Assembly: GCA_046482545.1 (NCBI GenBank)
Contig: JAWOEX010000035.1
Location: 128,001 to 192,000 of the forward strand
Direction: 5' to 3'
Length of the DNA: 64,000 bases
Source of the DNA: Candidatus Thorarchaeota archaeon
GTDB lineage: Archaea; Asgardarchaeota; Thorarchaeia; Thorarchaeales; Thorarchaeaceae
The position numbers and the translations under genes are program-made. The notes beneath the pieces are model-generated. The model did not search any database. It worked only from the letters and a program-made list of their open reading frames with translations, and was not told where the DNA came from. Shown piece after piece: positions 1 through 64,000 of the stretch. Each line of letters begins with the position of its first letter. Position 1 is the stretch's first letter.

Positions 1-252
1 CCTCTTGATGCCCAAGAAAGAAATATTCAACAGAACGATATCATTATGCTTGCTAATTCTCGAGCTCATATACTACTTGAAGCGACTATCTCCGAGAATA
101 TTCAGAAGGGCACGATATGGACCCCTAGGCAGGGCAAAGGCCTCAATGATGTCCCACTAAACGCCTTGATGTCTGGTCGCCCTCAAAAGCTTGGTGGTGG
201 GCCTACCTTCAATTCAACACTAGTTTCGGTGAATCTGCACGAAAAGAGCTAA
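1..252 (+). CDS. C-terminal end of a molybdopterin-dinucleotide-binding oxidoreductase (5'-truncated by window edge)
   Basis: Frame is open from base 1 (PLDAQERNIQQNDIIMLANSRAHI...ISENIQKGTIWTP...LNALM...GGGPTFNSTLVSV), which matches the Molydop_binding C-terminal pattern. Confidence 0.75.
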   Translation, partial: PLDAQERNIQQNDIIMLANSRAHILLEATISENIQKGTIWTPRQGKGLNDVPLNALMSGRPQKLGGGPTFNSTLVSVNLHEKS

Positions 253-334
253 TTCCCAAGCTTCATATCTGGTTCCGCAAAACACTGATATGAATACACA
301 TACATATCAGTAAGAGAAATGACGGAGAGGTTCG

Positions 335-1900
335 GTGTTGGTACAGGACAAACATATTGTGGCTACAGTCGCTATTATTTTCCTTCTATCTGGAACAATT
401 CTATTTGTTTCCTGGTCCCTTGCTCCCAAGCGCCACCCTCCAACCGTTACTGTTTCGGGCGCGCATACCCTCAAGAAGGATGATTACAGCCTTACTTTGA
501 GAGCAAAGAGTGTAAATATCTCGATAGCTCTTGCTTGGAATAAATCTACAGGATGGGGATGCTATTCAACAACTATAACGAATGTTGCTACAGACCGCAT
601 TGTGACACAATCTCAATCTGAACTTCAAATCAGCATACTGAATAGAACCACAATGCATATTGATGTATGTACACCCGCCCAAGAAGTTAGCATTCGTCTA
701 TCTATGCCTTCAGAATCACAATTCAGTTTTCTTGTGTTTAGTGATTCGCAAGGTTATCAAGGCGGTTTAAACGAAATAGCATCTATTATTCAAGAAAAAT
801 CACCAGCTTTTGCTATCCATTGTGGTGATTTGACACCATTTGGACGGGAATACCAATTCGAAGAAGTATACGAAGCACTTCAGAATATCAGCATACCCGT
901 TTTCACAACAGAAGGCAACCACGATGTCCGGCTCGATGGTGCGAGCACCTATGCTAAACGGTTTGGTAGTCCTACATATTCCTTCGATTATTCAAATTGT
1001 CACTTCGCCATTGTCAATTCGTCAAACTATACTGTTTCATCCAAGGAACTCAATTGGCTTGATGAAGATCTCTCATCATCAGAGAAACCAGTGAAGTTTG
1101 TCTTTACCCATATTCCACCGTTTGATCCTCGACCAAATAGTACTCACAACATGACAAACCAGACAAGCGCAAACCGTTTTATGGACATCGTCGAGAAGAA
1201 CAATGTTACAACTATATTCACTGGCCATATACATATCTATAACAGTACGATTAGGAATAACACACGTTACATAATTTCAGGAGGGGCCGGTGCACAACTC
1301 GCTGCTGATGCTAAGCATGGTGGTTTTCATCATTTTATCAATGTCACAGTATCAAACTCGGATGTATCTGCCCAGTCAATCGAGCTTTCCGTTCCCATAC
1401 CACATTCTGGAAAAATCATAATCCAGAATATTAATGATGCGCTTGAACTATCTCTGCAGGATATCTTGTATCTTCCTGAGACTGAAGGTTACAGCTCGTT
1501 TCAGAACAACTTCGGCAATTGGCGTGGCCAAGGGGTGTATACTGGCACAGCAGTAGCAAATCTTGTAGAATTGATAGGCGGCATGAAACCGAACGATATC
1601 TTGCAAATAGCATCTTCTGATGGGTATTACCAGAATTTCTCATACAGTAATGTCTATCCTAACAGCTCATGGCGCGAAATCCAAGGCAGCATGATTTTGG
1701 CCTACTCATACAATGATACTGCTGTTCCGGAATGGGGCGAAGGTATGCGGATTGTAATGATTCCACCAGATGGAAAATACAGCAATGAGGATTGTCTTGC
1801 TACCTCTTGTCCCGGTATGGGCTGTGATGTATATCTCTCCGCCGGATCGAGATGGCTCAAATATGTGGCTTCAATAGAGGTGATACAAGATAATGAATGA
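335..1900 (+). CDS. Membrane-anchored calcineurin-like metallophosphoesterase with a C-terminal sulfite-oxidase-like (Oxidored_molyb fold) domain
   Basis: N-terminal TM helix; motifs DSQ, GDLT, GNHD, FTH, GHIH; C-terminal YTGTAV...ASSDGY...WLKYVASIEV; many NxS/T sequons. Confidence 0.8.
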   Translation: MLVQDKHIVATVAIIFLLSGTILFVSWSLAPKRHPPTVTVSGAHTLKKDDYSLTLRAKSVNISIALAWNKSTGWGCYSTTITNVATDRIVTQSQSELQISILNRTTMHIDVCTPAQEVSIRLSMPSESQFSFLVFSDSQGYQGGLNEIASIIQEKSPAFAIHCGDLTPFGREYQFEEVYEALQNISIPVFTTEGNHDVRLDGASTYAKRFGSPTYSFDYSNCHFAIVNSSNYTVSSKELNWLDEDLSSSEKPVKFVFTHIPPFDPRPNSTHNMTNQTSANRFMDIVEKNNVTTIFTGHIHIYNSTIRNNTRYIISGGAGAQLAADAKHGGFHHFINVTVSNSDVSAQSIELSVPIPHSGKIIIQNINDALELSLQDILYLPETEGYSSFQNNFGNWRGQGVYTGTAVANLVELIGGMKPNDILQIASSDGYYQNFSYSNVYPNSSWREIQGSMILAYSYNDTAVPEWGEGMRIVMIPPDGKYSNEDCLATSCPGMGCDVYLSAGSRWLKYVASIEVIQDNE

Positions 1901-2948
1901 ATCAGAAGAGCATTTCTTAGGCACAAGAGAAATAGCTACAGTTGCGATTTTAAGTGCATTAGGTGGAAGCCTAAGTACGTTCGTCGGATATTTGGGAAAT
2001 CTGGTCAATCTTGCACTTGGTGTTCCATTTGGTGCCGGGCAGTTCATGGCCGGTCTTCACGTTTTCTGGATTGTATTGATGAGGCTTATTGCCTCCAGAC
2101 GGGGAGTTGGAACCTTCGGTGGTTTTCTGAAAGGCTCAGTAGAATTCTTCACAGGTAGCACTCACGGTATAGTAATTATTCTTATTTCACTTGTTCAAGG
2201 TGTCATAGTTGATTTTGCGGGAGAGGCGGGTGGTAACCCCCAAGAGGCTCAATCAAGTAATCAAATTGTCTGGTGGCTTTTTGCTGGACTGTCCTCAGCA
2301 GCTAATGTCATTGTCTTCCAGATTGTATACTTTTCTGGCGCTCCTTGGATTTACCTTGCGGCAATTACAGCTCTAGCCTTCTCCTCAGGCGCCATTTTTG
2401 CTGGCTATTTCGCTTGGCAAACCATGTCCTTTATACAAGATATAGGAGTCACCACTATTCCTGCTGGGACTCTCTCTTCTTCACAATCACCCATCTACCG
2501 AAATCTCCCTGCTGCGCTTTTCATCACTTTTCTCATTATGGGGTCAGTCTACTATGGAATATTCATTGCCAACCCCTTTGCCGATCCTTATACCTGTGAG
2601 ATAACTGGAGAGGTTGCTAATCCTTTCACGTATCATCCTTCAAATTTTATACATCAGAAGATAACAATCGAAGCAGAACTTCAAGGTGCCTATACGCATA
2701 TCCCTCCGAAGAATTATACTGGTGTCCCTCTAAATGTGTTGCTTGAGCAAGCTAATCCCTTACCCGAAGCTGCTACTGTCAGAATAGAGGCAAAAGATGG
2801 TTACTCAGTTGAATTTGACTTATCTTCTGTCCTCGCTGATGACAGATTAATACTCACGGAGGAAGAGAATTCAGGCCTCTGGTTGATTGCAGCTGAATAT
2901 GATGGCTCATATTGGGTACACAAGGTTGCAACAATTCGTGCGACTTAG
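1893..2948 (+). CDS. ECF transporter S component fused to a C-terminal sulfite-oxidase-like domain
   Basis: TREIATVAILSALGG N-terminus and ~6-7 TM helices; C-terminal YTGVPLNVLL...AKDGY...WVHKVATI; upstream of ecfA/ecfT. Confidence 0.8.
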   Translation: MNESEEHFLGTREIATVAILSALGGSLSTFVGYLGNLVNLALGVPFGAGQFMAGLHVFWIVLMRLIASRRGVGTFGGFLKGSVEFFTGSTHGIVIILISLVQGVIVDFAGEAGGNPQEAQSSNQIVWWLFAGLSSAANVIVFQIVYFSGAPWIYLAAITALAFSSGAIFAGYFAWQTMSFIQDIGVTTIPAGTLSSSQSPIYRNLPAALFITFLIMGSVYYGIFIANPFADPYTCEITGEVANPFTYHPSNFIHQKITIEAELQGAYTHIPPKNYTGVPLNVLLEQANPLPEAATVRIEAKDGYSVEFDLSSVLADDRLILTEEENSGLWLIAAEYDGSYWVHKVATIRAT

Positions 2949-2951
2949 GAG

Positions 2952-4412
2952 GTGAATCATTCTTTGCTCGAAGCACAGGGCCTTGAGTTCGCATATACTG
3001 ACTCAACTCAGGTACTCCGTTCAGCTGATATTTCAATACGAAAAGGCGATTTGGTATTATTAACTGGATCTACAGGTTCCGGCAAATCTACTCTAGCCTT
3101 GTGTCTTTCAGGGCTTATTCCCCGTTCTATTCACGGTGAGTTGGCTGGTTCCATTAGAATAGATGATGTCGACATTTCGACTTTGAGCATGTCTGAAATC
3201 TCAAGAAGAGTCGCAATGGTCCAACAGGATACAGAAGGTCAATTGGCAACTTTACAAGTTCAAGATGAAGTTGCTTTCGGTCCAGAGAATTTCACCATAC
3301 CGGAAGGCGAAATACTGAATCGGGTTGAAGATTCCCTTAACGCAGTAAATTGCGAACATCTCCGCCATCGTTCAACCAATGCACTATCTGGAGGCGAAAA
3401 ACAACGAGTTGTAATTGCCTCTGTTTTGGCGTGTGAACCCGACTATTTGATTTTAGATGAACCTACTTCCAATTTGGATCCTCGTGGAGTTTCAAGATTG
3501 CAAACCATTATTCAAGACTTGAAAGAAAGGGGCGTCGGTATTCTTTGTATCGAGCATAAAGTTACCCCTCTGATAAATCAGGCAGACGAAATTCTTGAGA
3601 TGAGGGATGGCCAAATAACTACACACCAACCTCAAAAGGTAGAGTACCAAATTGAAAACCCTTGTCGAATAACAGAATCTGGCACAACGCCTGTAATTTC
3701 AATAGACGATGTTTCCTTTTCATATGAATCAAGACCTGCAATCGATGAAATATCACTGAATTTCTATTCAGGAGAAATCATCGCGGTAATGGGTGACAAC
3801 GGCTCCGGGAAAACAACTCTCTTGTACTTAGCTGCAGGTCTTCTAGAACCCGACTCAGGTATTTCATATCTTGACGGTAAACAAGTTTCAAAACTTGACA
3901 CCCAACAAATTGCTTCTTCTGTCGGATTTGTTTTTCAGAATCCGAACAATCAGATATTTGAAAGCACTGTATGGGCCGAACAGACTTTGGTTGCAGATTT
4001 CCTACCTATTGAGATCCAGCCATTTCTGGAACGTGCAAGAAGACTCCTTACTCAAACGTCTCTTATCTCGATGAAAGAACGAAACCCGTTTACCTTGAGT
4101 CATGGGCAGAAAAGACGCTTGAATATAACATCTGTTACAGCTCACCAACCACGAGTATTCCTATTAGATGAACCATTTGTTGGACAAGACAAGAATGGGG
4201 AAGAATTTGTGATTCGCACAGTTCTTAACAAAGCTGAGCATGCTGGTACTTGCTTGGTAGTTACGCATAATACAGAATTTGTTCAAAGATACTGTAATAG
4301 AATAATTTTCCTGAAAGAAGGCAAGCTTCTTCTCGACGGCCCTCCAAAGAAGGTGTTTCAACAATTAGAGCAACTAGGCCGGAAAAACTACCTGCCGGAG
4401 TGGAATAACTAG
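2952..4412 (+). CDS. ecfA: ECF transporter duplicated ATPase (EcfA-A')
   Basis: Two ABC domains: GSTGSGKS/LSGGE/LILDEP and GDNGSGKT/LSHGQ/LLDEP; VAFGPEN and FQNP ECF signatures. Confidence 0.93.
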   Translation: MNHSLLEAQGLEFAYTDSTQVLRSADISIRKGDLVLLTGSTGSGKSTLALCLSGLIPRSIHGELAGSIRIDDVDISTLSMSEISRRVAMVQQDTEGQLATLQVQDEVAFGPENFTIPEGEILNRVEDSLNAVNCEHLRHRSTNALSGGEKQRVVIASVLACEPDYLILDEPTSNLDPRGVSRLQTIIQDLKERGVGILCIEHKVTPLINQADEILEMRDGQITTHQPQKVEYQIENPCRITESGTTPVISIDDVSFSYESRPAIDEISLNFYSGEIIAVMGDNGSGKTTLLYLAAGLLEPDSGISYLDGKQVSKLDTQQIASSVGFVFQNPNNQIFESTVWAEQTLVADFLPIEIQPFLERARRLLTQTSLISMKERNPFTLSHGQKRRLNITSVTAHQPRVFLLDEPFVGQDKNGEEFVIRTVLNKAEHAGTCLVVTHNTEFVQRYCNRIIFLKEGKLLLDGPPKKVFQQLEQLGRKNYLPEWNN

Positions 4413-5246
4413 ATGAATCGAAATATTGGCTATGTAAATCGGGACAGCCCCATTCATAGACTCAATCCTGCCGTGAAGTTATTTAGCCTTGTTTCCGTGC
4501 TAGTAGCGACCATCATACTGTCTAGATGGTATATCACTTTTCTTCTACTAGTTGGTGTCATTATTGCATTCAAAATAGGTAGAGTTCCATTGAACCTTGC
4601 TGCTGACAGAACCAGATTTCTGATTACCTTTTCTGTTTTAATACTCGTTGTGCAGTTAATAGCAGTACAAAATGGCATGGTTATTTTCTATCTATTTCCT
4701 ACAGTTGAGGGAATTGGTCCGTTCTTTCCTGTAACAACTTTCGGTCTACAAAGAGGGCTAACATTTTCATTGAGGTTCATGTTGATTATCTTCTCAAGCA
4801 TGCTGTTCGTGGCTGTAACGGATCCCACACTCCTTGCTTACTCACTCACCGACTTGGGTATCCCTTATCGCTATAGTTTCGCACTAGTTATAGCTCTTCG
4901 TTTTGTTCCCTTTTTCGATATGGAAATGGACTCTGTTCGCATGGCTCAACGCTCTCGTGGGGTTTCTCCCCAAATTGGACGCCCCTCTAAACTACTGAGA
5001 ACGATTAGAATGACTTTCTATCCATTACTTGTATCTGCTTTCTCCAAGGCCAATTCTCTGACTATGTCAATGGATGGCAGAGGCTTTGGATATAATACGA
5101 CTCGTACTTATATTCGGAAGTCAACGTGGAAAAAAACAGATTGGGTAGTTTTGATGTTTTCCATCGCTTTTCTAATTGCTAGCCTTCTTCTTGTACTGTG
5201 TTTCTCCCACATATTCAAATTGGCGTACGAATACGGTTTCTACTAA
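4413..5246 (+). CDS. ecfT: ECF transporter T component
   Basis: SPIHRLNP, ALRFVP, AQRSRG and MDGRGF motifs. Confidence 0.93.
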   Translation: MNRNIGYVNRDSPIHRLNPAVKLFSLVSVLVATIILSRWYITFLLLVGVIIAFKIGRVPLNLAADRTRFLITFSVLILVVQLIAVQNGMVIFYLFPTVEGIGPFFPVTTFGLQRGLTFSLRFMLIIFSSMLFVAVTDPTLLAYSLTDLGIPYRYSFALVIALRFVPFFDMEMDSVRMAQRSRGVSPQIGRPSKLLRTIRMTFYPLLVSAFSKANSLTMSMDGRGFGYNTTRTYIRKSTWKKTDWVVLMFSIAFLIASLLLVLCFSHIFKLAYEYGFY

Positions 5247-5404
5247 GTTCCGGATCGAGTTTCTGATACAAGCCCCTGCAAGGCCTCGTTAACACTTGAC
5301 CTTTAATCCTTCACCATCACATTTGGCCATGATTTGGAGCATAACTCAAGGCACACACTCAATGTCATCACGAAGATGTCTAATTCCTGATAACCCATTT
5401 CTTA

Positions 5405-5600
5405 CAGTTGAGTGAGTGAACCCAACTGAGGAAACTTCTGTGTTCCACCCTTCCCTTGCCAGCGTCGCCGCCCCCACGGTACCCGCAGGCCCATGAGTCA
5501 GCAGGGGCTTTGTCCGCGTTCATCGGAACAGGGTTCCTCCTGCGGTCCAGGCTTCTGTCTCCTGTCGTCATTCCGGGTCATCACTCCCGGTGACAGCGAG
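5405..5600 (-). ncRNA. Putative TnpB omega-RNA (reRNA) scaffold; 5' end probably inside tnpB
   Basis: GC-rich structured tract just 3' of tnpB: ccgcagg/cctgcgg pair (5483-5489 with 5539-5545), gcccctgc/gtgggggc pair, terminal hairpin cagttgggt-tcactc-actcaactg; position expected for TnpB guide RNAs. Confidence 0.5.
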
Positions 5601-7254
5601 GTCTTCCACAGTTCTTGCCACGGCGTGGTCATGATCACCCACCTCAGCCTTGTCACCGTAGCTGAGGAGGTCCGTCTGGACATGGTGAACAGCCGCGGAC
5701 TCTCCGGAACCTGATGAAGTCCCTTGTTTGGAGAGTAAGGACTTCCGTCGAGAAGCACAAGGCTTCCCTCGGGCTTTCGGCCGCGCGCTTCGCGCTACTG
5801 CGCTAGCCCACTTGCCTAGTCCTCTCACGTCATGCAGTGATGAAGTGAGCGTAATGAGTCTTCCAGCGATGTTGATAGCGCCGTTCCTGTCTGCGTTGCA
5901 CCGGTTGCCACAGCTCGGGCAGATGAACCGGTCCTGCCGGGGTCTCCTGCCCTTGTTGCCACACTTCCAGCACATGATCGAGGTCCAGTTCTCTGGCACC
6001 ACCCTGAAGCGTGCATCCTTGCCTTCGACCGGCCAGCCAAGCTGCTCAAGATTGTGCTTGAGGCTCTCTGTTATCCGTGCGAACGCCCAGGAGTGGATCA
6101 TCCCCCGGAACCTGCGGCCTTTGTAGTTGCCGCGTCGAGCAGTGTACCTGATGTTCTTGAGCCGACCGATAGCCACGTAGAGGGTGTATCGCTCAGACAG
6201 CTCGGTGATATAATCGAGCATTTGACTGACCATGAACCGGTCATACTCTTTTGCTACACGGTATCTCTTTCCCTTCAGCTTTCGAAGTCGTGCTGCTATC
6301 TCATCATGAGGGTTGCCGTTGTTCTTCTGGGTATGCATCTTGTGCTGGAGCTGGGCAACCTGATCATCCAGTTGCTTGATTCGTTTGACCTTGTCTTCCT
6401 GCACCAAGTACCTGGTCTCCCGCACTTTCTGGGGAGTAACCAAACTTGTACAGGCCGCCTTCTCGATACCGAGGTCGATACCAAGAACAGCCTCTGGAAG
6501 GTCGTCATCAGGTGGCTCTGGCTTGTCGATTCTGACCGCAAAGGTCACCCACCATTTGCCTCGTCTATCCGTGAAAATCTGTAGGGCTTTGATTTCACCT
6601 CTTGAAAATTGGTTGGTATGGAACGGCGATACGTTGAGCGGAATAAGCAACCGGTCATGGACCCTTCGTCCTTCAGGTACTGAGTCCAGGGAATCCCGGA
6701 GGTCGAGCCACCACAGTGCGGTATGGGTATCATTCTCAATGAGCTTGAATCGTTGAGAAAACACCCAACGCGGAATCCGTCGAGACGAAGATAGTCTCCT
6801 GCAGGGGCGCGATGCCCTCCTGCCGTTCTTGTTCCTCAGCTCGAGGTAACTCTCGTACATCTGGACGGCTGTCTGTCTGCACTCAATCACTTCATTTGCT
6901 GACATCCGGGGAAACCGTTCCTTCATGTCATGGGGAACGGCCAGCCTCTGTTCGTACCCCTCTTTGACCTTGATTGCAGTCATGGTGAGCTTGTCCAGCT
7001 TACCGGCATCGATTTTCGTGCTTTTTTTTCCTTTCAGCAACTTATCCTCGTGTTCTTCGATGACTCCAAGGAAGGCATGGATGGCCCGGGTGTCTCGACC
7101 AACTATCTGCCTGAGTCGCTGCTGGGTCCGGTGTGTCATCACTGAGTACTTGATTGGCACCTTGACACTGATTGTTGTTCCCTGGGACCGGCCCATCGTC
7201 ATCGCCTTACGATATTTAAATCTCTAACCTGTTTCTGGCTAGTTGAGTTCACTC
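5414..7254 (-). mobile_element. Stand-alone TnpB element (no tnpA) bounded by imperfect 14-bp inverted repeats
   Basis: gagtgaacccaact (5414-5427) versus the reverse complement of 7241-7254, gagtgaactcaact (13/14 match), bracket tnpB; GC-richer than the flank. Confidence 0.55.
5568..7202 (-). CDS. tnpB: TnpB / Cas12f-like RNA-guided RuvC nuclease (544 aa) with rearranged catalytic site
   Basis: RuvC-I VLGIDLG; RuvC-II region VAIGRL; PENWTSIMCWKCG...FICPSCG Zn finger; RuvC-III NADRNGAINIA. Confidence 0.9.
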   Translation of the reverse strand: MTMGRSQGTTISVKVPIKYSVMTHRTQQRLRQIVGRDTRAIHAFLGVIEEHEDKLLKGKKSTKIDAGKLDKLTMTAIKVKEGYEQRLAVPHDMKERFPRMSANEVIECRQTAVQMYESYLELRNKNGRRASRPCRRLSSSRRIPRWVFSQRFKLIENDTHTALWWLDLRDSLDSVPEGRRVHDRLLIPLNVSPFHTNQFSRGEIKALQIFTDRRGKWWVTFAVRIDKPEPPDDDLPEAVLGIDLGIEKAACTSLVTPQKVRETRYLVQEDKVKRIKQLDDQVAQLQHKMHTQKNNGNPHDEIAARLRKLKGKRYRVAKEYDRFMVSQMLDYITELSERYTLYVAIGRLKNIRYTARRGNYKGRRFRGMIHSWAFARITESLKHNLEQLGWPVEGKDARFRVVPENWTSIMCWKCGNKGRRPRQDRFICPSCGNRCNADRNGAINIAGRLITLTSSLHDVRGLGKWASAVARSARPKARGKPCASRRKSLLSKQGTSSGSGESAAVHHVQTDLLSYGDKAEVGDHDHAVARTVEDLAVTGSDDPE

Positions 7255-7319
7255 CCCGGTTTGTTTTGAGAGAGGTTATTGAACTCATACTTCTATGTAT
7301 CATTATGATATTTAAATCT
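7211..7319. repeat. 13-bp direct repeat gatatttaaatct (7211-7223, 7307-7319) containing a TATA-like TTTAAATA on the - strand
   Basis: Exact repeat seen; it flanks the tnpB-proximal inverted repeat and a tgagttca/tgaactca hairpin. Confidence 0.6.
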
Positions 7320-7702
7320 ATTAAGCAAATTCAAAATAAAGCATTATGAAGTCCTTGTATCTAAAAAGAGCCGATATAAGACCTTATTATTAATTCTATT
7401 TGGGCTAGAAATACATATAAAGGATAATGGATTTCATGTGCATAAATGACCAAAAAAGACGGACAGAGGGCACATCAGCGCTATTTTCGGTAGAGTTTGT
7501 AGATACAATGATATTCCTCTGGTGGGTGAAGTACTCTGGTACTAGCCTGCCATACTGAATTGATCTGGTTTTGTCCCTGTTTGAGAAGACGAGGAGAGGA
7601 ACCTGAGGCCCACTATCGATTTCTGGAAAGTATTTTCGCGTGATATAGCTACTAGGAGTACTGCCACATCAGGAAATCGCACATTTCCACCCACCGTTTT
7701 AT

Positions 7703-7850
7703 GCATGGGTGTACATAAGAAGCTCTTCCACAATCATCCCTTCTGTACGGGTGTACGTAGGAGACCTTCCGGGACCGCCTCGTTCCGTACGGGTGTACAT
7801 AAGAAGCTCTTACGCAATAATGCCTCCTGTACGGCTGTACATAGTACTGT
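7703..7850. repeat. Four-unit tandem repeat, exact 42-bp period, core GTACGGGTGTACATAAG
   Basis: Units start at 7703, 7745, 7787 and 7829; units 1 and 3 are nearly identical (84-bp higher-order repeat). Confidence 0.9.
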
Positions 7851-7865
7851 TGTGAGGGGTGACAG

Positions 7866-8540
7866 ATGACTAGAAAACGGACCGTTTTCCCATCAGCAGC
7901 CAAGGTGAAATCCGGGGACGTGACTGACCCCATTGAGATCTACGTCAAGTCCATGCTTTCCAAAGGCAAGGAAGATAGGACGGGAATACTCATCGAGTCT
8001 GTATGGGGTGTGGAATACGAAACGAAAACAGTCCGTTTCGTCCGTGGAAACCTGATCACCCGTTTCACAAAACTCCCAATCCCCCCGTCTGATGTCCCAG
8101 ATCGGCACCTCCGGTCAGCAAGCGAAGTTGCCAGAGAGATATTCGACCTTGAGAGGTTCGATGGACTGGTTCTCACTGAAGCCCCTGACTTGAGTTCCGT
8201 GTATAAGGCGGAACGGGACTCTGATTCGAAGGTCTTCACAAGTGAACAGGACGCCCACATCTGGTGCTCGCTCATAGATGCCGATAGTACGCGAATCGTC
8301 CCCGTCCAGTCGAGTAAAGTTCCCCTAAGAGAGGCTCGAAAGAATAGCGAAGATGTCCGGAATACAGTCCTCCGGCTCCTCTACCAGGCCCTGGCCGGGT
8401 TGGAAGCCCTGGATACGCTGCATTCGATGCGGCAACGTGGCATAGGGGCAGCCGAGCTGGAGGAGATATGGACGAGGGTGTTCACTAAGAGACAGTTCCC
8501 CGACAAGCTTGCCAAAGTACTACATCGAGGGCAGCACTAG
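7866..8540 (+). CDS. Hypothetical protein (224 aa); probably the N-terminal part of the downstream giant gene
   Basis: ATG preceded by gaggggtga; overlaps the next ORF's open frame at 8446-8540. Confidence 0.65.
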   Translation: MTRKRTVFPSAAKVKSGDVTDPIEIYVKSMLSKGKEDRTGILIESVWGVEYETKTVRFVRGNLITRFTKLPIPPSDVPDRHLRSASEVAREIFDLERFDGLVLTEAPDLSSVYKAERDSDSKVFTSEQDAHIWCSLIDADSTRIVPVQSSKVPLREARKNSEDVRNTVLRLLYQALAGLEALDTLHSMRQRGIGAAELEEIWTRVFTKRQFPDKLAKVLHRGQH

Positions 8541-11500
8541 AGCAAATCCGGTGGTGGATGATGTGAACGATGGGTACCCAAAGAACCCCAGCAAGGTGCT
8601 GGGTAGGGCCATCTTCACCGGCCTGTCCACCCTCGTCCAGCTTGCTCGTAAGCGGGTGACCAAGCAACCGAAAGTCCAGCGACTGGTCGCAGGCATCGAG
8701 GAGATGTGGCAGGAAACGCGGGACGAACTGGAAGCGTTGAAAGATATACGTCCTCATGATTTTTCGCCAGTTCAGTCACGGGAGCCCAACATGCGGAAGA
8801 GCTTCCTTGGTGTGCTCTGGTGGACGACATGGTCGTATGGTAACACGGAGTTCAAGCGGGTGTACAGCTGGCAGGAGGGTACCATCGGCCCCCTCAACGA
8901 GCTCCTCAACTTCGCTGGGGCAGAGCTCCGTCTTGTGGCTATCACCCGCTATCCCTTCCCTGAGCCCAACTATTACCAGGTCTGGAAAACTCCAGATGAG
9001 CGGCGCATCGTTGTGGACACAAGTGTCACCAAGAAGGTCAGAGTGGAGAACTATGAGTCGGGATATGTGAAGGCGGGATACCCGGCCACATCCGGTTCTC
9101 CCCGGATCCTGCTCTGCCACCCGAGCCTGCCGAGTCTCGACTTTGTGGATATGATTCGTGCACATGTGGTCGAACTCATCCGACAGTGCTTCATCCACAA
9201 CGTCCCAAAGAAAGATGCCCAGCGGTATATCCGGCTGCTCATCTACAGGCTGAGGCCCTTCTTGGACTGGGTCTACACGGATGGGGAGTACGGGCGCAAG
9301 CATTTCCATCCCGGGGCGACTCAGGAACTGATGAAAATCGTCAAAGAAATCCGAGCTGTCTATTCCCGAACCACGGTAAAGGTCGCTCGGTTGACCCACC
9401 AGCTCGACAAGGAGGATGGGGATGAAAGCGCTGAGAAGTTTAGGTCCCCGACCGTCGCCGACATCGTACAACAGCTCAAGGCTGCATTTGAACGGGATTC
9501 CTCTGACCAAACCAAACACATCGTCCGCAGCATCCTGAAACGCATCAAGCTGAGTGACCTCAAGGATGATGAGCTAGGGGCGTTCGTTGGCCAGATGATG
9601 CCTAAGAATGAAAAAGGGGAGCAGGACGACAGCGAAAAGAAGGACCGGGAGAGTGCCCTGACAGACAAGGACGCAGAGGATTTCGTAGAAAAGATTGAGA
9701 CAATGTCGATGCGGCAGGGTAACTACTGGCACAAATTCTTGTTCAGTGACATGTACCACCCGTACTCGCTGAAAGCGGCTGTCTTCTATGGAGACAGGGG
9801 CCTGGACAAACCTGATGACACGCTTATAGCCGCAGAGGTTCCTGTAAGCGGCACAGAAGGAGCGGGGCAGGCAGATATCGTGGTGTTTGTCCGGCGGGAT
9901 GTAGGTGACCGCGCAGTATGGACACCTGTGATGCTCCTTGATGTCAAGACGAAGACTGGGATAGACTGGGAACTCTTGGGTGTACGACCCAGGTCGAAAA
10001 AGGACGCGAGAGTTCCGTATTTCTACCTCAGCAAACGCCCCCTGAGCCAGGATGAATGGGAACACATCGTAGCGACGGCACCTTCGAAAAGGAGTCGTGG
10101 ACAGCTCGAAGCATATGAGACGAATCTCCTGCAGGAGTACAAGAGTATCATTGCAGACGCCGAAGCCCCAAAGAAGCTGTATCGGGGTGTCGTGCTCGTC
10201 GATGCAAGTGAGGACAGGTTCACCGTTTTTGACGCACTGCCCGGGTTGATTCGGGAAGTCCTCGACAGGGTCAGTTATGTGCCGGGTTCACCCAACGCTC
10301 CTGTCGCATATACGATCGCAATGTCCGATGGCCCAGAGCAAGCGACGAGCCCACATATCGCACTCGTCTTGGAGGACACAACAGGGCCCTCCTCCCTGCT
10401 GGGAAGGACCATGCCACTTACGGAAATCGAAGGGACTGACCCCTTCGCATCACGAAAGAAAGACGATACCCTGTTCACCCTCTACCTCTCCGTAGGCTCA
10501 TCTATTTCAGCCGGGCCATCAGCAGCCTGGGTCTCAAGGAACTGGCACCTGCTGAATCACCTTCGTGAGCAGTTCGAGCACACCGGGGACACCCCGGACG
10601 TTGTGTGGGTAGACCTGCTTGGTGATCTCCCAACGCAGGAGCTCGCCATAACACGACTGAGGCTTGACATGCAGTGGTTGTCCCCGGAATGGGAAGAGCA
10701 TATCCAGGGACTCAGAGATCTCTTCGAGGATATCCGTATCATCGACCTCAGGGACAAGGTGATTGACGCCGTCTTTGGGACAGACAAAGATACCATCTAT
10801 AACCTGAAAGTTGCACTACGGGAAGAGCTGTCCGCAAAGGAAACGCAGCTGGTGGTCCTCGATGGCTGGGCAAACCTCCGCGATATGAGCCCTCGGCGTT
10901 GTACCAACACGCTCGATGCCCTTGAGTATGCATTGGTCGAGTGCCTGAAAGGCACGGCTGACGAGGTGGTCTGGCTAGACAGGCCAGTCCCGTCGGCAAA
11001 GACATCAGCGATGTATCAGAAACGGAAGATGAATCCCCTACCCCACGACTCTCCGCGGCAACGCCTGCTGGACGAGATCATCTGGAACCTGCCGACCCCG
11101 CCCAAAGTCCTGGGCTGGAAATCACCCCTGCGGGAAGATGTCCGGGTGATAGTCCAGGACACGGCGACCAATGTCCCTCCCTGGAAGACCAGTATCTTCG
11201 TACCACACCTCACAGCTTGGGCAGAACGTTTCCGGGGATACTCGCGAGAGGACAGGACGGTGAGCTTTGAGGAGGTACGTGAGGCACAGCTCCAACCCAT
11301 GTATGGACGAGGCGTGACGCTCAGCTCTGTCTCCTGCAATGTCTCAGCTCTTCCGCCATACACCACTGAGGATGTCTGTGCCGACGCTGCCTTGCTGGCG
11401 CCGAGCCTTGAGCGGCGAGATGAAGACACGGCTGAAACAGAATACTCTGAGACAGACTGGTTTGAAGTCCAAAGGATGGAAACGGCGGTTCCAAGAGGAT

Positions 11501-13476
11501 ACGACAGTGACGGACGCGAACTACTCAAGCACATGACGTTCAAAGTCCTCGGTAACGCAGAACCAGTGGACGAAGATGAAAGGAAGGAGGGCGACCCAGG
11601 CCCTCTCTACACCTCACCTGATACCATCACCAGGGGCTGGAGACGGTGGAAGCCGAGTGTTGAAGAACAGCAGGAGAAGGAGCGGGACGACAGCACACGG
11701 GGAGTATTGAGGCCGCCCCCGGTCGCTCCTACTAGGTCGAAGTACATCGATACGTTCGAGACGCGGAGGCAGGAGCTCGTCCGCTTTCGCAATACTCTGC
11801 GGTTTGTGAGGAAGATGACTCCTCAGCATGAGACTGGGCAATGGAAAGAGCTACTCAATGAGCTTGCAGAGATTGCAGAGGCGGCGTTTACATCAAGGGG
11901 ATTGACATGGACACCTCTCGAAGTATTGCAAGACATCAAGCGCAAGCTCCAAAGGAACTCTCAATCGAAATCCATGTGGAACCTCTTGCAAGGAGTACGG
12001 GAAGACATCCTTGCCGAGTTACACCTGCACATCCGGACAACAATTGCCGACATCAGGAAACACAATCCGGAGATCTTGTCCCTCTACGGCAATCACTTCG
12101 TCCTGCTATTGCTTGCACTTGAGAGGAGGCAGTTGATTCAGAACCAAGGGCCTGTGCTTAACATCCTTTGGCGCGTGTTCTGGTGCTGGCAGCTTATACA
12201 GATGGGATTTGCAACAAAAGAGCAAGAGCTCGTTACTACAAAATACGATGTCCACGCCATCTGGTCGAACTTGGTCTGGAGAGCCAAGATACTCGCAGAA
12301 ACGATCCGCTTTACCCGGCCAACGGATGTGGTTAGGCGTGCGGTAAGGGTCTCAAATGAGCAGGAAAACGATTTCTGGATGTTCATCGAGGACGCACCGG
12401 GGAGCGACAGGTTTGAGGTGGCGTATATCCCCCTGGAAGGCAGGAGGAACTTCTGGGGATGGCACCCAGCTGAAACAGACCTGAAATTGTTGGCACATAA
12501 AGCTGAATGGACAGGGGCAACGGACGAAGCAAACTATGTTATCACGAGGGTACAGGGGAACGACATCCTGTGGAAGGCGTACCTCGATTCCACGATTGGT
12601 GAATTCTGGAACCCCATTTGCATCATAGAGTACGGGCCGCCCCCACCCGACAGGCCTTTTCCGATACGATGGGTGAAGAAATCAACAGTGCCAAACGAAC
12701 TACGCTCCCTCTCTTCCCCGCCGTTTGACCTGAAAAGCCAGACACTCGAATACGAACGAATCAGGGGACTTCTCAAAGAAATCGAGGCATATAGTGACCG
12801 GGTGAAGGAGGTGGTATGCCGGTTGTCGCTCGACATGGACGAAAGGGCATATGAGATACAGTTCATCGATTCGTACAGAGGAGAGACGGTGGCTGTCCAT
12901 AAGGCCAAGCGGACAGCCGAAGTACTCCAAGTGCTGAGGGGGCCGTTGTCAGAGCAGGCGCCCTTCGAGACCGAGGATGGTCAGGTCTTGATATGGGACA
13001 CGCGCCAGGACGTGGAGTATACTGATGTCGAGACAGAGGACCGGGTGTTCAGTCTGAGTATGCTCAGGCCCTTTGTGCACAGGAACAAGGTATTGACAGG
13101 AACCATTGTCATCCCGAGGACGGCAGAGGAGCTGCTGGAGAGCTCTGTAGGTGAAGAAGTGAGACTCGTTTTTACCCCTGAAAGGATGTTGGAAGGTTAT
13201 CCAGAAGATAGCACTGGCTGGAGAATATGGTTTAATGAATTCGATTTCGGAGAAACACTGCTGAAATTGGATGATATACGGTTGAGCATCTATGATGTCG
13301 GCCACCTGATCGAGAGCAGGCAACTCTATGACAGTGATACCAGGAAACTGCATCCCATGTATGTCATCTTGAACAGGGTCAAGGACTTCTCTACTCGGGC
13401 TGGCCTCTCGGAGTTCCCGTTGTTCGACGAGAAGCTCAGAGAGAGTAAAGAGCCCAAGCCGCCCTCGAGGAGCTGA
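8509..13476 (+). CDS. Giant multidomain hypothetical protein with a RecB-like PD-(D/E)XK nuclease and a degenerate RecA/KaiC-like domain
   Basis: 1655-codon ORF; AEVPV...GQADIV...LLDVKT...QLEAY nuclease motifs; VVWVDL and LVVLDG strands without an intact Walker A. Confidence 0.75.
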   Translation: MPKYYIEGSTRANPVVDDVNDGYPKNPSKVLGRAIFTGLSTLVQLARKRVTKQPKVQRLVAGIEEMWQETRDELEALKDIRPHDFSPVQSREPNMRKSFLGVLWWTTWSYGNTEFKRVYSWQEGTIGPLNELLNFAGAELRLVAITRYPFPEPNYYQVWKTPDERRIVVDTSVTKKVRVENYESGYVKAGYPATSGSPRILLCHPSLPSLDFVDMIRAHVVELIRQCFIHNVPKKDAQRYIRLLIYRLRPFLDWVYTDGEYGRKHFHPGATQELMKIVKEIRAVYSRTTVKVARLTHQLDKEDGDESAEKFRSPTVADIVQQLKAAFERDSSDQTKHIVRSILKRIKLSDLKDDELGAFVGQMMPKNEKGEQDDSEKKDRESALTDKDAEDFVEKIETMSMRQGNYWHKFLFSDMYHPYSLKAAVFYGDRGLDKPDDTLIAAEVPVSGTEGAGQADIVVFVRRDVGDRAVWTPVMLLDVKTKTGIDWELLGVRPRSKKDARVPYFYLSKRPLSQDEWEHIVATAPSKRSRGQLEAYETNLLQEYKSIIADAEAPKKLYRGVVLVDASEDRFTVFDALPGLIREVLDRVSYVPGSPNAPVAYTIAMSDGPEQATSPHIALVLEDTTGPSSLLGRTMPLTEIEGTDPFASRKKDDTLFTLYLSVGSSISAGPSAAWVSRNWHLLNHLREQFEHTGDTPDVVWVDLLGDLPTQELAITRLRLDMQWLSPEWEEHIQGLRDLFEDIRIIDLRDKVIDAVFGTDKDTIYNLKVALREELSAKETQLVVLDGWANLRDMSPRRCTNTLDALEYALVECLKGTADEVVWLDRPVPSAKTSAMYQKRKMNPLPHDSPRQRLLDEIIWNLPTPPKVLGWKSPLREDVRVIVQDTATNVPPWKTSIFVPHLTAWAERFRGYSREDRTVSFEEVREAQLQPMYGRGVTLSSVSCNVSALPPYTTEDVCADAALLAPSLERRDEDTAETEYSETDWFEVQRMETAVPRGYDSDGRELLKHMTFKVLGNAEPVDEDERKEGDPGPLYTSPDTITRGWRRWKPSVEEQQEKERDDSTRGVLRPPPVAPTRSKYIDTFETRRQELVRFRNTLRFVRKMTPQHETGQWKELLNELAEIAEAAFTSRGLTWTPLEVLQDIKRKLQRNSQSKSMWNLLQGVREDILAELHLHIRTTIADIRKHNPEILSLYGNHFVLLLLALERRQLIQNQGPVLNILWRVFWCWQLIQMGFATKEQELVTTKYDVHAIWSNLVWRAKILAETIRFTRPTDVVRRAVRVSNEQENDFWMFIEDAPGSDRFEVAYIPLEGRRNFWGWHPAETDLKLLAHKAEWTGATDEANYVITRVQGNDILWKAYLDSTIGEFWNPICIIEYGPPPPDRPFPIRWVKKSTVPNELRSLSSPPFDLKSQTLEYERIRGLLKEIEAYSDRVKEVVCRLSLDMDERAYEIQFIDSYRGETVAVHKAKRTAEVLQVLRGPLSEQAPFETEDGQVLIWDTRQDVEYTDVETEDRVFSLSMLRPFVHRNKVLTGTIVIPRTAEELLESSVGEEVRLVFTPERMLEGYPEDSTGWRIWFNEFDFGETLLKLDDIRLSIYDVGHLIESRQLYDSDTRKLHPMYVILNRVKDFSTRAGLSEFPLFDEKLRESKEPKPPSRS

Positions 13477-13624
13477 CAGGGTGGTAGATATGAAGGGCGC
13501 AGATTTGTTAAGCTCATCACATAACCTACAATCCCAACGTAGGTGCCCGAACTCCTGCTATACGGGTAAGATATCGACTTGGTGTATGCAGGATGGTCTA
13601 TCTCCCACACGAGGTAACAGGAAA

Positions 13625-13677
13625 TTTTACAGAAATCTTACACTTTTATACCCTGATTTTTTAGGATTTTTGTAAAA
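13625..13677. repeat. ~16-bp imperfect inverted repeat (possible terminator or element end)
   Basis: ttttacagaaatctta ... taggatttttgtaaaa. Confidence 0.5.
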
Positions 13678-14034
13678 CTTAACCATTCCTGAGCTGGCTA
13701 ACATGCCCACGTAGCTGTTCGATGTTCGTCTTGATTGCTCTTGACACTTCTTGTCTGATGCTTTCCTACTCAACTTCTTCATCTTGTTTGATTCTTCGTC
13801 GACGGAGTATAATAGCATCATATTTGATATTCCTGACATTAGAGACATGTGTGCTTCTTCCCATTTCACTTCCGATTCTTCAAGACCCCATCACAAAGAA
13901 TCCTGTATCTAGGATTGCTTATGCGAGGGCTTTCCATGCTTCTAGCTCCCTATGATTAGAAGTGAATATCACCAAGCATCTTAAGGGCACTCTATTCGCG
14001 GGTATCTCATGGAGACATTCTCTGAGAATCACGG

Positions 14035-14860
14035 ATGTGCAAAGAAGTGAGGGACATCGATATCGAGTTGAACAGAAGAGCCTATCTTGCTGGGGGACTG
14101 GTCAATGGCACCGTTAAAGTACACACTGACGAATACTTTGACTGCGATGATTTCTATGTATACGTCCGAGGCGACGACAAGACCAGTATTACTGTTGGTA
14201 GTGGAAAACGTCACCGGACCTACCTCGGTTATACAAAACTCGTTGAGCACAACTTGGATATCCTGAACATACGAAGATTCCGGGCAGGAAAGACCCCTAT
14301 GAAATTCTCTTTTCTCCTACCAAGGGGGCTGCCACCAACTTACAAAGGACCCGGAGCTAGAATCAAGTATTGGATAGAAGCGAAAGCTGAGGTTTCGTGG
14401 TCTCTGAATCCTGAAGCGCAGAAAGAATTCTGGGTATTTTCGCCGGGAGCTAGAGCGACAACAGCTAATCATAGAGCATCCGATGAATACGAAGAGCAGA
14501 AGCCATTGGAGATTCGTATAGATGAAACCAGCACCCCCTTGAGAATGAGATACCTTTCCAGTTCCAAGTATTTAGTGGGATTGAAGCTTGAAGTATCAGA
14601 GCGGAGCTTATCCATTGCCAAGATTGGAGAACACGAAATCGTTCCCGGGGAACAGAGAGAACTCTTATACACAAAGAAACGCTAGAATCCAAGTTTAAAA
14701 GGAGTCGGTGAATCGATTGGAGTATTCCTACTCAACAGCATTTTCCGGCCACTTTCAAGACGCGACTCATTACCAGCTGGTATTTTCTTGAGGTTACACT
14801 AGACCGACCATGGCGTTTCGTCAAATCTACTTGCCTTGTAGTGGTCCCCTTTTTTCAAGC
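14035..14860 (+). pseudogene. Arrestin/Vps26-fold (alpha-arrestin-like) gene, disrupted
   Basis: Arrestin-N pattern (AYLAGGLVNGTV...FSFLLPRGLPPTYKG...IKYWIEAK...W); the arrestin-C motif (IPTQQHFPATFKTRLITSWYFLEVTLDRPW) continues in a shifted frame after ~14535 with TGA at 14589 and 14709. Confidence 0.75.
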
Positions 14861-14905
14861 CAATATACCACTAACTCTAGGAGAAATACTAGCCGAAAAT
14901 TCTGA

Positions 14906-15012
14906 TGGTCGGGACGGCCGGATTTGAACCGGCAGCCGACGGATTTCTGGATGCGATTCCAAAGGAATCACTTACTACAGTCCGTTGCTCTGCCAGATTG
15001 AGCTACATCCCG
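14906..15012 (-). tRNA. tRNA-Tyr(GTA) with a 30-nt intron at 37/38 (14945-14974); CCA encoded
   Basis: Full cloverleaf, C1:G72 pair, TTCAAAT T-loop. Confidence 0.95.
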
Positions 15013-15275
15013 CTGGTTTTGTTTTGGCAGGAGAACAACTGTACAACAAGAATCCTGTTGCTCCGCCAGATTGAGGTCTTACTGATTTACTTTAAAACAT
15101 TACTCTCGTGGATAAAAAGTATGGCATGAAAACAATCCCGGTCTTGGAATTGGAACGCCCAATAGGCCTAGACAGTCATTACAGAGTTCAGCTCTTGTCT
15201 TGGTTCGGGTATTATGTGATTATTACAGGTCTTCTTATGCTGTAGTATGGAATATAAATATGGAGTAAAACAAGC

Positions 15276-15566
15276 ATGGCAGATATCGAGCGAAAGATAC
15301 GCAAAGCACTTGAGATGAAGGGTATCAGGTGCCAATCGGTTTACAAAATCCCCAATGCAGACAATGCGGAACGTGTTCTGATTGCATTTGATTCAAAGCA
15401 CAACGGCAAGTTAACCACAAAAAACGTCAGAAGTGCACTCAATTCAATTGGTATAGGGCGTTTCAGTGTACCAAGAGACTTCCAGCACCTAAGTGCTGCA
15501 TTTGTTCATCTGGAAGTAGAACTTGGAGCAAGGATGGAATCTGAAATCAATACCGGCGCAAGCTAG
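15276..15566 (+). CDS. Hypothetical protein (96 aa)
   Basis: ATG with upstream TATA-like tataaata and ggag; protein-like composition. Confidence 0.65.
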   Translation: MADIERKIRKALEMKGIRCQSVYKIPNADNAERVLIAFDSKHNGKLTTKNVRSALNSIGIGRFSVPRDFQHLSAAFVHLEVELGARMESEINTGAS

Positions 15567-15582
15567 TAGGGGATCCCAAGTG

Positions 15583-16341
15583 ATGGATCTTAAGTTTAAG
15601 GATAGAAATTTCTTAGTTACCGCTGCGTCACGCGGTCTTGGATTTGGTGTGGCAAAAGCATTGATTGAGGAAGAGGGCAATGTACTCATTTGTGGACGAA
15701 CAGAGAATGCATTGAAGGCTGCTGTGAAGAAACTCGGCAAACACTCAGATTACGTCGTTGCAGATGTGTCCAAGAAAGAAGATATCGAGAAGCTTCTAGA
15801 CGTTGCTGCTTCAAAATTTTCGAAGCTTGATGGGCTATTTGTCAATGCAGGTGGCCCCCCGCCAGGTCAGTTCTCTGACATCTCTGATGAACAATGGAAA
15901 TCTTCCTTCGAACTCACTCTCATGAGTGCGGTCTGGCTAACTCGATTTGCTCTTCCTTTACTCGAAAAATCAAATAACCCCTCAATTCTCTATAGCACCT
16001 CAATATCAGTAAAACAACCTATAGAGAATCTCCTTTTGTCAAACTCGATACGCCCCGCAGTAATAGGATTGATGCGTACTTTGGCTGATGAAATCGGAAC
16101 AAAAGGAATACGTGTTAATGCAGTCTGTCCTGGATATATCTACACCCAACGGGTTGAGGAACTGTTAGAAGCAGACGAAGAGAGTTCCAAATCTGCCATT
16201 GAAAGCAATATCCCAATTGGACGTATTGGCACACCTGAAGAGTACGGCAAGGTTTGCACCTTTCTATTGAGCCCGGTGGCCGGCTACATACACGGGACCT
16301 CAGTCTTGGTTGATGGCGGATTATACCGTGGCATGCTGTAA
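15583..16341 (+). CDS. Short-chain dehydrogenase/reductase (SDR)
   Basis: LVTAASRGLG, NAGGPPPG, SNSIR, IRVNAVCPG, VDGG. Confidence 0.92.
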   Translation: MDLKFKDRNFLVTAASRGLGFGVAKALIEEEGNVLICGRTENALKAAVKKLGKHSDYVVADVSKKEDIEKLLDVAASKFSKLDGLFVNAGGPPPGQFSDISDEQWKSSFELTLMSAVWLTRFALPLLEKSNNPSILYSTSISVKQPIENLLLSNSIRPAVIGLMRTLADEIGTKGIRVNAVCPGYIYTQRVEELLEADEESSKSAIESNIPIGRIGTPEEYGKVCTFLLSPVAGYIHGTSVLVDGGLYRGML

Positions 16342-16347
16342 GATAGA

Positions 16348-17316
16348 TTAAAACATGGACTCGAATTCGCTTCCATCAATCCTTCCCAGTCGCCTTAAGG
16401 CCTCCTCAGCATATTTCCTAACGCGGGCATCTTCATCATCTAAGAGATGCTCTAGACTTGCTGCTGCTGGGGGGTACGGTGAAACCCCCATTGCCCAAGC
16501 CGCTACACGACGAACCTCCGTGTGAGGAGATGACAAGAATTCAGCTATGGACCTCAGGATTATTTCTGATCGTTTCTCTACAATCAAGCGAATCATTCGA
16601 ACTTGCTCTTCAGGTGGAGCTTCTTTCATAGCATCGATGAGTCCCTGTACGGCCTTAGGGGCTCCCATATCCCTGAGAGCACGGACACTCCAGTCTCTGA
16701 CTGCTTCAGATTCGTCTTCAAGTGCGGCAAGTAAACAATCGATAGACTCTTCATCTGCTATTCTTCCCAGGGCCCAAGCCGCTGATTTTCGCATATCCTC
16801 ACTTGAATCGCCAAGTATGGCGCATAATGATCCAACGGTCTTATCATCATCAATCTTGGTCAGGGCATGAACAGCTTCTCTTCGAAGCTCCATATTCTCA
16901 CCGGTATCTCGTGCAATCTGTCGTAGTACCCTTCCATATTCGTTCGGGTGTTCACTGGCTAGAATATGAGTTGCCCACTTCCTGACTTCAAAAGGCTCGT
17001 TCTCATCTCTGACCAGTTTAAGGCAGTCTGCTGTGAATTCTTCGCTTCGAGTCCTGTAGACAGCGCGTAAACCCAACACTCGTACGTCTGAGCTTTGATC
17101 ATTTACTGCTCGACCTATTGCTTCACACATGAGTTGCCTATCAAGCAAATCACAGATACCAATAATTTGCTTTTTCAAATCTTCTTTTCCTGCGGTATCG
17201 AAAACCGAAGCCACTAACTGCAAGAATTCGGAGGAATGTGTATTGATATACTCAGCAATATCTTCCCGCATCTCTGGTTTGTCGCTTTTCATGATTTGCT
17301 GTTTAATCGTCTTCAA
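16348..17316 (-). CDS. HEAT (PBS-lyase-type) repeat protein
   Basis: Repeated D..VR..AAWALG units. Confidence 0.88.
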   Translation of the reverse strand: MKTIKQQIMKSDKPEMREDIAEYINTHSSEFLQLVASVFDTAGKEDLKKQIIGICDLLDRQLMCEAIGRAVNDQSSDVRVLGLRAVYRTRSEEFTADCLKLVRDENEPFEVRKWATHILASEHPNEYGRVLRQIARDTGENMELRREAVHALTKIDDDKTVGSLCAILGDSSEDMRKSAAWALGRIADEESIDCLLAALEDESEAVRDWSVRALRDMGAPKAVQGLIDAMKEAPPEEQVRMIRLIVEKRSEIILRSIAEFLSSPHTEVRRVAAWAMGVSPYPPAAASLEHLLDDEDARVRKYAEEALRRLGRIDGSEFESMF

Positions 17317-17327
17317 CGAGTATTCAC

Positions 17328-18332
17328 CTAGTATATCTCGAAAGCTGAGACGTTAGGCTTCTTCCATCCATCTTTATTGGGTTGATACTCCACAACAGCG
17401 TAGTATGCCGCCATTTGCAGAGCTATACTGTTTGGGAAAACTTGAGACAAAGGTGTAGACAAATTCAATTCGTCATCTGGCCTGAGGTGGTATACACGCA
17501 TTCCAAGTATTTCTTTTAGGGCCTTCATGTATGATATCATTTCAGCATTGGAGTTGGAAACAAGAACGGCAGAATCCCCTTTTTCTACAGCCAAATTATA
17601 GTGATGTCGAAATTCCTCAGTGAGAATTGCGTTTGCAAATGTAAGTGAGTATTCATTCACTTTGCACATACCGATTTCTGCAGCTGCATAGTTAACTCCG
17701 TCAGATATGAGATACAACCGCCCACTAGGATTAATTATTGGTGCAATTTTCTTTCCTTCTTCTTCTCCCCATTCGAGAATCTGTCCCCCTTTTGATTTCA
17801 GAATTTTCAGGTCTTGATTCAGCTCATCATAATCTCTCTTGATATCACTTGCTACAGTCAACAGGTATGCCATTGCAGAGGTGGTCGGAGAGGAGGGACT
17901 GATATCATAGGATGCGACATGAGATTTCGTCAGCCAGACGTTTTCTGCATATTCCGTAGCACTCCCTTCTGGATTATCCGTCAGCAGGATGGTTGAAACA
18001 CCCATATCACCAGCGGTACGAAGAGAATCTATGGTTGTGAGACTTCGTCCCGAGGCCGAAATGGCAATCAATATTGACTTGTCGTCAAGCCCAATTTGTT
18101 CGATCTCTGGTGGAGAGACAGTCAGTGCATTGATGCCTTTTTTGAGAAGCACCCATTTGCCATAATTAGCTACTGCCAGAGAGTCTCCACATCCAGTGAG
18201 AATAACTCTTTCACTACCTGATATTGCGGAAGCTGCTGAAGTATCTGCACTATTGATAGTGTCTCTAATTGCTGTTTTTTGTTTGGTGATTGCTTTGTAA
18301 CATGCGTCAAGAAATTTCGTCATTTTCTTCAC
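17328..18332 (-). CDS. SIS-domain sugar-phosphate isomerase (GlmS/FrlB-like)
   Basis: LTGCGDS, ISASGRS, EEFRH; two SIS domains. Confidence 0.85.
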   Translation of the reverse strand: MKKMTKFLDACYKAITKQKTAIRDTINSADTSAASAISGSERVILTGCGDSLAVANYGKWVLLKKGINALTVSPPEIEQIGLDDKSILIAISASGRSLTTIDSLRTAGDMGVSTILLTDNPEGSATEYAENVWLTKSHVASYDISPSSPTTSAMAYLLTVASDIKRDYDELNQDLKILKSKGGQILEWGEEEGKKIAPIINPSGRLYLISDGVNYAAAEIGMCKVNEYSLTFANAILTEEFRHHYNLAVEKGDSAVLVSNSNAEMISYMKALKEILGMRVYHLRPDDELNLSTPLSQVFPNSIALQMAAYYAVVEYQPNKDGWKKPNVSAFEIY

Positions 18333-18338
18333 CCTTTC

Positions 18339-18800
18339 AGAACATCCCTACATCAGACGACTGCCCACCAAGTTCCCTCATTAGATCTATAATCAAACCC
18401 ACGATGGTGAACTTCGTGCGTAGCTACATTTGGTAACACCTTAGTAAGTGTAAAGTTGTTGGTAACACCATCCCAAATTATAGTCCCACATTTTGTAACT
18501 CATCTTCTATCAGATTAGAGAGATTCCTTTGTTTTTGGTCTTTCTCTTCAAATGGAGTCGTTACACCCTCAATATTGGAGACCTCAGTGGGATTGAAGAC
18601 TGTGACCTCTCTCTTTTCGAGGACTTCATCAATCCAGTAAGATTCGGAATTTACTAGATGAACAAGGATATTCCTGATGGACGAATGCGCGATTTCCAAC
18701 TTCAGGGTAAAATCAACCTCTGAAGGAATTTCTTTCCATCCGACCTAGAAGTGGTTCCTGCACTTGAAATTGTGTTCGGAAGATAACCGTACGTAGATAA
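18339..18800 (-). pseudogene. DinB-family protein pseudogene
   Basis: SIRNILVHLVNSESYWI and ATHEVHHRG motifs lie in different frames; internal TAG and frameshifts. Confidence 0.7.
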
Positions 18801-18863
18801 TCACAGCTTACCGATAAGTAACTGAGCATCCTAACCTTGTCTTGCCAGTGGAAAATAAGAGAA

Positions 18864-19002
18864 TGGCGCCCCGGCCGGGATTTGAACCCGGGTTCCGAGA
18901 GCTCTGTCCCAAGACGTCAAGCGCCAAGGCTTGACAGTCTCGGATGCTATTCCGGACACGGTAGATTATTCTACCGTATAGGCCGAACTACACTACCGGG
19001 GC
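18864..19002 (-). tRNA. tRNA-Asp(GTC) with two introns (D-loop ~18948-18978, 31 nt; 37/38 at 18902-18931, 30 nt)
   Basis: Removing both inserts gives a canonical 78-nt archaeal tRNA-Asp with CCA. Confidence 0.92.
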
Positions 19003-19325
19003 ACTACTGAATTTGTCCGTACCTAGACAAGTCAACGGGGCCACTTTCAGAGTTCTATTAAAGTTGTCGTTGTCAAAGCATCAGCATAACCTTTTTTGGT
19101 AATCATGCAGTATGTACTTTTGGCAATATGCCGTACATTGGAGCAGATGATATTCCAAATTTCCTTGTCTTAAGGAAAATCTTTTATTCATACAAAATTC
19201 CCGTTCGATGCTCAAGCAGGATTGCTTCCCACTCATGCATGGCCATATGCCACACTTACGATAAAACGATTGTACACATCGTTATCTAGTCAGTTATGTG
19301 TTGTACATGGTCTGGTGCAATGCAC

Positions 19326-19432
19326 GGGCTCGTGGCGCAGACAGGTAGCGCAATAGGCTTTTAACCTAGGGGTCGCGGGTTCAAAGCCCCTCTTGGTTTC
19401 CAAGAGGTGTGAAACTCCCGCCGAGCCCGCCA
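19326..19432 (+). tRNA. tRNA-Lys(TTT) with a 30-nt T-loop (59/60) intron (19386-19415)
   Basis: GGGCTCG...CTTTTAA...GGTTCAAA[intron]TCCCGCCGAGCCCGCCA. Confidence 0.92.
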
Positions 19433-19603
19433 TCGTGCATGCGTAATAGTATGGGTCGGTCGCGTTCTGAAAGAGCTGAATAACAACGGGGCGTCTATTG
19501 CTAGGAATGTACGAGCTCGGATTTTCTGGGTTCCATGCAAAGGGAAGCATGAGTCTGATATCTGGCAGTAGTACCCCCGTCCATCTTGGAATGGTGTCGT
19601 AAT

Positions 19604-22600
19604 ATGGCTGCATTAGACGCAAAAGAACGTGGAAAATACTGGCCAGTGATTGAGTCTTTCTTCGATTACTATGGCTTGGTGGGTCAGCATCTTGACTCAT
19701 TCAACAGGTTTGTGAACGAAGAACTACAGAAAGTGGTCGATGATATCGGCAAGATTACGCCTAAGGTTGAAGGCTATCACGTAGAACTCGGTGACATCAC
19801 AGTAGAACAACCCTCTATCAGAGAAGCAGATGGAAGTGAGCATCCACTCTATCCAAATGAAGCCAGAATTCGGGATTTGACCTATGCGGCCAAGTTGTAT
19901 CTAGAGATGACACCAGTGAGGAAGGATGGTTCTGTATCTACCCGAATGGAAACGCTCAGAATCTATGTTGGTGACCTTCCAATAATGCTTCGAAGCGAAA
20001 AATGTTTGCTGCACGGGATGTCAGATGAAGAGCTTATTGAACATGGCGAAGATCCTAAGGATCCTGGAGGATACTTCATAATCAACGGTTCGGAGCGAGT
20101 CCTCGTTACCCAAGAGGATCTTGCGCCGAATAGAATTCTAATTGAAGAGGCGAGCAAAAGCTCCAGCTATACTCATGTAGCTAAAGTATTCTCTACATCT
20201 AGAGGCTTTAGAGCACCGGCGACAATCGAAAGGAAGAGGACTGGAGAGCTGAGAGCGTCATTCCCATCAGTACCGGGCAAAATTCCCTTAGCAATATTGC
20301 TCAAGGCGCTTGGATTGGAATCGGATAGAGAAATCGTTGATGTCATCTCTGATGATGATGAAATCAGAAATGAACTCATCGTCACGATTGAGCAGTCCGC
20401 ACCAATAAATGCCGATACAGATGATCCGGAAGCATCTACAAAGGACAATGCTCTCGATTATATAGGCAAACGAGTAGCTGTTGGCCAGACCAAGGAATAC
20501 CGCCTTTCACGTGCCGAGAAGGTTCTTGATAGGTATCTACTTCCTCACGTTGGAACTGACCCTGAAAATCGTCTACAGAAGGCTTACTACCTTGGACAGA
20601 TGATTGAGCGTCTCCTAGAACTAGTCCTTGGCAAACGCGAGCCCGATGACAAGGACCATTATGCTAACAAGAGATTGAAGCTCTCTGGCGATCTTCTAAT
20701 GTCACTCTTCAGAGTTGCATTATACTCTCTTAATCGTGATATCAAATATCAGCTGGAACGAACTGCAACTCGAGGCCGAAAGCCGAACATTAGAACCGCA
20801 GTCAGAGCCGATGTTATTACACAGAGACTGAAGCACGCTCTTGCTACAGGAAACTGGGTTGGCGGAAAAGCTGGTGTCTCTCAATTACTTGATCGCACAA
20901 ATTACATTTCTTCCCTTTCACACTTGCGTAGAGTTGTTTCACCACTTTCAAGATCACAACCACACTTTGAGGCCAGAGACCTTCATTCTACACATTGGGG
21001 AAAGATTTGTCCTAACGAGACTCCGGAAGGTCCAAACTGTGGCCTTGTAAAGAATATTGCAATGATGGCTTACATTTCGGTAGGAACTGAAGAAGAGCCA
21101 ATCGAACGAGCTTTACTCCAAGCGGATGTTGAACCCATCGAAAACCTGAAGGGTAAAAGAGGCCAGAAATGGGCAGATATATTTCTGAATGGACGCCTAA
21201 TTGGAGTGCATGCTGCTCCTAAAGTGCTAGCTAAAACCATGCGTCAGAAGAGACAATCTGGCGAAATCGATTCGGAAACCAATGTAGCATACTATGAAAT
21301 CACGCATGAAGTTCAAGTGAACTGTGACGCTGGTAGGGTTAGACGGCCATTGATAGTAGTACAAAACGGCAAGAGTCGTTTGACAAAAGAACATCTCAGA
21401 ATGGTTATGGACGGCGAATGGGCCTTCCAAGATTTGATGCGAAACGGACTTGTCGAGTTCTTGGATGCAGAAGAAGAAGAAAATGCCCTAATAGCAATGT
21501 ATCCAGACGATATCGGCCCTGATACAACCCACCTAGAGATTGAACCATCTACCATTCTCGGTATATCAGCAGCTTTGATACCTTTCGCTGAGCGGAATCA
21601 GTCTCCACGTAACGTCTACATGGCTGGGATGGCCAAGCAGTCAATAGGTGTCCCATCATCGAATTTCAATCACCGTGCAGATACACGTTCTCATTTCTTC
21701 CATTATCCTCAGATACCATTAGTTACGACTAGAGCTATGGATCCGATAGGCTACGAAGAGCGACCAGCAGGTCAGAACGTGGTTATGGCAATCCTATCAT
21801 TTGAGGGGTACAATATTGAAGATGCCCTGATTATGAATAAAGCTTCAATCGACCGAGGTTTAAGCAGGAGCACGTTCTGTCGTGTATATGAGAGCGAGGA
21901 ACGAAAGTATCCTGGTGGTCAGGAAGATCGATTTGAAATTCCTGAGAGAAGTGTGCGAGGATACCGCGCATCAGAGGCTTATCGCAATCTTGGTGAGGAT
22001 GGTATTATCGAAACGGAAGTTGAAGTGCAGGGCGGTGACGTTCTCATTGGAAGAACCTCACCCCCAAGATTCCTTGAAGAATACTCAGAGTTCGAAATCA
22101 CGTCACCAAACAGACGGGAGACTTCTGTGTCTGTACGACATGGTGAGTCAGGAGTTGTTGATAATGTAATCCTGACTGAAACCATTGATGGAAATCGTCT
22201 TGTGAAGGTCAAGGTACGGGACTTGAGAGTTCCAGAGCTTGGCGATAAGTATGCTTCTCGTCACGGTCAGAAAGGGGTTCTTGGATATCTGGCCCCACAG
22301 GAAGATTTGCCTTTCACAGAACAAGGCATTGTCCCAGATATGGTCCTGAACCCTCATGCTATTCCTTCACGGATGACTATAGGCCAGATTCTGGAAATGA
22401 TTGCTGGAAAAGCCTCTTCAGTAGAGGGTCGACAAAAGGACGCTACTCCCTTCAGTGGAGTATCGGAAGAGGAGCTATTTGAAACTCTCCAAGAACATGG
22501 GTTCCAGCATAATGGCCGCGAAACCATGTACTCTGGAGTTACTGGCGAGAAACTGAAAACCGACATTTTCCTTGGAGTAATCTATTATCAGAAGCTTCAT

Positions 22601-22978
22601 CACATGGTGGCCGATAAAATTCATGCTCGTGCAAGAGGTCCTGTACAGATTCTTACGAGGCAGCCCACGGAAGGCCGTGCACGTGAAGGAGGGCTTCGTT
22701 TCGGAGAGATGGAACGAGATGTGCTTATCGGACATGGTGCTGCAATGCTCCTGAAAGGTCGTCTACTCGAGGAATCAGATAGAAGCACAATGCTAGTCTG
22801 TGAAGAATGCGGCCTGATTGGAGTATATGACCGTAATCGTGATAGCTACTACTGCCCGATATGCGGTTCTGATGCAAAGGTAAGTAGAGTTGTTGTTTCA
22901 TATGCATTCAAGCTGTTATGCCAGGAAATGATGTCACTAGGGCTTGCACCTAGACTGAGGCTAAAGGAGCTAATCTAG
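19604..22978 (+). CDS. rpoB: DNA-directed RNA polymerase subunit B (Rpo2, unsplit)
   Basis: GGYFIINGSE, ETPEGPNCGLVKN, GDKYASRHGQKG, GGLRFGEMERD. Confidence 0.99.
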   Translation: MAALDAKERGKYWPVIESFFDYYGLVGQHLDSFNRFVNEELQKVVDDIGKITPKVEGYHVELGDITVEQPSIREADGSEHPLYPNEARIRDLTYAAKLYLEMTPVRKDGSVSTRMETLRIYVGDLPIMLRSEKCLLHGMSDEELIEHGEDPKDPGGYFIINGSERVLVTQEDLAPNRILIEEASKSSSYTHVAKVFSTSRGFRAPATIERKRTGELRASFPSVPGKIPLAILLKALGLESDREIVDVISDDDEIRNELIVTIEQSAPINADTDDPEASTKDNALDYIGKRVAVGQTKEYRLSRAEKVLDRYLLPHVGTDPENRLQKAYYLGQMIERLLELVLGKREPDDKDHYANKRLKLSGDLLMSLFRVALYSLNRDIKYQLERTATRGRKPNIRTAVRADVITQRLKHALATGNWVGGKAGVSQLLDRTNYISSLSHLRRVVSPLSRSQPHFEARDLHSTHWGKICPNETPEGPNCGLVKNIAMMAYISVGTEEEPIERALLQADVEPIENLKGKRGQKWADIFLNGRLIGVHAAPKVLAKTMRQKRQSGEIDSETNVAYYEITHEVQVNCDAGRVRRPLIVVQNGKSRLTKEHLRMVMDGEWAFQDLMRNGLVEFLDAEEEENALIAMYPDDIGPDTTHLEIEPSTILGISAALIPFAERNQSPRNVYMAGMAKQSIGVPSSNFNHRADTRSHFFHYPQIPLVTTRAMDPIGYEERPAGQNVVMAILSFEGYNIEDALIMNKASIDRGLSRSTFCRVYESEERKYPGGQEDRFEIPERSVRGYRASEAYRNLGEDGIIETEVEVQGGDVLIGRTSPPRFLEEYSEFEITSPNRRETSVSVRHGESGVVDNVILTETIDGNRLVKVKVRDLRVPELGDKYASRHGQKGVLGYLAPQEDLPFTEQGIVPDMVLNPHAIPSRMTIGQILEMIAGKASSVEGRQKDATPFSGVSEEELFETLQEHGFQHNGRETMYSGVTGEKLKTDIFLGVIYYQKLHHMVADKIHARARGPVQILTRQPTEGRAREGGLRFGEMERDVLIGHGAAMLLKGRLLEESDRSTMLVCEECGLIGVYDRNRDSYYCPICGSDAKVSRVVVSYAFKLLCQEMMSLGLAPRLRLKELI

Positions 22979-26846
<3,868 letters not shown>

Positions 26847-26946
26847 TACGGGGATGAAGATACATGTCGGAAACATTAAAACGCTCCATCCATCTGGCCA
26901 TTTCCTGTAAAGGCCTAGCCTATAATCAAAGACAGAGGTGGTTATA

Positions 26947-27240
26947 TTGAGTCTAGAACAACCGATTGGTAGCGCAGTAAATACAGGAGAATGTCGCATT
27001 GGTGCTAAATCATCAATCACCGCAATCAAAATGGGAGCGGCCAAGCTAGTTGTAGTTGCTGCCAACGCGCCAATTGATGTACTTGAGGATATTGAGTACT
27101 ATGCCAACATGGGTAATATCCCGACCAAGAGATTTGAAGGCACATCTTGGGATTTGGGCGAAGTCATAGGCAAGCCCTTCATGGTTGCTGCAATAGCAGT
27201 AATCGAACCAGGCGATTCAAATATCCTGGAGTTGGCGTGA
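26947..27240 (+). CDS. rpl30e: 50S ribosomal protein L30e
   Basis: IEYYA...GTSWDLG..IGKPF..EPGDS; conserved position after rpoA2. Confidence 0.95.
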   Translation: MSLEQPIGSAVNTGECRIGAKSSITAIKMGAAKLVVVAANAPIDVLEDIEYYANMGNIPTKRFEGTSWDLGEVIGKPFMVAAIAVIEPGDSNILELA

Positions 27241-27252
27241 GGGCGAGTCTTT

Positions 27253-27681
27253 TTGGGGAAAGTTAAGCTGTCAATGGATGATATGGCTCTTATTGCCAAA
27301 TTCGAGCAAATAACAGGAGCTCCTGCATCTGATGTGATAGCAGAAGAAGAGCGTCTCATTTTTGTTGTGAAGGGCAAACACTTGGCCGATGCCATTGGTC
27401 ACCAAGGTTCAAATGTAAAGAAAGCTGCCGAAATCTTCGAAAAGGAAATCGACATTGTCGAGGCTGCAGACAATCCAGAAGACTTCGTGAAGAATGCGTT
27501 ATCTCCGGCGCGGGTTAAAGAAGTGAATATTAGAGAACAAAAGAATGGTCGGAAAATAGCTTCGGTGAAGGTAAATGACAAGGACCGGGGCATCGCTATC
27601 GGCAAACAGGGGCGTAATGTAGCTCGAGCTCAAGTTCTCGTACAACGACACTTTGATGTTAATCAAGTTGTTATAGACTGA
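27253..27681 (+). CDS. nusA: Archaeal NusA (two KH domains)
   Basis: AIGHQGSNV and AIGKQGRNV KH motifs. Confidence 0.95.
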   Translation: MGKVKLSMDDMALIAKFEQITGAPASDVIAEEERLIFVVKGKHLADAIGHQGSNVKKAAEIFEKEIDIVEAADNPEDFVKNALSPARVKEVNIREQKNGRKIASVKVNDKDRGIAIGKQGRNVARAQVLVQRHFDVNQVVID

Positions 27682-27837
27682 AGATTCGTATATTTTGTAT
27701 ATTTCTACTACTTGCATTATCGGGGCGTTTTTGTCGTGTCATAATTCTTTTAAGCCTCTAGGAGTGGCTTTGCTTTGACCCACCGCAGAGAATACCATGA
27801 ATGGTGTTCCAATATTAGCACTAGGAGATGTCATGAT

Positions 27838-28281
27838 TTGACCGGAAAGAAAAGCCCAATGGGTGAATTTGCAGCAAGAGACCTGAAGAGGAAACGTAAG
27901 AAATTCCGCTGGAAAAAAGCCAGTGTGAAACGGAAGATTCTCAATCTGAAAGAGAAGACTGATCCCTTAGAAGGCGCACCCCAAGCCAATGGTATCGTGC
28001 TTGAAAAAGTGGGAATCGAATCCAAACAACCCAACTCAGCTATTCGAAAAGCTGTAAGGATTCAACTTTCCAAGAATGGGAAACAAATCACCGCTTTTAT
28101 CCCGGGTGACGGAGGACTGAAGTATATTGATGAACATGATATGGTGCTAGTCGAAGGTATTGGTGGGGCAATGGGCGGTGCTATGGGTGACTTGCCTGGA
28201 GTAAGGTGGAAAGTTGTGAAAGTCAATGGTGTAGCCTTGGAATCACTAATTTATGGTAAGGCCGAGAAGCCAATACGATAG
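27838..28281 (+). CDS. rps12: 30S ribosomal protein S12 (uS12)
   Basis: [21 protein letters not shown]; probable TTG start. Confidence 0.97.
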
Positions 28282-28292
28282 GGGGATGAACA

Positions 28293-28937
28293 ATGTCAGA
28301 AGATGCAACAACTGAAACCGAAGAAAAAGAAACACAAACAACACCAAGACTTCTCCTTTTCGGCAAATGGGATTCAACGAGGGTTCAGGTTGGCGATATT
28401 GGTCTTAGAAGATACATTTCCCTGAAGCCCGTACTTCTTCCTCATTCTGCTGGGCGGCATGCAGGAAAAAGATTTCACAAATCTGATGTTCCGATTGTTG
28501 AACGCTACATCAATAAATTGATGAATGCAGGCAAACGGAAAGCCAAAAAAACGAGAACTGGACGCTGGGCTGGAAAGAAGGCTAGGATGATATATGCCGT
28601 TCGGCGCGCATTCAACATGATCAATTTCAAGACTGGTAATAACCCCATCCAAATTCTCGTGACAGCAATAGAGAACGCAGCCCCTGCTGAGGAGACCACC
28701 AGAATCTCATATGGTGGCATGGCATATCCGCGTTCAGTTGATGTTGCACCCCAACGGAGAATCGATCTGGCTCTAAGATATTTGGCCGTTGGTTCTGTCC
28801 GCGCTGCGCACAAGAACCCCAAATCTCTCGAAGAATGTATTGTGGATGAGATCATGGCCGCCTATCATAATAATACGAAAAGCTATGCAATCTCTCGAAA
28901 AGAAGAGCGCGAACGTGTTGCGCGATCGGCTCGTTAG
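28293..28937 (+). CDS. rps7: 30S ribosomal protein S7 (uS7)
   Basis: NPIQILVTAIEN, VDVAPQRRID, ERVARSAR. Confidence 0.97.
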   Translation: MSEDATTETEEKETQTTPRLLLFGKWDSTRVQVGDIGLRRYISLKPVLLPHSAGRHAGKRFHKSDVPIVERYINKLMNAGKRKAKKTRTGRWAGKKARMIYAVRRAFNMINFKTGNNPIQILVTAIENAAPAEETTRISYGGMAYPRSVDVAPQRRIDLALRYLAVGSVRAAHKNPKSLEECIVDEIMAAYHNNTKSYAISRKEERERVARSAR

Positions 28938-29079
28938 TTGTCTACTAGGAAGATTCCAAAAGCAGTAACTCTTCGATATCATTCCCTACACATTAGATTG
29001 ATAAAAACCGATTCAAAAAACCTTCTTTAACTGGTGTTAGCTCTCTTCTCAAAACGAAGATTTTCGAGAGTGTAGACTA

Positions 29080-30018
29080 TTGGATACACACAAAAAATCG
29101 TGGCTAGCTCTCCTATTTACTACACTCACTTGGGCGTCGTCCATCGTATTTGCCAAACTCGTCTATGCTGAACTGACACCCATGGTATTTCTTGCATTGC
29201 GTTATAGTATTGCGTGTCCACCACTCTATTTCGTAGGAAGGCTTGTTGCTGATACTTCACTTAACCAATCATTGATTAGAGAGAATTGGAAAATTCTGTT
29301 GGCGGCCGGGATAACAGGCCCCTTCATCTCACAGACCCTTCAATATGTTGGATTAGGCCTTACCAACGCGAGCGATACTGTGCTTCTAATCAATCTCGCT
29401 CCCTTGTCCTCCCTTATCCTTGCAGTTCCCATTCTAGGTGAAACCTTGAATCGCGGCAAAATCACAGGCATGATGCTTGCAATTAGTGGGGCTGCTTTCA
29501 TTGTCTTGGGTGGCGCATCTATTGATGCTGCACTGGTTCCTAGTCGTATCCTAGGGGACTTCATCGTAGTGGCTTCTACTTTCTTTTTTGCTCTCAATGG
29601 CATCCTAGGCAAAATAGCGGTGAAATCCATCCATTCTCTTGATTTCACATTTGTCAGCGTACTGATTTCAATTCCTTTTCTGTGGCTATCTGCGGCACTC
29701 ACAGAAGATATTACCATACTGCTCAACGTCTCGCTAGGAAACTGGTTTCTCATGCTTTGGATTGGAGTTGTGAATACTGCAATTAGCTTCGCCCTTTATT
29801 ATGAAGCAATGAGGCACATCGAGGCATCAACCACCCAAATCGGGCTGAACCTTATTGCTGTCTGGGGCGTTGCTTTGTCCATTATCCTTCTCGCTGAATC
29901 TGTCTCATTCCTGGAAATCTTTGGCGGAATTCTGACGATTGTAGGAGTCATTATTACACAATCCCTAGCAAAGAAAAACCCACCAGAACCGTCTCTATCG
30001 AGCACAGCTCCCCTCTAA
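29080..30018 (+). CDS. DMT/EamA family permease
   Basis: Ten TM helices in two EamA repeats. Confidence 0.9.
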   Translation: MDTHKKSWLALLFTTLTWASSIVFAKLVYAELTPMVFLALRYSIACPPLYFVGRLVADTSLNQSLIRENWKILLAAGITGPFISQTLQYVGLGLTNASDTVLLINLAPLSSLILAVPILGETLNRGKITGMMLAISGAAFIVLGGASIDAALVPSRILGDFIVVASTFFFALNGILGKIAVKSIHSLDFTFVSVLISIPFLWLSAALTEDITILLNVSLGNWFLMLWIGVVNTAISFALYYEAMRHIEASTTQIGLNLIAVWGVALSIILLAESVSFLEIFGGILTIVGVIITQSLAKKNPPEPSLSSTAPL

Positions 30019-30262
30019 ATACTCCCGGTGCTTGCTTTTGTTATTCGGGCCTACCTACGGAATGAATTGAACTATGCCAGATTATTCCAGAAGCGCTCTG
30101 CGCTGCAATATCCAAGATATAACTCGCAAAATTAAGCGTGTCAAGCCCTTTGTTCGGTATTAGGATAAATCAAAATCATTAAAAGGTGAGTACGGCAGGA
30201 CTCAAAAAGCCAGTCCTTCCAAGAGGAAGGGCTACAAAACAAGAATAAGGAGAGATTATGCC

Positions 30263-31591
30263 TTGCCTAAGAAAAAGTCGGAGCACCTGAATATGGTTGT
30301 GATTGGCCACGTAGATCACGGCAAATCCACCATGGTTGGGAGATTGCTCTATGAAACGGGCGCTGTTGATGAGCGTACATTCCAGCAGCATAAGAAGGAA
30401 GCCGAGGAACTTGGGCGGCCTAGCTGGGCATGGGCCTTTGCGCTGGACCGCCTAAAAGAGGAACGCGAACGTGGTCTAACCATTGATATCGCCTTCTTTA
30501 AATTTGAAACCCCCGGTGGCTTATACTATACAATTATTGATGCTCCTGGTCACAAAGACTTCATCAAGAACATGATTACTGGTGCATCACAAGCAGATCT
30601 AGCACTACTGGTTGTTTCTGCAAAACGTGGTGAATTCGAAGCCGGTATCGGTCCAGGTGGACAGACTAAAGAGCACGCCTACCTTGCAATGACGCTAGGT
30701 GTGCCCAATATCATCGTATGTGTTAACAAGATGGATGATGAGACTGTCGACTACAGTGAGGATCGTTACAATGAGGTCAAGGAGGAAGTTGGTGGTTTTC
30801 TGAAGGGAATCGGGTACAAGCCGGAGGATGTTCCATTCATTCCAACTTCTGCTTTGTCAGCATGTAATCTTAAAGAGAATACTCCAGACCTCACACCATG
30901 GTATGATGGCCCATCACTGCTCGAGGCACTTGATGATATTGAGATGCCTGAGAAGCCAACCGAATTGCCCCTACGTGTACCAATCAACGATGTGTATTCA
31001 ATCAAGGGTGTGGGTACCGTACCAGTAGGACGAGTTGAGACTGGAATCATGAGACCTGGTGACAAAGTCACATTCATGCCTCCCAATAAGACGGGTGAAG
31101 TCAAATCGATTGAAATGCATCATGAGATGCTAGATGAAGCAGAACCAGGTGATAACGTTGGTTTCAATGTCCGCGGTGTGGAACGAAGAGACCTAGGTCG
31201 TGGTGATGTGGCAGGTCCTGCAAAGGAACCTCCTACCGTTGCTGCAGACTATACCGGTCAGGTCATGGTTATCCAGCATCCAACTGCAATTACTGTTGGC
31301 TACACGCCAGTTATCCATACCCATACCGCTCAGGTTGCCTGCAGATTCGACGAACTGCTGCAGAAGCTTGACCAACGCAGCGGCCAAGTGACGGAGGAAA
31401 ATCCTGATTACGTAAAGAAAGGCGAATCGATGATTGCCAAGCTCGTACCGCTCAAACCAATGGTAATCGAGCCATACAAGGAAATTCCTCAGCTCGGACG
31501 CTTTGCAGTCCGTGACATGGGTATGACAGTCGCAGTAGGCGTTGTACAGAAGGTCACACCCCGCAAGCTTCCAGCAGAGAAGAAAGCCTAG
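30263..31591 (+). CDS. tuf: Translation elongation factor EF-1alpha
   Basis: [37 protein letters not shown]. Confidence 0.99.
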
Positions 31592-31608
31592 AAGGTAATT
31601 AGTTCATA

Positions 31609-31648
31609 GAACCGGGCTGCAAAGCCCGCGTTCACACTCTGTTTTTTT
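31609..31648 (+). terminator. Hairpin plus T-tract terminator after tuf
   Basis: gaac-cgggct-gcaa-agcccg-c-gttc followed by T7. Confidence 0.7.
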
Positions 31649-31798
31649 CCGTTTGCTTTGACAAGCTAAACTGTCTTTGTATGCAGTTTGATTTCGATGT
31701 TGCAATAATCAACAAAGGAGTCACATTCTTAGGTGAGAACACAAAGCTACCAAAATGAATCGTATGAGTGAAAACGGCAAGAGGAGCATGAGATATAT

Positions 31799-32164
31799 AT
31801 GTTAGACTCCAAGATGAAACAGATTCTTCTTCTCATATTTTTGGTCTCACTTCTTGTCTTTACTACCGTCTTCTGCCTTGCCCATTGTCAGTATGATTTC
31901 CTTGCAACCCTCCTTTTGCTCATGATTTTTCCCTCAAGCTACTGTCTCTGGCTATTCTTTAGTCTCAGACAAGAAGAGATACACGGTCGTACTGATAATT
32001 CCCGTACATCATCTGATTTTTTCAAAGCTATACCAAAAAACCAACAGAGTGTAACCTGTCCCGATTGTGGATTATCGTTCCGTGTGTCTAGCGCAACTAG
32101 ATTCGGACAGAACGTTGTTTTATGCCCGGTATGCAGTGCAAGGCTCCGTATTAACAAATCATAG
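31799..32164 (+). CDS. Small 2-TM protein with a C-terminal Zn ribbon
   Basis: Two hydrophobic helices; CPDC...CPVC. Confidence 0.65.
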   Translation: MLDSKMKQILLLIFLVSLLVFTTVFCLAHCQYDFLATLLLLMIFPSSYCLWLFFSLRQEEIHGRTDNSRTSSDFFKAIPKNQQSVTCPDCGLSFRVSSATRFGQNVVLCPVCSARLRINKS

Positions 32165-32252
32165 GATAGGTTATCCTACTATTTCTGATGAACTTTATTA
32201 TTTGTTTCTCCAGTGAATAGCATTGAGAATTTGCAACAGAAAAGGATGGGTT

Positions 32253-32399
32253 TGGCGCTGGGAGGGGGATATTCGGAATCTACCAGAAGGTAGACACCTT
32301 TCGAACCCCCGCGTGCTTAAGCACACCAGCTGTCAGCCCGCCTGCTTCGCGTGAAGGCGATTAGCAGGCTGGCTCCATACCAGGCTAGGAGATCCCAGC
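32253..32399 (-). tRNA. tRNA-Ser(GCT) with two 30-nt introns (37/38 and 59/60)
   Basis: Mature 87-nt form has the long variable arm GTGC-TTAA-GCAC, G73 and CCA. Confidence 0.92.
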
Positions 32400-32540
32400 T
32401 TGCTTATGTAGCGGAAGCCGTGGTACATCTTCTCTCGCTTATTGTCTTTCTCTTAAACATTACCGTAGGAAGCTTTCTGTCTACAAACTATGTTAAGGAA
32501 AAAAGGAACGACCCAATCAATGATTTATGCTGCAAATAGG

Positions 32541-32853
32541 TGCAGTGGCCCCCACCTTTCGGATGTCCCGTCGCAGATGACCCTTTCGCTGCGTTCCTCA
32601 AAGCAGCTACCTCCGGGGCTCTACTGCTCCCCCTTAGGGCTGTTCCCGCCAGGGCCTGACCCGTTTCGGGGGTCTAAGACAATCCCATTGGTCCTACGAC
32701 CAATGATATGCCCGTTGCAGACTCCGAAGACTGCTCATCAACGTCACACGACGAACGTCAGCTGAAACGGGGTTCATCCTCATACATGGGTTACTGGCAC
32801 CACTATAGCCGTGTGGTCATGGTCGCGGCTAACGACCTGCCCTACCCACTGCA
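32541..32853 (-). ncRNA. ffs: Archaeal SRP (7S) RNA
   Basis: Helix 1 tgcagtgg/ccactgca; Alu loops tagccg and cggcta are complementary; helix 6 cattggtc-GTAG-gaccaatg; helix 8 CAGG...AGCA. Confidence 0.88.
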
Positions 32854-32897
32854 GTTCCCAGCTAGTCGTAATTTGCCTAAAAATATTCAGGTACTCC

Positions 32898-34679
32898 CTA
32901 GATAATGGCTCCAGCGTCTCTTTTGACTTGGATAATTTCTTTCAAAACCTCAATTTCGGTGGGGCGGAGGTCTTCCTTAAAGTCCCGCATGATAGCGTAG
33001 ATGTGTTCAATAGGCACATCAGTATAGAGTACGTCGTCCTTCTTTACTTGGCGGCCAATTGTTGGCCCGCGAATGGATACAGCTACCTCCATTCCGTCAG
33101 TAGCCTCATCTATGGTAATGCTTCGGTCCTGTATCTGGAGAACCTTCCCCACCCGATTTCCCTCCGTATCTATCAATGCTGTTTTGGGTTTAAGCAAACC
33201 ATGCACTGTTACACCAACTATAGCTGGGCTACTCATCCTGAAAACGTAGTCAGGCATCAACTCAAGCTTGGCCGGTCTGATGATGGCCTCCAGTGATTCT
33301 GCCTTGGCTTGCTCTTCCTTCAGAATAGTCCACGCGTTGTACTCATCATACAGGCGATAGATTACATTATTCCTGAACACCTCAACCCCATACTCGGCTG
33401 CTAAATCTTCTATCCCTGGTGCGAAATCAACATTGAAACCAAGTATCACAGCGTTGAGTGGGTCCTTTTCACCTGCCGCCTTTGCCTCTATCACATCACG
33501 CTTCACTATCGGCCCAACATCGGCTATCCTTACTGATGCTTTTCGTTCCTGAAGGTACTGTGTCACAGCTTCTAATGAACCAAGAGTGTCCGCCTTCAGT
33601 ACTATTCCGGACTTATCAGTCTTGATTCTTATTTCACCTATCTCTTCTCGTACCCTCTTCTTGATCTCCTCGATAGACTCTTTGTTCTGAACACCATACA
33701 CAGGTGCGCCAGCTACTGCCTTCTCTACATCCGGGGCTACTATCTTCACACCCGCTGCAGCATGCACTTCTGATACATGGGCGAACTTCTCCTTGGGATC
33801 GCGAATCTCGTCGAGTTCCTTCGGCTGCAATAATGTACGAACCTTAGCGACCATCACATCGTCAAGGCCTCCAACTACCACTATATCTGATTCTCTCAAT
33901 ACGCCATCGTATATTATCGTGTCAAGGGTTAGTCCCAATCCAGTTTCTTCTCTTACTTCCAATATGGCTCCTTTCGCAGGCCCCTCACTTACTGTTAATC
34001 GCTCTTTCAAGTACTGTTGAGTCAATCCGGCAAGCACCATAAGCAGTTCCGGTATTCCCTCACCTGTTTCAGCACTTGTGGGTACGATTGCAACGCTCTT
34101 CTGGAAGCTCTTTACACGATCGAAACGTTCGGAGAGAATATCATTGGCGGAAAGAGCTCCCACTATTTCATAGATTCGCCTATCAATTTCTGATTGTGTC
34201 ACCTTGCTTTGCGATTTGATTGCCTTTATGAGGCTCATATCTGGTTTTGACTTCCAACCTGGTATTTTATCCAGCTTATTTGCTGCTACCAAAAATGGGG
34301 TTTTTCCGGAGCGGAGAATTCTCAATGATTCATAGGTTTGTGTCAGGGGGCCTTCTGTTATGTCAACAACGAGAATAGCGATATCTGCTATAGCCCCTCC
34401 CCTTCTCCGCAGATTCAGATATGCTTCGTGACCTGGGGTGTCGATGAAAAGCAGACCATCGATTGTGAGACGCCTTTCCAGACGCTGTAGCAAATCTCCA
34501 CACACTTGCTCGATTGTCTCTGTTGGGAAGAATGAAGCACCAATGTGTTGTGTAATCCCAGCAGCTTCCCTACTCTGGACTGCTGTCCCTCGCATCTTGT
34601 CCAAAAGCGACGTTTTCCCATGATCAATATGTCCTAGGAGTGTGACAATTGGCGAGCGCAATCTTGGATTCTGTGACAT
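32898..34679 (-). CDS. infB: Translation initiation factor aIF5B (IF-2)
   Basis: LRSPIVTLLGHIDHGKT, GITQHIGA, DTPGH, NKLD. Confidence 0.98.
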   Translation of the reverse strand: MSQNPRLRSPIVTLLGHIDHGKTSLLDKMRGTAVQSREAAGITQHIGASFFPTETIEQVCGDLLQRLERRLTIDGLLFIDTPGHEAYLNLRRRGGAIADIAILVVDITEGPLTQTYESLRILRSGKTPFLVAANKLDKIPGWKSKPDMSLIKAIKSQSKVTQSEIDRRIYEIVGALSANDILSERFDRVKSFQKSVAIVPTSAETGEGIPELLMVLAGLTQQYLKERLTVSEGPAKGAILEVREETGLGLTLDTIIYDGVLRESDIVVVGGLDDVMVAKVRTLLQPKELDEIRDPKEKFAHVSEVHAAAGVKIVAPDVEKAVAGAPVYGVQNKESIEEIKKRVREEIGEIRIKTDKSGIVLKADTLGSLEAVTQYLQERKASVRIADVGPIVKRDVIEAKAAGEKDPLNAVILGFNVDFAPGIEDLAAEYGVEVFRNNVIYRLYDEYNAWTILKEEQAKAESLEAIIRPAKLELMPDYVFRMSSPAIVGVTVHGLLKPKTALIDTEGNRVGKVLQIQDRSITIDEATDGMEVAVSIRGPTIGRQVKKDDVLYTDVPIEHIYAIMRDFKEDLRPTEIEVLKEIIQVKRDAGAII

Positions 34680-34837
34680 TGGTGCGCACCTCACAACTAG
34701 CTAAAGAATGCCTTCAATGTTTGCTTTTGAAATTGTCGTTAGTAGTGGTTAGATTATGATTTGTGTGGTTGTCATAACCCTAAAATACGGTACTCTCTGT
34801 CGGTCTCAAATACGTACGGTCAGGATTGAAGGTCAAT

Positions 34838-35494
34838 ATGGAACGTTCGTTGGTATTAATCAAACCGGATGGAACTGTTAGGCGGGCTGCTGGTGCCGCA
34901 GTACTTGAGAGGCTCCTCAACAAGGGCTATAACATCAAAGCATTCAAGGAGATGAAGGTTCCAGAATCTCTGGCAAAAGCCCATTATGCTATCCATAGTA
35001 AGAAACCATTCTTCCCTTGGCTTGTTGACTTCATTACCTCTGCGCCCATTTTGACTATGATTTTAGAAGGTGAGAATGCGATTCAGGGCATTCGAGACGA
35101 ACTAGGGGCCACCTTTGTACAAGAAGCCGATGCAGATAGCCTACGGGGGAAATACGGCATTTGGGCTGGAATTAATCTCGCTCATGCTTCCGATAGCCCA
35201 GAAACAGCTGAAAACGAGATTGAGCTATGGAAAGAACAAGGTGGATTAACAGAATCGGAAGAAGCTCAACAGAAGGCGTTGAACTATATCGAGAAATACG
35301 ATTCTATGGATGAGCATACAACTAGTCTCCGAAATGTAGTGAAGAATGCAATAGAGAATGGAGAAGTCTCAGCCGAACTTACGACTGTCATCGAGCGCAT
35401 TCTCACGAAAGATGCCAAAAATATTGCCAAAAGCGATATTCAGGCTTTGAGCGTTACAATCCACGATTTAATACTTGAAGAAGTAGAGAAATAG
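34838..35494 (+). CDS. ndk: Nucleoside-diphosphate kinase with a C-terminal extension
   Basis: ERSLVLIKPDG, KPFFPWL, SLRGKYG, NLAHASDS. Confidence 0.92.
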   Translation: MERSLVLIKPDGTVRRAAGAAVLERLLNKGYNIKAFKEMKVPESLAKAHYAIHSKKPFFPWLVDFITSAPILTMILEGENAIQGIRDELGATFVQEADADSLRGKYGIWAGINLAHASDSPETAENEIELWKEQGGLTESEEAQQKALNYIEKYDSMDEHTTSLRNVVKNAIENGEVSAELTTVIERILTKDAKNIAKSDIQALSVTIHDLILEEVEK

Positions 35495-35513
35495 AATCCC
35501 GGAGTGGCACTTG

Positions 35514-35714
35514 TCACTCCTCAGCCTTTTTACCCTTTTCAAACTCATTGGTCCACTTTGTTACTCTGGGCTTCATTCCTTTTTTCAACATGCTTACCTT
35601 GCATTTCTTTGAACAGAACCAAAGAAGGGTTCCATCTTTTGTTCTGACATATGCGGATCCCGTTCCTGGTTCAATATCTTTTCCGCAAAAGATACACTTC
35701 TTGGTACCAACCAA
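35514..35714 (-). CDS. rpl24e: 50S ribosomal protein L24e
   Basis: CIFCG.DIEPGTG...FCSKKC...KWT. Confidence 0.96.
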   Translation of the reverse strand: MVGTKKCIFCGKDIEPGTGSAYVRTKDGTLLWFCSKKCKVSMLKKGMKPRVTKWTNEFEKGKKAEE

Positions 35715-35716
35715 AC

Positions 35717-35944
35717 TTAACGCCTCCTCATCTTGCGGGCTTCCCGTTCTGTTTCTCGCAGAATAAGTATATCTCCTTGCCTAACAGGACCCTTTACATT
35801 CCGTGTCAATACTCGCCCCTTGTCCCGCCCCTCCAGTATCTTTACGCGAACTTGGGTTATCTCCCCGGTGACTCCTGTTCGTCCCAGTAGCTGTATGACT
35901 TCAGCCGGTATGGCTGGAGTACTGTTGTCTTTGTCATTACTCAT
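35717..35944 (-). CDS. rps28e: 30S ribosomal protein S28e
   Basis: [31 protein letters not shown]. Confidence 0.97.
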
Positions 35945-35971
35945 TTGAACCTATCACCTGAAATAACAGTT

Positions 35972-36343
35972 CTATTTACGGAGTGCAGCTATTTTATCTA
36001 CAATATCCGATACTAAATCCTTCGCTTTCCCTTCGACAAGAATTGAAGCAGCAGAAGTGGGTCTCTCGATACCAGCTGCTTCGCCAAGATTGTTCTTGCT
36101 ATTGACAAATATGTACGGGACTTTCTTATCATCACAAAGGCCGGGTAGGAACATAATGATTTCTGGTGGATCGACATCTTCAGCAATCAGAACCAGTTTA
36201 GCTATCGCTCGTTCCACAGTCTTGGTTGTCTCATTCACACCCTTCTTAATTCGGCCAGTCTCTCTAGCTATTTCTAGGGCTTCTAGTGCTCTCTTTTCAA
36301 TTTCTTCAGTTGCTTCCCATTCAACAAAACTTGGTTTTGGCAT
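35972..36343 (-). CDS. rpl7ae: 50S ribosomal protein L7Ae
   Basis: KKGVNETTK, IAEDVDPPEI. Confidence 0.97.
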   Translation of the reverse strand: MPKPSFVEWEATEEIEKRALEALEIARETGRIKKGVNETTKTVERAIAKLVLIAEDVDPPEIIMFLPGLCDDKKVPYIFVNSKNNLGEAAGIERPTSAASILVEGKAKDLVSDIVDKIAALRK

Positions 36344-36448
36344 TATTTCATACCTCTGTTTTCACTTCATTGGCATTGTGTGCTTAATGATAGGCGGGCT
36401 CTAATTGGCCTGCTGTCAACTTCTTTTAAAAGTGTCGAAGCATGATAG

Positions 36449-37444
36449 CTAGCAGTATGCTAGCTCCTTCAACGCGCATCTGATTTGACTATTTTGTGTA
36501 TTTAGATGTTCCAGTATGGAATATCTTCCCCGCTTTTTCATAATCCGCTGTGCGTGATGGATGTCATCTAGAAGAAGATTCATGCTTAGATTCAACTCTT
36601 CAAGCGTGGATGGAAGACCATTTTCTTTCAAGAATCTCTGTACTTGTATAGCATCATATTTGGTATATCCTGTTCTCTCAAGGAAGTGGATATTCAACGG
36701 GGTTGCAAATGCTACTTGGAGGCCATGCAGCGTGTGTTTTCGCCTATCCATTGCATGAGAAATGGCATGCTCCGTACCTGAACATGGCCTTGAACTGTCG
36801 AACATACTCATCGCTTTCCCGCACTGCACCTCCGCCCTTACCAAACTCTCTGTATCCGTATTTTCCATGATGAGGTGGAGTGCCTTGTCAACTGTAGCGT
36901 ATATTTCCTCATCGAAATCCTCAATACTCTCTTCGCTTGCAAGCCTCCATTCTGGAAGACTAGAAGCTTTACTGACAATATCTCCTAGACCTGCCAGTCT
37001 CAGTTTTGCCGGTGCTTCATCAATGATTGAAAGGTCAGCTATCACTACCCTAGGGGCTTTACATTTCTTTGAATAACGATACCCATTTTGTATAATCGAT
37101 GCTACATTACTTGCAATGCCATCATGTGAAGCAGCAGTAGGGACCGATATCCAATCTAACCCACTGTCCTTCGCCATGAGTTTGGCCACATCGATGCTCC
37201 TTCCCCCTCCAAATCCAATTATAATGTCCTGATTGGTGAGATCTTGCTGCTCCCCAGCATGATAATCTCCTGCCAACTGCCAAACCATCTCTTTTCCTGT
37301 ATGCTTCAGCAATTGCTGTTGATAATGTGAGAAGATATACTCGTCAGTAGCCACAATAGGGTGCTCATAATCGCTAAGGATGCTACCTAATCTTCTTAGG
37401 GCTCCTTCTGCTATTATGACCTCCTTGGACACTATAGGTGACAT
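36449..37444 (-). CDS. egsA: sn-glycerol-1-phosphate dehydrogenase
   Basis: GGGRSIDVAK, PTAASHDGIAS, SRPCSGTEH.ISH, LHGLQV. Confidence 0.92.
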   Translation of the reverse strand: MSPIVSKEVIIAEGALRRLGSILSDYEHPIVATDEYIFSHYQQQLLKHTGKEMVWQLAGDYHAGEQQDLTNQDIIIGFGGGRSIDVAKLMAKDSGLDWISVPTAASHDGIASNVASIIQNGYRYSKKCKAPRVVIADLSIIDEAPAKLRLAGLGDIVSKASSLPEWRLASEESIEDFDEEIYATVDKALHLIMENTDTESLVRAEVQCGKAMSMFDSSRPCSGTEHAISHAMDRRKHTLHGLQVAFATPLNIHFLERTGYTKYDAIQVQRFLKENGLPSTLEELNLSMNLLLDDIHHAQRIMKKRGRYSILEHLNTQNSQIRCALKELAYC

Positions 37445-37646
37445 GATATCTACTCCCGGGTTCACATTTGTCCTGCTTGTTAAGCTCTTCTATGACGCAC
37501 GAAATCTAGTATCCACAATCTGTCTTTTCGCTATTCTTAAGTACCGGCCAAGAACGCCACCATTCAACCACGAGTCAGTGTTATCTGTGAAACACATCAG
37601 CTGATATGTCTGAGGTCGAACAGAGAGAATACCGGAGTATATCTGT

Positions 37647-38147
37647 ATGACACGATATGTCAAGGTAGCATTAATGGGATCCGGATACGCGGGTAAATCA
37701 ACTCTTATTCGGCTTCTTACCGATAACAATACGCAGAAATTGGACTCCAACTACAAACCTACCGCCGGCATGGACTGTGGCACAATCACTCTTGACAGCA
37801 CTACAAAAGTAACCTTAGTTGAAATGGGTGGCCAAAAACATTTCGAGTTTATGTGGCCGGAATTTATGCAAGGGAGTCGGCTTGTCGTCGTTGTTACAGA
37901 GAGTAATCCAAAAGCAGTATTGAAAACGAGGCAGTTGTTACACAAATACAATGATTTACTCTGCGATAAGCAGGTCATAGCAATAGCAAACAAACAAGAC
38001 CTTCCGGATGCTATGCGACCAGAGTCAGTAGAAGATTTACTCGATGTTCCAACGTATGGAATGGTAGCAATCGATCCGAAACAAAGGCTGCACGGTTACA
38101 AATTGCTCGTTCGCGGTCTAAAAGGCATGGTCCAGATTGCTGCATGA
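37647..38147 (+). CDS. Small Ras/Arf-superfamily GTPase
   Basis: GSGYAGKST, PT (G2), EMGGQ (G3), NKQD (G4). Confidence 0.9.
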   Translation: MTRYVKVALMGSGYAGKSTLIRLLTDNNTQKLDSNYKPTAGMDCGTITLDSTTKVTLVEMGGQKHFEFMWPEFMQGSRLVVVVTESNPKAVLKTRQLLHKYNDLLCDKQVIAIANKQDLPDAMRPESVEDLLDVPTYGMVAIDPKQRLHGYKLLVRGLKGMVQIAA

Positions 38148-38328
38148 GCGTAGAAACGATATCTGATTCCCTCTCAATTCGCCTTAGGACAATCCTTTTA
38201 TATATCTCAATTCGAGGCAACACTACCCAGGACACGGGCGAGTGAGCCGTTGATTACTCAACGAATTCGGCGAGTCCGTCCGGGATGTTGTCTTTTGGGT
38301 AGCAATTTCACCACGGCAAGGTGTAATA

Positions 38329-39129
38329 ATGGAACTTACGATAATCGACAAGCAGCCGGATAAGATTCAGTTCCTAGTCGAAGGCACAAGTGCTGCATTC
38401 GCTAATGCATTGCGACGAACCATGCTCATGAGAGTCCCAGCCATGGCGATAGACGAGGTGCTCATTCTCGAGAATACAAGTGTAATGTACGACGAGATGC
38501 TTGCACATCGTTTGGGCCTTGTTCCCCTAGTCACGGATTTGGAGGCCTATAACCTTCCGGAAGAATGTGATTGCGAGGGGAAGGGTTGTAGTCTTTGTCA
38601 ATGCACTCTGACTCTTGAAAAAGAGGCTGTAGACGAAGAGATGATGATTTATTCTGGTGACCTTTCATCTCAGGATCTAGAAGTGGTTCCTGCATCTGAT
38701 GATATTCCACTTGTGAAGATTGCACCAAATCAGCGGTTGATTATTGAAGCATATGCGCGACTGGGCATGGGGCAAGAGAATGCAAAATTCCAGCCTGTTG
38801 CTACGGTTGCGTACAAGTATGTTCCTGTGGTTAGTGTGGACAAGTCAAAGTGTGAGATGTGTGGAGATTGCGTAGATATCTGTCCAAAGAACATCCTTGT
38901 CATTGAAGATGACACAATTGCTACGCAGAATACACTTGACTGCAGTCTTTGTGAAGCTTGCATGAAGGTCTGTGAACCTGATGCAATACGAATTGAATCA
39001 AAGAGCGGCAGCTTCCTATTTACGGTTGAGTCTTCGGGTGCTCTACCACCCGAGAAGATTATCGAAGCTGCGACTGACATACTGAAAGAAAGAATAGGTG
39101 TCGCTCTTGACTACGCCAATTCATTATGA
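38329..39129 (+). CDS. rpoD: RNA polymerase subunit D (Rpo3) with a ferredoxin-like domain
   Basis: FANALRR, LAHRLGLVPL; two CxxCxxCxxxC motifs. Confidence 0.97.
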   Translation: MELTIIDKQPDKIQFLVEGTSAAFANALRRTMLMRVPAMAIDEVLILENTSVMYDEMLAHRLGLVPLVTDLEAYNLPEECDCEGKGCSLCQCTLTLEKEAVDEEMMIYSGDLSSQDLEVVPASDDIPLVKIAPNQRLIIEAYARLGMGQENAKFQPVATVAYKYVPVVSVDKSKCEMCGDCVDICPKNILVIEDDTIATQNTLDCSLCEACMKVCEPDAIRIESKSGSFLFTVESSGALPPEKIIEAATDILKERIGVALDYANSL

Positions 39130-39140
39130 GGCGATTATCT

Positions 39141-39503
39141 ATGGTACGAACTGGACCGACTAATCCGAATACACGTGCACTCATCAATTCACTAAAGAAG
39201 ACCTCGACGAAGCATGATGTAGGGATATGGAAAAGAGTAGCAGAATTAGTATCCCGCCCAGCAAGGAAGCGCCCAGTTGTCAATATTGGCAAAATAAATC
39301 GCCATACCGAAGAAGGCGATATTGTGGTCATCCCAGGGAAGGTCCTAGGGTCTGGCGTGCTCGGGCATAAGGTAACCATAGCCGCTCTCAATACTTCGAA
39401 GAGTGCCGCATCACTCATCACAGGAGCTGGAGCAACCCTCATCACAATCGAAGAGCTGCTAGAGAACAATCCGAATGGATCCGATATCATTGTATTGACA
39501 TAG
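39141..39503 (+). CDS. rpl18e: 50S ribosomal protein L18e
   Basis: PTNP, VNIGKINR, PGKVLGSG. Confidence 0.96.
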   Translation: MVRTGPTNPNTRALINSLKKTSTKHDVGIWKRVAELVSRPARKRPVVNIGKINRHTEEGDIVVIPGKVLGSGVLGHKVTIAALNTSKSAASLITGAGATLITIEELLENNPNGSDIIVLT

Positions 39504-39510
39504 GAGATTA

Positions 39511-39963
39511 ATGATTATGAGTTCAGTCAAAATTTACAACGCGGATCACATGGTTGTCGGGAGATTAGCTTCGAAGGTAGCAAAGGCAGCCTTAATGGGT
39601 GAAGAGATAGTTATAGTTAATGCTGAGAAAGCGGTAATAACGGGAAACAGAGAATCTGTTATTCGTGCTTTCAAAGACAAACACAAAATCAAGACCTCGT
39701 ATAATCCTAAAAGAGGGCCATTTCATCATCGGCGCCCTGATAAACTGGTACGGCAAGTTATTCGTGGTATGCTTCCTTGGCCAAAGCCACGAGGAAAGCA
39801 AGCATTCAAACGAATCAAAGTATTCATTGGCGTACCCCGAAAATATGAAGAAAAGGAGAAGATTGTACTGGAAAGCTCGCGCTATGACAGCCTCAGAAGG
39901 CGATATATAACGGTCGGAGATTTGAGTCAGGAGTTAGGCTGGCGTAATATGGAGGTCGTATAG
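39511..39963 (+). CDS. rpl13: 50S ribosomal protein L13 (uL13)
   Basis: GRLASKVAK, NAEKAVITG, IRGMLP. Confidence 0.96.
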   Translation: MIMSSVKIYNADHMVVGRLASKVAKAALMGEEIVIVNAEKAVITGNRESVIRAFKDKHKIKTSYNPKRGPFHHRRPDKLVRQVIRGMLPWPKPRGKQAFKRIKVFIGVPRKYEEKEKIVLESSRYDSLRRRYITVGDLSQELGWRNMEVV

Positions 39964-39964
39964 A

Positions 39965-40363
39965 ATGCGTGTTGTTGTAACTGCTGGTAAGCGTAAGACA
40001 GCTATTGCAAAAGCAACAGTCAAAGATGGTAAAGGTAGAATCCGAATAAATGGCACACCCTTGCCCATCTACGAGCCGGAGGTTGCCAGACTTAGGATGA
40101 TGGAACCATTGCTTCTATTCGGCGATGGCTGGAGGAATTATGATGTCCGAGTACGTGTTAGCGGGGGTGGCTTCATGGGTCAAGCTGATGCTGTACGGAT
40201 GGCAATAGCCACCGGACTTGTACGAATGAGTCAGAATTTCGAAGCTCGCTCTCGGATGATTGAACATGACAGAACGATGATTGTAGGTGATCCTAGACGG
40301 ACTGAACCAAAGAAGTTTGGTGGCCCATCAGCTCGGAGTAGGTATCAGAAATCATACAGGTGA
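39965..40363 (+). CDS. rps9: 30S ribosomal protein S9 (uS9)
   Basis: [30 protein letters not shown]. Confidence 0.97.
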
Positions 40364-40371
40364 TATGCACG

Positions 40372-40584
40372 ATGATTATTCCCGTACGTTGCTTTACATG
40401 TGGAAAAGTAGTAGCTGATAAATACGAAGAGTTTAGGCGCAGAGTCAGACAAGGTGAAGATCCAGCGCAAGTGCTAGATGACCTAGGTCTCGAACGTTAC
40501 TGCTGCCGGCGAATGCTTCTCTCACATATTGATGTAATTGACAGCTTCATGGCTTTCGCCACAACCGAAGCGGAGAGTGCATAG
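40372..40584 (+). CDS. rpoN: RNA polymerase subunit N (Rpo10)
   Basis: [11 protein letters not shown]...RYCCRRM. Confidence 0.97.
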
Positions 40585-40585
40585 A

Positions 40586-41245
40586 ATGAGCGAGGAAGAT
40601 GTAGCTTCGATAGATGTAACTGAAGTAGATTTGCTAACCTCTATGGACAAATACCTAGCTGCAGGCTGTCACATCGGAACACAGGTTAAGACCCAAGACA
40701 TGGAACCATTTGTCTATAGACAGCGTCCTATAGGGCTTTTTGTTCTTGATGTTCGTAAGACCGACGAAAGAATTAGGACCGCAGCCAAATTCATCTCTCG
40801 CTTCGAGGCTGAGAAAGTAGCTGTAGTCTCGGGGCGTGTTTACGGGAAACAACCAGTACAAACCTTCTCGTATTACATTGGGAGTCGTGAGTTTACTGAT
40901 AGGTTTGTGCCGGGCACGTTTACAAATCCAAACATTGCGACTGGCCCTCTAGAATATGTAGAACCCGAAGCAATAATCTTGACGGATCCTAGGACTGATA
41001 GACAAGCCCTTGATGAGGCCGGTAGAATCGGTGTACCCGTTATTGCACTCTGCGACACTGACAACTATACCCGCCATTTAGACTTCGTTATTCCCTGCAA
41101 CAATCGTGGGCGGAAGTCGCTTGCCCTAGTGTACTTCTTACTAACACGACAAGTACTACGAGAACGCGGAGACATACCACGCGATGAAGAAGTTATCTTC
41201 TCACCAGAGGACTTCGAACCAGAAATTCGAACTGCTTTTCTCTAG
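40586..41245 (+). CDS. rps2: 30S ribosomal protein S2 (uS2)
   Basis: YLAAGCHIGT, RFVPGTFTNP, IPCNNRGRKS. Confidence 0.97.
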   Translation: MSEEDVASIDVTEVDLLTSMDKYLAAGCHIGTQVKTQDMEPFVYRQRPIGLFVLDVRKTDERIRTAAKFISRFEAEKVAVVSGRVYGKQPVQTFSYYIGSREFTDRFVPGTFTNPNIATGPLEYVEPEAIILTDPRTDRQALDEAGRIGVPVIALCDTDNYTRHLDFVIPCNNRGRKSLALVYFLLTRQVLRERGDIPRDEEVIFSPEDFEPEIRTAFL

Positions 41246-41370
41246 TCGAACAACAGATATGCATTGCTGAACGCAAGAGAATTCAGATGATTGGTGTCAG
41301 ATTCTGCCCTCTGACACCACTTCCCTCATTAGGTTTTTACACGATTTTCCAGTCATGCAAGACTCTTTTG

Positions 41371-41763
41371 CTACTCTGAAAGTACAATAGTTCCTTCGTC
41401 AGCATCCACTTTCACTTTTTGTCCGGTCTCGATAGAGCTCGCATCGATTTGGTCAATAGCAGGAATTTCTGATATGATACAGCCCACGGCTACAACAGGA
41501 TCGGTAGATTCATTGATTATGGCTCGAGGCGCCATATTGGCTTTCTTCAACGAATAGAGCACATATGACCCCACTGTAGATCCTTTTCCTGTTGGGAAAA
41601 CAAGTACTTTCCCTGCAACAGATTTTCCCTCGAGTTCGTGTCCTTTCTCGACCACTACACCTGTATCTGGATCGACACCGCCATAGAAGCTGATGTCGTC
41701 ACTGGTTACGAGTGCTTCGCCCTCAGCCTTGCCCTTGAATATTTTCCTTCCTTGCAGTTTCAT
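41371..41763 (-). CDS. Aconitase X swivel subunit (DUF126) / phosphomevalonate dehydratase small subunit
   Basis: ISFYGGVDP.TG, GKGSTVGSY. Confidence 0.9.
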   Translation of the reverse strand: MKLQGRKIFKGKAEGEALVTSDDISFYGGVDPDTGVVVEKGHELEGKSVAGKVLVFPTGKGSTVGSYVLYSLKKANMAPRAIINESTDPVVAVGCIISEIPAIDQIDASSIETGQKVKVDADEGTIVLSE

Positions 41764-42947
41764 TCTACCGCCTCCTGAATGCATTCTTCTACTTTTCTTA
41801 TTTCTGTCTTGAAGTTGTTCTTGCCCCGGGCATAGAAACAGGCCTTTGCTGAGTCTGTCATCAATCCCTTGAAACGTCCCTTTAGTGGTGCAACTGCACA
41901 GCACGCATCACTAACAAGAAATGCTCCTGCTTCCTCTATTGTATCATAGTACCCCATTTTCGTTGCGAGGTCTTTGGTTGGCTTGGCTGTTGTAATCCAC
42001 ACGGTCTTGCTGTCTGCGATTTTTTTCCCATCAAGCAATTCCGCAACTTTCTCAATTTCCTTGATGCTGGCATGTGGGCAGCCTATACTAATAAAATCGA
42101 TTTTAGCATCTGCGTCATCCAGTTGTGCTCTTGCCTCAGCCATATCCTCCTCGGTAACAACTTCGGTACGGGTTGGAATCGTTGTTCTGTTGGGTGTGAT
42201 CCCTTCCATATGGAATAGTGCTATTCCGCCAAAAGTTGCAATTGATGCACAGAAAGACTTGAGTTTTTCAGTAGTTGCGTTATCTATTCCCGTAATGTAC
42301 GGTATCTCCTTTCTTGTCCTCTTCCCTATTACTTCACCCAGCAGACCAAAATCATCAGTGTATTCGATTTCTGCTTGGATTTCGTATTTTACTTCAGCCT
42401 GTCTATTCTCATCTAAATGGAACCCGTATTCAGCTGTTCTGCCAGTAAGCGCAGCAGCTAAAGCACTAGGTCCCCCTTCCCTATTTGTTCGAGCACCGAT
42501 GACAGAGTTTGCAAAGCACACGGCTGATGATTCTGCCCAAGCTATGTGCTCCCCGTAGTGAGGTAGGTTTCCAATCAGGTATGGTGTGCATGTGCACGTA
42601 GTCACTACACCCATTCGTGAGAACGCCTCTACAACTCTTTGCTGATTTTCAGCAAAATCAGGGGCGATACCGTGTTTCTTCCATTCATCCAAATCCATCC
42701 CAGCAGGGTTCAGCGTAGTAAGAACCCTCGTCTTACCATCTTCCGCCATTTCAGCCAAGTATTCCAAACCAGCTTCTCCTAGGTTGTGATATGAAACACC
42801 AGCAATTTGCACACTGGATACAGGGATAAGCCTCTCGGCCCCATATATTTCGCCAAGCGTGGTAATGATTTGCATGGCTTTCTGGGTGGCATTCCCATAT
42901 TCTCCAGCAAGCATTTCTTCTTCTTGTTCTGTTAGTGCTAGTCCCAT
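41760..42947 (-). CDS. Aconitase X catalytic subunit (DUF521) / phosphomevalonate dehydratase large subunit
   Basis: TCTPY, AWAESSAV, IGCPH, TDSAKA. Confidence 0.9.
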   Translation of the reverse strand: MGLALTEQEEEMLAGEYGNATQKAMQIITTLGEIYGAERLIPVSSVQIAGVSYHNLGEAGLEYLAEMAEDGKTRVLTTLNPAGMDLDEWKKHGIAPDFAENQQRVVEAFSRMGVVTTCTCTPYLIGNLPHYGEHIAWAESSAVCFANSVIGARTNREGGPSALAAALTGRTAEYGFHLDENRQAEVKYEIQAEIEYTDDFGLLGEVIGKRTRKEIPYITGIDNATTEKLKSFCASIATFGGIALFHMEGITPNRTTIPTRTEVVTEEDMAEARAQLDDADAKIDFISIGCPHASIKEIEKVAELLDGKKIADSKTVWITTAKPTKDLATKMGYYDTIEEAGAFLVSDACCAVAPLKGRFKGLMTDSAKACFYARGKNNFKTEIRKVEECIQEAVE

Positions 42948-42949
42948 TA

Positions 42950-44257
42950 CTAATCCCTCAGGAATTCATCGAGATTGACTTCTGGGAACTCGGCTTTCTT
43001 GAAGCTTTTTCCTTTTGTGACCAATGGCATCGTACAATCAAAACCGATTTTGGTAGTAATCTTCGTACCTGGTTCTGCACTTGGATCCAATGAGCTGCCT
43101 GGTTCTGGATCCTTGATTAGCATATCTGTGTCTCCTTGGAATCTTGTCGCGAATGCCCATTCGCGTTCTTGCTCATTGTATATATCGATGTCATTATCAT
43201 ATATCCACACATGCTTACCGCTGCTATGGCCTGCAAAAGCTCCTTCGATAGCTTTGATTCCATCATCATCCGTCTTTTTGTTTATTCTGACTGCGATGTG
43301 TAACCAGCTCGCGCCTCCTGGTGTTAGATTTACATCACGAACATCTACTCCCCGCTTCTTTATTTCGCGGTACACTGTTGGCTCGCGAGGCATACCCATG
43401 AGTACCTTGTGTTCAGCTCGCCCAGGAAGCAGAGCTTGCCAGATTCCATTCTTCCTGTGAGTAATCTTCTTGACTTTGAAAACCGGCTCTTGACGAACAA
43501 CGTCAACAGTTTCGGTTAAATCTATGAACGGACCTTCATCTGCCTTTTCATCGAGTATGACTGTTCCTTCCAACACGAACTGACAGTCGGCAGGAATCAT
43601 CAAGTCTACAGATTTGGCTTTGGTGACTCTAATTGGTTTAAGAGCATTAGCAATTTCAAGCTCGTCAATGCCGGTTTCTACTGAAGTGGCAGCAGCAACG
43701 AGGATTTCCGGTGTATTTCCGATACAATATGCCACGTCCACCTCGCCATTCCTTTTAAGAAATGTATGGAAGTCCCTACCTTTGACAACCCGGGTAACCA
43801 TTTCGTTCTTGCTAGTCTGCATCGCTCTGTGAAAGTCAAGGTTCTGTCCGTATTCTGGATCCGCTGCAACTACAACTCCCGAGGATATGTATGGCCCTCC
43901 ATCAACCTGATTATGTATGAGTATGGGCAATTCGTCCAAATTCACTGTATCCTGCACAACTTCCTGACATGGAGCATCATCTATCTCTTCGGGTGGTGAT
44001 TTCTCTTCGATTGCGTTCGTCAATGTCGGAATGAGTTTCTCTACATCAATACCGAAGTAGTCTGCAATCTGTTTCTTGGTACAGAATAGATTTCCTGCTA
44101 TCTGAAACGAGGAATCTGAGACGTTTTCAAATAATGCAGGTTTCGGCTCAAGAGCTTTAAGTATTCCCGCAATCTCCAATTTCTTCGATGCGGGTTGACT
44201 CACAACTTCGATTTCATCTTGTTTCCTTAGTTCTTCAATATGATTTGCAAATGTCAT
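42950..44257 (-). CDS. UbiD-family decarboxylase (probable anhydromevalonate-phosphate decarboxylase)
   Basis: DGGPYI, EGPF, SSLDPS; sits in an operon with mvk and AcnX. Confidence 0.88.
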   Translation of the reverse strand: MTFANHIEELRKQDEIEVVSQPASKKLEIAGILKALEPKPALFENVSDSSFQIAGNLFCTKKQIADYFGIDVEKLIPTLTNAIEEKSPPEEIDDAPCQEVVQDTVNLDELPILIHNQVDGGPYISSGVVVAADPEYGQNLDFHRAMQTSKNEMVTRVVKGRDFHTFLKRNGEVDVAYCIGNTPEILVAAATSVETGIDELEIANALKPIRVTKAKSVDLMIPADCQFVLEGTVILDEKADEGPFIDLTETVDVVRQEPVFKVKKITHRKNGIWQALLPGRAEHKVLMGMPREPTVYREIKKRGVDVRDVNLTPGGASWLHIAVRINKKTDDDGIKAIEGAFAGHSSGKHVWIYDNDIDIYNEQEREWAFATRFQGDTDMLIKDPEPGSSLDPSAEPGTKITTKIGFDCTMPLVTKGKSFKKAEFPEVNLDEFLRD

Positions 44258-44272
44258 TTAGTTTCCTCCTTT

Positions 44273-45223
44273 CTAAAGTCCAAACGCGGTTGTCCATACT
44301 CCGGCCGCTCCCCCCTCTTCAAGTGAAGCCGCAATCTTCTCAGCTGCTTCTTTGTCCTTTGCCAAGGCTATCATATTGCCCCCTCTTCCTGTTCCTGTAA
44401 GTTTTGCCCCCAAAGCACCCGATTCCCTGGCAAGTGCAGTTAAACTATCGAGCTCTTCACAGGACACGGTCAAATCCTTCAGCAAGTCATGATTTTTGTT
44501 CATAAGTCTGCCCACTTTCTTGGTTTCAAGGTTGACAAGTGCTTCTCGGGCATCATAAACTAACTGTTCATATTCCTCGGCTATCTTTTCGAACCAAGAT
44601 GGGTCTTCCTCTTTCTTTGAGCGCACATCTCCTACCACCTCGACTGTACTCGCTGTTAAACCGGTGGATCCGATAATTAGATTCATCGCCTTATCCAGCT
44701 TTATCTTCTCAAAAGTCGGAGGCCCGCCGTCTAAATCTCTCTCATACCAGACCAAACCACCGAAGGTTGAAGCCGTGTTATCTATTCCCGACGGGGTGCC
44801 ATGGTATGCTTTTTCTCCCTCATAAGCGGCTTCGTTAATTTCTTCGTCAGTCATATCAAGTCCGAATTCATCATTGAGTGCTCGTGCTAGAGAAACACAA
44901 CTTGCGGCACTTGCCCCGACACCGGAGGCACATACCAAATCGCCGGCAAATTCAATGTGAATTCCTTCATTAGAAAGGTCTACACCACAGAAATCAATCA
45001 CATTGTCGATTGAATCCTTCTGCTGGTCTAATTTTTTTGCCTTGTAACCCGGTACTGCTGGCCGGTTATCATCAAGAGTCCAGCCAGGAGAATCTTTCTT
45101 TCTGACTTTAGCAACTGTTTCCGATTCGATGCCGGCGGCTAAAGCCGGAAGACCGTATACAACAAAATGCTCACCAAATAGAATTGATTTTCCTTTTCCA
45201 GAGCCTGTTCCCAATCTTCTCAT
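44273..45223 (-). CDS. mvk: Mevalonate kinase
   Basis: ILFGEHFVVYG, SGVGASAA, HGTPSGID, KLTGTGRGG. Confidence 0.95.
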   Translation of the reverse strand: MRRLGTGSGKGKSILFGEHFVVYGLPALAAGIESETVAKVRKKDSPGWTLDDNRPAVPGYKAKKLDQQKDSIDNVIDFCGVDLSNEGIHIEFAGDLVCASGVGASAASCVSLARALNDEFGLDMTDEEINEAAYEGEKAYHGTPSGIDNTASTFGGLVWYERDLDGGPPTFEKIKLDKAMNLIIGSTGLTASTVEVVGDVRSKKEEDPSWFEKIAEEYEQLVYDAREALVNLETKKVGRLMNKNHDLLKDLTVSCEELDSLTALARESGALGAKLTGTGRGGNMIALAKDKEAAEKIAASLEEGGAAGVWTTAFGL

Positions 45224-45375
45224 GCTCCCTATGCCTTGTAAAACTTGCTACGAGCTGGTAGTTCATCGCTACTTTTGAAAATTTCCATCGACAAAATTAC
45301 AAGTTTCATGGACCGTGCCGTATGAATACCTCACAACTAACCGTCATCACTCTATGAGGCGAAACAGTATATGTG

Positions 45376-46662
45376 TCATATGATAGATGGAATCTTGGCC
45401 TTTGATCCATGAAGCTTGCCGAGTATAACAGATTTCAATGCACCCAGTTTCGAAGGCACCAAATCGAGGGAATTGATATCCATTAGTTTGCAGAGTGCAG
45501 ACATAGTTCGGGCCAAGGAATTACATGCTGGACTTACCAGAATATTCGACTTTCCAAGTGTTTTCTCTAGGTATTGTTTGGTCTCATCTATTGCGCAATC
45601 GCCTGTAATCAACACGGCCCCCTCAATTGTTTCCAAGGTCCTTGTGTCATGACCTTCTCCCATGATAATCGTAAAGTCTCCCTTTCCACCATGGTCGTAG
45701 TACAACATTTGGACAAGCATACGCACATTCAGTTCGCATCCTTCTGGGCACAACTTTCTCGTGCCTTTGAGAACCCTAACAACATCAGGAAACATGTCCA
45801 AAGTCTGGTACGGATATCTTTTCGTGAAACGTGAAAGATCACCATCTACCTCATTAAGAACCGAGCTCACATTCTGCGTTTTTGCGGCGAGCGAGAGATG
45901 TTCTACTTCTTCAATGTCATAACCCAGAACCTTTGCTCCCACTACATCAACAGCCAAAGCGTTGGTCCCTCCTATGAGTATATCTAGCCGCTCAATACAT
46001 CTATCTAGGAATTGTTGGAGTGGATAGTGACCATGAAATACAGCATGGGTTCCATCGATGATTGTGTAATCGGGTTTGACTATGCTATAGATGTCTGCCA
46101 GTACTTGGTGCAGTCTATCGTCGTGATTATGGGACCTATCAATGTGATTCATGAACGCCATTTGATTTTTGACACCGAGGGTCACTGTTGTCATTGGATG
46201 TGTCTTCAGCTTGGGCAAGGACACGTACAGTGAATCCCTTTCTTCAGATGTGAATTTCGTTGCAATCAGTTCCGGTATTTTTACCTCTTCTCCTAACGTC
46301 GGGAGAACAACCATTGTATGTGGTTCTTCATCTAGATGAACAGCCTTTGCACCAGTGTCTTCTATCACTTCTTTGTAGCCTGTGAATTGGAAAACAAGTC
46401 TTGTCATATTTCCCTGCGTAGAATTCTCCATTACGTATACTTGACCAGCTCCTTTGTTGTAGAAGAAATCGATTACTGCTCGGAGTAGTTCAGGGTTCGT
46501 ATATGAATATGGTTTAAAATCAACACCATTTGGTTTGATATAGACGCGCTCTCTTCCGTCTAGTACCGCGGGATTCTCTCCTATTTTCTGGAATATACAC
46601 CTGACTGCTTGATGAAAATCGTCTTCTACATCCTGTATCACTGTGTTGCTCAATTGAATCAC
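45376..46662 (-). CDS. DUF362-domain protein
   Basis: VYIKPN, LPKLKTH, TLGVKN, TIIDG, AVDVV. Confidence 0.85.
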   Translation of the reverse strand: MIQLSNTVIQDVEDDFHQAVRCIFQKIGENPAVLDGRERVYIKPNGVDFKPYSYTNPELLRAVIDFFYNKGAGQVYVMENSTQGNMTRLVFQFTGYKEVIEDTGAKAVHLDEEPHTMVVLPTLGEEVKIPELIATKFTSEERDSLYVSLPKLKTHPMTTVTLGVKNQMAFMNHIDRSHNHDDRLHQVLADIYSIVKPDYTIIDGTHAVFHGHYPLQQFLDRCIERLDILIGGTNALAVDVVGAKVLGYDIEEVEHLSLAAKTQNVSSVLNEVDGDLSRFTKRYPYQTLDMFPDVVRVLKGTRKLCPEGCELNVRMLVQMLYYDHGGKGDFTIIMGEGHDTRTLETIEGAVLITGDCAIDETKQYLEKTLGKSNILVSPACNSLARTMSALCKLMDINSLDLVPSKLGALKSVILGKLHGSKAKIPSII

Positions 46663-46692
46663 TCTAGTATTGTTCGTTACGTCAGAAAAAGT

Positions 46693-46802
46693 TGGTGGGC
46701 CGGGTGAGATTTGAACTCACGATCCCCTGGACCCGAACCAGGAACCATAGCCAATCTAGCCCCGCCACAACAAGTGTGCTGGAGTAGCTAGACCACCGAC
46801 CC
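46693..46802 (-). tRNA. tRNA-Pro(CGG) with a 32-nt D-loop intron (46754-46785)
   Basis: TT-CGG-GT anticodon loop; BHB ctag/cta...ctag/att; CCA encoded. Confidence 0.9.
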
Positions 46803-46832
46803 AATAGTTCACGAGACCCACGTTTTTAGTAA

Positions 46833-47666
46833 TCATTTAACCATTTCGACCAAGCGCTCCCGCAAGAAGCGGACAGTGCCCAAATAGGTACCCTGTGCGC
46901 TGTAAACTTCTGACTTCGGCAAATTGGCACACCCATTATCGAAGAACGGCCCTCTGAACGTGGATTCTGGGCTATCAACTGGAATGCCTGATATGAGCTT
47001 ATTGAAACTTGGCAACGTAACAAGAAAGCCTTTTGTCCTACTTTCGTCCATAGATAAATCCCCCTTCTTTTCCACACAGTTTCTGTCCAATTGAGAACGG
47101 AGGATAACGGGTATTGATCTCCCTCGCCTCCTGATAGTCCTATACAGGGTTCGCGAAGAAACAGCTCTAAAGTTACTCAGTGTTGGATGGTTATGCCCCA
47201 CAAGTATCCAATCTGCACTCAGTACTTCGGGTGATGGCCATGCATGCCCGTGAATCAGTCCCACCGAGAACCCCCCCTCTTCTATCTTTTCTCCTCTGAT
47301 TCCACATAGCGAAACATCTCTAGGTAACAGAGATTCTAAATCTCCGTCATGATTCCCCGGCACAATAGTGACCTTGGTTCTCTCAGCTAACGACTCCATA
47401 AACTGGGGAATTCTTTGCCAATTAAACGAAACGTCAGGTCCCAAAGAATGCTTGATATCTCCAAGAAAATACAGGTTCCCTATGTCATGTTGATTGATTA
47501 GAGCATGTATCTCACTCAACATTACTTCATCTTGCGATGGAAATTGCGCTCCAGTTGACTGGGCTAGATTAATGTGCCATCCAAGGTGAAGATCCGCGAT
47601 AACAAGAATTCTTTCATTTCCTTCTAGAATCACGGCTTTCCCGTCAATTATACGTTTCATCATCAC
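46833..47666 (-). CDS. Metallophosphoesterase (ICC/COG1407-like)
   Basis: ADLHLG, LGDIKH, GNHD, HGH, GHNHP, LPSFN. Confidence 0.88.
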   Translation of the reverse strand: MMMKRIIDGKAVILEGNERILVIADLHLGWHINLAQSTGAQFPSQDEVMLSEIHALINQHDIGNLYFLGDIKHSLGPDVSFNWQRIPQFMESLAERTKVTIVPGNHDGDLESLLPRDVSLCGIRGEKIEEGGFSVGLIHGHAWPSPEVLSADWILVGHNHPTLSNFRAVSSRTLYRTIRRRGRSIPVILRSQLDRNCVEKKGDLSMDESRTKGFLVTLPSFNKLISGIPVDSPESTFRGPFFDNGCANLPKSEVYSAQGTYLGTVRFLRERLVEMVK

Positions 47667-47712
47667 TTGATGGTTCCTATAACAATTTTAACCTCATCAT
47701 ATGTAGAACTAG

Positions 47713-48108
47713 ATGAGACACATGCCACTCAGTACCTATGAAACAAAACGCCTTTCTCAGAAAGTGCTGGAACAACATGATATTGAGTACTTTAAACGGA
47801 AATATGGGAAGCGATTCATCAGAGCTCTGAGAGCCGTTGAAGAAGAACGCGTTCATAAATACATATTCAACGAGGGGGAAGCAGTTCGATGGATTGTTGA
47901 AGGCAGCAAAAGAGATTACCTCATATTTCCTAGGACGTTTTGTACCTGCACAGACTTCTATCAAGCAGTTGTACTAGATGGTACTGTTGACATGTGCTAC
48001 CATCTATTGGCACAGAGAATTTCAGAGCTGCGTGGTGAATACTTGACTATAACCGGTAATGAATCTCAACGAAGGCGCTTCAGCAAAATATGGAGAAGAT
48101 CTGGTTGA
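47713..48108 (+). CDS. SWIM zinc-finger protein
   Basis: FCTCTDF...MCYHLLA. Confidence 0.85.
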   Translation: MRHMPLSTYETKRLSQKVLEQHDIEYFKRKYGKRFIRALRAVEEERVHKYIFNEGEAVRWIVEGSKRDYLIFPRTFCTCTDFYQAVVLDGTVDMCYHLLAQRISELRGEYLTITGNESQRRRFSKIWRRSG

Positions 48109-48229
48109 GTTTAGGCATTGTACGTATTATCGATAAGTAAGCATTTCAAAATACATGCCCTGTTGAGAAAGCCTTAAAACTTTCACTGGATTGTGCACGC
48201 TGTCTGAGTAAGACGGCAGGTATTAGCAT

Positions 48230-49339
48230 ATGTCATATTTTAGAACTGATTCGCGGATAATCCTAGCATTGGTAGCTGTGCTACTTCTATCGACAGCACT
48301 CCATATTCCGGTAGAAGCTCAGACGGAAAACCTTGATCCTGTTGTCGTTATGTATGATGAGAGTCATTCGCAGCAGTTCTCTGCTGATGACGAGGAGGAT
48401 GGAATCAAGCTAATGCTCGATATGGTAAACGACTCGAGCAGGTATCTTGTGAAGACCAACAGTGAAAACCCCCTCAATTTGACCACGCTTAGTGATGTAG
48501 ATATCTTAATACTTGCCGATCCTGATGCTTCTGCTCCTTTTGAGAAGGAGGAGATTGCTGGAATATCTGATATGCTCTCTAATGGCAGCTCTCTTCTTAC
48601 TCTAGGAGATCCCAAAATTGACCAAAATTCTACCTACTGGAAGGAAACTGCCTTCAGAGATATAGGTGAGAATGATGCATTGAACAGACTCTTTTCTTCT
48701 ATCAATATGACCGGGGTGAGATTCAGTGTTAACGAAACCACATCCGGTGTGATACGGGCAGATTCTCTTTTTGATTATGAGCATGCATTGAATGAAACAT
48801 CTCCCCAACTAATAGAGCTGGATGCTACAACTTGGAATTCAGACCATCCTATTTTCAATGATATAAACCGCTTGGTTACAATGACTGCGACACTCAAACC
48901 AATTGATGCGCCAAGTGCTATAGCTACTGGTTATGAAACGTCATTTGCACAGTATCGCAGGGGTCCGAACACATTTGGTAACACCTCATTTCCAAATATG
49001 ACTCTCTCCGAATTTGAGGAGAAGCCGTTCTCCTATTCCGCAATAAACGGAACATTCCCGCCATGGTTATCCGCCTTTGAATTCAATAGCAGTAGAGTTG
49101 TAATCGGTGGATCGACGATAATGTTCTCTGGACGAGTACTTGATTTGCATGAGAGTGACGACAGGTCAAGCGAACAATGGTTTTACCAAGCAGATAATTC
49201 TCGACTCTTCATGAACATGCTAAACTGGCTATCGGAGGATTTTGTTACTGCTCCTGAAGCAATATACCCTCTCCTAGTAATCTCTTCAGTCATATTGCTG
49301 GTTGGGGTGGCGTTCTACGTTTTCAAGAAGCTTCGGTAA
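48230..49339 (+). CDS. Type I membrane glycoprotein with a GIFT (GldG/IFT52-like) domain
   Basis: Signal peptide; VMYDESH, GSSLLTLGD, RVVIGGST.MF, DNSRLFMNMLNWL; C-terminal TM helix. Confidence 0.7.
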   Translation: MSYFRTDSRIILALVAVLLLSTALHIPVEAQTENLDPVVVMYDESHSQQFSADDEEDGIKLMLDMVNDSSRYLVKTNSENPLNLTTLSDVDILILADPDASAPFEKEEIAGISDMLSNGSSLLTLGDPKIDQNSTYWKETAFRDIGENDALNRLFSSINMTGVRFSVNETTSGVIRADSLFDYEHALNETSPQLIELDATTWNSDHPIFNDINRLVTMTATLKPIDAPSAIATGYETSFAQYRRGPNTFGNTSFPNMTLSEFEEKPFSYSAINGTFPPWLSAFEFNSSRVVIGGSTIMFSGRVLDLHESDDRSSEQWFYQADNSRLFMNMLNWLSEDFVTAPEAIYPLLVISSVILLVGVAFYVFKKLR

Positions 49340-49345
49340 GGTAGT

Positions 49346-49939
49346 CTACGGCCAATCTGGACTCCTCACTCCTGATTGAACAAGTGTCTGCTCCACAGTG
49401 TGTTTCAACCGTCCAATGTTCTTGTCTTCTTTAGCAGAAATCGGTACGATAATCGGCTCTTGGTTGGGCATATACTCAAGCAACCTCCTCCTAAGATAGT
49501 CTAGCTCGACCCATCTTTCCGTCTTCTTGAGCTTGTCCATTTTGTTTGCGGTAACAATTACGTTTGATGCTATTTCTGAGAGAAAAGTGTAGAATTCAAC
49601 ATCAATGGGGATTTCACCACGGGAACTCCACCGCTCATACAATTCCCTGAAGAGCGATATATCAACAATTAGAATAGCAAGAATAATATCATCGCTCCAT
49701 CTCTCCAGTTTTCTGATGATTGAGGTTTTCGTCTGATCTATACGCTTCTTACTCATTCCAGACATAAAACCGAATCCAGGGATGTCGACCATCAGAACTG
49801 AACCCATGTCTATCTTGATTTCTTTCTTAGTACTCCCGGGCTTCTTTCCAACTGTTACTTTCTTGCCTGTCAAATGCCTTATGACACTGCTTTTGCCGAC
49901 ATTACTTCTTCCTGCGAATACAACAAGCGGTTTCGTCAT
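49346..49939 (-). CDS. engB: GTP-binding protein EngB
   Basis: GRSNVGKSS, DIPGFG, NKMD, SAK. Confidence 0.93.
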   Translation of the reverse strand: MTKPLVVFAGRSNVGKSSVIRHLTGKKVTVGKKPGSTKKEIKIDMGSVLMVDIPGFGFMSGMSKKRIDQTKTSIIRKLERWSDDIILAILIVDISLFRELYERWSSRGEIPIDVEFYTFLSEIASNVIVTANKMDKLKKTERWVELDYLRRRLLEYMPNQEPIIVPISAKEDKNIGRLKHTVEQTLVQSGVRSPDWP

Positions 49940-49947
49940 AATCATCC

Positions 49948-52806
49948 CTACCAAAACTGGCGTGTTCTTGCGTACTGCCTTTCAGCCTTTGCGATTTCTC
50001 GCAGTAATGATATTCTATCCATTGTACTAGGCCTCAAAATTCTTGCCGCAGTAGTTGGGCCAATCCCTCGTCCCGCTAGAGTAAGCAGAGCTTTTCTTCC
50101 ATAATTGGCAACCAGAGTTGCAGCCAGATTTGCCTTCTCTAGGATTCTTTCGTCTTCACTTGTTAACTCTTGCCCACGGTGAGCTTTCTCCAAAGCCTTC
50201 TCCAATCGACTAGAAGATGATCTTCCAATTGCAATCATCTTCGACTCACAGGTCGGGCATCTGATTGTTGATTCGAGTGTTGAGATTGTTCTTATTGTAT
50301 GCCATGTGCAATTAGTACAAACTAGCTTCACTTTCTTGGATTCCAGACGGTGCTGCATCACATTCAAGATTTCTCGCTCTTCTGTAACCTCTCCAATGAC
50401 TTCAAACCGCGTACGCGTTTCAACAATGAGATTGGCAAGACTAGATGGCTTCTCTCTCTCAAGGCACATAACCTCTATGAATCCATCCTGAACCTGTTCG
50501 AATATCCTTACTGTCCTTTTCTCATCCAGCTTGTCCTGCAAGACTTCTGCAACCGCGGCGGCAAAGACTGGTGTACTTTCCATGCTCTCCATAAGGCGAT
50601 TTACAGGCAGGGAAGTAATCTGCACATCGCGGCGAATAACCCCCATTCTTCTCGCAACATGGATGAATCTTGATTCAAGCGTTCGAGTCTTCTTGAGTGC
50701 CATCTCTAGAATAGCAGACACTTGCTCAGGCGTGTACTCTTTAAATACATCTGTAACTAACTCTCCATCGATTTTTTCATCTGCTGTCAGTAACACTCGA
50801 TATGGATCACTTTCGGCTGCTATATCTCCGCCAACTCTTGTACCAAGTAATGCGGAAAGAAGTATCGCAAGCGCATCATTTGTTTTGGTCCCGAATGGAG
50901 CGTGAAGGACAAGCCCTCCTGGAAAGCTCTCGACGATGAGCCGTTTTGTTTCAGGGAGTTGACCCAGCTCATTCTTCGCCTGTTCTATTTCCTTGATTAC
51001 ATACTCTACTGCCCTATCTTCAAGCCCATAGGACGATTTAAGCCAGTTACGAGCATCCCTCTCCTCTCTACTTACTATATCATTCATGACGCTTGATACT
51101 TCAGATGCTACCTCATATGGTACCGGAATATTCTCACCAATCCAATGTGGGGCCTCAAATTGGCGGCCTCCAGCTGGTGCACAGATGATTTCTTCGTCTT
51201 CGACACTTATTATCTCCCAAGGCTTACCACGAATGACAAAAACATGACCCGGCTCAAGGCTGCTAACGTAGTTTTCATCCAATACTCCCACTGGTGCTCT
51301 TGTTGCTGCATCAACGACCACAGACTGCTGAACATCAGGTATTGTTGAGAGGTGGGTATAATAGAACGTGAGCACTTTCCACCCACGAGATACTGAAGTA
51401 TCATTCAAGCTGATGTAGCCCTTATTCTCCATGAAACGGAGCAGCTCTAGAAGTTGCTTCCTTTCCACGCTTTTGAATGCATAGGAACGCCTGACGAATT
51501 TCAATAAATCTTGGACTGAAACCTCTTCTCTATCGAGCAATATTCCACATATCTGATGACACAATACATCCCACGCATGGCTTGGAGTCTTTGCTTCTTC
51601 AACTCTGTTGAGTTTGGCCCGCCGAAAGATAACACCAGCTTCCAAAACGTCATCGATATTCACTGTAGCAATGATTATGCCTTTCGCAATCCCTTCAAGA
51701 GTGTGCCCGGATCTTCCTATTCTCTGTAAGCCTCTGGACACCTGCCGGGGACTAGAATACTGCACTACTAAATCTGCTTCTCCTATATCAATGCCTAATT
51801 CCAAACTGGAAGTTGCAATGATACCCTTGGAAGCACCCTCTTTCAGCCTCTGTTCTGCTTCTATTCTGGCCTCTTTAGATAGAGACCCATGATGTACATC
51901 AAATTCAAAGTTCGGTTCAAGGACTCTCATCTTCGAGCCAAGAACTTCTGTGAACGATCTTGTATTAGTAAAAACGAGCGTCGACTTGTGGTTATCAATT
52001 AGGTCAATTATTCGCCGAAGGCGTGCCATCGAGTGTGGTGGGTAGTATATCTTTCTTCCAAGCTCATGATCCTTAGACGTTGGAGTGGGCATTTCAACAT
52101 TCAAATTCATTCTTCTGGCCCTATATCCCGCCCAAACTATTGTTGCCTTACTGACCTCTGTCTCAAGCAGACCAGCAACTTCTTTGGGATTTCCCACTGT
52201 GGCGGATAAACCGATTCGCTGTACATTAGAATTGGTAATCGAATCTAGTCTCCCAAGCCCCAAGCTCAGCTGAACCCCCCGCTTTGTACCTGCAAGTTCA
52301 TGAACTTCATCAATAACAACGGCAAAAACCGTTTGCAGGTGATATCTAAGACGTCTCCCGGGTAGGATTGCCTGCAGTGTTTCAGGTGTAGTTATTAACA
52401 GATTGGGTGGCTTGATTGCTTGTTTTCTTCTTTGGTATTGGGTAGTATCACCGTGTCGTACATCGACAGTAATTCCAAGCTTCTCGCATAATTCTTCGAT
52501 TCGGCGAAACACATCTCTATTTAACGCTCGAAGGGGCGTAATGTAGAGAACATAGAAACCAAACAATTCTTTGTCTAGACTTCTTTCATACAGTATATTC
52601 AACAACGGCAAGAGCGCAGCCTCAGTCTTACCACTACCTGTTGGTGACAACAAGAGAGCATTCTTCCCGCTCAATATCGTTGGTATGGCATCTTCCTGAA
52701 TTGGTGTAGGTTCCTCTATGCCCTGTTCCTGCAACAGTTGAGTGAGCTCTCCCGATAGAGAGTCGAAGGCATTCATGGAGAAGGCTTCCGTGTTTTCAAA
52801 CCTCAC
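49948..52806 (-). CDS. lhr: Lhr-like SF2 helicase
   Basis: SPTGSGKT, PLRALNRD, DEVH, SAT, HHGSL, QRIGRSGH; C-terminal Zn finger and GRGIGP. Confidence 0.95.
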   Translation of the reverse strand: MRFENTEAFSMNAFDSLSGELTQLLQEQGIEEPTPIQEDAIPTILSGKNALLLSPTGSGKTEAALLPLLNILYERSLDKELFGFYVLYITPLRALNRDVFRRIEELCEKLGITVDVRHGDTTQYQRRKQAIKPPNLLITTPETLQAILPGRRLRYHLQTVFAVVIDEVHELAGTKRGVQLSLGLGRLDSITNSNVQRIGLSATVGNPKEVAGLLETEVSKATIVWAGYRARRMNLNVEMPTPTSKDHELGRKIYYPPHSMARLRRIIDLIDNHKSTLVFTNTRSFTEVLGSKMRVLEPNFEFDVHHGSLSKEARIEAEQRLKEGASKGIIATSSLELGIDIGEADLVVQYSSPRQVSRGLQRIGRSGHTLEGIAKGIIIATVNIDDVLEAGVIFRRAKLNRVEEAKTPSHAWDVLCHQICGILLDREEVSVQDLLKFVRRSYAFKSVERKQLLELLRFMENKGYISLNDTSVSRGWKVLTFYYTHLSTIPDVQQSVVVDAATRAPVGVLDENYVSSLEPGHVFVIRGKPWEIISVEDEEIICAPAGGRQFEAPHWIGENIPVPYEVASEVSSVMNDIVSREERDARNWLKSSYGLEDRAVEYVIKEIEQAKNELGQLPETKRLIVESFPGGLVLHAPFGTKTNDALAILLSALLGTRVGGDIAAESDPYRVLLTADEKIDGELVTDVFKEYTPEQVSAILEMALKKTRTLESRFIHVARRMGVIRRDVQITSLPVNRLMESMESTPVFAAAVAEVLQDKLDEKRTVRIFEQVQDGFIEVMCLEREKPSSLANLIVETRTRFEVIGEVTEEREILNVMQHRLESKKVKLVCTNCTWHTIRTISTLESTIRCPTCESKMIAIGRSSSSRLEKALEKAHRGQELTSEDERILEKANLAATLVANYGRKALLTLAGRGIGPTTAARILRPSTMDRISLLREIAKAERQYARTRQFW

Positions 52807-52994
52807 AGTTTATTTATTAGAATGCGTATATCAGTTGAAAACGTTAGGTCTGCCATTTCCTTGTTAGCAATAAGAAACCCAATGGCTTCAGATACTGAAT
52901 CTGCCTCTTGAATTGTCTTCTCTACCAGATGTCTCATCTCGCTCAGATGTGAGATATACGATGCAGCCAACTCAAAATATTCTTTATCCGACAA
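52803..52994 (-). CDS. Small hypothetical protein
   Basis: 63-aa ORF whose stop overlaps the lhr start. Confidence 0.55.
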   Translation of the reverse strand: MSDKEYFELAASYISHLSEMRHLVEKTIQEADSVSEAIGFLIANKEMADLTFSTDIRILINKL

Positions 52995-53013
52995 AATCAG
53001 TCTCTCTCTGAGC

Positions 53014-53124
53014 CTACTCTTCCTGCTCCTCTCCGTAGACAGAATAGGCTAGAATGATCAGCAATGCAGCTATGGCCATTGCATTTAGCACGATTCCTAT
53101 CAATTCAGTTTGCATAATACTCAA
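53014..53124 (-). CDS. Single-TM microprotein (33-36 aa), absent from the ORF track
   Basis: (LSI)MQTELIGIVLNAMAIAALLIILAYSVYGEEQEE; GAGGT RBS-like site and tatataag TATA-like box upstream. Confidence 0.6.
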   Translation of the reverse strand: MSIMQTELIGIVLNAMAIAALLIILAYSVYGEEQEE

Positions 53125-53201
53125 GTTACCTCGCTAAAATTCTACTTATAATCGTTCCTCAAGTCCATCCATAAAAAAGAAATGGCCATTACTATGTTCA
53201 T

Positions 53202-53423
53202 TTATTCATAGTACTGGTCGATGAACTCTCCATAGATATCTACTGCTTCAGTCAGTGGGTTCACTTCATCAATTATCATCTTTAAACCGCAGGAGCCACA
53301 CTTGACACTTGCTATCTCCTCCTCCCTAAACACATCAATCTTGATGGCGGTCTTTCCGCATGAAGGACAGGGATAGACGGAGGGAAGTCTTCTGCGTGAC
53401 CGACTACTGGATCTTCTACCCAT
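53202..53423 (-). CDS. elf1: Transcription elongation factor Elf1
   Basis: MGRR...LPSVYPCPSCG...CGSCG...EAVDIYGEFID. Confidence 0.9.
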   Translation of the reverse strand: MGRRSSSRSRRRLPSVYPCPSCGKTAIKIDVFREEEIASVKCGSCGLKMIIDEVNPLTEAVDIYGEFIDQYYE

Positions 53424-53586
53424 TGCTATTCACCTCTAATTCCCCTAGAACATGATAAGATAGGCTCTGAGAGAAGTCGAGCATATTGACCCTCAAAAGC
53501 GAGAATTTAAGGATTTTGTTAAAGGGTTTTACTCTGAGAGTTCTCCCTGATGAAAGCTTTAATATCGAAGTCTCAGCCGCATATCT

Positions 53587-53823
53587 TTGATGACTGATTT
53601 ATCTCCGAACGAAAAATGTGTGCTGCAGATTCTTGAGCATGAGGGTCCACTAACTACTGCAGATCTCATCAAGGCATCTCGTTCCAGTGAGTACTCTCAT
53701 TTATGTACTGGTTGTGCAGGCGGAGACGCAATCCTCTCAGCAGCCCAGAGTCTTCTTCATAGTGGTTCTATCTCACGAGAACTTGGGAAGGACGGCTATT
53801 GCTGGCATTTGAAGGTTGAATGA
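53587..53823 (+). CDS. Small winged-helix-like protein with CxxC
   Basis: LSPNEKCVLQILEHEGPLT...CTGC; stop overlaps the sufS start. Confidence 0.55.
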   Translation: MMTDLSPNEKCVLQILEHEGPLTTADLIKASRSSEYSHLCTGCAGGDAILSAAQSLLHSGSISRELGKDGYCWHLKVE

Positions 53824-55076
53824 TTTCAATGGGTGACATCGAATGGTCTAAAATTAGAAATGACTTTCCGGTTCTAAATCGAAAGATTAACAGCCAAGGA
53901 ATTGTTTACTTGGACAGCGCCTGTATGGCTTTGAAGCCTGCGGTCGTCATAAATGCTATGAACGAATACTATGAGAAATTTTCTGCGTGTGGAGGACGTA
54001 GTGTTCATACACTTGCTGAGGAAGTCTCCAATGCTTTCTCAGAATCTAGGGCAGACTTCGCTCATTTCATAGGTGCATCACACTCCGAGGAATGCATCTG
54101 GACCAGAAACGCTACAGAATCCATCAATATGGTGGCTAGGTCCCTTCACATTCCACATGGTTCTAAGATTGTAACCAGTAGCCTAGAGCATCATAGTGGC
54201 TCGCTCCCATTCGTGGAACGAGCAAAGCGGGATAATCTCGAAGTGGAAGTTGTCACACCCAATAATAATGGCATCTTTGATATTGAAGACTGGAAGAACG
54301 CTATCGACTCAACCACTCGGATAGTATCCATTGTTCATTCGTCAAATGTAACGGGGACCATTGCACCGGTGGAGGAGATTGTGGAAATTGCTCATGATTG
54401 TGGAGCACTTGTACTTTCTGACGATGCTCAGTATGCTCCTCATCATCCACTTGATGTCAGGAAAAGCGATGTTGATTTCTCAGCTATTTCTGTTCACAAA
54501 ATGTGCGGCCCGACGGGGATGGGTGTGCTATACGGAAAATATGAACACCTAGAAGAGATGGACATGTTTCTTCATGGTGGCGATACAGTACAAGATGTGC
54601 GCTTTGAGCATGGTGAAATTAAACCCGAATATCTTCCCCCTCCAGAAAAATTCGAGGCTGGTTTACAGAATTACGCTGGAGTTATAGGCGCAGGGGCGGC
54701 AGCAAACTATCTTTGTTCCATAGGGATGGAACAAATCGAAAGACACGAGAAAGGTCTTCTTGATACCCTTCTATCAGAGCTTAGTTCAATGGAGCATGTG
54801 AGGATTGTAGGTCCACAATTCACCGAGAAAAGAACTGGACTCGTTACCTTTAGTATAGATACCGTTGCTTCAGCTCATGATGTAGCAACTTATCTTAGCT
54901 CAGAAAGAAATGTATTCATCCGTTCTGGAACTCATTGTGCCAATCCTTTTCATTATCAAATTGGCATTCCACCCGAGAAAGGCACTAACAGGGCCAGTGT
55001 CTACCTTTACAATAACAAGGACGATGTCAATTCACTATTGAATGCTATTAGTGATTTTGTTGAAGTGACCTCCTAG
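53820..55076 (+). CDS. sufS: Cysteine desulfurase (SufS/class II)
   Basis: YLDSA, EHHS, HKMCGPTG, KFEAG, RSGTHCA. Confidence 0.92.
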   Translation: MISMGDIEWSKIRNDFPVLNRKINSQGIVYLDSACMALKPAVVINAMNEYYEKFSACGGRSVHTLAEEVSNAFSESRADFAHFIGASHSEECIWTRNATESINMVARSLHIPHGSKIVTSSLEHHSGSLPFVERAKRDNLEVEVVTPNNNGIFDIEDWKNAIDSTTRIVSIVHSSNVTGTIAPVEEIVEIAHDCGALVLSDDAQYAPHHPLDVRKSDVDFSAISVHKMCGPTGMGVLYGKYEHLEEMDMFLHGGDTVQDVRFEHGEIKPEYLPPPEKFEAGLQNYAGVIGAGAAANYLCSIGMEQIERHEKGLLDTLLSELSSMEHVRIVGPQFTEKRTGLVTFSIDTVASAHDVATYLSSERNVFIRSGTHCANPFHYQIGIPPEKGTNRASVYLYNNKDDVNSLLNAISDFVEVTS

Positions 55077-56845
55077 CTCAAAAGACTTGAAATGCTTTTC
55101 TTCAATCGTTTAATCTCGTCTACTGGATCCGCGAAATCTAGATTAGCAGCTGATAGATTGACGGATTCTCTATACTTTCTGACCCTTCCTTGTACCACCA
55201 CATACTTCCCAAGAATCTTATCTGAGTGGTTTTCCAATGGTTCTAGTTGGTTCTCAGATTCAGAGATCATCTCATTAGCCTCGGCAGCTGTCATTCCAAG
55301 AAGATGTTCCCCTGTTTGCCCGAATAGGGTTGTTCTGATAGATCCTGATCCATCATCAATGGTGATTTTATAAAGCATTCTGGGTTCCGGCTCGTCAATC
55401 TCCCCACATACTCTACAACTGTAATTGCCATTTTGCTTCTCTACCTTTTTCCTGCAATTGGGACATGCCAAATACACGGGGCTAGTCTGCCCAACAGAAA
55501 CTATTATCCCACATATCTCCACACTCTTACCCTCATCTTCTTCGTCAATATTGTCAATCATTACCCTCCCCTCACGAACGGGTCCGCTAGTGGTGATTTC
55601 TGATGTGTCGAGCTGACCGAGTTCAGAATCGTTGGGATTGACTTCTACTTCTGCTTTCCGACCCAAATGGAATTCGACATCATCTCGAAAACCCTCTTTG
55701 ACGTAGCCGTGTTGTACCCGAATGATATCTCCTTCCTTCAAATCCTCCAATTTATCTACATTCTCATTCCAGATTGTTACGCGAATGCTACCTGATTTGT
55801 CAGCAGCAACTAAGTTCTGCACCTTTCCTTCTTTCTCATCTTTCTCGAAAGATTTTGGAGGAAATATCCTGACTACCTTCGCTTCTATGTCTACATCCCA
55901 CATGCCCACATCCAATTTGGAAATCTCCTTTTTGCCAGCACTTTCTCTGCCTCCTTCAGAGCCAACAAGCTCTTCTGACACTTCTATCTCCTTGTCCAAT
56001 CCCCTCTCAATTGTAGACGTTCTTCCCGCGTGCAACTCAACTTCGTCATATTTTCCTTTTCTAGTGTACCCCCCCGTCAGCCGGATTACTTCTCCTTCAG
56101 ATACATCTTTCATTTCTTCGGCATTATCGTCCCAGAAGACTAGTCTGATACTACCTGTTTCGTCTGCACCAATCAGGCTTATCACTTTTCCTTCCTTTCC
56201 ATCCGATTTTCGAGTAAAGGTAGAGAATCTAAACACTCGCATGACCTTCACAACTAGGGAAACATCGTATACCCCCTCTTCCAGGTCTTCTATCTGGACT
56301 TGCTCTACATCTGGAACATCTAGGTTGAATTCTTCCTTTTCGTATTCATCAAGCACCTTTATCCCCCCCATTCGACCTAGATTTAATTCCAATGAATCTC
56401 CCAACCCCTTCTTGACATACCCCCCTCTTATTTGAACCACATCATCTACGTTGATTATGCTCTCTGAGACAGCTCTTGTTTTTTCGTCCCATAGGACCAC
56501 TCTCAACCTTCCCGTATCATCTCCAACCATGATGCTAGTAACTCTTCCTTCGGTACCATCCTTACGCTCAAAAGTTCTAACAGTGCCAACACTCACAACC
56601 TTAGCTGTTAGGTTAATATTTCTACTACCATCTGCTATGTCCTCTATTTTTAATCGGCTCTTTGGCGAGACCTGATGGAGGTCTATACCAAGCTCTCGTG
56701 CTACAATCATTGCAGCCGATTCTTCGTTTACTACTTCGGGTCCTAGCTCTTGTCGTTTCTCTTCAATCATCTCCAGTATGTCTTTTCGTTCATATTCCGG
56801 AAGATGTTTTAGTATCAGTTGGATTATTTCTTCAAGCGAAAGCAA
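55073..56845 (-). CDS. rpa: Replication protein A (multiple OB folds plus Zn finger)
   Basis: Repeated D.TG.IR..LW OB folds; YLACPNC...CRVC. Confidence 0.92.
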   Translation of the reverse strand: MLSLEEIIQLILKHLPEYERKDILEMIEEKRQELGPEVVNEESAAMIVARELGIDLHQVSPKSRLKIEDIADGSRNINLTAKVVSVGTVRTFERKDGTEGRVTSIMVGDDTGRLRVVLWDEKTRAVSESIINVDDVVQIRGGYVKKGLGDSLELNLGRMGGIKVLDEYEKEEFNLDVPDVEQVQIEDLEEGVYDVSLVVKVMRVFRFSTFTRKSDGKEGKVISLIGADETGSIRLVFWDDNAEEMKDVSEGEVIRLTGGYTRKGKYDEVELHAGRTSTIERGLDKEIEVSEELVGSEGGRESAGKKEISKLDVGMWDVDIEAKVVRIFPPKSFEKDEKEGKVQNLVAADKSGSIRVTIWNENVDKLEDLKEGDIIRVQHGYVKEGFRDDVEFHLGRKAEVEVNPNDSELGQLDTSEITTSGPVREGRVMIDNIDEEDEGKSVEICGIIVSVGQTSPVYLACPNCRKKVEKQNGNYSCRVCGEIDEPEPRMLYKITIDDGSGSIRTTLFGQTGEHLLGMTAAEANEMISESENQLEPLENHSDKILGKYVVVQGRVRKYRESVNLSAANLDFADPVDEIKRLKKSISSLLS

Positions 56846-57127
56846 TGTTTACCACTAACCGTATTCCGATATTGTACGACTCTGTAACTATGATTTGGGG
56901 ATTAGGCTATAAAGTGATATGCTCACCAATACAGAGTTATTCTTTATTTTCACAGTCTGATTCATCTTCTGCTCCCCTGTGGATACTTTCCTCTAGCAGT
57001 AAAAACAGAAAAACCCAAAACATGCTGCATCCGTTTAGACAGAACGACTCTTCCGGAATACGCGAAATTAAAATTCTTACTGCCAATAGAAAATGCTTGA
57101 GCCATGTTGAAATGCTTGTGATACAAA

Positions 57128-60100
57128 ATGGACGACTCTAAACCCGATCTCCCTGTGCACACGATATATTATGACGCATATTTCGAGTCGCTAAATGAAC
57201 GCATCCATAAAATCTACAATATTGCTGAGACTGCCCGAGGGCAGGGCTACGATCCTAAGCCCTTTGTGGAAATACCTCCTGCACACGATGTTGCAGCTAG
57301 AGTAGAGGCCACACTAGGGGGCCCAAAAGGGGTTGCAAATCGTATTCGTGAGCTCCAAAAAGAGATGACTCGGGAGGAAGTTGCTTTCACCGTTGCAGGT
57401 GAAATTGCAAAGGGCGATTTGGGTAATATGGACGATGATGAAAAAGCAGCTGATAAGGCTGTTAGAGTTGGTCTGGCTATTCTAACAGAAAGCATCACTG
57501 CTGCCCCATTAGAAGGCATTGCTAAAGTTCGGATTAGGGGATCCGACTCAGACAAGTATTTGGCATTATACCTAGCTGGTCCGATTCGCGCGGCCGGTGG
57601 AACTGAAGCTGCTATGACTGTGTTGGTTGCTGACTATGTTCGTCAAACATTAGGTCTTCCACCTTTTCAGGCATCAGATAGGGAAATCGAACGCGCTGTT
57701 GAAGAGGTAGAGCTTTATTCGAAATCAGTCCATCTACAATACCCCGTTCATTCAGATTTGGTTCGTTTTGCCTCATCGAAGTTGCCTATCATGCTTACCG
57801 GTGAACCAACGGAGGAATTTGAGGTGTCAGGTAGTAGAGACCTTGACCGGGTGGAGACCAACCGCGTAAGAGGCGGCTCGGTGCTAGTATTAAACGATGG
57901 AGTAGTTGGAAGAGCATCCAAGCTGGCGAAGATTGTCAACAGCATGAAGATAAAGGGTTGGAACTGGTTGAATGAGCTTGCTGGAAAAACAAGGAAAGAA
58001 AAGGAGGGAAAAGACAATGACGCTACTGAGATACTATCGCCAAAATCTGATTATTTAGCTGATGTAATCGGTGGGCGTCCAGTATTTTCTCATCCTTCGA
58101 GACGGACAGGGTTTCGCTTACGGTATGGTCGGTCTAGAAATACGGGTCTCGCAGGCGTGGGAGTCCATCCTGCAACTATGTATCTTGTTGAGTCATTTCT
58201 TGCACCGGGTACTCATATTCGAACTGAGCGCCCAGGCAAAGGCTCGATTGTTACACCTGTTGATTCAATTGAAGGGCCAATTATTCTTCTCAAGAATGGC
58301 ACTGTTAAGCAAATTGAAACTGCAGCAGAGGCACGTGAGATTCAAGATTGCCTTGAACGCATACTGTATCTAGGAGACATAATGATTGCTTTGGGTGAGT
58401 TCATTGAGAATAATCATCCTCTTGTTACTCCGGGATACTGTGAAGAATGGTGGTCTCATGACCTAGAAAATGCATGTTCCCAGCTGAGTGTCCAAGAGCT
58501 CGAAGTCAAGCTTGGTGATACAGACATCAAATTAGAGCGACTGAATGCGATTATCGACTATCCTTTGTCCGAGCGTCCTACACCTAGTGAAGCTATACTT
58601 CTTTCCGAAATTCTTGATATTCCACTGCATCCAAGGTATACCTATCGCTGGCCAGCTCTATCACCAGATGAGTTTAAGACCCTCCGGAAATGGTTTTTCG
58701 CTAATTATGAAATTGAAGAGACCGATGGACATAGTATGATTATTTTGCCTTATGATGCGGATCAGAAAGAACTTCTCTGTAAGGCAGCTATACCTCACTC
58801 ACTTTCGTCAAATGATTCGAGAATTCAGCTTTCTGATGTTATTCAAACGGTACTGGCTCAGTTTGGTGATGAAAACCAAGAATGCAAAGGTGATGATGCT
58901 CTTCAACTGGTTAATTCAGTTACAGAAATACCACTTCGTGACAGGATTGGTTTCTCTATTGGAGCACGAATGGGTCGACCCGAAAAGGCTGAAGAACGAA
59001 AGATGCGCCCTCCGGTCCAAGTTCTTTTTCCGGTAGGTCGTTCGCTATCAAGTGAGCGCGAAATCCAGAAAGTGGCTGAGGCTTCAAGAAGAATTACAAC
59101 GCTAGAATCGTTTGAGGGTAAACCCGATGATGAAGGTAAGCACAAGCCTTCGGGCACTCCTCTCGAGATGGTTTCAAGGGCATGCAAATCATGTGGGGCT
59201 AAAACTTTCGAATCACGTTGTCCAGAGTGCGGTTCTCACACAGAATTGGAGCGATGGTGTTCTCAAGAGGACTGCGGTCGTCCAGTGGATGAGGACACAG
59301 GCCTTTGCCCTGTTGGTCATAATCCAAATCTAGTCAAATCGACAAAGACGTATTGCGTTGATCTTGAGCATTTATTGGAGCATGCAAAAGCAGAAATTGG
59401 TGAACCTCAAACGTATGGTGTTCGGGGTGTTCTAGGCTTAACTAGTGAACAGAAGGTTCCTGAACACCTCGGAAAAGGTATACTACGGGCCAAACATGAA
59501 GTTTACTGCTATCGAGATGGTACAGCCCGCTTTGATGCCACAGATGCCCCACTCACGCATTTCCGCCCATCTGAAATTGGGATTTCCATAAAACGCCTTC
59601 GTGAATTAGGGTACACTAATGACTACGAGGGAAAGTCTCTTACATCGAAAAATCAGATACTCGAACTGAAAGTACAAGACTTGGTAGTTCCGAAGAATTG
59701 CGCAGAGTATCTTTTGAGGGTAGGGAATTTTGTAGATGATTCCTTGAAGAGAATATACGATTTGAATCCCTATTATAAGTTCAGAAGAACTGACGATTTG
59801 ATTGGGCAGCTTGTAATCGGACTTGCCCCTCATACCTCTTCTGGTATCATTGGGAGAATTATTGGTTTCACCGATGCAAGTCTATGTTATGCCCATCCCT
59901 ACTGGCATGCGGCTAAGAGGCGCAATTGTGACGGTGATGAGGACGCATTAATATTGGTATTAGATGCGCTCCTCAATTTCTCTAAATCGTATCTGCCCGC
60001 GGGTCGAGGTGGTTTCATGGATGCCCCTCTAGTTCTTTCCGTCATTCTGGATCCAAAGGAGGTTGACGATGAAAGCCACAACATCGAAATTTGTAGTAGA

Positions 60101-60670
60101 TATCCTGCTGCATTTTATGAAATGGCAGCACAAAGAAAACACCCCAAGAGTGTCGAAAGCTTGGTGGATATTATTGCCTCACGATTAGGCTCTTCAGCTC
60201 AATACGAGGGATTCTCCTTTACCCACGATACTTCTTCGATTGATGAAGGCCCAACAAACACACGATACAAAACGCTTGGTTCAATGGTAGACAAGCTTGA
60301 AGCACAACTACGGCTGGCCCACCTCATCGATGCTGTAGATGTCAAAGATGTTGCTGAAAGAGTACTATCACATCATTTCATACGCGACATAATGGGCAAT
60401 CTTCGTGCCTTTTCGACCCAGAAAGTCCAGTGTCTCAAATGTCGACGCGTCTATAGGCGCATTCCCCTTTCAGGTAAATGTGTGTGTGGCAAGGACTTAT
60501 CTTTGACAGTTCGGCAGAAGAATATATCAAAATACCTCGGGATAGCGCAGAAGATGATTGAAGATTACCACCTTGGGACATACCTTCGACAGCGACTTAA
60601 CTTAATAGATGATGCTATTGATTCGCTATTTTTCTCGGAGCAGACTGCCCTAACTGATTTCTTAGAGTGA
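57128..60670 (+). CDS. polC: DNA polymerase D large subunit DP2
   Basis: GPIRAAGGT, FRLRYGRSRNTG, KRRNCDGDED; C-terminal PIP box QTALTDF. Confidence 0.98.
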   Translation: MDDSKPDLPVHTIYYDAYFESLNERIHKIYNIAETARGQGYDPKPFVEIPPAHDVAARVEATLGGPKGVANRIRELQKEMTREEVAFTVAGEIAKGDLGNMDDDEKAADKAVRVGLAILTESITAAPLEGIAKVRIRGSDSDKYLALYLAGPIRAAGGTEAAMTVLVADYVRQTLGLPPFQASDREIERAVEEVELYSKSVHLQYPVHSDLVRFASSKLPIMLTGEPTEEFEVSGSRDLDRVETNRVRGGSVLVLNDGVVGRASKLAKIVNSMKIKGWNWLNELAGKTRKEKEGKDNDATEILSPKSDYLADVIGGRPVFSHPSRRTGFRLRYGRSRNTGLAGVGVHPATMYLVESFLAPGTHIRTERPGKGSIVTPVDSIEGPIILLKNGTVKQIETAAEAREIQDCLERILYLGDIMIALGEFIENNHPLVTPGYCEEWWSHDLENACSQLSVQELEVKLGDTDIKLERLNAIIDYPLSERPTPSEAILLSEILDIPLHPRYTYRWPALSPDEFKTLRKWFFANYEIEETDGHSMIILPYDADQKELLCKAAIPHSLSSNDSRIQLSDVIQTVLAQFGDENQECKGDDALQLVNSVTEIPLRDRIGFSIGARMGRPEKAEERKMRPPVQVLFPVGRSLSSEREIQKVAEASRRITTLESFEGKPDDEGKHKPSGTPLEMVSRACKSCGAKTFESRCPECGSHTELERWCSQEDCGRPVDEDTGLCPVGHNPNLVKSTKTYCVDLEHLLEHAKAEIGEPQTYGVRGVLGLTSEQKVPEHLGKGILRAKHEVYCYRDGTARFDATDAPLTHFRPSEIGISIKRLRELGYTNDYEGKSLTSKNQILELKVQDLVVPKNCAEYLLRVGNFVDDSLKRIYDLNPYYKFRRTDDLIGQLVIGLAPHTSSGIIGRIIGFTDASLCYAHPYWHAAKRRNCDGDEDALILVLDALLNFSKSYLPAGRGGFMDAPLVLSVILDPKEVDDESHNIEICSRYPAAFYEMAAQRKHPKSVESLVDIIASRLGSSAQYEGFSFTHDTSSIDEGPTNTRYKTLGSMVDKLEAQLRLAHLIDAVDVKDVAERVLSHHFIRDIMGNLRAFSTQKVQCLKCRRVYRRIPLSGKCVCGKDLSLTVRQKNISKYLGIAQKMIEDYHLGTYLRQRLNLIDDAIDSLFFSEQTALTDFLE

Positions 60671-60677
60671 GGAGTGT

Positions 60678-61523
60678 CTATTCAACTGCAAGCTTCAGCA
60701 AATCTCTATCCTCAATCATACCGATTAGAGCATTCTTCGCAGATAGCACAGGCGCTTGGTCTATATTATTCCTTCTAAGGATTCTCACACATTCTGCTAC
60801 AGTTGTAACTTCACTTACATTGATGATTTTCTGTGTCATGACCTCACTTACTGGCACATGCGGTAGCCGTAGCAGTTTCTTTGTTACGACTAGGAAATCT
60901 TTGGACGTCCAACCCCACTCTACGCCTGTTTCAGTCCCGCTGAAAGTGGAACTTACATTATCTTCAACGGTAACTTCTGATAGCCGAATGAAATCACTAA
61001 CGGAAATCAGACCAGTTACACCACCGTTCTCATTCATTGCAACAAGAGCGTTCTTCTGGGCCATTTCCATTATCATATAGGAAAGCGGCAAAGGGGTTTT
61101 CTCCCATATAGCTATTACTCTCTCATTGATGTAATCTACAATGTTTTCTTTCTGATATTTGTCGCTTGGTTCAAGTACCGCTCCCAATATATCCGGGATT
61201 GTAACCAGTCCCAACAATTCATTGTTTTCAACAACTGGTAGTCTACGAAAGTTCTCCTCGACCATTATCTGCGCAGCTTCATGGATATCAGTATCGGGTG
61301 ATACTGTGATTGGATCTCTAACCATTAGCATAGCAAGTTGGTTCTCATCTGGTTTACGTAACAAATCGCTTCTTGTTACTATGCCTACCAATTCCTTCGT
61401 TCCTTTCTTGCAGACAGGAAAACCATTAATTTCCTTCTCTGCCATGATTTGCAGTACATCATCCCTTGTACCTGGGACGGAAACGTACACAACATCGGAT
61501 TTCATGCAGTCTGATACCTTCAT
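60678..61523 (-). CDS. CBS-domain protein (4 CBS)
   Basis: Repeated CBS motifs (PV...LVGIVT..D). Confidence 0.88.
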   Translation of the reverse strand: MKVSDCMKSDVVYVSVPGTRDDVLQIMAEKEINGFPVCKKGTKELVGIVTRSDLLRKPDENQLAMLMVRDPITVSPDTDIHEAAQIMVEENFRRLPVVENNELLGLVTIPDILGAVLEPSDKYQKENIVDYINERVIAIWEKTPLPLSYMIMEMAQKNALVAMNENGGVTGLISVSDFIRLSEVTVEDNVSSTFSGTETGVEWGWTSKDFLVVTKKLLRLPHVPVSEVMTQKIINVSEVTTVAECVRILRRNNIDQAPVLSAKNALIGMIEDRDLLKLAVE

Positions 61524-61661
61524 TGTTGAGTCTACTCCGGTATTATTCACTAAAACCTGTTCAAGAGATTCCACAAATGGTTCGTCTATTCTGTTCCATG
61601 TACCCCTTTGTGAGAATAAGCGTAGACACTTTCCCAAACATAAAAGGTTGTCGAAATGCTT

Positions 61662-62222
61662 CTACCATGGCTTATCCTTCAAACCAAGCGTATAGCCGGT
61701 GATATTGGATATACAATGGACACCAAGGGTTATCATTATGAGAATTGAGGTATATTGTCGTGCCGGCGATATAAGGGGTGATGAGAATAATAATGCCATG
61801 ATGATGAAGCCAAGCTGGTCGAGTACAGGCGCAGGATTACCACTACGAATGTCAGCTCTTCTCTTTACAAATGATCCAATCATATCTCCTGTCAGTGCGC
61901 CTATAGATTGTAGAAATGAGATTGATACTGTCAAATTAAGGACTGAAAGCATTTCAGGAGTGACCAGAACATAATGGCTCACCTCTGCTATTAAAAAAGG
62001 CGCTATGAACGACTGGATTGCTCCTATAACCGTTCCAAAGAGAACCCCACTAGCGAATCCCTTTATTGTTTTTCCATCTCCTAGAACTCTCTTTCCGTCG
62101 ATGAAATTTCTTCCCATATCTATAGGCAAACCGCCGCCAAGAATAACAGGTACAGCATTTGCTATCCACGCCGGCAGACCAAGCCAAATAGAGAGACCTA
62201 CTAGAGCTAACACCTCATACAT
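61662..62222 (-). CDS. carS: CDP-archaeol synthase
   Basis: ANAVPV, PIDMG, GDGKT, GDMIGSFVKRR, LDQL, LKDKPW. Confidence 0.94.
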   Translation of the reverse strand: MYEVLALVGLSIWLGLPAWIANAVPVILGGGLPIDMGRNFIDGKRVLGDGKTIKGFASGVLFGTVIGAIQSFIAPFLIAEVSHYVLVTPEMLSVLNLTVSISFLQSIGALTGDMIGSFVKRRADIRSGNPAPVLDQLGFIIMALLFSSPLISPARQYTSILIMITLGVHCISNITGYTLGLKDKPW

Positions 62223-62246
62223 GTCTCATTCTTTGTCCCCTAATTC

Positions 62247-62951
62247 TTATCTATCAATCTCTTCTCTATGAACCTTCAGTCCCGCCTCAGTTAGATATAG
62301 GCTTCGCTTATTTGATTCTCCTTCGTTCTTTTGACGTTCGACTATTCTCTCCCCGTTTTCCCTACCAACCGCCATTCTGAGAGTGCGGTCCGCCCAGTAT
62401 TGCATTATATTCTTTGCAACTGGTTCGAAGTCAGTAGCAGCATCGAAGCTACCTCTAGCCTGATTCAGGACGAGTAACGCCATATCTTGCTGCTTGATGA
62501 TTCCCTTTAGTATGCCTGTTTGAGTATTGAGCTGGCGATGGGCAGCATAGTTTCTCTTCTTGTTACTAAGCACACTTCTGTAGAGTCTAGTCATAGTGTC
62601 CACTACAACAAGCTTCGTGTTTTCTCTTGCATACGATTCCAGTTCAGCAATGATTTCTCCCTGTTGCTGAAAGCTTACTGGCGAAACCAGTGTGACTTTT
62701 TCTTTCAGTTGTTCGAATTGCTTGTTAGATATCTGCTCTAGCCTCGAGATGGGGGATGCCGACTCCGAATTAATATATAAACTCAGAATTCCAGTTCTGT
62801 ATGCTGATTGGACAAACTGCAATGCGAGAGTGGTCTTACCAGCAGCGGCTTCTCCGTAGATATGCGTAAGCTGGCCAGTATGTAAACCCCCTTCCAGCAA
62901 TGTGTCAACTGCACAATTTCCGGATGGAAGAATCAATAATTGGTTCACCAA
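62247..62951 (-). CDS. radB: DNA repair protein RadB
   Basis: LLEGG, GEAAAGKT, LVVVDT, LNQ; no RadA N-terminal domain. Confidence 0.85.
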   Translation of the reverse strand: MVNQLLILPSGNCAVDTLLEGGLHTGQLTHIYGEAAAGKTTLALQFVQSAYRTGILSLYINSESASPISRLEQISNKQFEQLKEKVTLVSPVSFQQQGEIIAELESYARENTKLVVVDTMTRLYRSVLSNKKRNYAAHRQLNTQTGILKGIIKQQDMALLVLNQARGSFDAATDFEPVAKNIMQYWADRTLRMAVGRENGERIVERQKNEGESNKRSLYLTEAGLKVHREEIDR

Positions 62952-63019
62952 TCTGAGGACTAATTAATTTGCTACATAAACCTAATCTTAGATATGATAA
63001 CGAAAGAAGGTACTAGCAG

Positions 63020-63775
63020 ATGGAGAAATTTCAGGTTGCCGTAGCAACGAGGAATCCAAGAACCATATATCTAAGTGTTCAATTGCTTGAAGATTTGGGT
63101 TTATCCTTCGTCATTTGTCCACCTAATGACATTCGGTGCGCTTCGGCTAAAGTTGTAATTACTGATACTGATGACACCCCTTGTACCTTTAATCCGGGAA
63201 GGCAAGTTGTTGTTTCAGGATATTTTGACGTTGATATTGTTGCCATTGAAATCATGATGAACCTTTTCGAGATTGATGCCCCCCACTCCTTGGCGATTGG
63301 TGTTGACCCTGGTTTAAGATTTGGATTAGCATTAGTAGCTGATGGCACCGCAGTTTATGCAAAAACGCTGTGTTCACCATCTGAAGCTGCGCAGGATACT
63401 AGGCACTGGGTCTCGGAGCTTTCCACACACACCGGATTTCCGCATACAACGGTAAGAGTGGGAACTGGTTCGCGACTGTATGCTGCTCTGTATCTTCGAG
63501 AGCTATCATCTCGTTCTGAGGATATTCCTGTTGAGATGGTAGATGAAAGCTACACTAGCATTGATGCTTCTGATGAATCTTCAGCTGTTCTCATTGCCTC
63601 CCGTCGCGGGAGAGAGTATCTGGAATCAGATTCTAAGCTTGAACCTAAGCGAGGATATATCCGCTCCTTAAAGCATCTGGTCAGGACCCTTAGTCAAGGA
63701 CGTGTAAATCTTACGACAAATCAAGCTCGCGAGGTGCTTCTTGGTAGAATGGGGCTTTCTCCCTTTTTGGAATGA
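63020..63775 (+). CDS. RNase H-fold (YqgF-like) hypothetical protein
   Basis: IGVDPG...VRVG...VDESYTS...DESSAVLIA. Confidence 0.7.
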   Translation: MEKFQVAVATRNPRTIYLSVQLLEDLGLSFVICPPNDIRCASAKVVITDTDDTPCTFNPGRQVVVSGYFDVDIVAIEIMMNLFEIDAPHSLAIGVDPGLRFGLALVADGTAVYAKTLCSPSEAAQDTRHWVSELSTHTGFPHTTVRVGTGSRLYAALYLRELSSRSEDIPVEMVDESYTSIDASDESSAVLIASRRGREYLESDSKLEPKRGYIRSLKHLVRTLSQGRVNLTTNQAREVLLGRMGLSPFLE

Positions 63776-63781
63776 TAATCC

Positions 63782-64000
63782 CTAGCGAAAGAATCCCCGC
63801 ACCTCATCTTCTACCATATCGGGATTATCCGGCAGAGTATGGGTAACCTCAAGTAGCCAATTTGGCATGAATCTTTTCAGGTATCCTGTTGCAAAACGTT
63901 GATCCAAGAATGCTATTATGCCCTTATCATCCAGCTTTCTAACTGGTCGTCCCGCTGCCTGTATTGCCCTAGTCATGGCAGGTAGCACATAACCATAATC
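63782..64000 (-). CDS. C-terminus of an XPD/Rad3/DinG-family helicase (truncated by window edge)
   Basis: YVLPAMTRAIQAAGRPVR..DDKG....LDQRF...MPNW. Confidence 0.88.
   Translation of the reverse strand, partial: DYGYVLPAMTRAIQAAGRPVRKLDDKGIIAFLDQRFATGYLKRFMPNWLLEVTHTLPDNPDMVEDEVRGFFR

Follow-up and report, generated by a model that had tools for sequence, protein, structure and literature searches.

A probable aCas1–TnpB transposon of Thorarchaeota with defined ends and a crRNA-like unit in its tnpB leader

aCas1 reportedly stems from Makarova et al. 2020. Loci in which a diverged Cas1 lies beside TnpB in Asgard hosts (Cas1H-Asgard-1 and -2) have been described as a likely transposon family by Altae-Tran et al. 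2023 (PMC10691335), a proposal based on gene context. As presented there, these loci share with ours the host group, the gene pairing, two TnpB groups, flanking repeats, a GTTCACTCA motif downstream of tnpB and an aCas1 proposed as transposase; a hypervariable stretch by GTTCACTCA was taken as a possible guide. Neither element ends nor a target duplication, empty sites, miniatures or a leader guide are described in the main text of that report. The gene pairing is thus already published and the locus is not the undescribed system that the original prediction took it for; the ends, duplication, miniatures and leader guide go beyond that main text.

Casposons (PMC9939771) resemble the element in that their only recombinase is an integrase of the Cas1 fold, and in their inverted end motifs, direct repeats and tRNA targeting by some relatives. 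The element differs in that it has no PolB, shows an apparent duplication of 6 bp rather than ~15 bp, carries TnpB and has a Cas1 domain that is part of a larger protein with a nuclease, a RecA fold and ~600 further residues; its inverted motifs are short and subterminal, and its 6-bp direct repeat may be either a duplication or an inherited core. In the TnpB-bearing IS200/IS605 and IS607 elements, as here, the omegaRNA overlaps the tnpB 3′ end and abuts the element end, and gene-less derivatives keep the RNA. In contrast, tnpB here is divergent from the transposase gene, there is a 6-bp duplication, the empty sites lack the inferred TAM, and neither a Y1 nor a serine TnpA lies within the element. 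What marks IS200/IS605 (a Y1 TnpA, insertion without duplication, a TAM identical to the insertion motif) is missing; the single Y1 match, at C24:6161, adjoins no element end. The serine TnpA, in element or genome, that marks IS607 was not found in G000, G001 or G002, three genomes of the genus that are 96–99% complete and hold the miniature family, and neither a Ser nor a Tyr recombinase was found in G000. With TranC and the type V tracrRNA–crRNA pairs (Jin et al. 2025, as related in PMC13565253) the locus shares an omegaRNA that could apparently act as a tracrRNA for a repeat-spacer encoded apart from it; such pairing is found computationally, in stronger cognate duplexes and compensatory changes. 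It differs in that the tnpB leader holds a single repeat-spacer instead of an array, in targeting its own promoter and in that the unit still lies within a mobile element. In TldR (PMC13565253) a short guide likewise leads a nuclease-family protein to a promoter. The RuvC of TldR is inactivated, whereas the TnpB here appears to keep a full, rearranged catalytic triad (the RIIr type of PMC10691335), so that the shortness of the guide, rather than loss of enzyme activity, would account for repression.

The window, the whole 64,000-nucleotide stretch of Thorarchaeota DNA analysed, carries the element at 5391–13686 (8.3 kb, Table 1), wider than the block predicted at 5405–13476. It is probably an aCas1–TnpB transposon of Thorarchaeota, autonomous or recently autonomous. 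Much of the predicted composition stood: the block is GC-rich (53%, while the two flanks have 42.5% and 45%; the 34/60 and 23/60 GC lines quoted are exact), tnpB lies on the minus strand with a structured RNA over its 3′ end, the divergent region is AT-rich (38% GC) with a 42-bp array, and a RecB-type nuclease and a degenerate RecA-like domain are present. The predicted ~5.6-kb coding stretch does lie on the plus strand but consists of two ORFs; between the element ends there are only three genes, tnpB, orfA and the giant gene. The neighbours are as described, ecfT/CbiQ on the left and a shortened arrestin on the right, but the tRNA-Tyr lies 1.2 kb outside the element and was rejected as the target of this copy.

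Table 1 Features of the element and its flanks (window coordinates)
Feature	Position	Strand	Remarks
Left hexamer TCCTGA	5385..5390	+	Duplicated; family consensus TCNNGA
Left element end	5391..5406	+	7 nt, then subterminal motif TCTTACA
omegaRNA scaffold	5391..5823	-	Overprinted on last ~85 tnpB codons, reaching element end
Anti-repeat	5414..5435	-	5′ arm and loop of terminal omegaRNA hairpin; near-invariant GTTCACTC motif
tnpB	5568..7202	-	544 aa, group 1
13-nt spacer in tnpB leader	7211..7223	-	Identical to promoter stretch 7307-7319
crRNA-like repeat in tnpB leader	7224..7254	-	Complementary to anti-repeat
Putative tnpB promoter	7307..7324	-	TTAAT (TAM-like, 7320-7324), then target with TATA box; role suggested by TATA motif
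42-bp array	7707..7843		3.3 copies, upstream of orfA; accessory
orfA	7866..8540	+	224 aa, no family; accessory
Giant aCas1 protein	8509..13476	+	1,655 aa from TTG 8509; 1,637 aa from GTG 8563 (start in protein collection)
Cas1 catalytic (helical) domain	8563..9333	+	aa 19-275; E92, H204, D211, D214 conserved
PD-(D/E)XK nuclease, RecB/Cas4/MGME1 type	9376..10383	+	aa ~290-625; E443, D456, D/E478, K480, Q532-x3-Y536
RecA/Rad51-like fold	10459..11388	+	aa ~651-960; Walker A degenerate
Low-confidence linker and ~590-aa C-terminal region	11389..13476	+	
Right element end	13620..13686	+	TCTTACA: two direct copies and one inverted, 7 nt from end
Right hexamer TCCTGA	13687..13692	+	Second copy of duplicated hexamer
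Intron-bearing tRNA	14909-15012		Right flank; anticodon read as GUA, Tyr

Sequence comparison established the ends, the empty sites and the multi-copy status of the element, together with a 6-bp TCNNGA repeat that reads as a duplication. The left-end sequence has 86 matches genome-wide and the right-end sequence 47. Left and right hexamers are identical in 17 of 20 canonical TCNNGA pairs (3.2 expected), and hexamers that depart from the consensus, TCTGTA for instance, also recur in full on both sides. Duplications of 8 bp or 12 bp were considered and rejected; the unit common to the copies is 6 bp. The empty site of the window copy is present in the congener G001. At three sites in two congeners the orthologous empty genes align without gaps and retain a single hexamer (a net gain of 6 bp). 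Five long ORFs are restored in frame. The exact empty site has no match among the metagenome contigs searched, and no orthologue of the C20 GNAT gene was found. The genome thereby supplies substrates for tests: exact ends, a target motif, natural mini-elements and empty sites.

The host genome holds three further full aCas1–TnpB pairs and about 40 miniatures of ~550 bp with both ends present. The miniatures are non-autonomous derivatives that keep the omegaRNA scaffold and disrupt genes; the closest pairs are only ~95% identical, a level that does not point to current activity. We looked for giant-protein homologues standing apart from TnpB and for relatives without the tnpB segment; a divergent TnpB accompanies the giant gene at 77 of 80 informative loci, from group 1 (~550 aa) at 50 and from group 2 (~720 aa) at 27, and the pattern that would have refuted the prediction was not observed. 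Together with the ends, duplication, empty sites and copies, this adjacency supports the predicted mobile element with the giant protein in the place of TnpA. Named homologues belong to Thorarchaeota or other Asgard archaea. Their distribution is patchy, covering 36 of 59 genomes of the host family and two elsewhere in the phylum sample, and the four aCas1 paralogues are <30% identical. Nearest-neighbour miniatures share the central dinucleotide of the hexamer in 21 of 43 cases against 8.1 expected (p about 1.5e-4, across three species), hinting at core-matched, not random, insertion. The canonical hexamer is commoner at the right end (37/43) than at the left (27/43). Copy L131 has TCAAGA on the left and TCTTGA, its lineage's hexamer, on the right. 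Four tRNA-linked relatives (L056, L062, L063, L067) carry a diverged second tRNA 3′ half that begins at the anticodon loop.

The giant protein gave nothing significant in Pfam, NCBIfam, PADLOC or PDB sequence searches, and Atlas searches returned no name for it or for orfA. Its identity emerged from the fold. The top 11 structural matches to residues 19–275 are all Cas1 or casposase (Z 9.2–12.7); casposase 6opm aligns over 184 residues (Z 10.9, rmsd 3.8) in the catalytic domain only, and the N-terminal beta (dimerisation) domain of Cas1 is not aligned. E92, H204 and D214 are kept in 62–63 of 64 homologues. At the sequence level the signal is weak: Foldseek E values are 0.15 or worse, and profile comparison (hhalign) with four Asgard Cas1 sequences gave a probability of 6%, with the E92 and N-x-L-L-N motifs aligned; PADLOC does report Cas1 matches in a few members of the family. 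The prediction had listed no TnpA, integrase, cas gene or CRISPR array. That holds for Y1 and serine TnpA and for the array, but fails for integrase and cas gene because of this Cas1 catalytic fold and its conserved residues. The Walker A lysine of the RecA-like domain is found in only 14 of 64 homologues and is Pro in the window protein. Co-folding of giant residues 19–548 with TnpB residues 1–455 scored 0.00, which for these fragments is neutral as to contact. Since searches of the three genomes of this genus found no IS607 TnpA, the aCas1 is likely the transposase of the element. To our knowledge casposon excision is unexplained; the fusion of a Cas1 domain with a nuclease suggests a direct model of how it works. 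A Cas1 integrase that uses so short a site would also be new as a tool for insertion.

TnpB retains RuvC-I D243, RuvC-III D438 and a C4 zinc finger, while the canonical RuvC-II Glu is replaced by G346 with an alternative at E404. D243, E404, D438 and G346 are invariant in all 26 group-1 proteins. The same rearrangement (Glu replaced, alternative Glu) is described for the RIIr type in PMC10691335, to which we liken this TnpB by residue pattern. The omegaRNA matches no Rfam model. Within 5371–5746, the region covered by the covariation analysis, two-sided changes occur in 44 of 76 pairs (0/500 shuffles; slid controls 11–15). GTTCACTCA, at 5412–5421 on the minus strand, is near-invariant in 18 loci; the motif of the anti-repeat is among those named in PMC10691335. 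Here GTTCACTCA looks like a docking site for a repeat supplied in trans.

Such a repeat lies in the tnpB leader. Its duplex with the anti-repeat is predicted at -25.6 kcal/mol, where pairing with the cis arm gives -14.2, and cognate duplexes average out stronger than non-cognate ones (-23.9 vs -20.1 kcal/mol, beyond 10,000 permutations). The repeat co-varies with the omegaRNA 1.8 kb away, and in L067 there is a compensatory change in the near-invariant motif. The adjoining spacer matches the element's own promoter at 13.5/17 positions, compared with 9.8/17 for the promoters of others and a permutation maximum of 10.6; identity is >=0.81 at positions 1–13 and <=0.40 from position 15. Spacer and promoter changes are concordant in 70 of 72 cases in the 18 nearest pairs, a figure that is partly circular, the loci having been pre-filtered for a 9-nt match; we therefore prefer the unfiltered leader statistics. 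TT[AC]AT precedes 33 of 44 targets but only 2 of 224 crude host promoters. It overlaps the position of the archaeal BRE and so may be a promoter signal rather than a TAM. The leader also folds a hairpin of its own that masks part of the repeat. From these comparisons the leader unit probably mediates RNA-guided autorepression of tnpB. A short guide that directs a nuclease-family protein to a promoter is reportedly also found in Cas9 tracr-L autoregulation (Workman 2021). Literature searches found nothing relevant on TnpB in Thorarchaeota, on TnpB autorepression or on TnpB targeting its own promoter. For an Asgard TnpB, the unit offers both a guess at the TAM and an example of a naturally split guide; it is also relevant to the way in which omegaRNAs came to be divided into tracrRNA and crRNA. 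We think it unlikely that the spacer is no guide but another TATA box, or a protein-binding site present in duplicate. Such a site would suit the AT-rich, TATA-bearing match and the partly hidden repeat, but positions conserved in only 36–52% among elements match in 88–98% within elements, the match ends at 13–14 nt, and the adjoining repeat shows the co-variation and the L067 change described above. The predicted RNA-guided maintenance by TnpB, in the sense of cutting empty sites, is unsupported, since the inferred TAM occurs at 0–1 of 26 reconstructed empty sites and the conserved guide points at the tnpB promoter.

A working mechanism can be outlined. The giant protein would bind the symmetric TCTTACA motifs, its PD-(D/E)XK domain would free the element ends and its Cas1 domain would join these to a TCNNGA site, staggered by 6 bp; the RecA fold, degenerate as an ATPase, might serve as a DNA-binding or pairing scaffold. 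A single tnpB transcript could yield the protein and two RNAs as well, with the 3′ end giving a tracrRNA-like omegaRNA and the leader a crRNA-like unit, and TnpB with the 13–14-nt leader guide would bind its own TATA box without cutting, repressing itself. The sharing of central dinucleotides is not predicted by plain random-target duplication and weighs against this, our best explanation. The same enzyme might instead follow another chemistry, a real possibility though short of probable: the element would leave as a circle with one hexamer at its junction and re-enter by matching this core to the target in the manner of site-specific recombination, perhaps with a homology check by the RecA fold, and the “duplication” would be one host and one element-borne hexamer. 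The shared dinucleotides, the excess of canonical right hexamers, L131 and the second tRNA halves all suit core matching. However, much of the signal stems from one large TCTTGA subfamily, whose related members do not count as independent; four diverged aCas1 paralogues with their own target preferences and ordinary duplication would give the same pattern; and of 12 left/right mismatches the neighbour's right hexamer is favoured in only 3 (the left in 1). The combined picture is offered as tentative and rather doubtful: a PolB-less, Cas1-driven transposon would insert by matching the 6-bp core brought along from the site it last occupied, and its TnpB would already repress its own promoter by means of a split tracrRNA/crRNA-like guide. 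If true, it would bring together Cas1, a Cas4-like nuclease, a Cas12 ancestor and a repeat-spacer unit in one mobile element.

It is very unlikely that the element is IS607-like, the giant gene being cargo and movement depending on a serine TnpA (encoded in cis in some relatives; here either acting in trans or lost). An IS607 tnpA or its remnants does lie at the far end, in the same orientation as tnpB, in 7 of 20 group-2 elements, and repeated short end motifs with an inherited central dinucleotide are what a serine recombinase making a 2-bp overhang might leave. Against this, IS607 TnpA was found neither in the 20 group-1 elements examined nor in the three genomes that hold the miniatures, non-canonical hexamers are repeated whole, and the Cas1 catalytic residues hardly vary, although mere cargo would have no need of them. 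A defence module, RNA-guided as originally suggested or nuclease-based, that hitch-hikes in a mobile cassette deserves hardly any weight. Two nuclease domains plus TnpB and the patchy distribution are what one might expect of it, but PADLOC does not match the giant protein, there is no CRISPR array, the sole conserved spacer targets the element's own promoter, and the ends multiply as gene-disrupting miniatures, the behaviour of a proliferating selfish element.

The remaining features belong to few copies. orfA was seen in only three elements (the window copy, L052 and L053). The idea that it is a frameshifted N-terminus of the giant protein was rejected; it matches no N-terminus among the 64 homologues and is a separate ORF in L052 and L053. 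The 42-bp array shows no significant fold; L052 has two units of it, and L053 two short related units.

Searches of sequence libraries with the giant protein (aCas1) were blank. AlphaFold models (mean pLDDT 84 and 77) allowed three folds to be recognised. Residues 19-275 fold like the catalytic helical domain of Cas1, and all of the best 11 structural matches are Cas1 or casposase. The Cas1 matches (Z 9.2-12.7, rmsd about 4, 156-195 residues aligned) span the catalytic helical domain, the Cas1 N-terminal beta domain lying outside the alignment. The original prediction that the block holds no integrase or cas gene was therefore wrong. E92, H204, D211 and D214 are retained in 62-63 of 64 homologues, and their motifs align with the catalytic Glu, His and D-x-x-D of Cas1 (mapped by motif, not superposition). 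Residues ~290-625 resemble nucleases such as MGME1, Cas4 and RecB-type enzymes (Z up to 9); D456, K480 and QxxxY are invariant. The predicted PD-(D/E)XK nuclease is thus borne out by fold. The degenerate RecA-like domain is also present, as a RecA/Rad51 fold at residues ~651-960 (Z about 11; Foldseek E 2e-5) that keeps the Walker A lysine in only 14 of 64 homologues. The last ~590 residues lie beyond these folds.

Altae-Tran et al. 2023 (PMC10691335) describe two groups of TnpBs associated with Cas1 variants of Asgard archaea, put forward aCas1 as the transposase of these loci and report a GTTCACTCA motif 3′ of tnpB. All testable features of the family given there are found in the window element, which is a further member of this published aCas1-TnpB family and not, as first proposed, an undescribed system. 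The searchable literature (the 2023 supplement and the 2020 paper naming aCas1 lie outside it) yielded no mapped ends, 6-bp duplication, miniature family or leader guide of the kind described here; these features open the mechanism proposed for the family to direct testing. Giant homologues, where named, belong to Thorarchaeota or other Asgard archaea, and occur in 36 of the 59 genomes of the host family and in 2 others from a 250-genome sample of the phylum. The expected recurrence of TnpB beside the giant was confirmed in 61 genomes, among 83 giant genes whose start is intact: a divergent ~550-aa TnpB (group 1) lies within 2 kb of 50, and a divergent ~720-aa TnpB (group 2) beside 27. Three of the remaining six are at contig edges, two show no TnpB and one falls outside the count. 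Two genomes of a different Asgard family also contain giant homologues, at G164:C389, G164:C565 and G252:C547 (genome:contig); group-1 TnpB fragments lie next to two of these three. At L064:6645-10662 (G008:C6) one giant gene is followed by two tandem group-1 tnpB genes. One element subgroup (G000 C20:234823-235443, L065:895-1524, L048:8764-9387) has a ~206-aa ORF that belongs to no known family and is convergent with the giant.

The source genome, G000, contains three further full giant-tnpB pairs (contigs C28, C20 and C23), 86 matches to the left and 47 to the right element end, and about 40 two-ended copies, mostly gene-free miniatures of ~550 bp. TCTTACA occurs at both ends in inverted orientation, about equally distant from the flanking TCNNGA-type hexamer. 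The left hexamer equals the right one in 17 of 20 canonical pairs (3.2 after shuffling). Deleting the copy and one hexamer regains five long reading frames in G000, and at three sites orthologous genes of two congeners align gapless when exactly one hexamer stays. At the position of the window copy the congener G001 has an empty site, and G002 likewise lacks the element. Host genes interrupted by miniature and full copies include those at C16:12126, C24:3120, C34:61294, C37:2267 and C20:228517.

We found no IS607 TnpA in G000, G001 or G002, all of which contain the miniature family, and no serine or tyrosine recombinase in G000 (98.9% complete; PF00589 gave 0 matches there and is present in 14/14 control genomes). 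The sole Y1 match in G000 is unlinked to the elements. aCas1 is therefore the likely mobiliser. For group 2, movement by a serine recombinase (IS607 TnpA) stays alive as an explanation, since IS607 tnpA or its remains occur in 7 of 20 group-2 elements; these genes may record descent from IS607. Whole or decayed, they sit at the far ends of L035 (807-1427), L039, L040, L041, L042, L034 and L050, in the orientation of tnpB and converging on the giant gene. As to the chemistry of insertion, nearest-neighbour miniatures share the central dinucleotide of the hexamer in 21 of 43 cases (8.1 expected). One reading is that every aCas1 paralogue has a preferred hexamer, which it simply duplicates; the other is that insertion requires the target to match a core borne by the element. 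The diverged second tRNA half of tRNA-linked relatives leans towards core matching. Relatives lie directly behind tRNA genes at L056, L062, L063, L067 and G000 C23:124222, and in four tRNA-linked relatives the far end bears a diverged, att-like second tRNA 3′ half starting from the anticodon loop.

Gly takes the place of the canonical RuvC-II Glu in 26 group-1 TnpB proteins, in which D243, D438 and an alternative Glu, E404, are invariant. The window TnpB shows the rearranged RuvC-II pattern of the TnpBs in the accessible part of PMC10691335, where it is predicted to be active. Group-2 TnpBs (L031-L050; ~700-760 aa) keep the canonical Glu in their consensus.

The tnpB 3′ region has a conserved structure (omegaRNA), with two-sided changes in 44 of 76 pairs, more than in any of 500 shuffles or in the slid controls, the structure being taken from the alignment on which it was tested. 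The leader 5′ of tnpB holds a repeat, complementary to the arm and loop of an omegaRNA hairpin, and a spacer. The repeat was found by pattern in 45 of 66 loci; among the others, inspection by eye shows a variant in most and truncation in a few. Cognate repeat-omegaRNA duplexes average -23.9 kcal/mol vs -20.1 for non-cognate ones, a difference that none of 10,000 permutations reached, though only 10 of 41 omegaRNAs pair most strongly with their own repeat. The spacer matches the TATA region of its own element at 13.5/17 positions and those of other elements at 9.8/17, identity extending 13-14 nt and then falling. TT[AC]AT lies 5′ of 33/44 spacer targets vs 2/224 crude host promoters; next to the spacer itself it is missing. 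Read most simply, these sequences would provide a short split guide for autorepression of tnpB. TnpB had also been proposed to provide RNA-guided maintenance; TT[AC]AT occurs at only 0-1 of 26 reconstructed empty sites, so empty-site cutting by an end-derived guide is not supported, unless TT[AC]AT is only a promoter signal. Several group-2 elements have TTGAT/TCAAG at the corresponding place before the promoter TATA box.

The GC-rich block (53% GC vs 42.5% and 45% in its two flanks) holds tnpB, an AT-rich divergent region and the 42-bp array, as first noted. The ~5.6-kb coding stretch does contain the plus-strand nuclease/RecA-bearing ORF but comprises two separate genes, orfA and the giant. 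That orfA is the N-terminal part of the giant is ruled out, as it matches 0 of 64 giant homologues; it was seen in only two further elements.

Features of the window element and its surroundings
Feature	Position	Strand	Remark
ECF-type transporter cluster	335-5246		metallophosphoesterase-like gene, membrane protein, double ABC ATPase, CbiQ/EcfT; left of element
Element limits	5391-13686		TCCTGA hexamer on each side
omegaRNA hairpin arm and loop	5414-5435		
tnpB	5568-7202	-	
Leader repeat	7224-7254		
42-bp array	7707-7843		within AT-rich divergent region
orfA			224 aa; separate gene from giant
Giant ORF	8509-13476	+	1,655 aa; 3′ end at 13476
Putative old inverted arrestin remnant	13697-13968		only shared non-coding sequence in G001 comparison region
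Arrestin-like gene	14035-14685		216 aa vs 275-codon open frame in G002 orthologue
tRNA-Tyr	14909-15012	-	~33-nt intron; found by Rfam, missed by ARAGORN

Follow-up and report, generated by a model that had tools for sequence, protein, structure and literature searches.

The locus considered here raises the question of whether a TnpB protein that holds a glycine in place of the canonical RuvC-II glutamate can be a working RNA-guided nuclease and, if so, whether the site it uses instead ties it to the eukaryotic Fanzors. The gene lies in the window, a stretch of 64,000 nucleotides from a contig of a Candidatus Thorarchaeota archaeon. A sequence-only reading of this DNA had proposed an active, rearranged TnpB, whose glycine and relocated glutamate would characterize Fanzors and their prokaryotic relatives. 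The gene and its active-site residues are located as follows.

5568 to 7202, minus strand: tnpB open reading frame, 544 aa, with the folded part at about residues 1-475.
6474 to 6476, minus strand, GAC: RuvC-I aspartate D243 in G-I-D-L-G (a D-Phi-G motif, not D-P-G), by codon mapping.
6165 to 6167, minus strand, GGT: glycine G346 in VAIGRL, at the canonical RuvC-II glutamate position, by codon mapping and alignment with Cas12f.
5991 to 5993, minus strand, GAG: alternative RuvC-II glutamate E404 in VPENWTS, by codon mapping.
5910 to 5972, minus strand: C4 zinc finger formed by C411/C414 and C428/C431, conserved, by codon mapping.
5889 to 5891, minus strand, GAC: RuvC-III aspartate D438 in N-A-D-R-N, by codon mapping.

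The protein displays the features expected of a TnpB, namely three acidic residues in a split RuvC domain and, placed between RuvC-II and RuvC-III, a zinc finger of the C4 type. It is matched by the Pfam family Cas12f1-like_TNB (PF07282; 2.4e-12, above the cut-off) and by the NCBIfam model guided_TnpB (4.8e-26 and 91.9 bits, under the cut-off of 100). The start found in homologues corresponds to the third codon of the open reading frame (M3, 7196). Codon mapping places D243, G346, E404, and D438 exactly where the sequence-only reading had put them, and the gap of 58 residues that it gave between G346 and E404 is right. From E404 to D438 there are 34 residues. When a profile of 15 family members is compared with PDB sequences, VAIGRL aligns with the ..IQMEDL.. 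RuvC-II strand of AsCas12f, leaving G346 on top of the catalytic glutamate, and ENWTS aligns with a PQYTS motif just before the zinc finger. The glutamate itself precedes the first CxxC by six residues (E404-N-W-T-S-I-M-C411), which is how the alternative glutamate, or Ealt, was defined by Yoon et al. (ExxxxxxCxxC; PMC10711439).

Conservation of these residues is strong. D243, G346, E404, W406, T407, S408, and D438 are invariant in 15/15 family members with 48-89% identity, a set that includes three paralogues from the source genome (48-57% identity). In a broader alignment of 64 sequences, which reaches down to ~21% identity, the invariant positions are D243, G245, T407, S408, and E404, the residue on whose conservation the sequence-only reading had made its proposal depend, and conservation at both G346 and D438 is 90% or higher. 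All four zinc-finger cysteines are conserved in the two alignments. The invariance among family members argues against a motif pattern arisen by chance. Additionally, pairwise divergence over residues 1-455 is about 0.3, 0.2, and 0.6 at codon positions 1, 2, and 3, which indicates purifying selection on the TnpB protein.

An AlphaFold2 model of the protein, built with the 64-sequence alignment as input, reaches a pLDDT of 85.4 and a pTM of 0.79. In this model D243 is at the end of strand 237-244, G346 lies within strand 340-347, E404 comes directly after strand 399-403, which is the strand preceding the zinc finger, and D438 opens helix 437-452; residues 485-544 are disordered. In the rearranged site described by Altae-Tran et al., the glutamate is held on strand 5 instead of strand 4 (PMC10691335), and the predicted topology of the window's TnpB is that of this rearranged site. 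Topology and homology would thus place E404 in the pocket of D243 and D438.

Judging from the sequences of its relatives, the host of the locus is an Asgard archaeon, since the close homologues carry the names Thorarchaeota or Promethearchaeia and the more distant ones belong to Heimdall- and Odinarchaeia. The sequence-only reading had spoken of the archaeal lineage closest to eukaryotes; within the Asgard archaea, Thorarchaeota are not the closest lineage. Each of the 80 loci that were recovered in GTDB species representatives is Asgard. Among 150 sampled genomes of the phylum, close relatives (E<=1e-40) are present in 19 out of 26 genomes from the window's own family and in a minority of those from four other families. 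An exhaustive representative search gave 70 full-length relatives, of which only three have the canonical glutamate without Ealt, and two were scored as "other": an Ealt protein with a glutamate beside the glycine, and a truncated sequence. The maximum-likelihood tree, with 63 proteins, is limited to recovered relatives and includes no Fanzor sequences. In this tree the 61 complete relatives all carry the glycine and the alternative glutamate, the two usable canonical-glutamate proteins fall outside, and the window's TnpB is nested deep inside the all-Ealt clade. By this sequence comparison the rearrangement goes back to the ancestor of a broad Asgard clade and is not private to the window's locus, given that both residues are common to the relatives recovered. 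An independent rearrangement in the sense of an Asgard event confined to this locus, one of the two options that had been put forward, is therefore not sustained.

The gene is part of a larger mobile unit, with the following features.

5391 to 13684: element of 8.3 kb, carrying tnpB and a divergent giant-protein gene.
5383 to 5390, minus strand: right copy of the target-site duplication TCAGGAAT, 8 bp, exact.
13685 to 13692, minus strand: left copy of the target-site duplication TCAGGAAT, 8 bp, exact.
13617 to 13684, minus strand: left-end leader, common to solo (MITE-like) copies, 84.6% over 65 nt.
8509 to 13476, plus strand: divergent giant protein, 1655 aa, with Cas1-like, Cas4/RecB-like, and RecA-like regions by fold.
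7203 to 7320, minus strand: conserved leader upstream of tnpB, containing TTTAAATA and a partial copy of the right-end motif.
5391 to 5823, minus strand: omegaRNA-like module of ~433 nt, overlapping the last ~85 codons of tnpB and the following 180 nt, and reaching the right end of the element.
5413 to 5421, minus strand: GTTCACTCA motif, downstream of tnpB.

Around 60 derivative copies are found in the genome, some of them 98% alike. The solo copies carry a leader of ~170 nt that is different from the sequence upstream of tnpB, and the matching leader is found past the giant open reading frame, at 13617-13684. The first 6-8 bases flanking each solo copy co-vary between left and right (TCTAGA/TCTAGA, TCTTGA/TCTTGA, TCATGA/TCATGA, and others). 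This co-variation, together with TCAGGAAT at both ends of the element, identifies the unit as an 8.3-kb transposon and the solo copies as internally deleted derivatives of it. Recent transposition of the element family is evident. An IS200/IS605 element, which would have a Y1 TnpA partner and would insert without duplicating its target, was considered and rejected on account of the 6-8-bp target duplications and of the only Y1 TnpA gene of the genome being located elsewhere (C24). Aloposons (PMC8813620) were discarded as well, since these involve tandem genes for proteins of 3,000-6,000 aa, tRNA targets, and no TnpB.

The module at the 3' end of tnpB recurs ~60 times in the source genome with 70-90% identity (blastn, tblastn). 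Divergence in this tail region is equal across the three codon positions (0.28/0.30/0.33), with no codon periodicity, and the region is therefore constrained as nucleic acid and not as protein. RNAalifold applied to 23 copies of the module keeps 96/100 pairs, and on such sequence grounds the module is probably the guide-RNA scaffold; Rfam gave no match within 5200-7500. The GTTCACTCA motif inside it is kept in ~30 other Thor loci and seems to occupy the loop of a hairpin close to the right end, with a simple stem test across genomes that is not significant (mean stem of 5.2 versus 4.4 in chimeric controls).

The giant open reading frame is divergently paired with tnpB in 42 of the 80 Asgard loci, and the source genome holds four intact paralogous modules of this kind. 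Pfam, PADLOC, and PDB sequence searches returned no match for the giant protein, and its homologues, over 140 in number, are without exception hypothetical proteins from Thorarchaeota. An AlphaFold2 model of residues 1-950 (pLDDT 82) gave three fold matches. The helical region at about residues 17-275 matches ten Cas1 or casposase entries (Z 9.3-12.9), with no other fold matches there. The region at about residues 440-540 resembles a PD-(D/E)xK nuclease of the Cas4/RecB type (MGME1, Z 8.9), with motifs D456, D478-x-K480, and Q532xxxY536, and the one at about residues 650-950 has a RecA-like fold without a Walker A motif. The label "Cas1-like" rests on fold, as the hhalign comparison of the N-terminal domain with Thor Cas1, whose alignment covers the Cas1 catalytic-motif region, is not significant (E 0.11). 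Canonical Cas1 (Pfam PF01867) has no match in the source genome.

Cas1 homologues are reportedly the subject of work by Makarova et al. from 2020, which is named beside the aCas1-associated Asgard TnpBs. Altae-Tran et al. catalogued two groups of Asgard-linked aCas1-associated TnpBs, Cas1H-Asgard-1 and Cas1H-Asgard-2, and reported GTTCACTCA downstream of the tnpB genes (PMC10691335). The element of the window fits these groups. It shares with them the Asgard host, the repeat-flanked locus, and GTTCACTCA downstream of tnpB, and its tnpB adjoins a giant protein that, by fold, may correspond to their highly diverged Cas1 homologue. It differs in that hypervariability is absent from the bases preceding GTTCACTCA in the source genome, and in the apparent location of the motif in the loop of a hairpin close to the right end.

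With regard to function, rearranged TnpB and Fanzor enzymes are known to cleave DNA and to require the alternative glutamate, to the point that the E467A substitution abolishes the activity of ApmFanzor2 (PMC10530073). The combination of glycine or proline with the alternative glutamate marks large prokaryotic clades, such as TnpB2 (PMC10530073) or RIIr-5 and other RIIr branches (PMC10691335), among whose archaeal members is TvTnpB from Thermoplasma volcanium, with demonstrated DNA cleavage (PMC10530073, PMC10691335). The Fanzor-type description thus stands in part: an Asgard archaeon does encode a TnpB that has a glycine at the canonical site and a conserved alternative glutamate, but this combination is not specific to Fanzors. 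The RuvC-II-rearranged TnpBs described by Jiang et al. 2023 (TnpB2; PMC10530073), Altae-Tran et al. 2023 (RIIr; PMC10691335), and Yoon et al. 2023 (D-Phi-G/Ealt; PMC10711439), for instance TvTnpB, are like the window's protein in the glycine at the canonical position, the alternative glutamate placed six residues ahead of the zinc finger, the D-Phi-G RuvC-I and NADxN RuvC-III motifs, the compact TnpB/Cas12f fold, and the guide RNA at the gene's 3' end, which here is a candidate. The protein of the window is unlike them in being longer (~475 folded residues plus the tail) and in its candidate scaffold module of ~433 nt, its giant Cas1-like partner in place of a Y1 or serine TnpA, and its 8-bp duplication.

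There are good grounds for regarding the protein as a catalytically competent RNA-guided endonuclease of the TnpB type, with the triad D243/E404/D438 in an inherited D-Phi-G/alternative-glutamate arrangement, encoded in a transposon that fits the aCas1-TnpB elements. This reading builds on residues, conservation, fold, neighborhood, and copy structure that the analyses above establish. The middle carboxylate would be provided by E404, from the strand that leads into the zinc finger, and not from the canonical strand, which holds a glycine. The arrangement would have been inherited from a broad, Asgard-dominated D-Phi-G/alternative-glutamate clade, making the protein a member of the TnpB2/RuvC-II-rearranged class and not of the Fanzor (D-P-G) lineage. 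The window's tnpB would then act as the guide-RNA nuclease of the 8.3-kb transposon, with a scaffold probably contained in the module over its 3' end. What we infer from all this is that E404 is catalytic, that the nuclease is guided by RNA, and that it has a role in transposon maintenance. The activity claimed by the sequence-only reading is likely, because of the residue conservation, the purifying selection, and a confident AlphaFold2 model with the expected topology.

Dead derivatives of TnpB typically lose catalytic residues or become truncated. A protein of this kind, being nuclease-dead or limited to DNA binding as a TldR-like regulator, would have E404 in a structural role, and the loss of its canonical glutamate would be a true inactivation. 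The missing RuvC-II glutamate could be read in this way, and many loci occupy an identical flank across different metagenome-assembled genomes, hinting at low mobility. Set against this are the conservation of D243, E404, D438, and the four cysteines down to ~21% identity, the presence of a conserved RuvC-III without C-terminal truncation, so that neither of these TldR-like hallmarks was found, and the evident recent transposition. The homologous alternative-glutamate enzymes are active, and the substitution mentioned above kills ApmFanzor2 (PMC10530073). An inactive protein is consequently very unlikely, and the competent endonuclease is the reading retained in what follows.

The relation of this endonuclease to Fanzors is a separate matter. 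The fingerprint of Fanzors is a D-P-G in RuvC-I together with the alternative glutamate, and their descent is from cyanobacterial IS607 TnpBs, the pro-Fanzors; Ealt with D-Phi-G defines a separate prokaryotic clade (PMC10711439). The Asgard D-Phi-G/alternative-glutamate clade could be conceived, in opposition to this cyanobacterial origin, as the sister or the source of Fanzors, by inheritance or by transfer. The archaeal ancestor of eukaryotes would then already have possessed the relocated glutamate, and derivation from cyanobacterial pro-Fanzors would not be the whole account. Such a kinship would draw on the glycine at the canonical site, the alternative glutamate, the E-x-[WY]-T-S motif, and a glutamate-to-aspartate spacing of 34 residues both here (E404-D438) and in the triad seen by cryo-EM in ApmFanzor2 (Glu467-Asp501; PMC11832414). 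It would also draw on the tree of Yoon et al., where the alternative-glutamate proteins form one clade, with a D-Phi-G and a D-P-G half, cleanly split from the canonical-glutamate proteins, which leaves room for a deep common origin of the rearrangement (PMC10711439). Nevertheless, RuvC-I is D-L-G in the window's TnpB and D-[LFIV]-G in all relatives, with D-P-G in 0/70. Members of the Fanzor and pro-Fanzor lineage go with an IS607 serine recombinase or a eukaryotic transposase and live in eukaryotic, viral, or cyanobacterial hosts. The host here is Asgard; the source genome, 98.9% complete, has no match for a serine recombinase (PF00239), and the partner is instead the Cas1-like giant protein. 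Searching the PDB with the 15-member profile, canonical-glutamate Cas12f and TnpB proteins are found at 6.7e-14 to 1e-9 versus 5.5e-4 for ApmFanzor2, with SpuFz1 unmatched, and the segment comprising Ealt, zinc finger, and RuvC-III, used alone as query in a PDB search, retrieves no Fanzor at E<=10. The fold follows the same order: in VIA-align, Cas12f structures reach Z 18.4-19.8 and ISDra2 TnpB Z 17.1, with matches extending over ~380 residues, versus Z 16.0 for ApmFanzor2, and in Foldseek Cas12f ranks first (5.7e-16) and ApmFanzor2 ranks 29 (1.3e-9). As measured by these sequence and fold proxies, a specific Fanzor connection is not supported, because of the D-L-G motif, the lack of an IS607 recombinase, and the greater proximity of Cas12f and canonical-glutamate TnpBs than of Fanzor2. 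The relevance to Fanzor origins that had been suggested falls for the same reasons, and a sister or source role for the Asgard clade is extremely improbable.

The rearrangement in the Asgard-dominated clade could, on the other hand, be independent of the one in Fanzors and pro-Fanzors, with both converging on a strand-5 glutamate. This is a possibility of some weight, although an unlikely one. The RuvC-II rearrangement is reported from two major clades and from eight large branches, several being exclusive to archaea (PMC10691335), the Asgard clade is nearest to canonical-glutamate Cas12f and TnpB by sequence and fold, and both the RuvC-I motif and the transposase partner differ from those of Fanzors. 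It conflicts with the grouping of all alternative-glutamate proteins by Yoon et al., and the trait changes nowhere in the sampled tree, a sample that gives no count of origins.

Among known systems, Cas12f (AsCas12f, OsCas12f) and ISDra2 TnpB provide the best structural and sequence matches to the inherited D-Phi-G/alternative-glutamate protein described here (Z 17-20, E down to 6.7e-14) and share its domain order; they differ in using the canonical RuvC-II glutamate and, in the case of Cas12f, in working with CRISPR arrays. Fanzor2 and the pro-Fanzors (ApmFz2, PDB 9B0L; cyanobacterial IS607 TnpBs) are alike in the position of the alternative glutamate relative to the zinc finger and RuvC-III and, for ApmFz2, in the overall fold, with 378 residues aligned. 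Unlike them, the window's TnpB has D-L-G in place of D-P-G, no IS607 TnpA, and neither a nuclear localization signal nor an N-terminal extension, and its similarity in sequence and fold is weaker than that to Cas12f and TnpB.

The RuvC-II rearrangement, its archaea-only branches, and the Asgard aCas1-TnpB association are already present in the literature (PMC10691335), and the picture of Fanzor origins is unchanged by this locus, as both D-P-G and the IS607 context are absent. The locus does offer a clear-cut archaeal case of glutamate relocation in RuvC. Due to its several intact paralogues per genome, its very long candidate scaffold, and its unusual Cas1-like partner, it is a reasonable candidate for biochemical work on cleavage, lack of collateral activity, and the TAM.

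The 8.3-kb transposon carrying tnpB and the divergent giant gene is bordered on both sides by an exact 8-bp duplication, TCAGGAAT (window 5383-13692). The MITE-like solo copies found elsewhere in the same genome share with this element the left leader and the right end, and hold duplications of their own, 6-8 bp long, with the consensus TC-N-N-G-A-R. These solo copies are internally deleted, non-autonomous derivatives of the 8.3-kb element. A degraded copy of the tnpB-giant gene module is found on contig C28 of this genome (69693-73592; L007, L009 and L010), where tnpB fragments with several stop codons adjoin a C-terminal piece of the giant gene. The genome holds a single Y1 (IS200/IS605-type) transposase gene (C24:6161-6457; L013), which is adjoined by neither a tnpB nor a solo copy of the window's tnpB family.

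The giant gene (8509-13476, plus strand) encodes an orphan protein whose N-terminal helical domain is predicted to resemble, by fold only, the catalytic domain of Cas1 and casposases (Z up to 12.9). C-terminal to this domain lie Cas4/RecB-like nuclease motifs, along with a RecA-like fold that has no GK[ST]. The position of the catalytic His of Cas1 is occupied by a conserved Tyr (Y256), as placed by the sole local profile alignment to Cas1. The G+C content is 0.55-0.56 across the gene (8000-12000), in contrast with about 0.44-0.45 in the remaining window, which is consistent with a mobile origin. A 224-aa ORF (7866-8540, plus strand), a putative gene that matches no family, lies between tnpB and the giant gene and overlaps the start of the latter.

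Upstream of tnpB, the conserved leader (7203-7320, minus strand) contains a TTTAAATA box. It also carries an incomplete copy of the right-end motif (..TCAACTAGCCAGAAACAGGTTAGAG versus ..TCAACTGTAAGAAATGGGTTATCAG); the reverse complement of GTTCACTC stands ahead of this copy. At the opposite end of the gene, the last ~85 codons and the region downstream form a dispersed repeat of ~433 nt (5391-5823, minus strand), present at about 60 sites across the genome with 70-90% identity. Because the ORF tail lies inside this repeat, lacks codon periodicity and is predicted to be disordered, the annotated TnpB C-terminus is probably a read-through of a candidate guide-RNA gene.

Near the right end, GTTCACTCA is flanked by bases able to pair (CAGTTG...CAACTG; 5395-5440, minus strand). 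Downstream of tnpB in other genomes (L015-L080), these arms differ in sequence; a simple stem test of the hairpin across genomes was not significant. Since the flanking bases can pair, the 'hypervariable region' described upstream of GTTCACTCA in aCas1-associated Asgard tnpB loci (PMC10691335) may be a hairpin arm rather than a guide.
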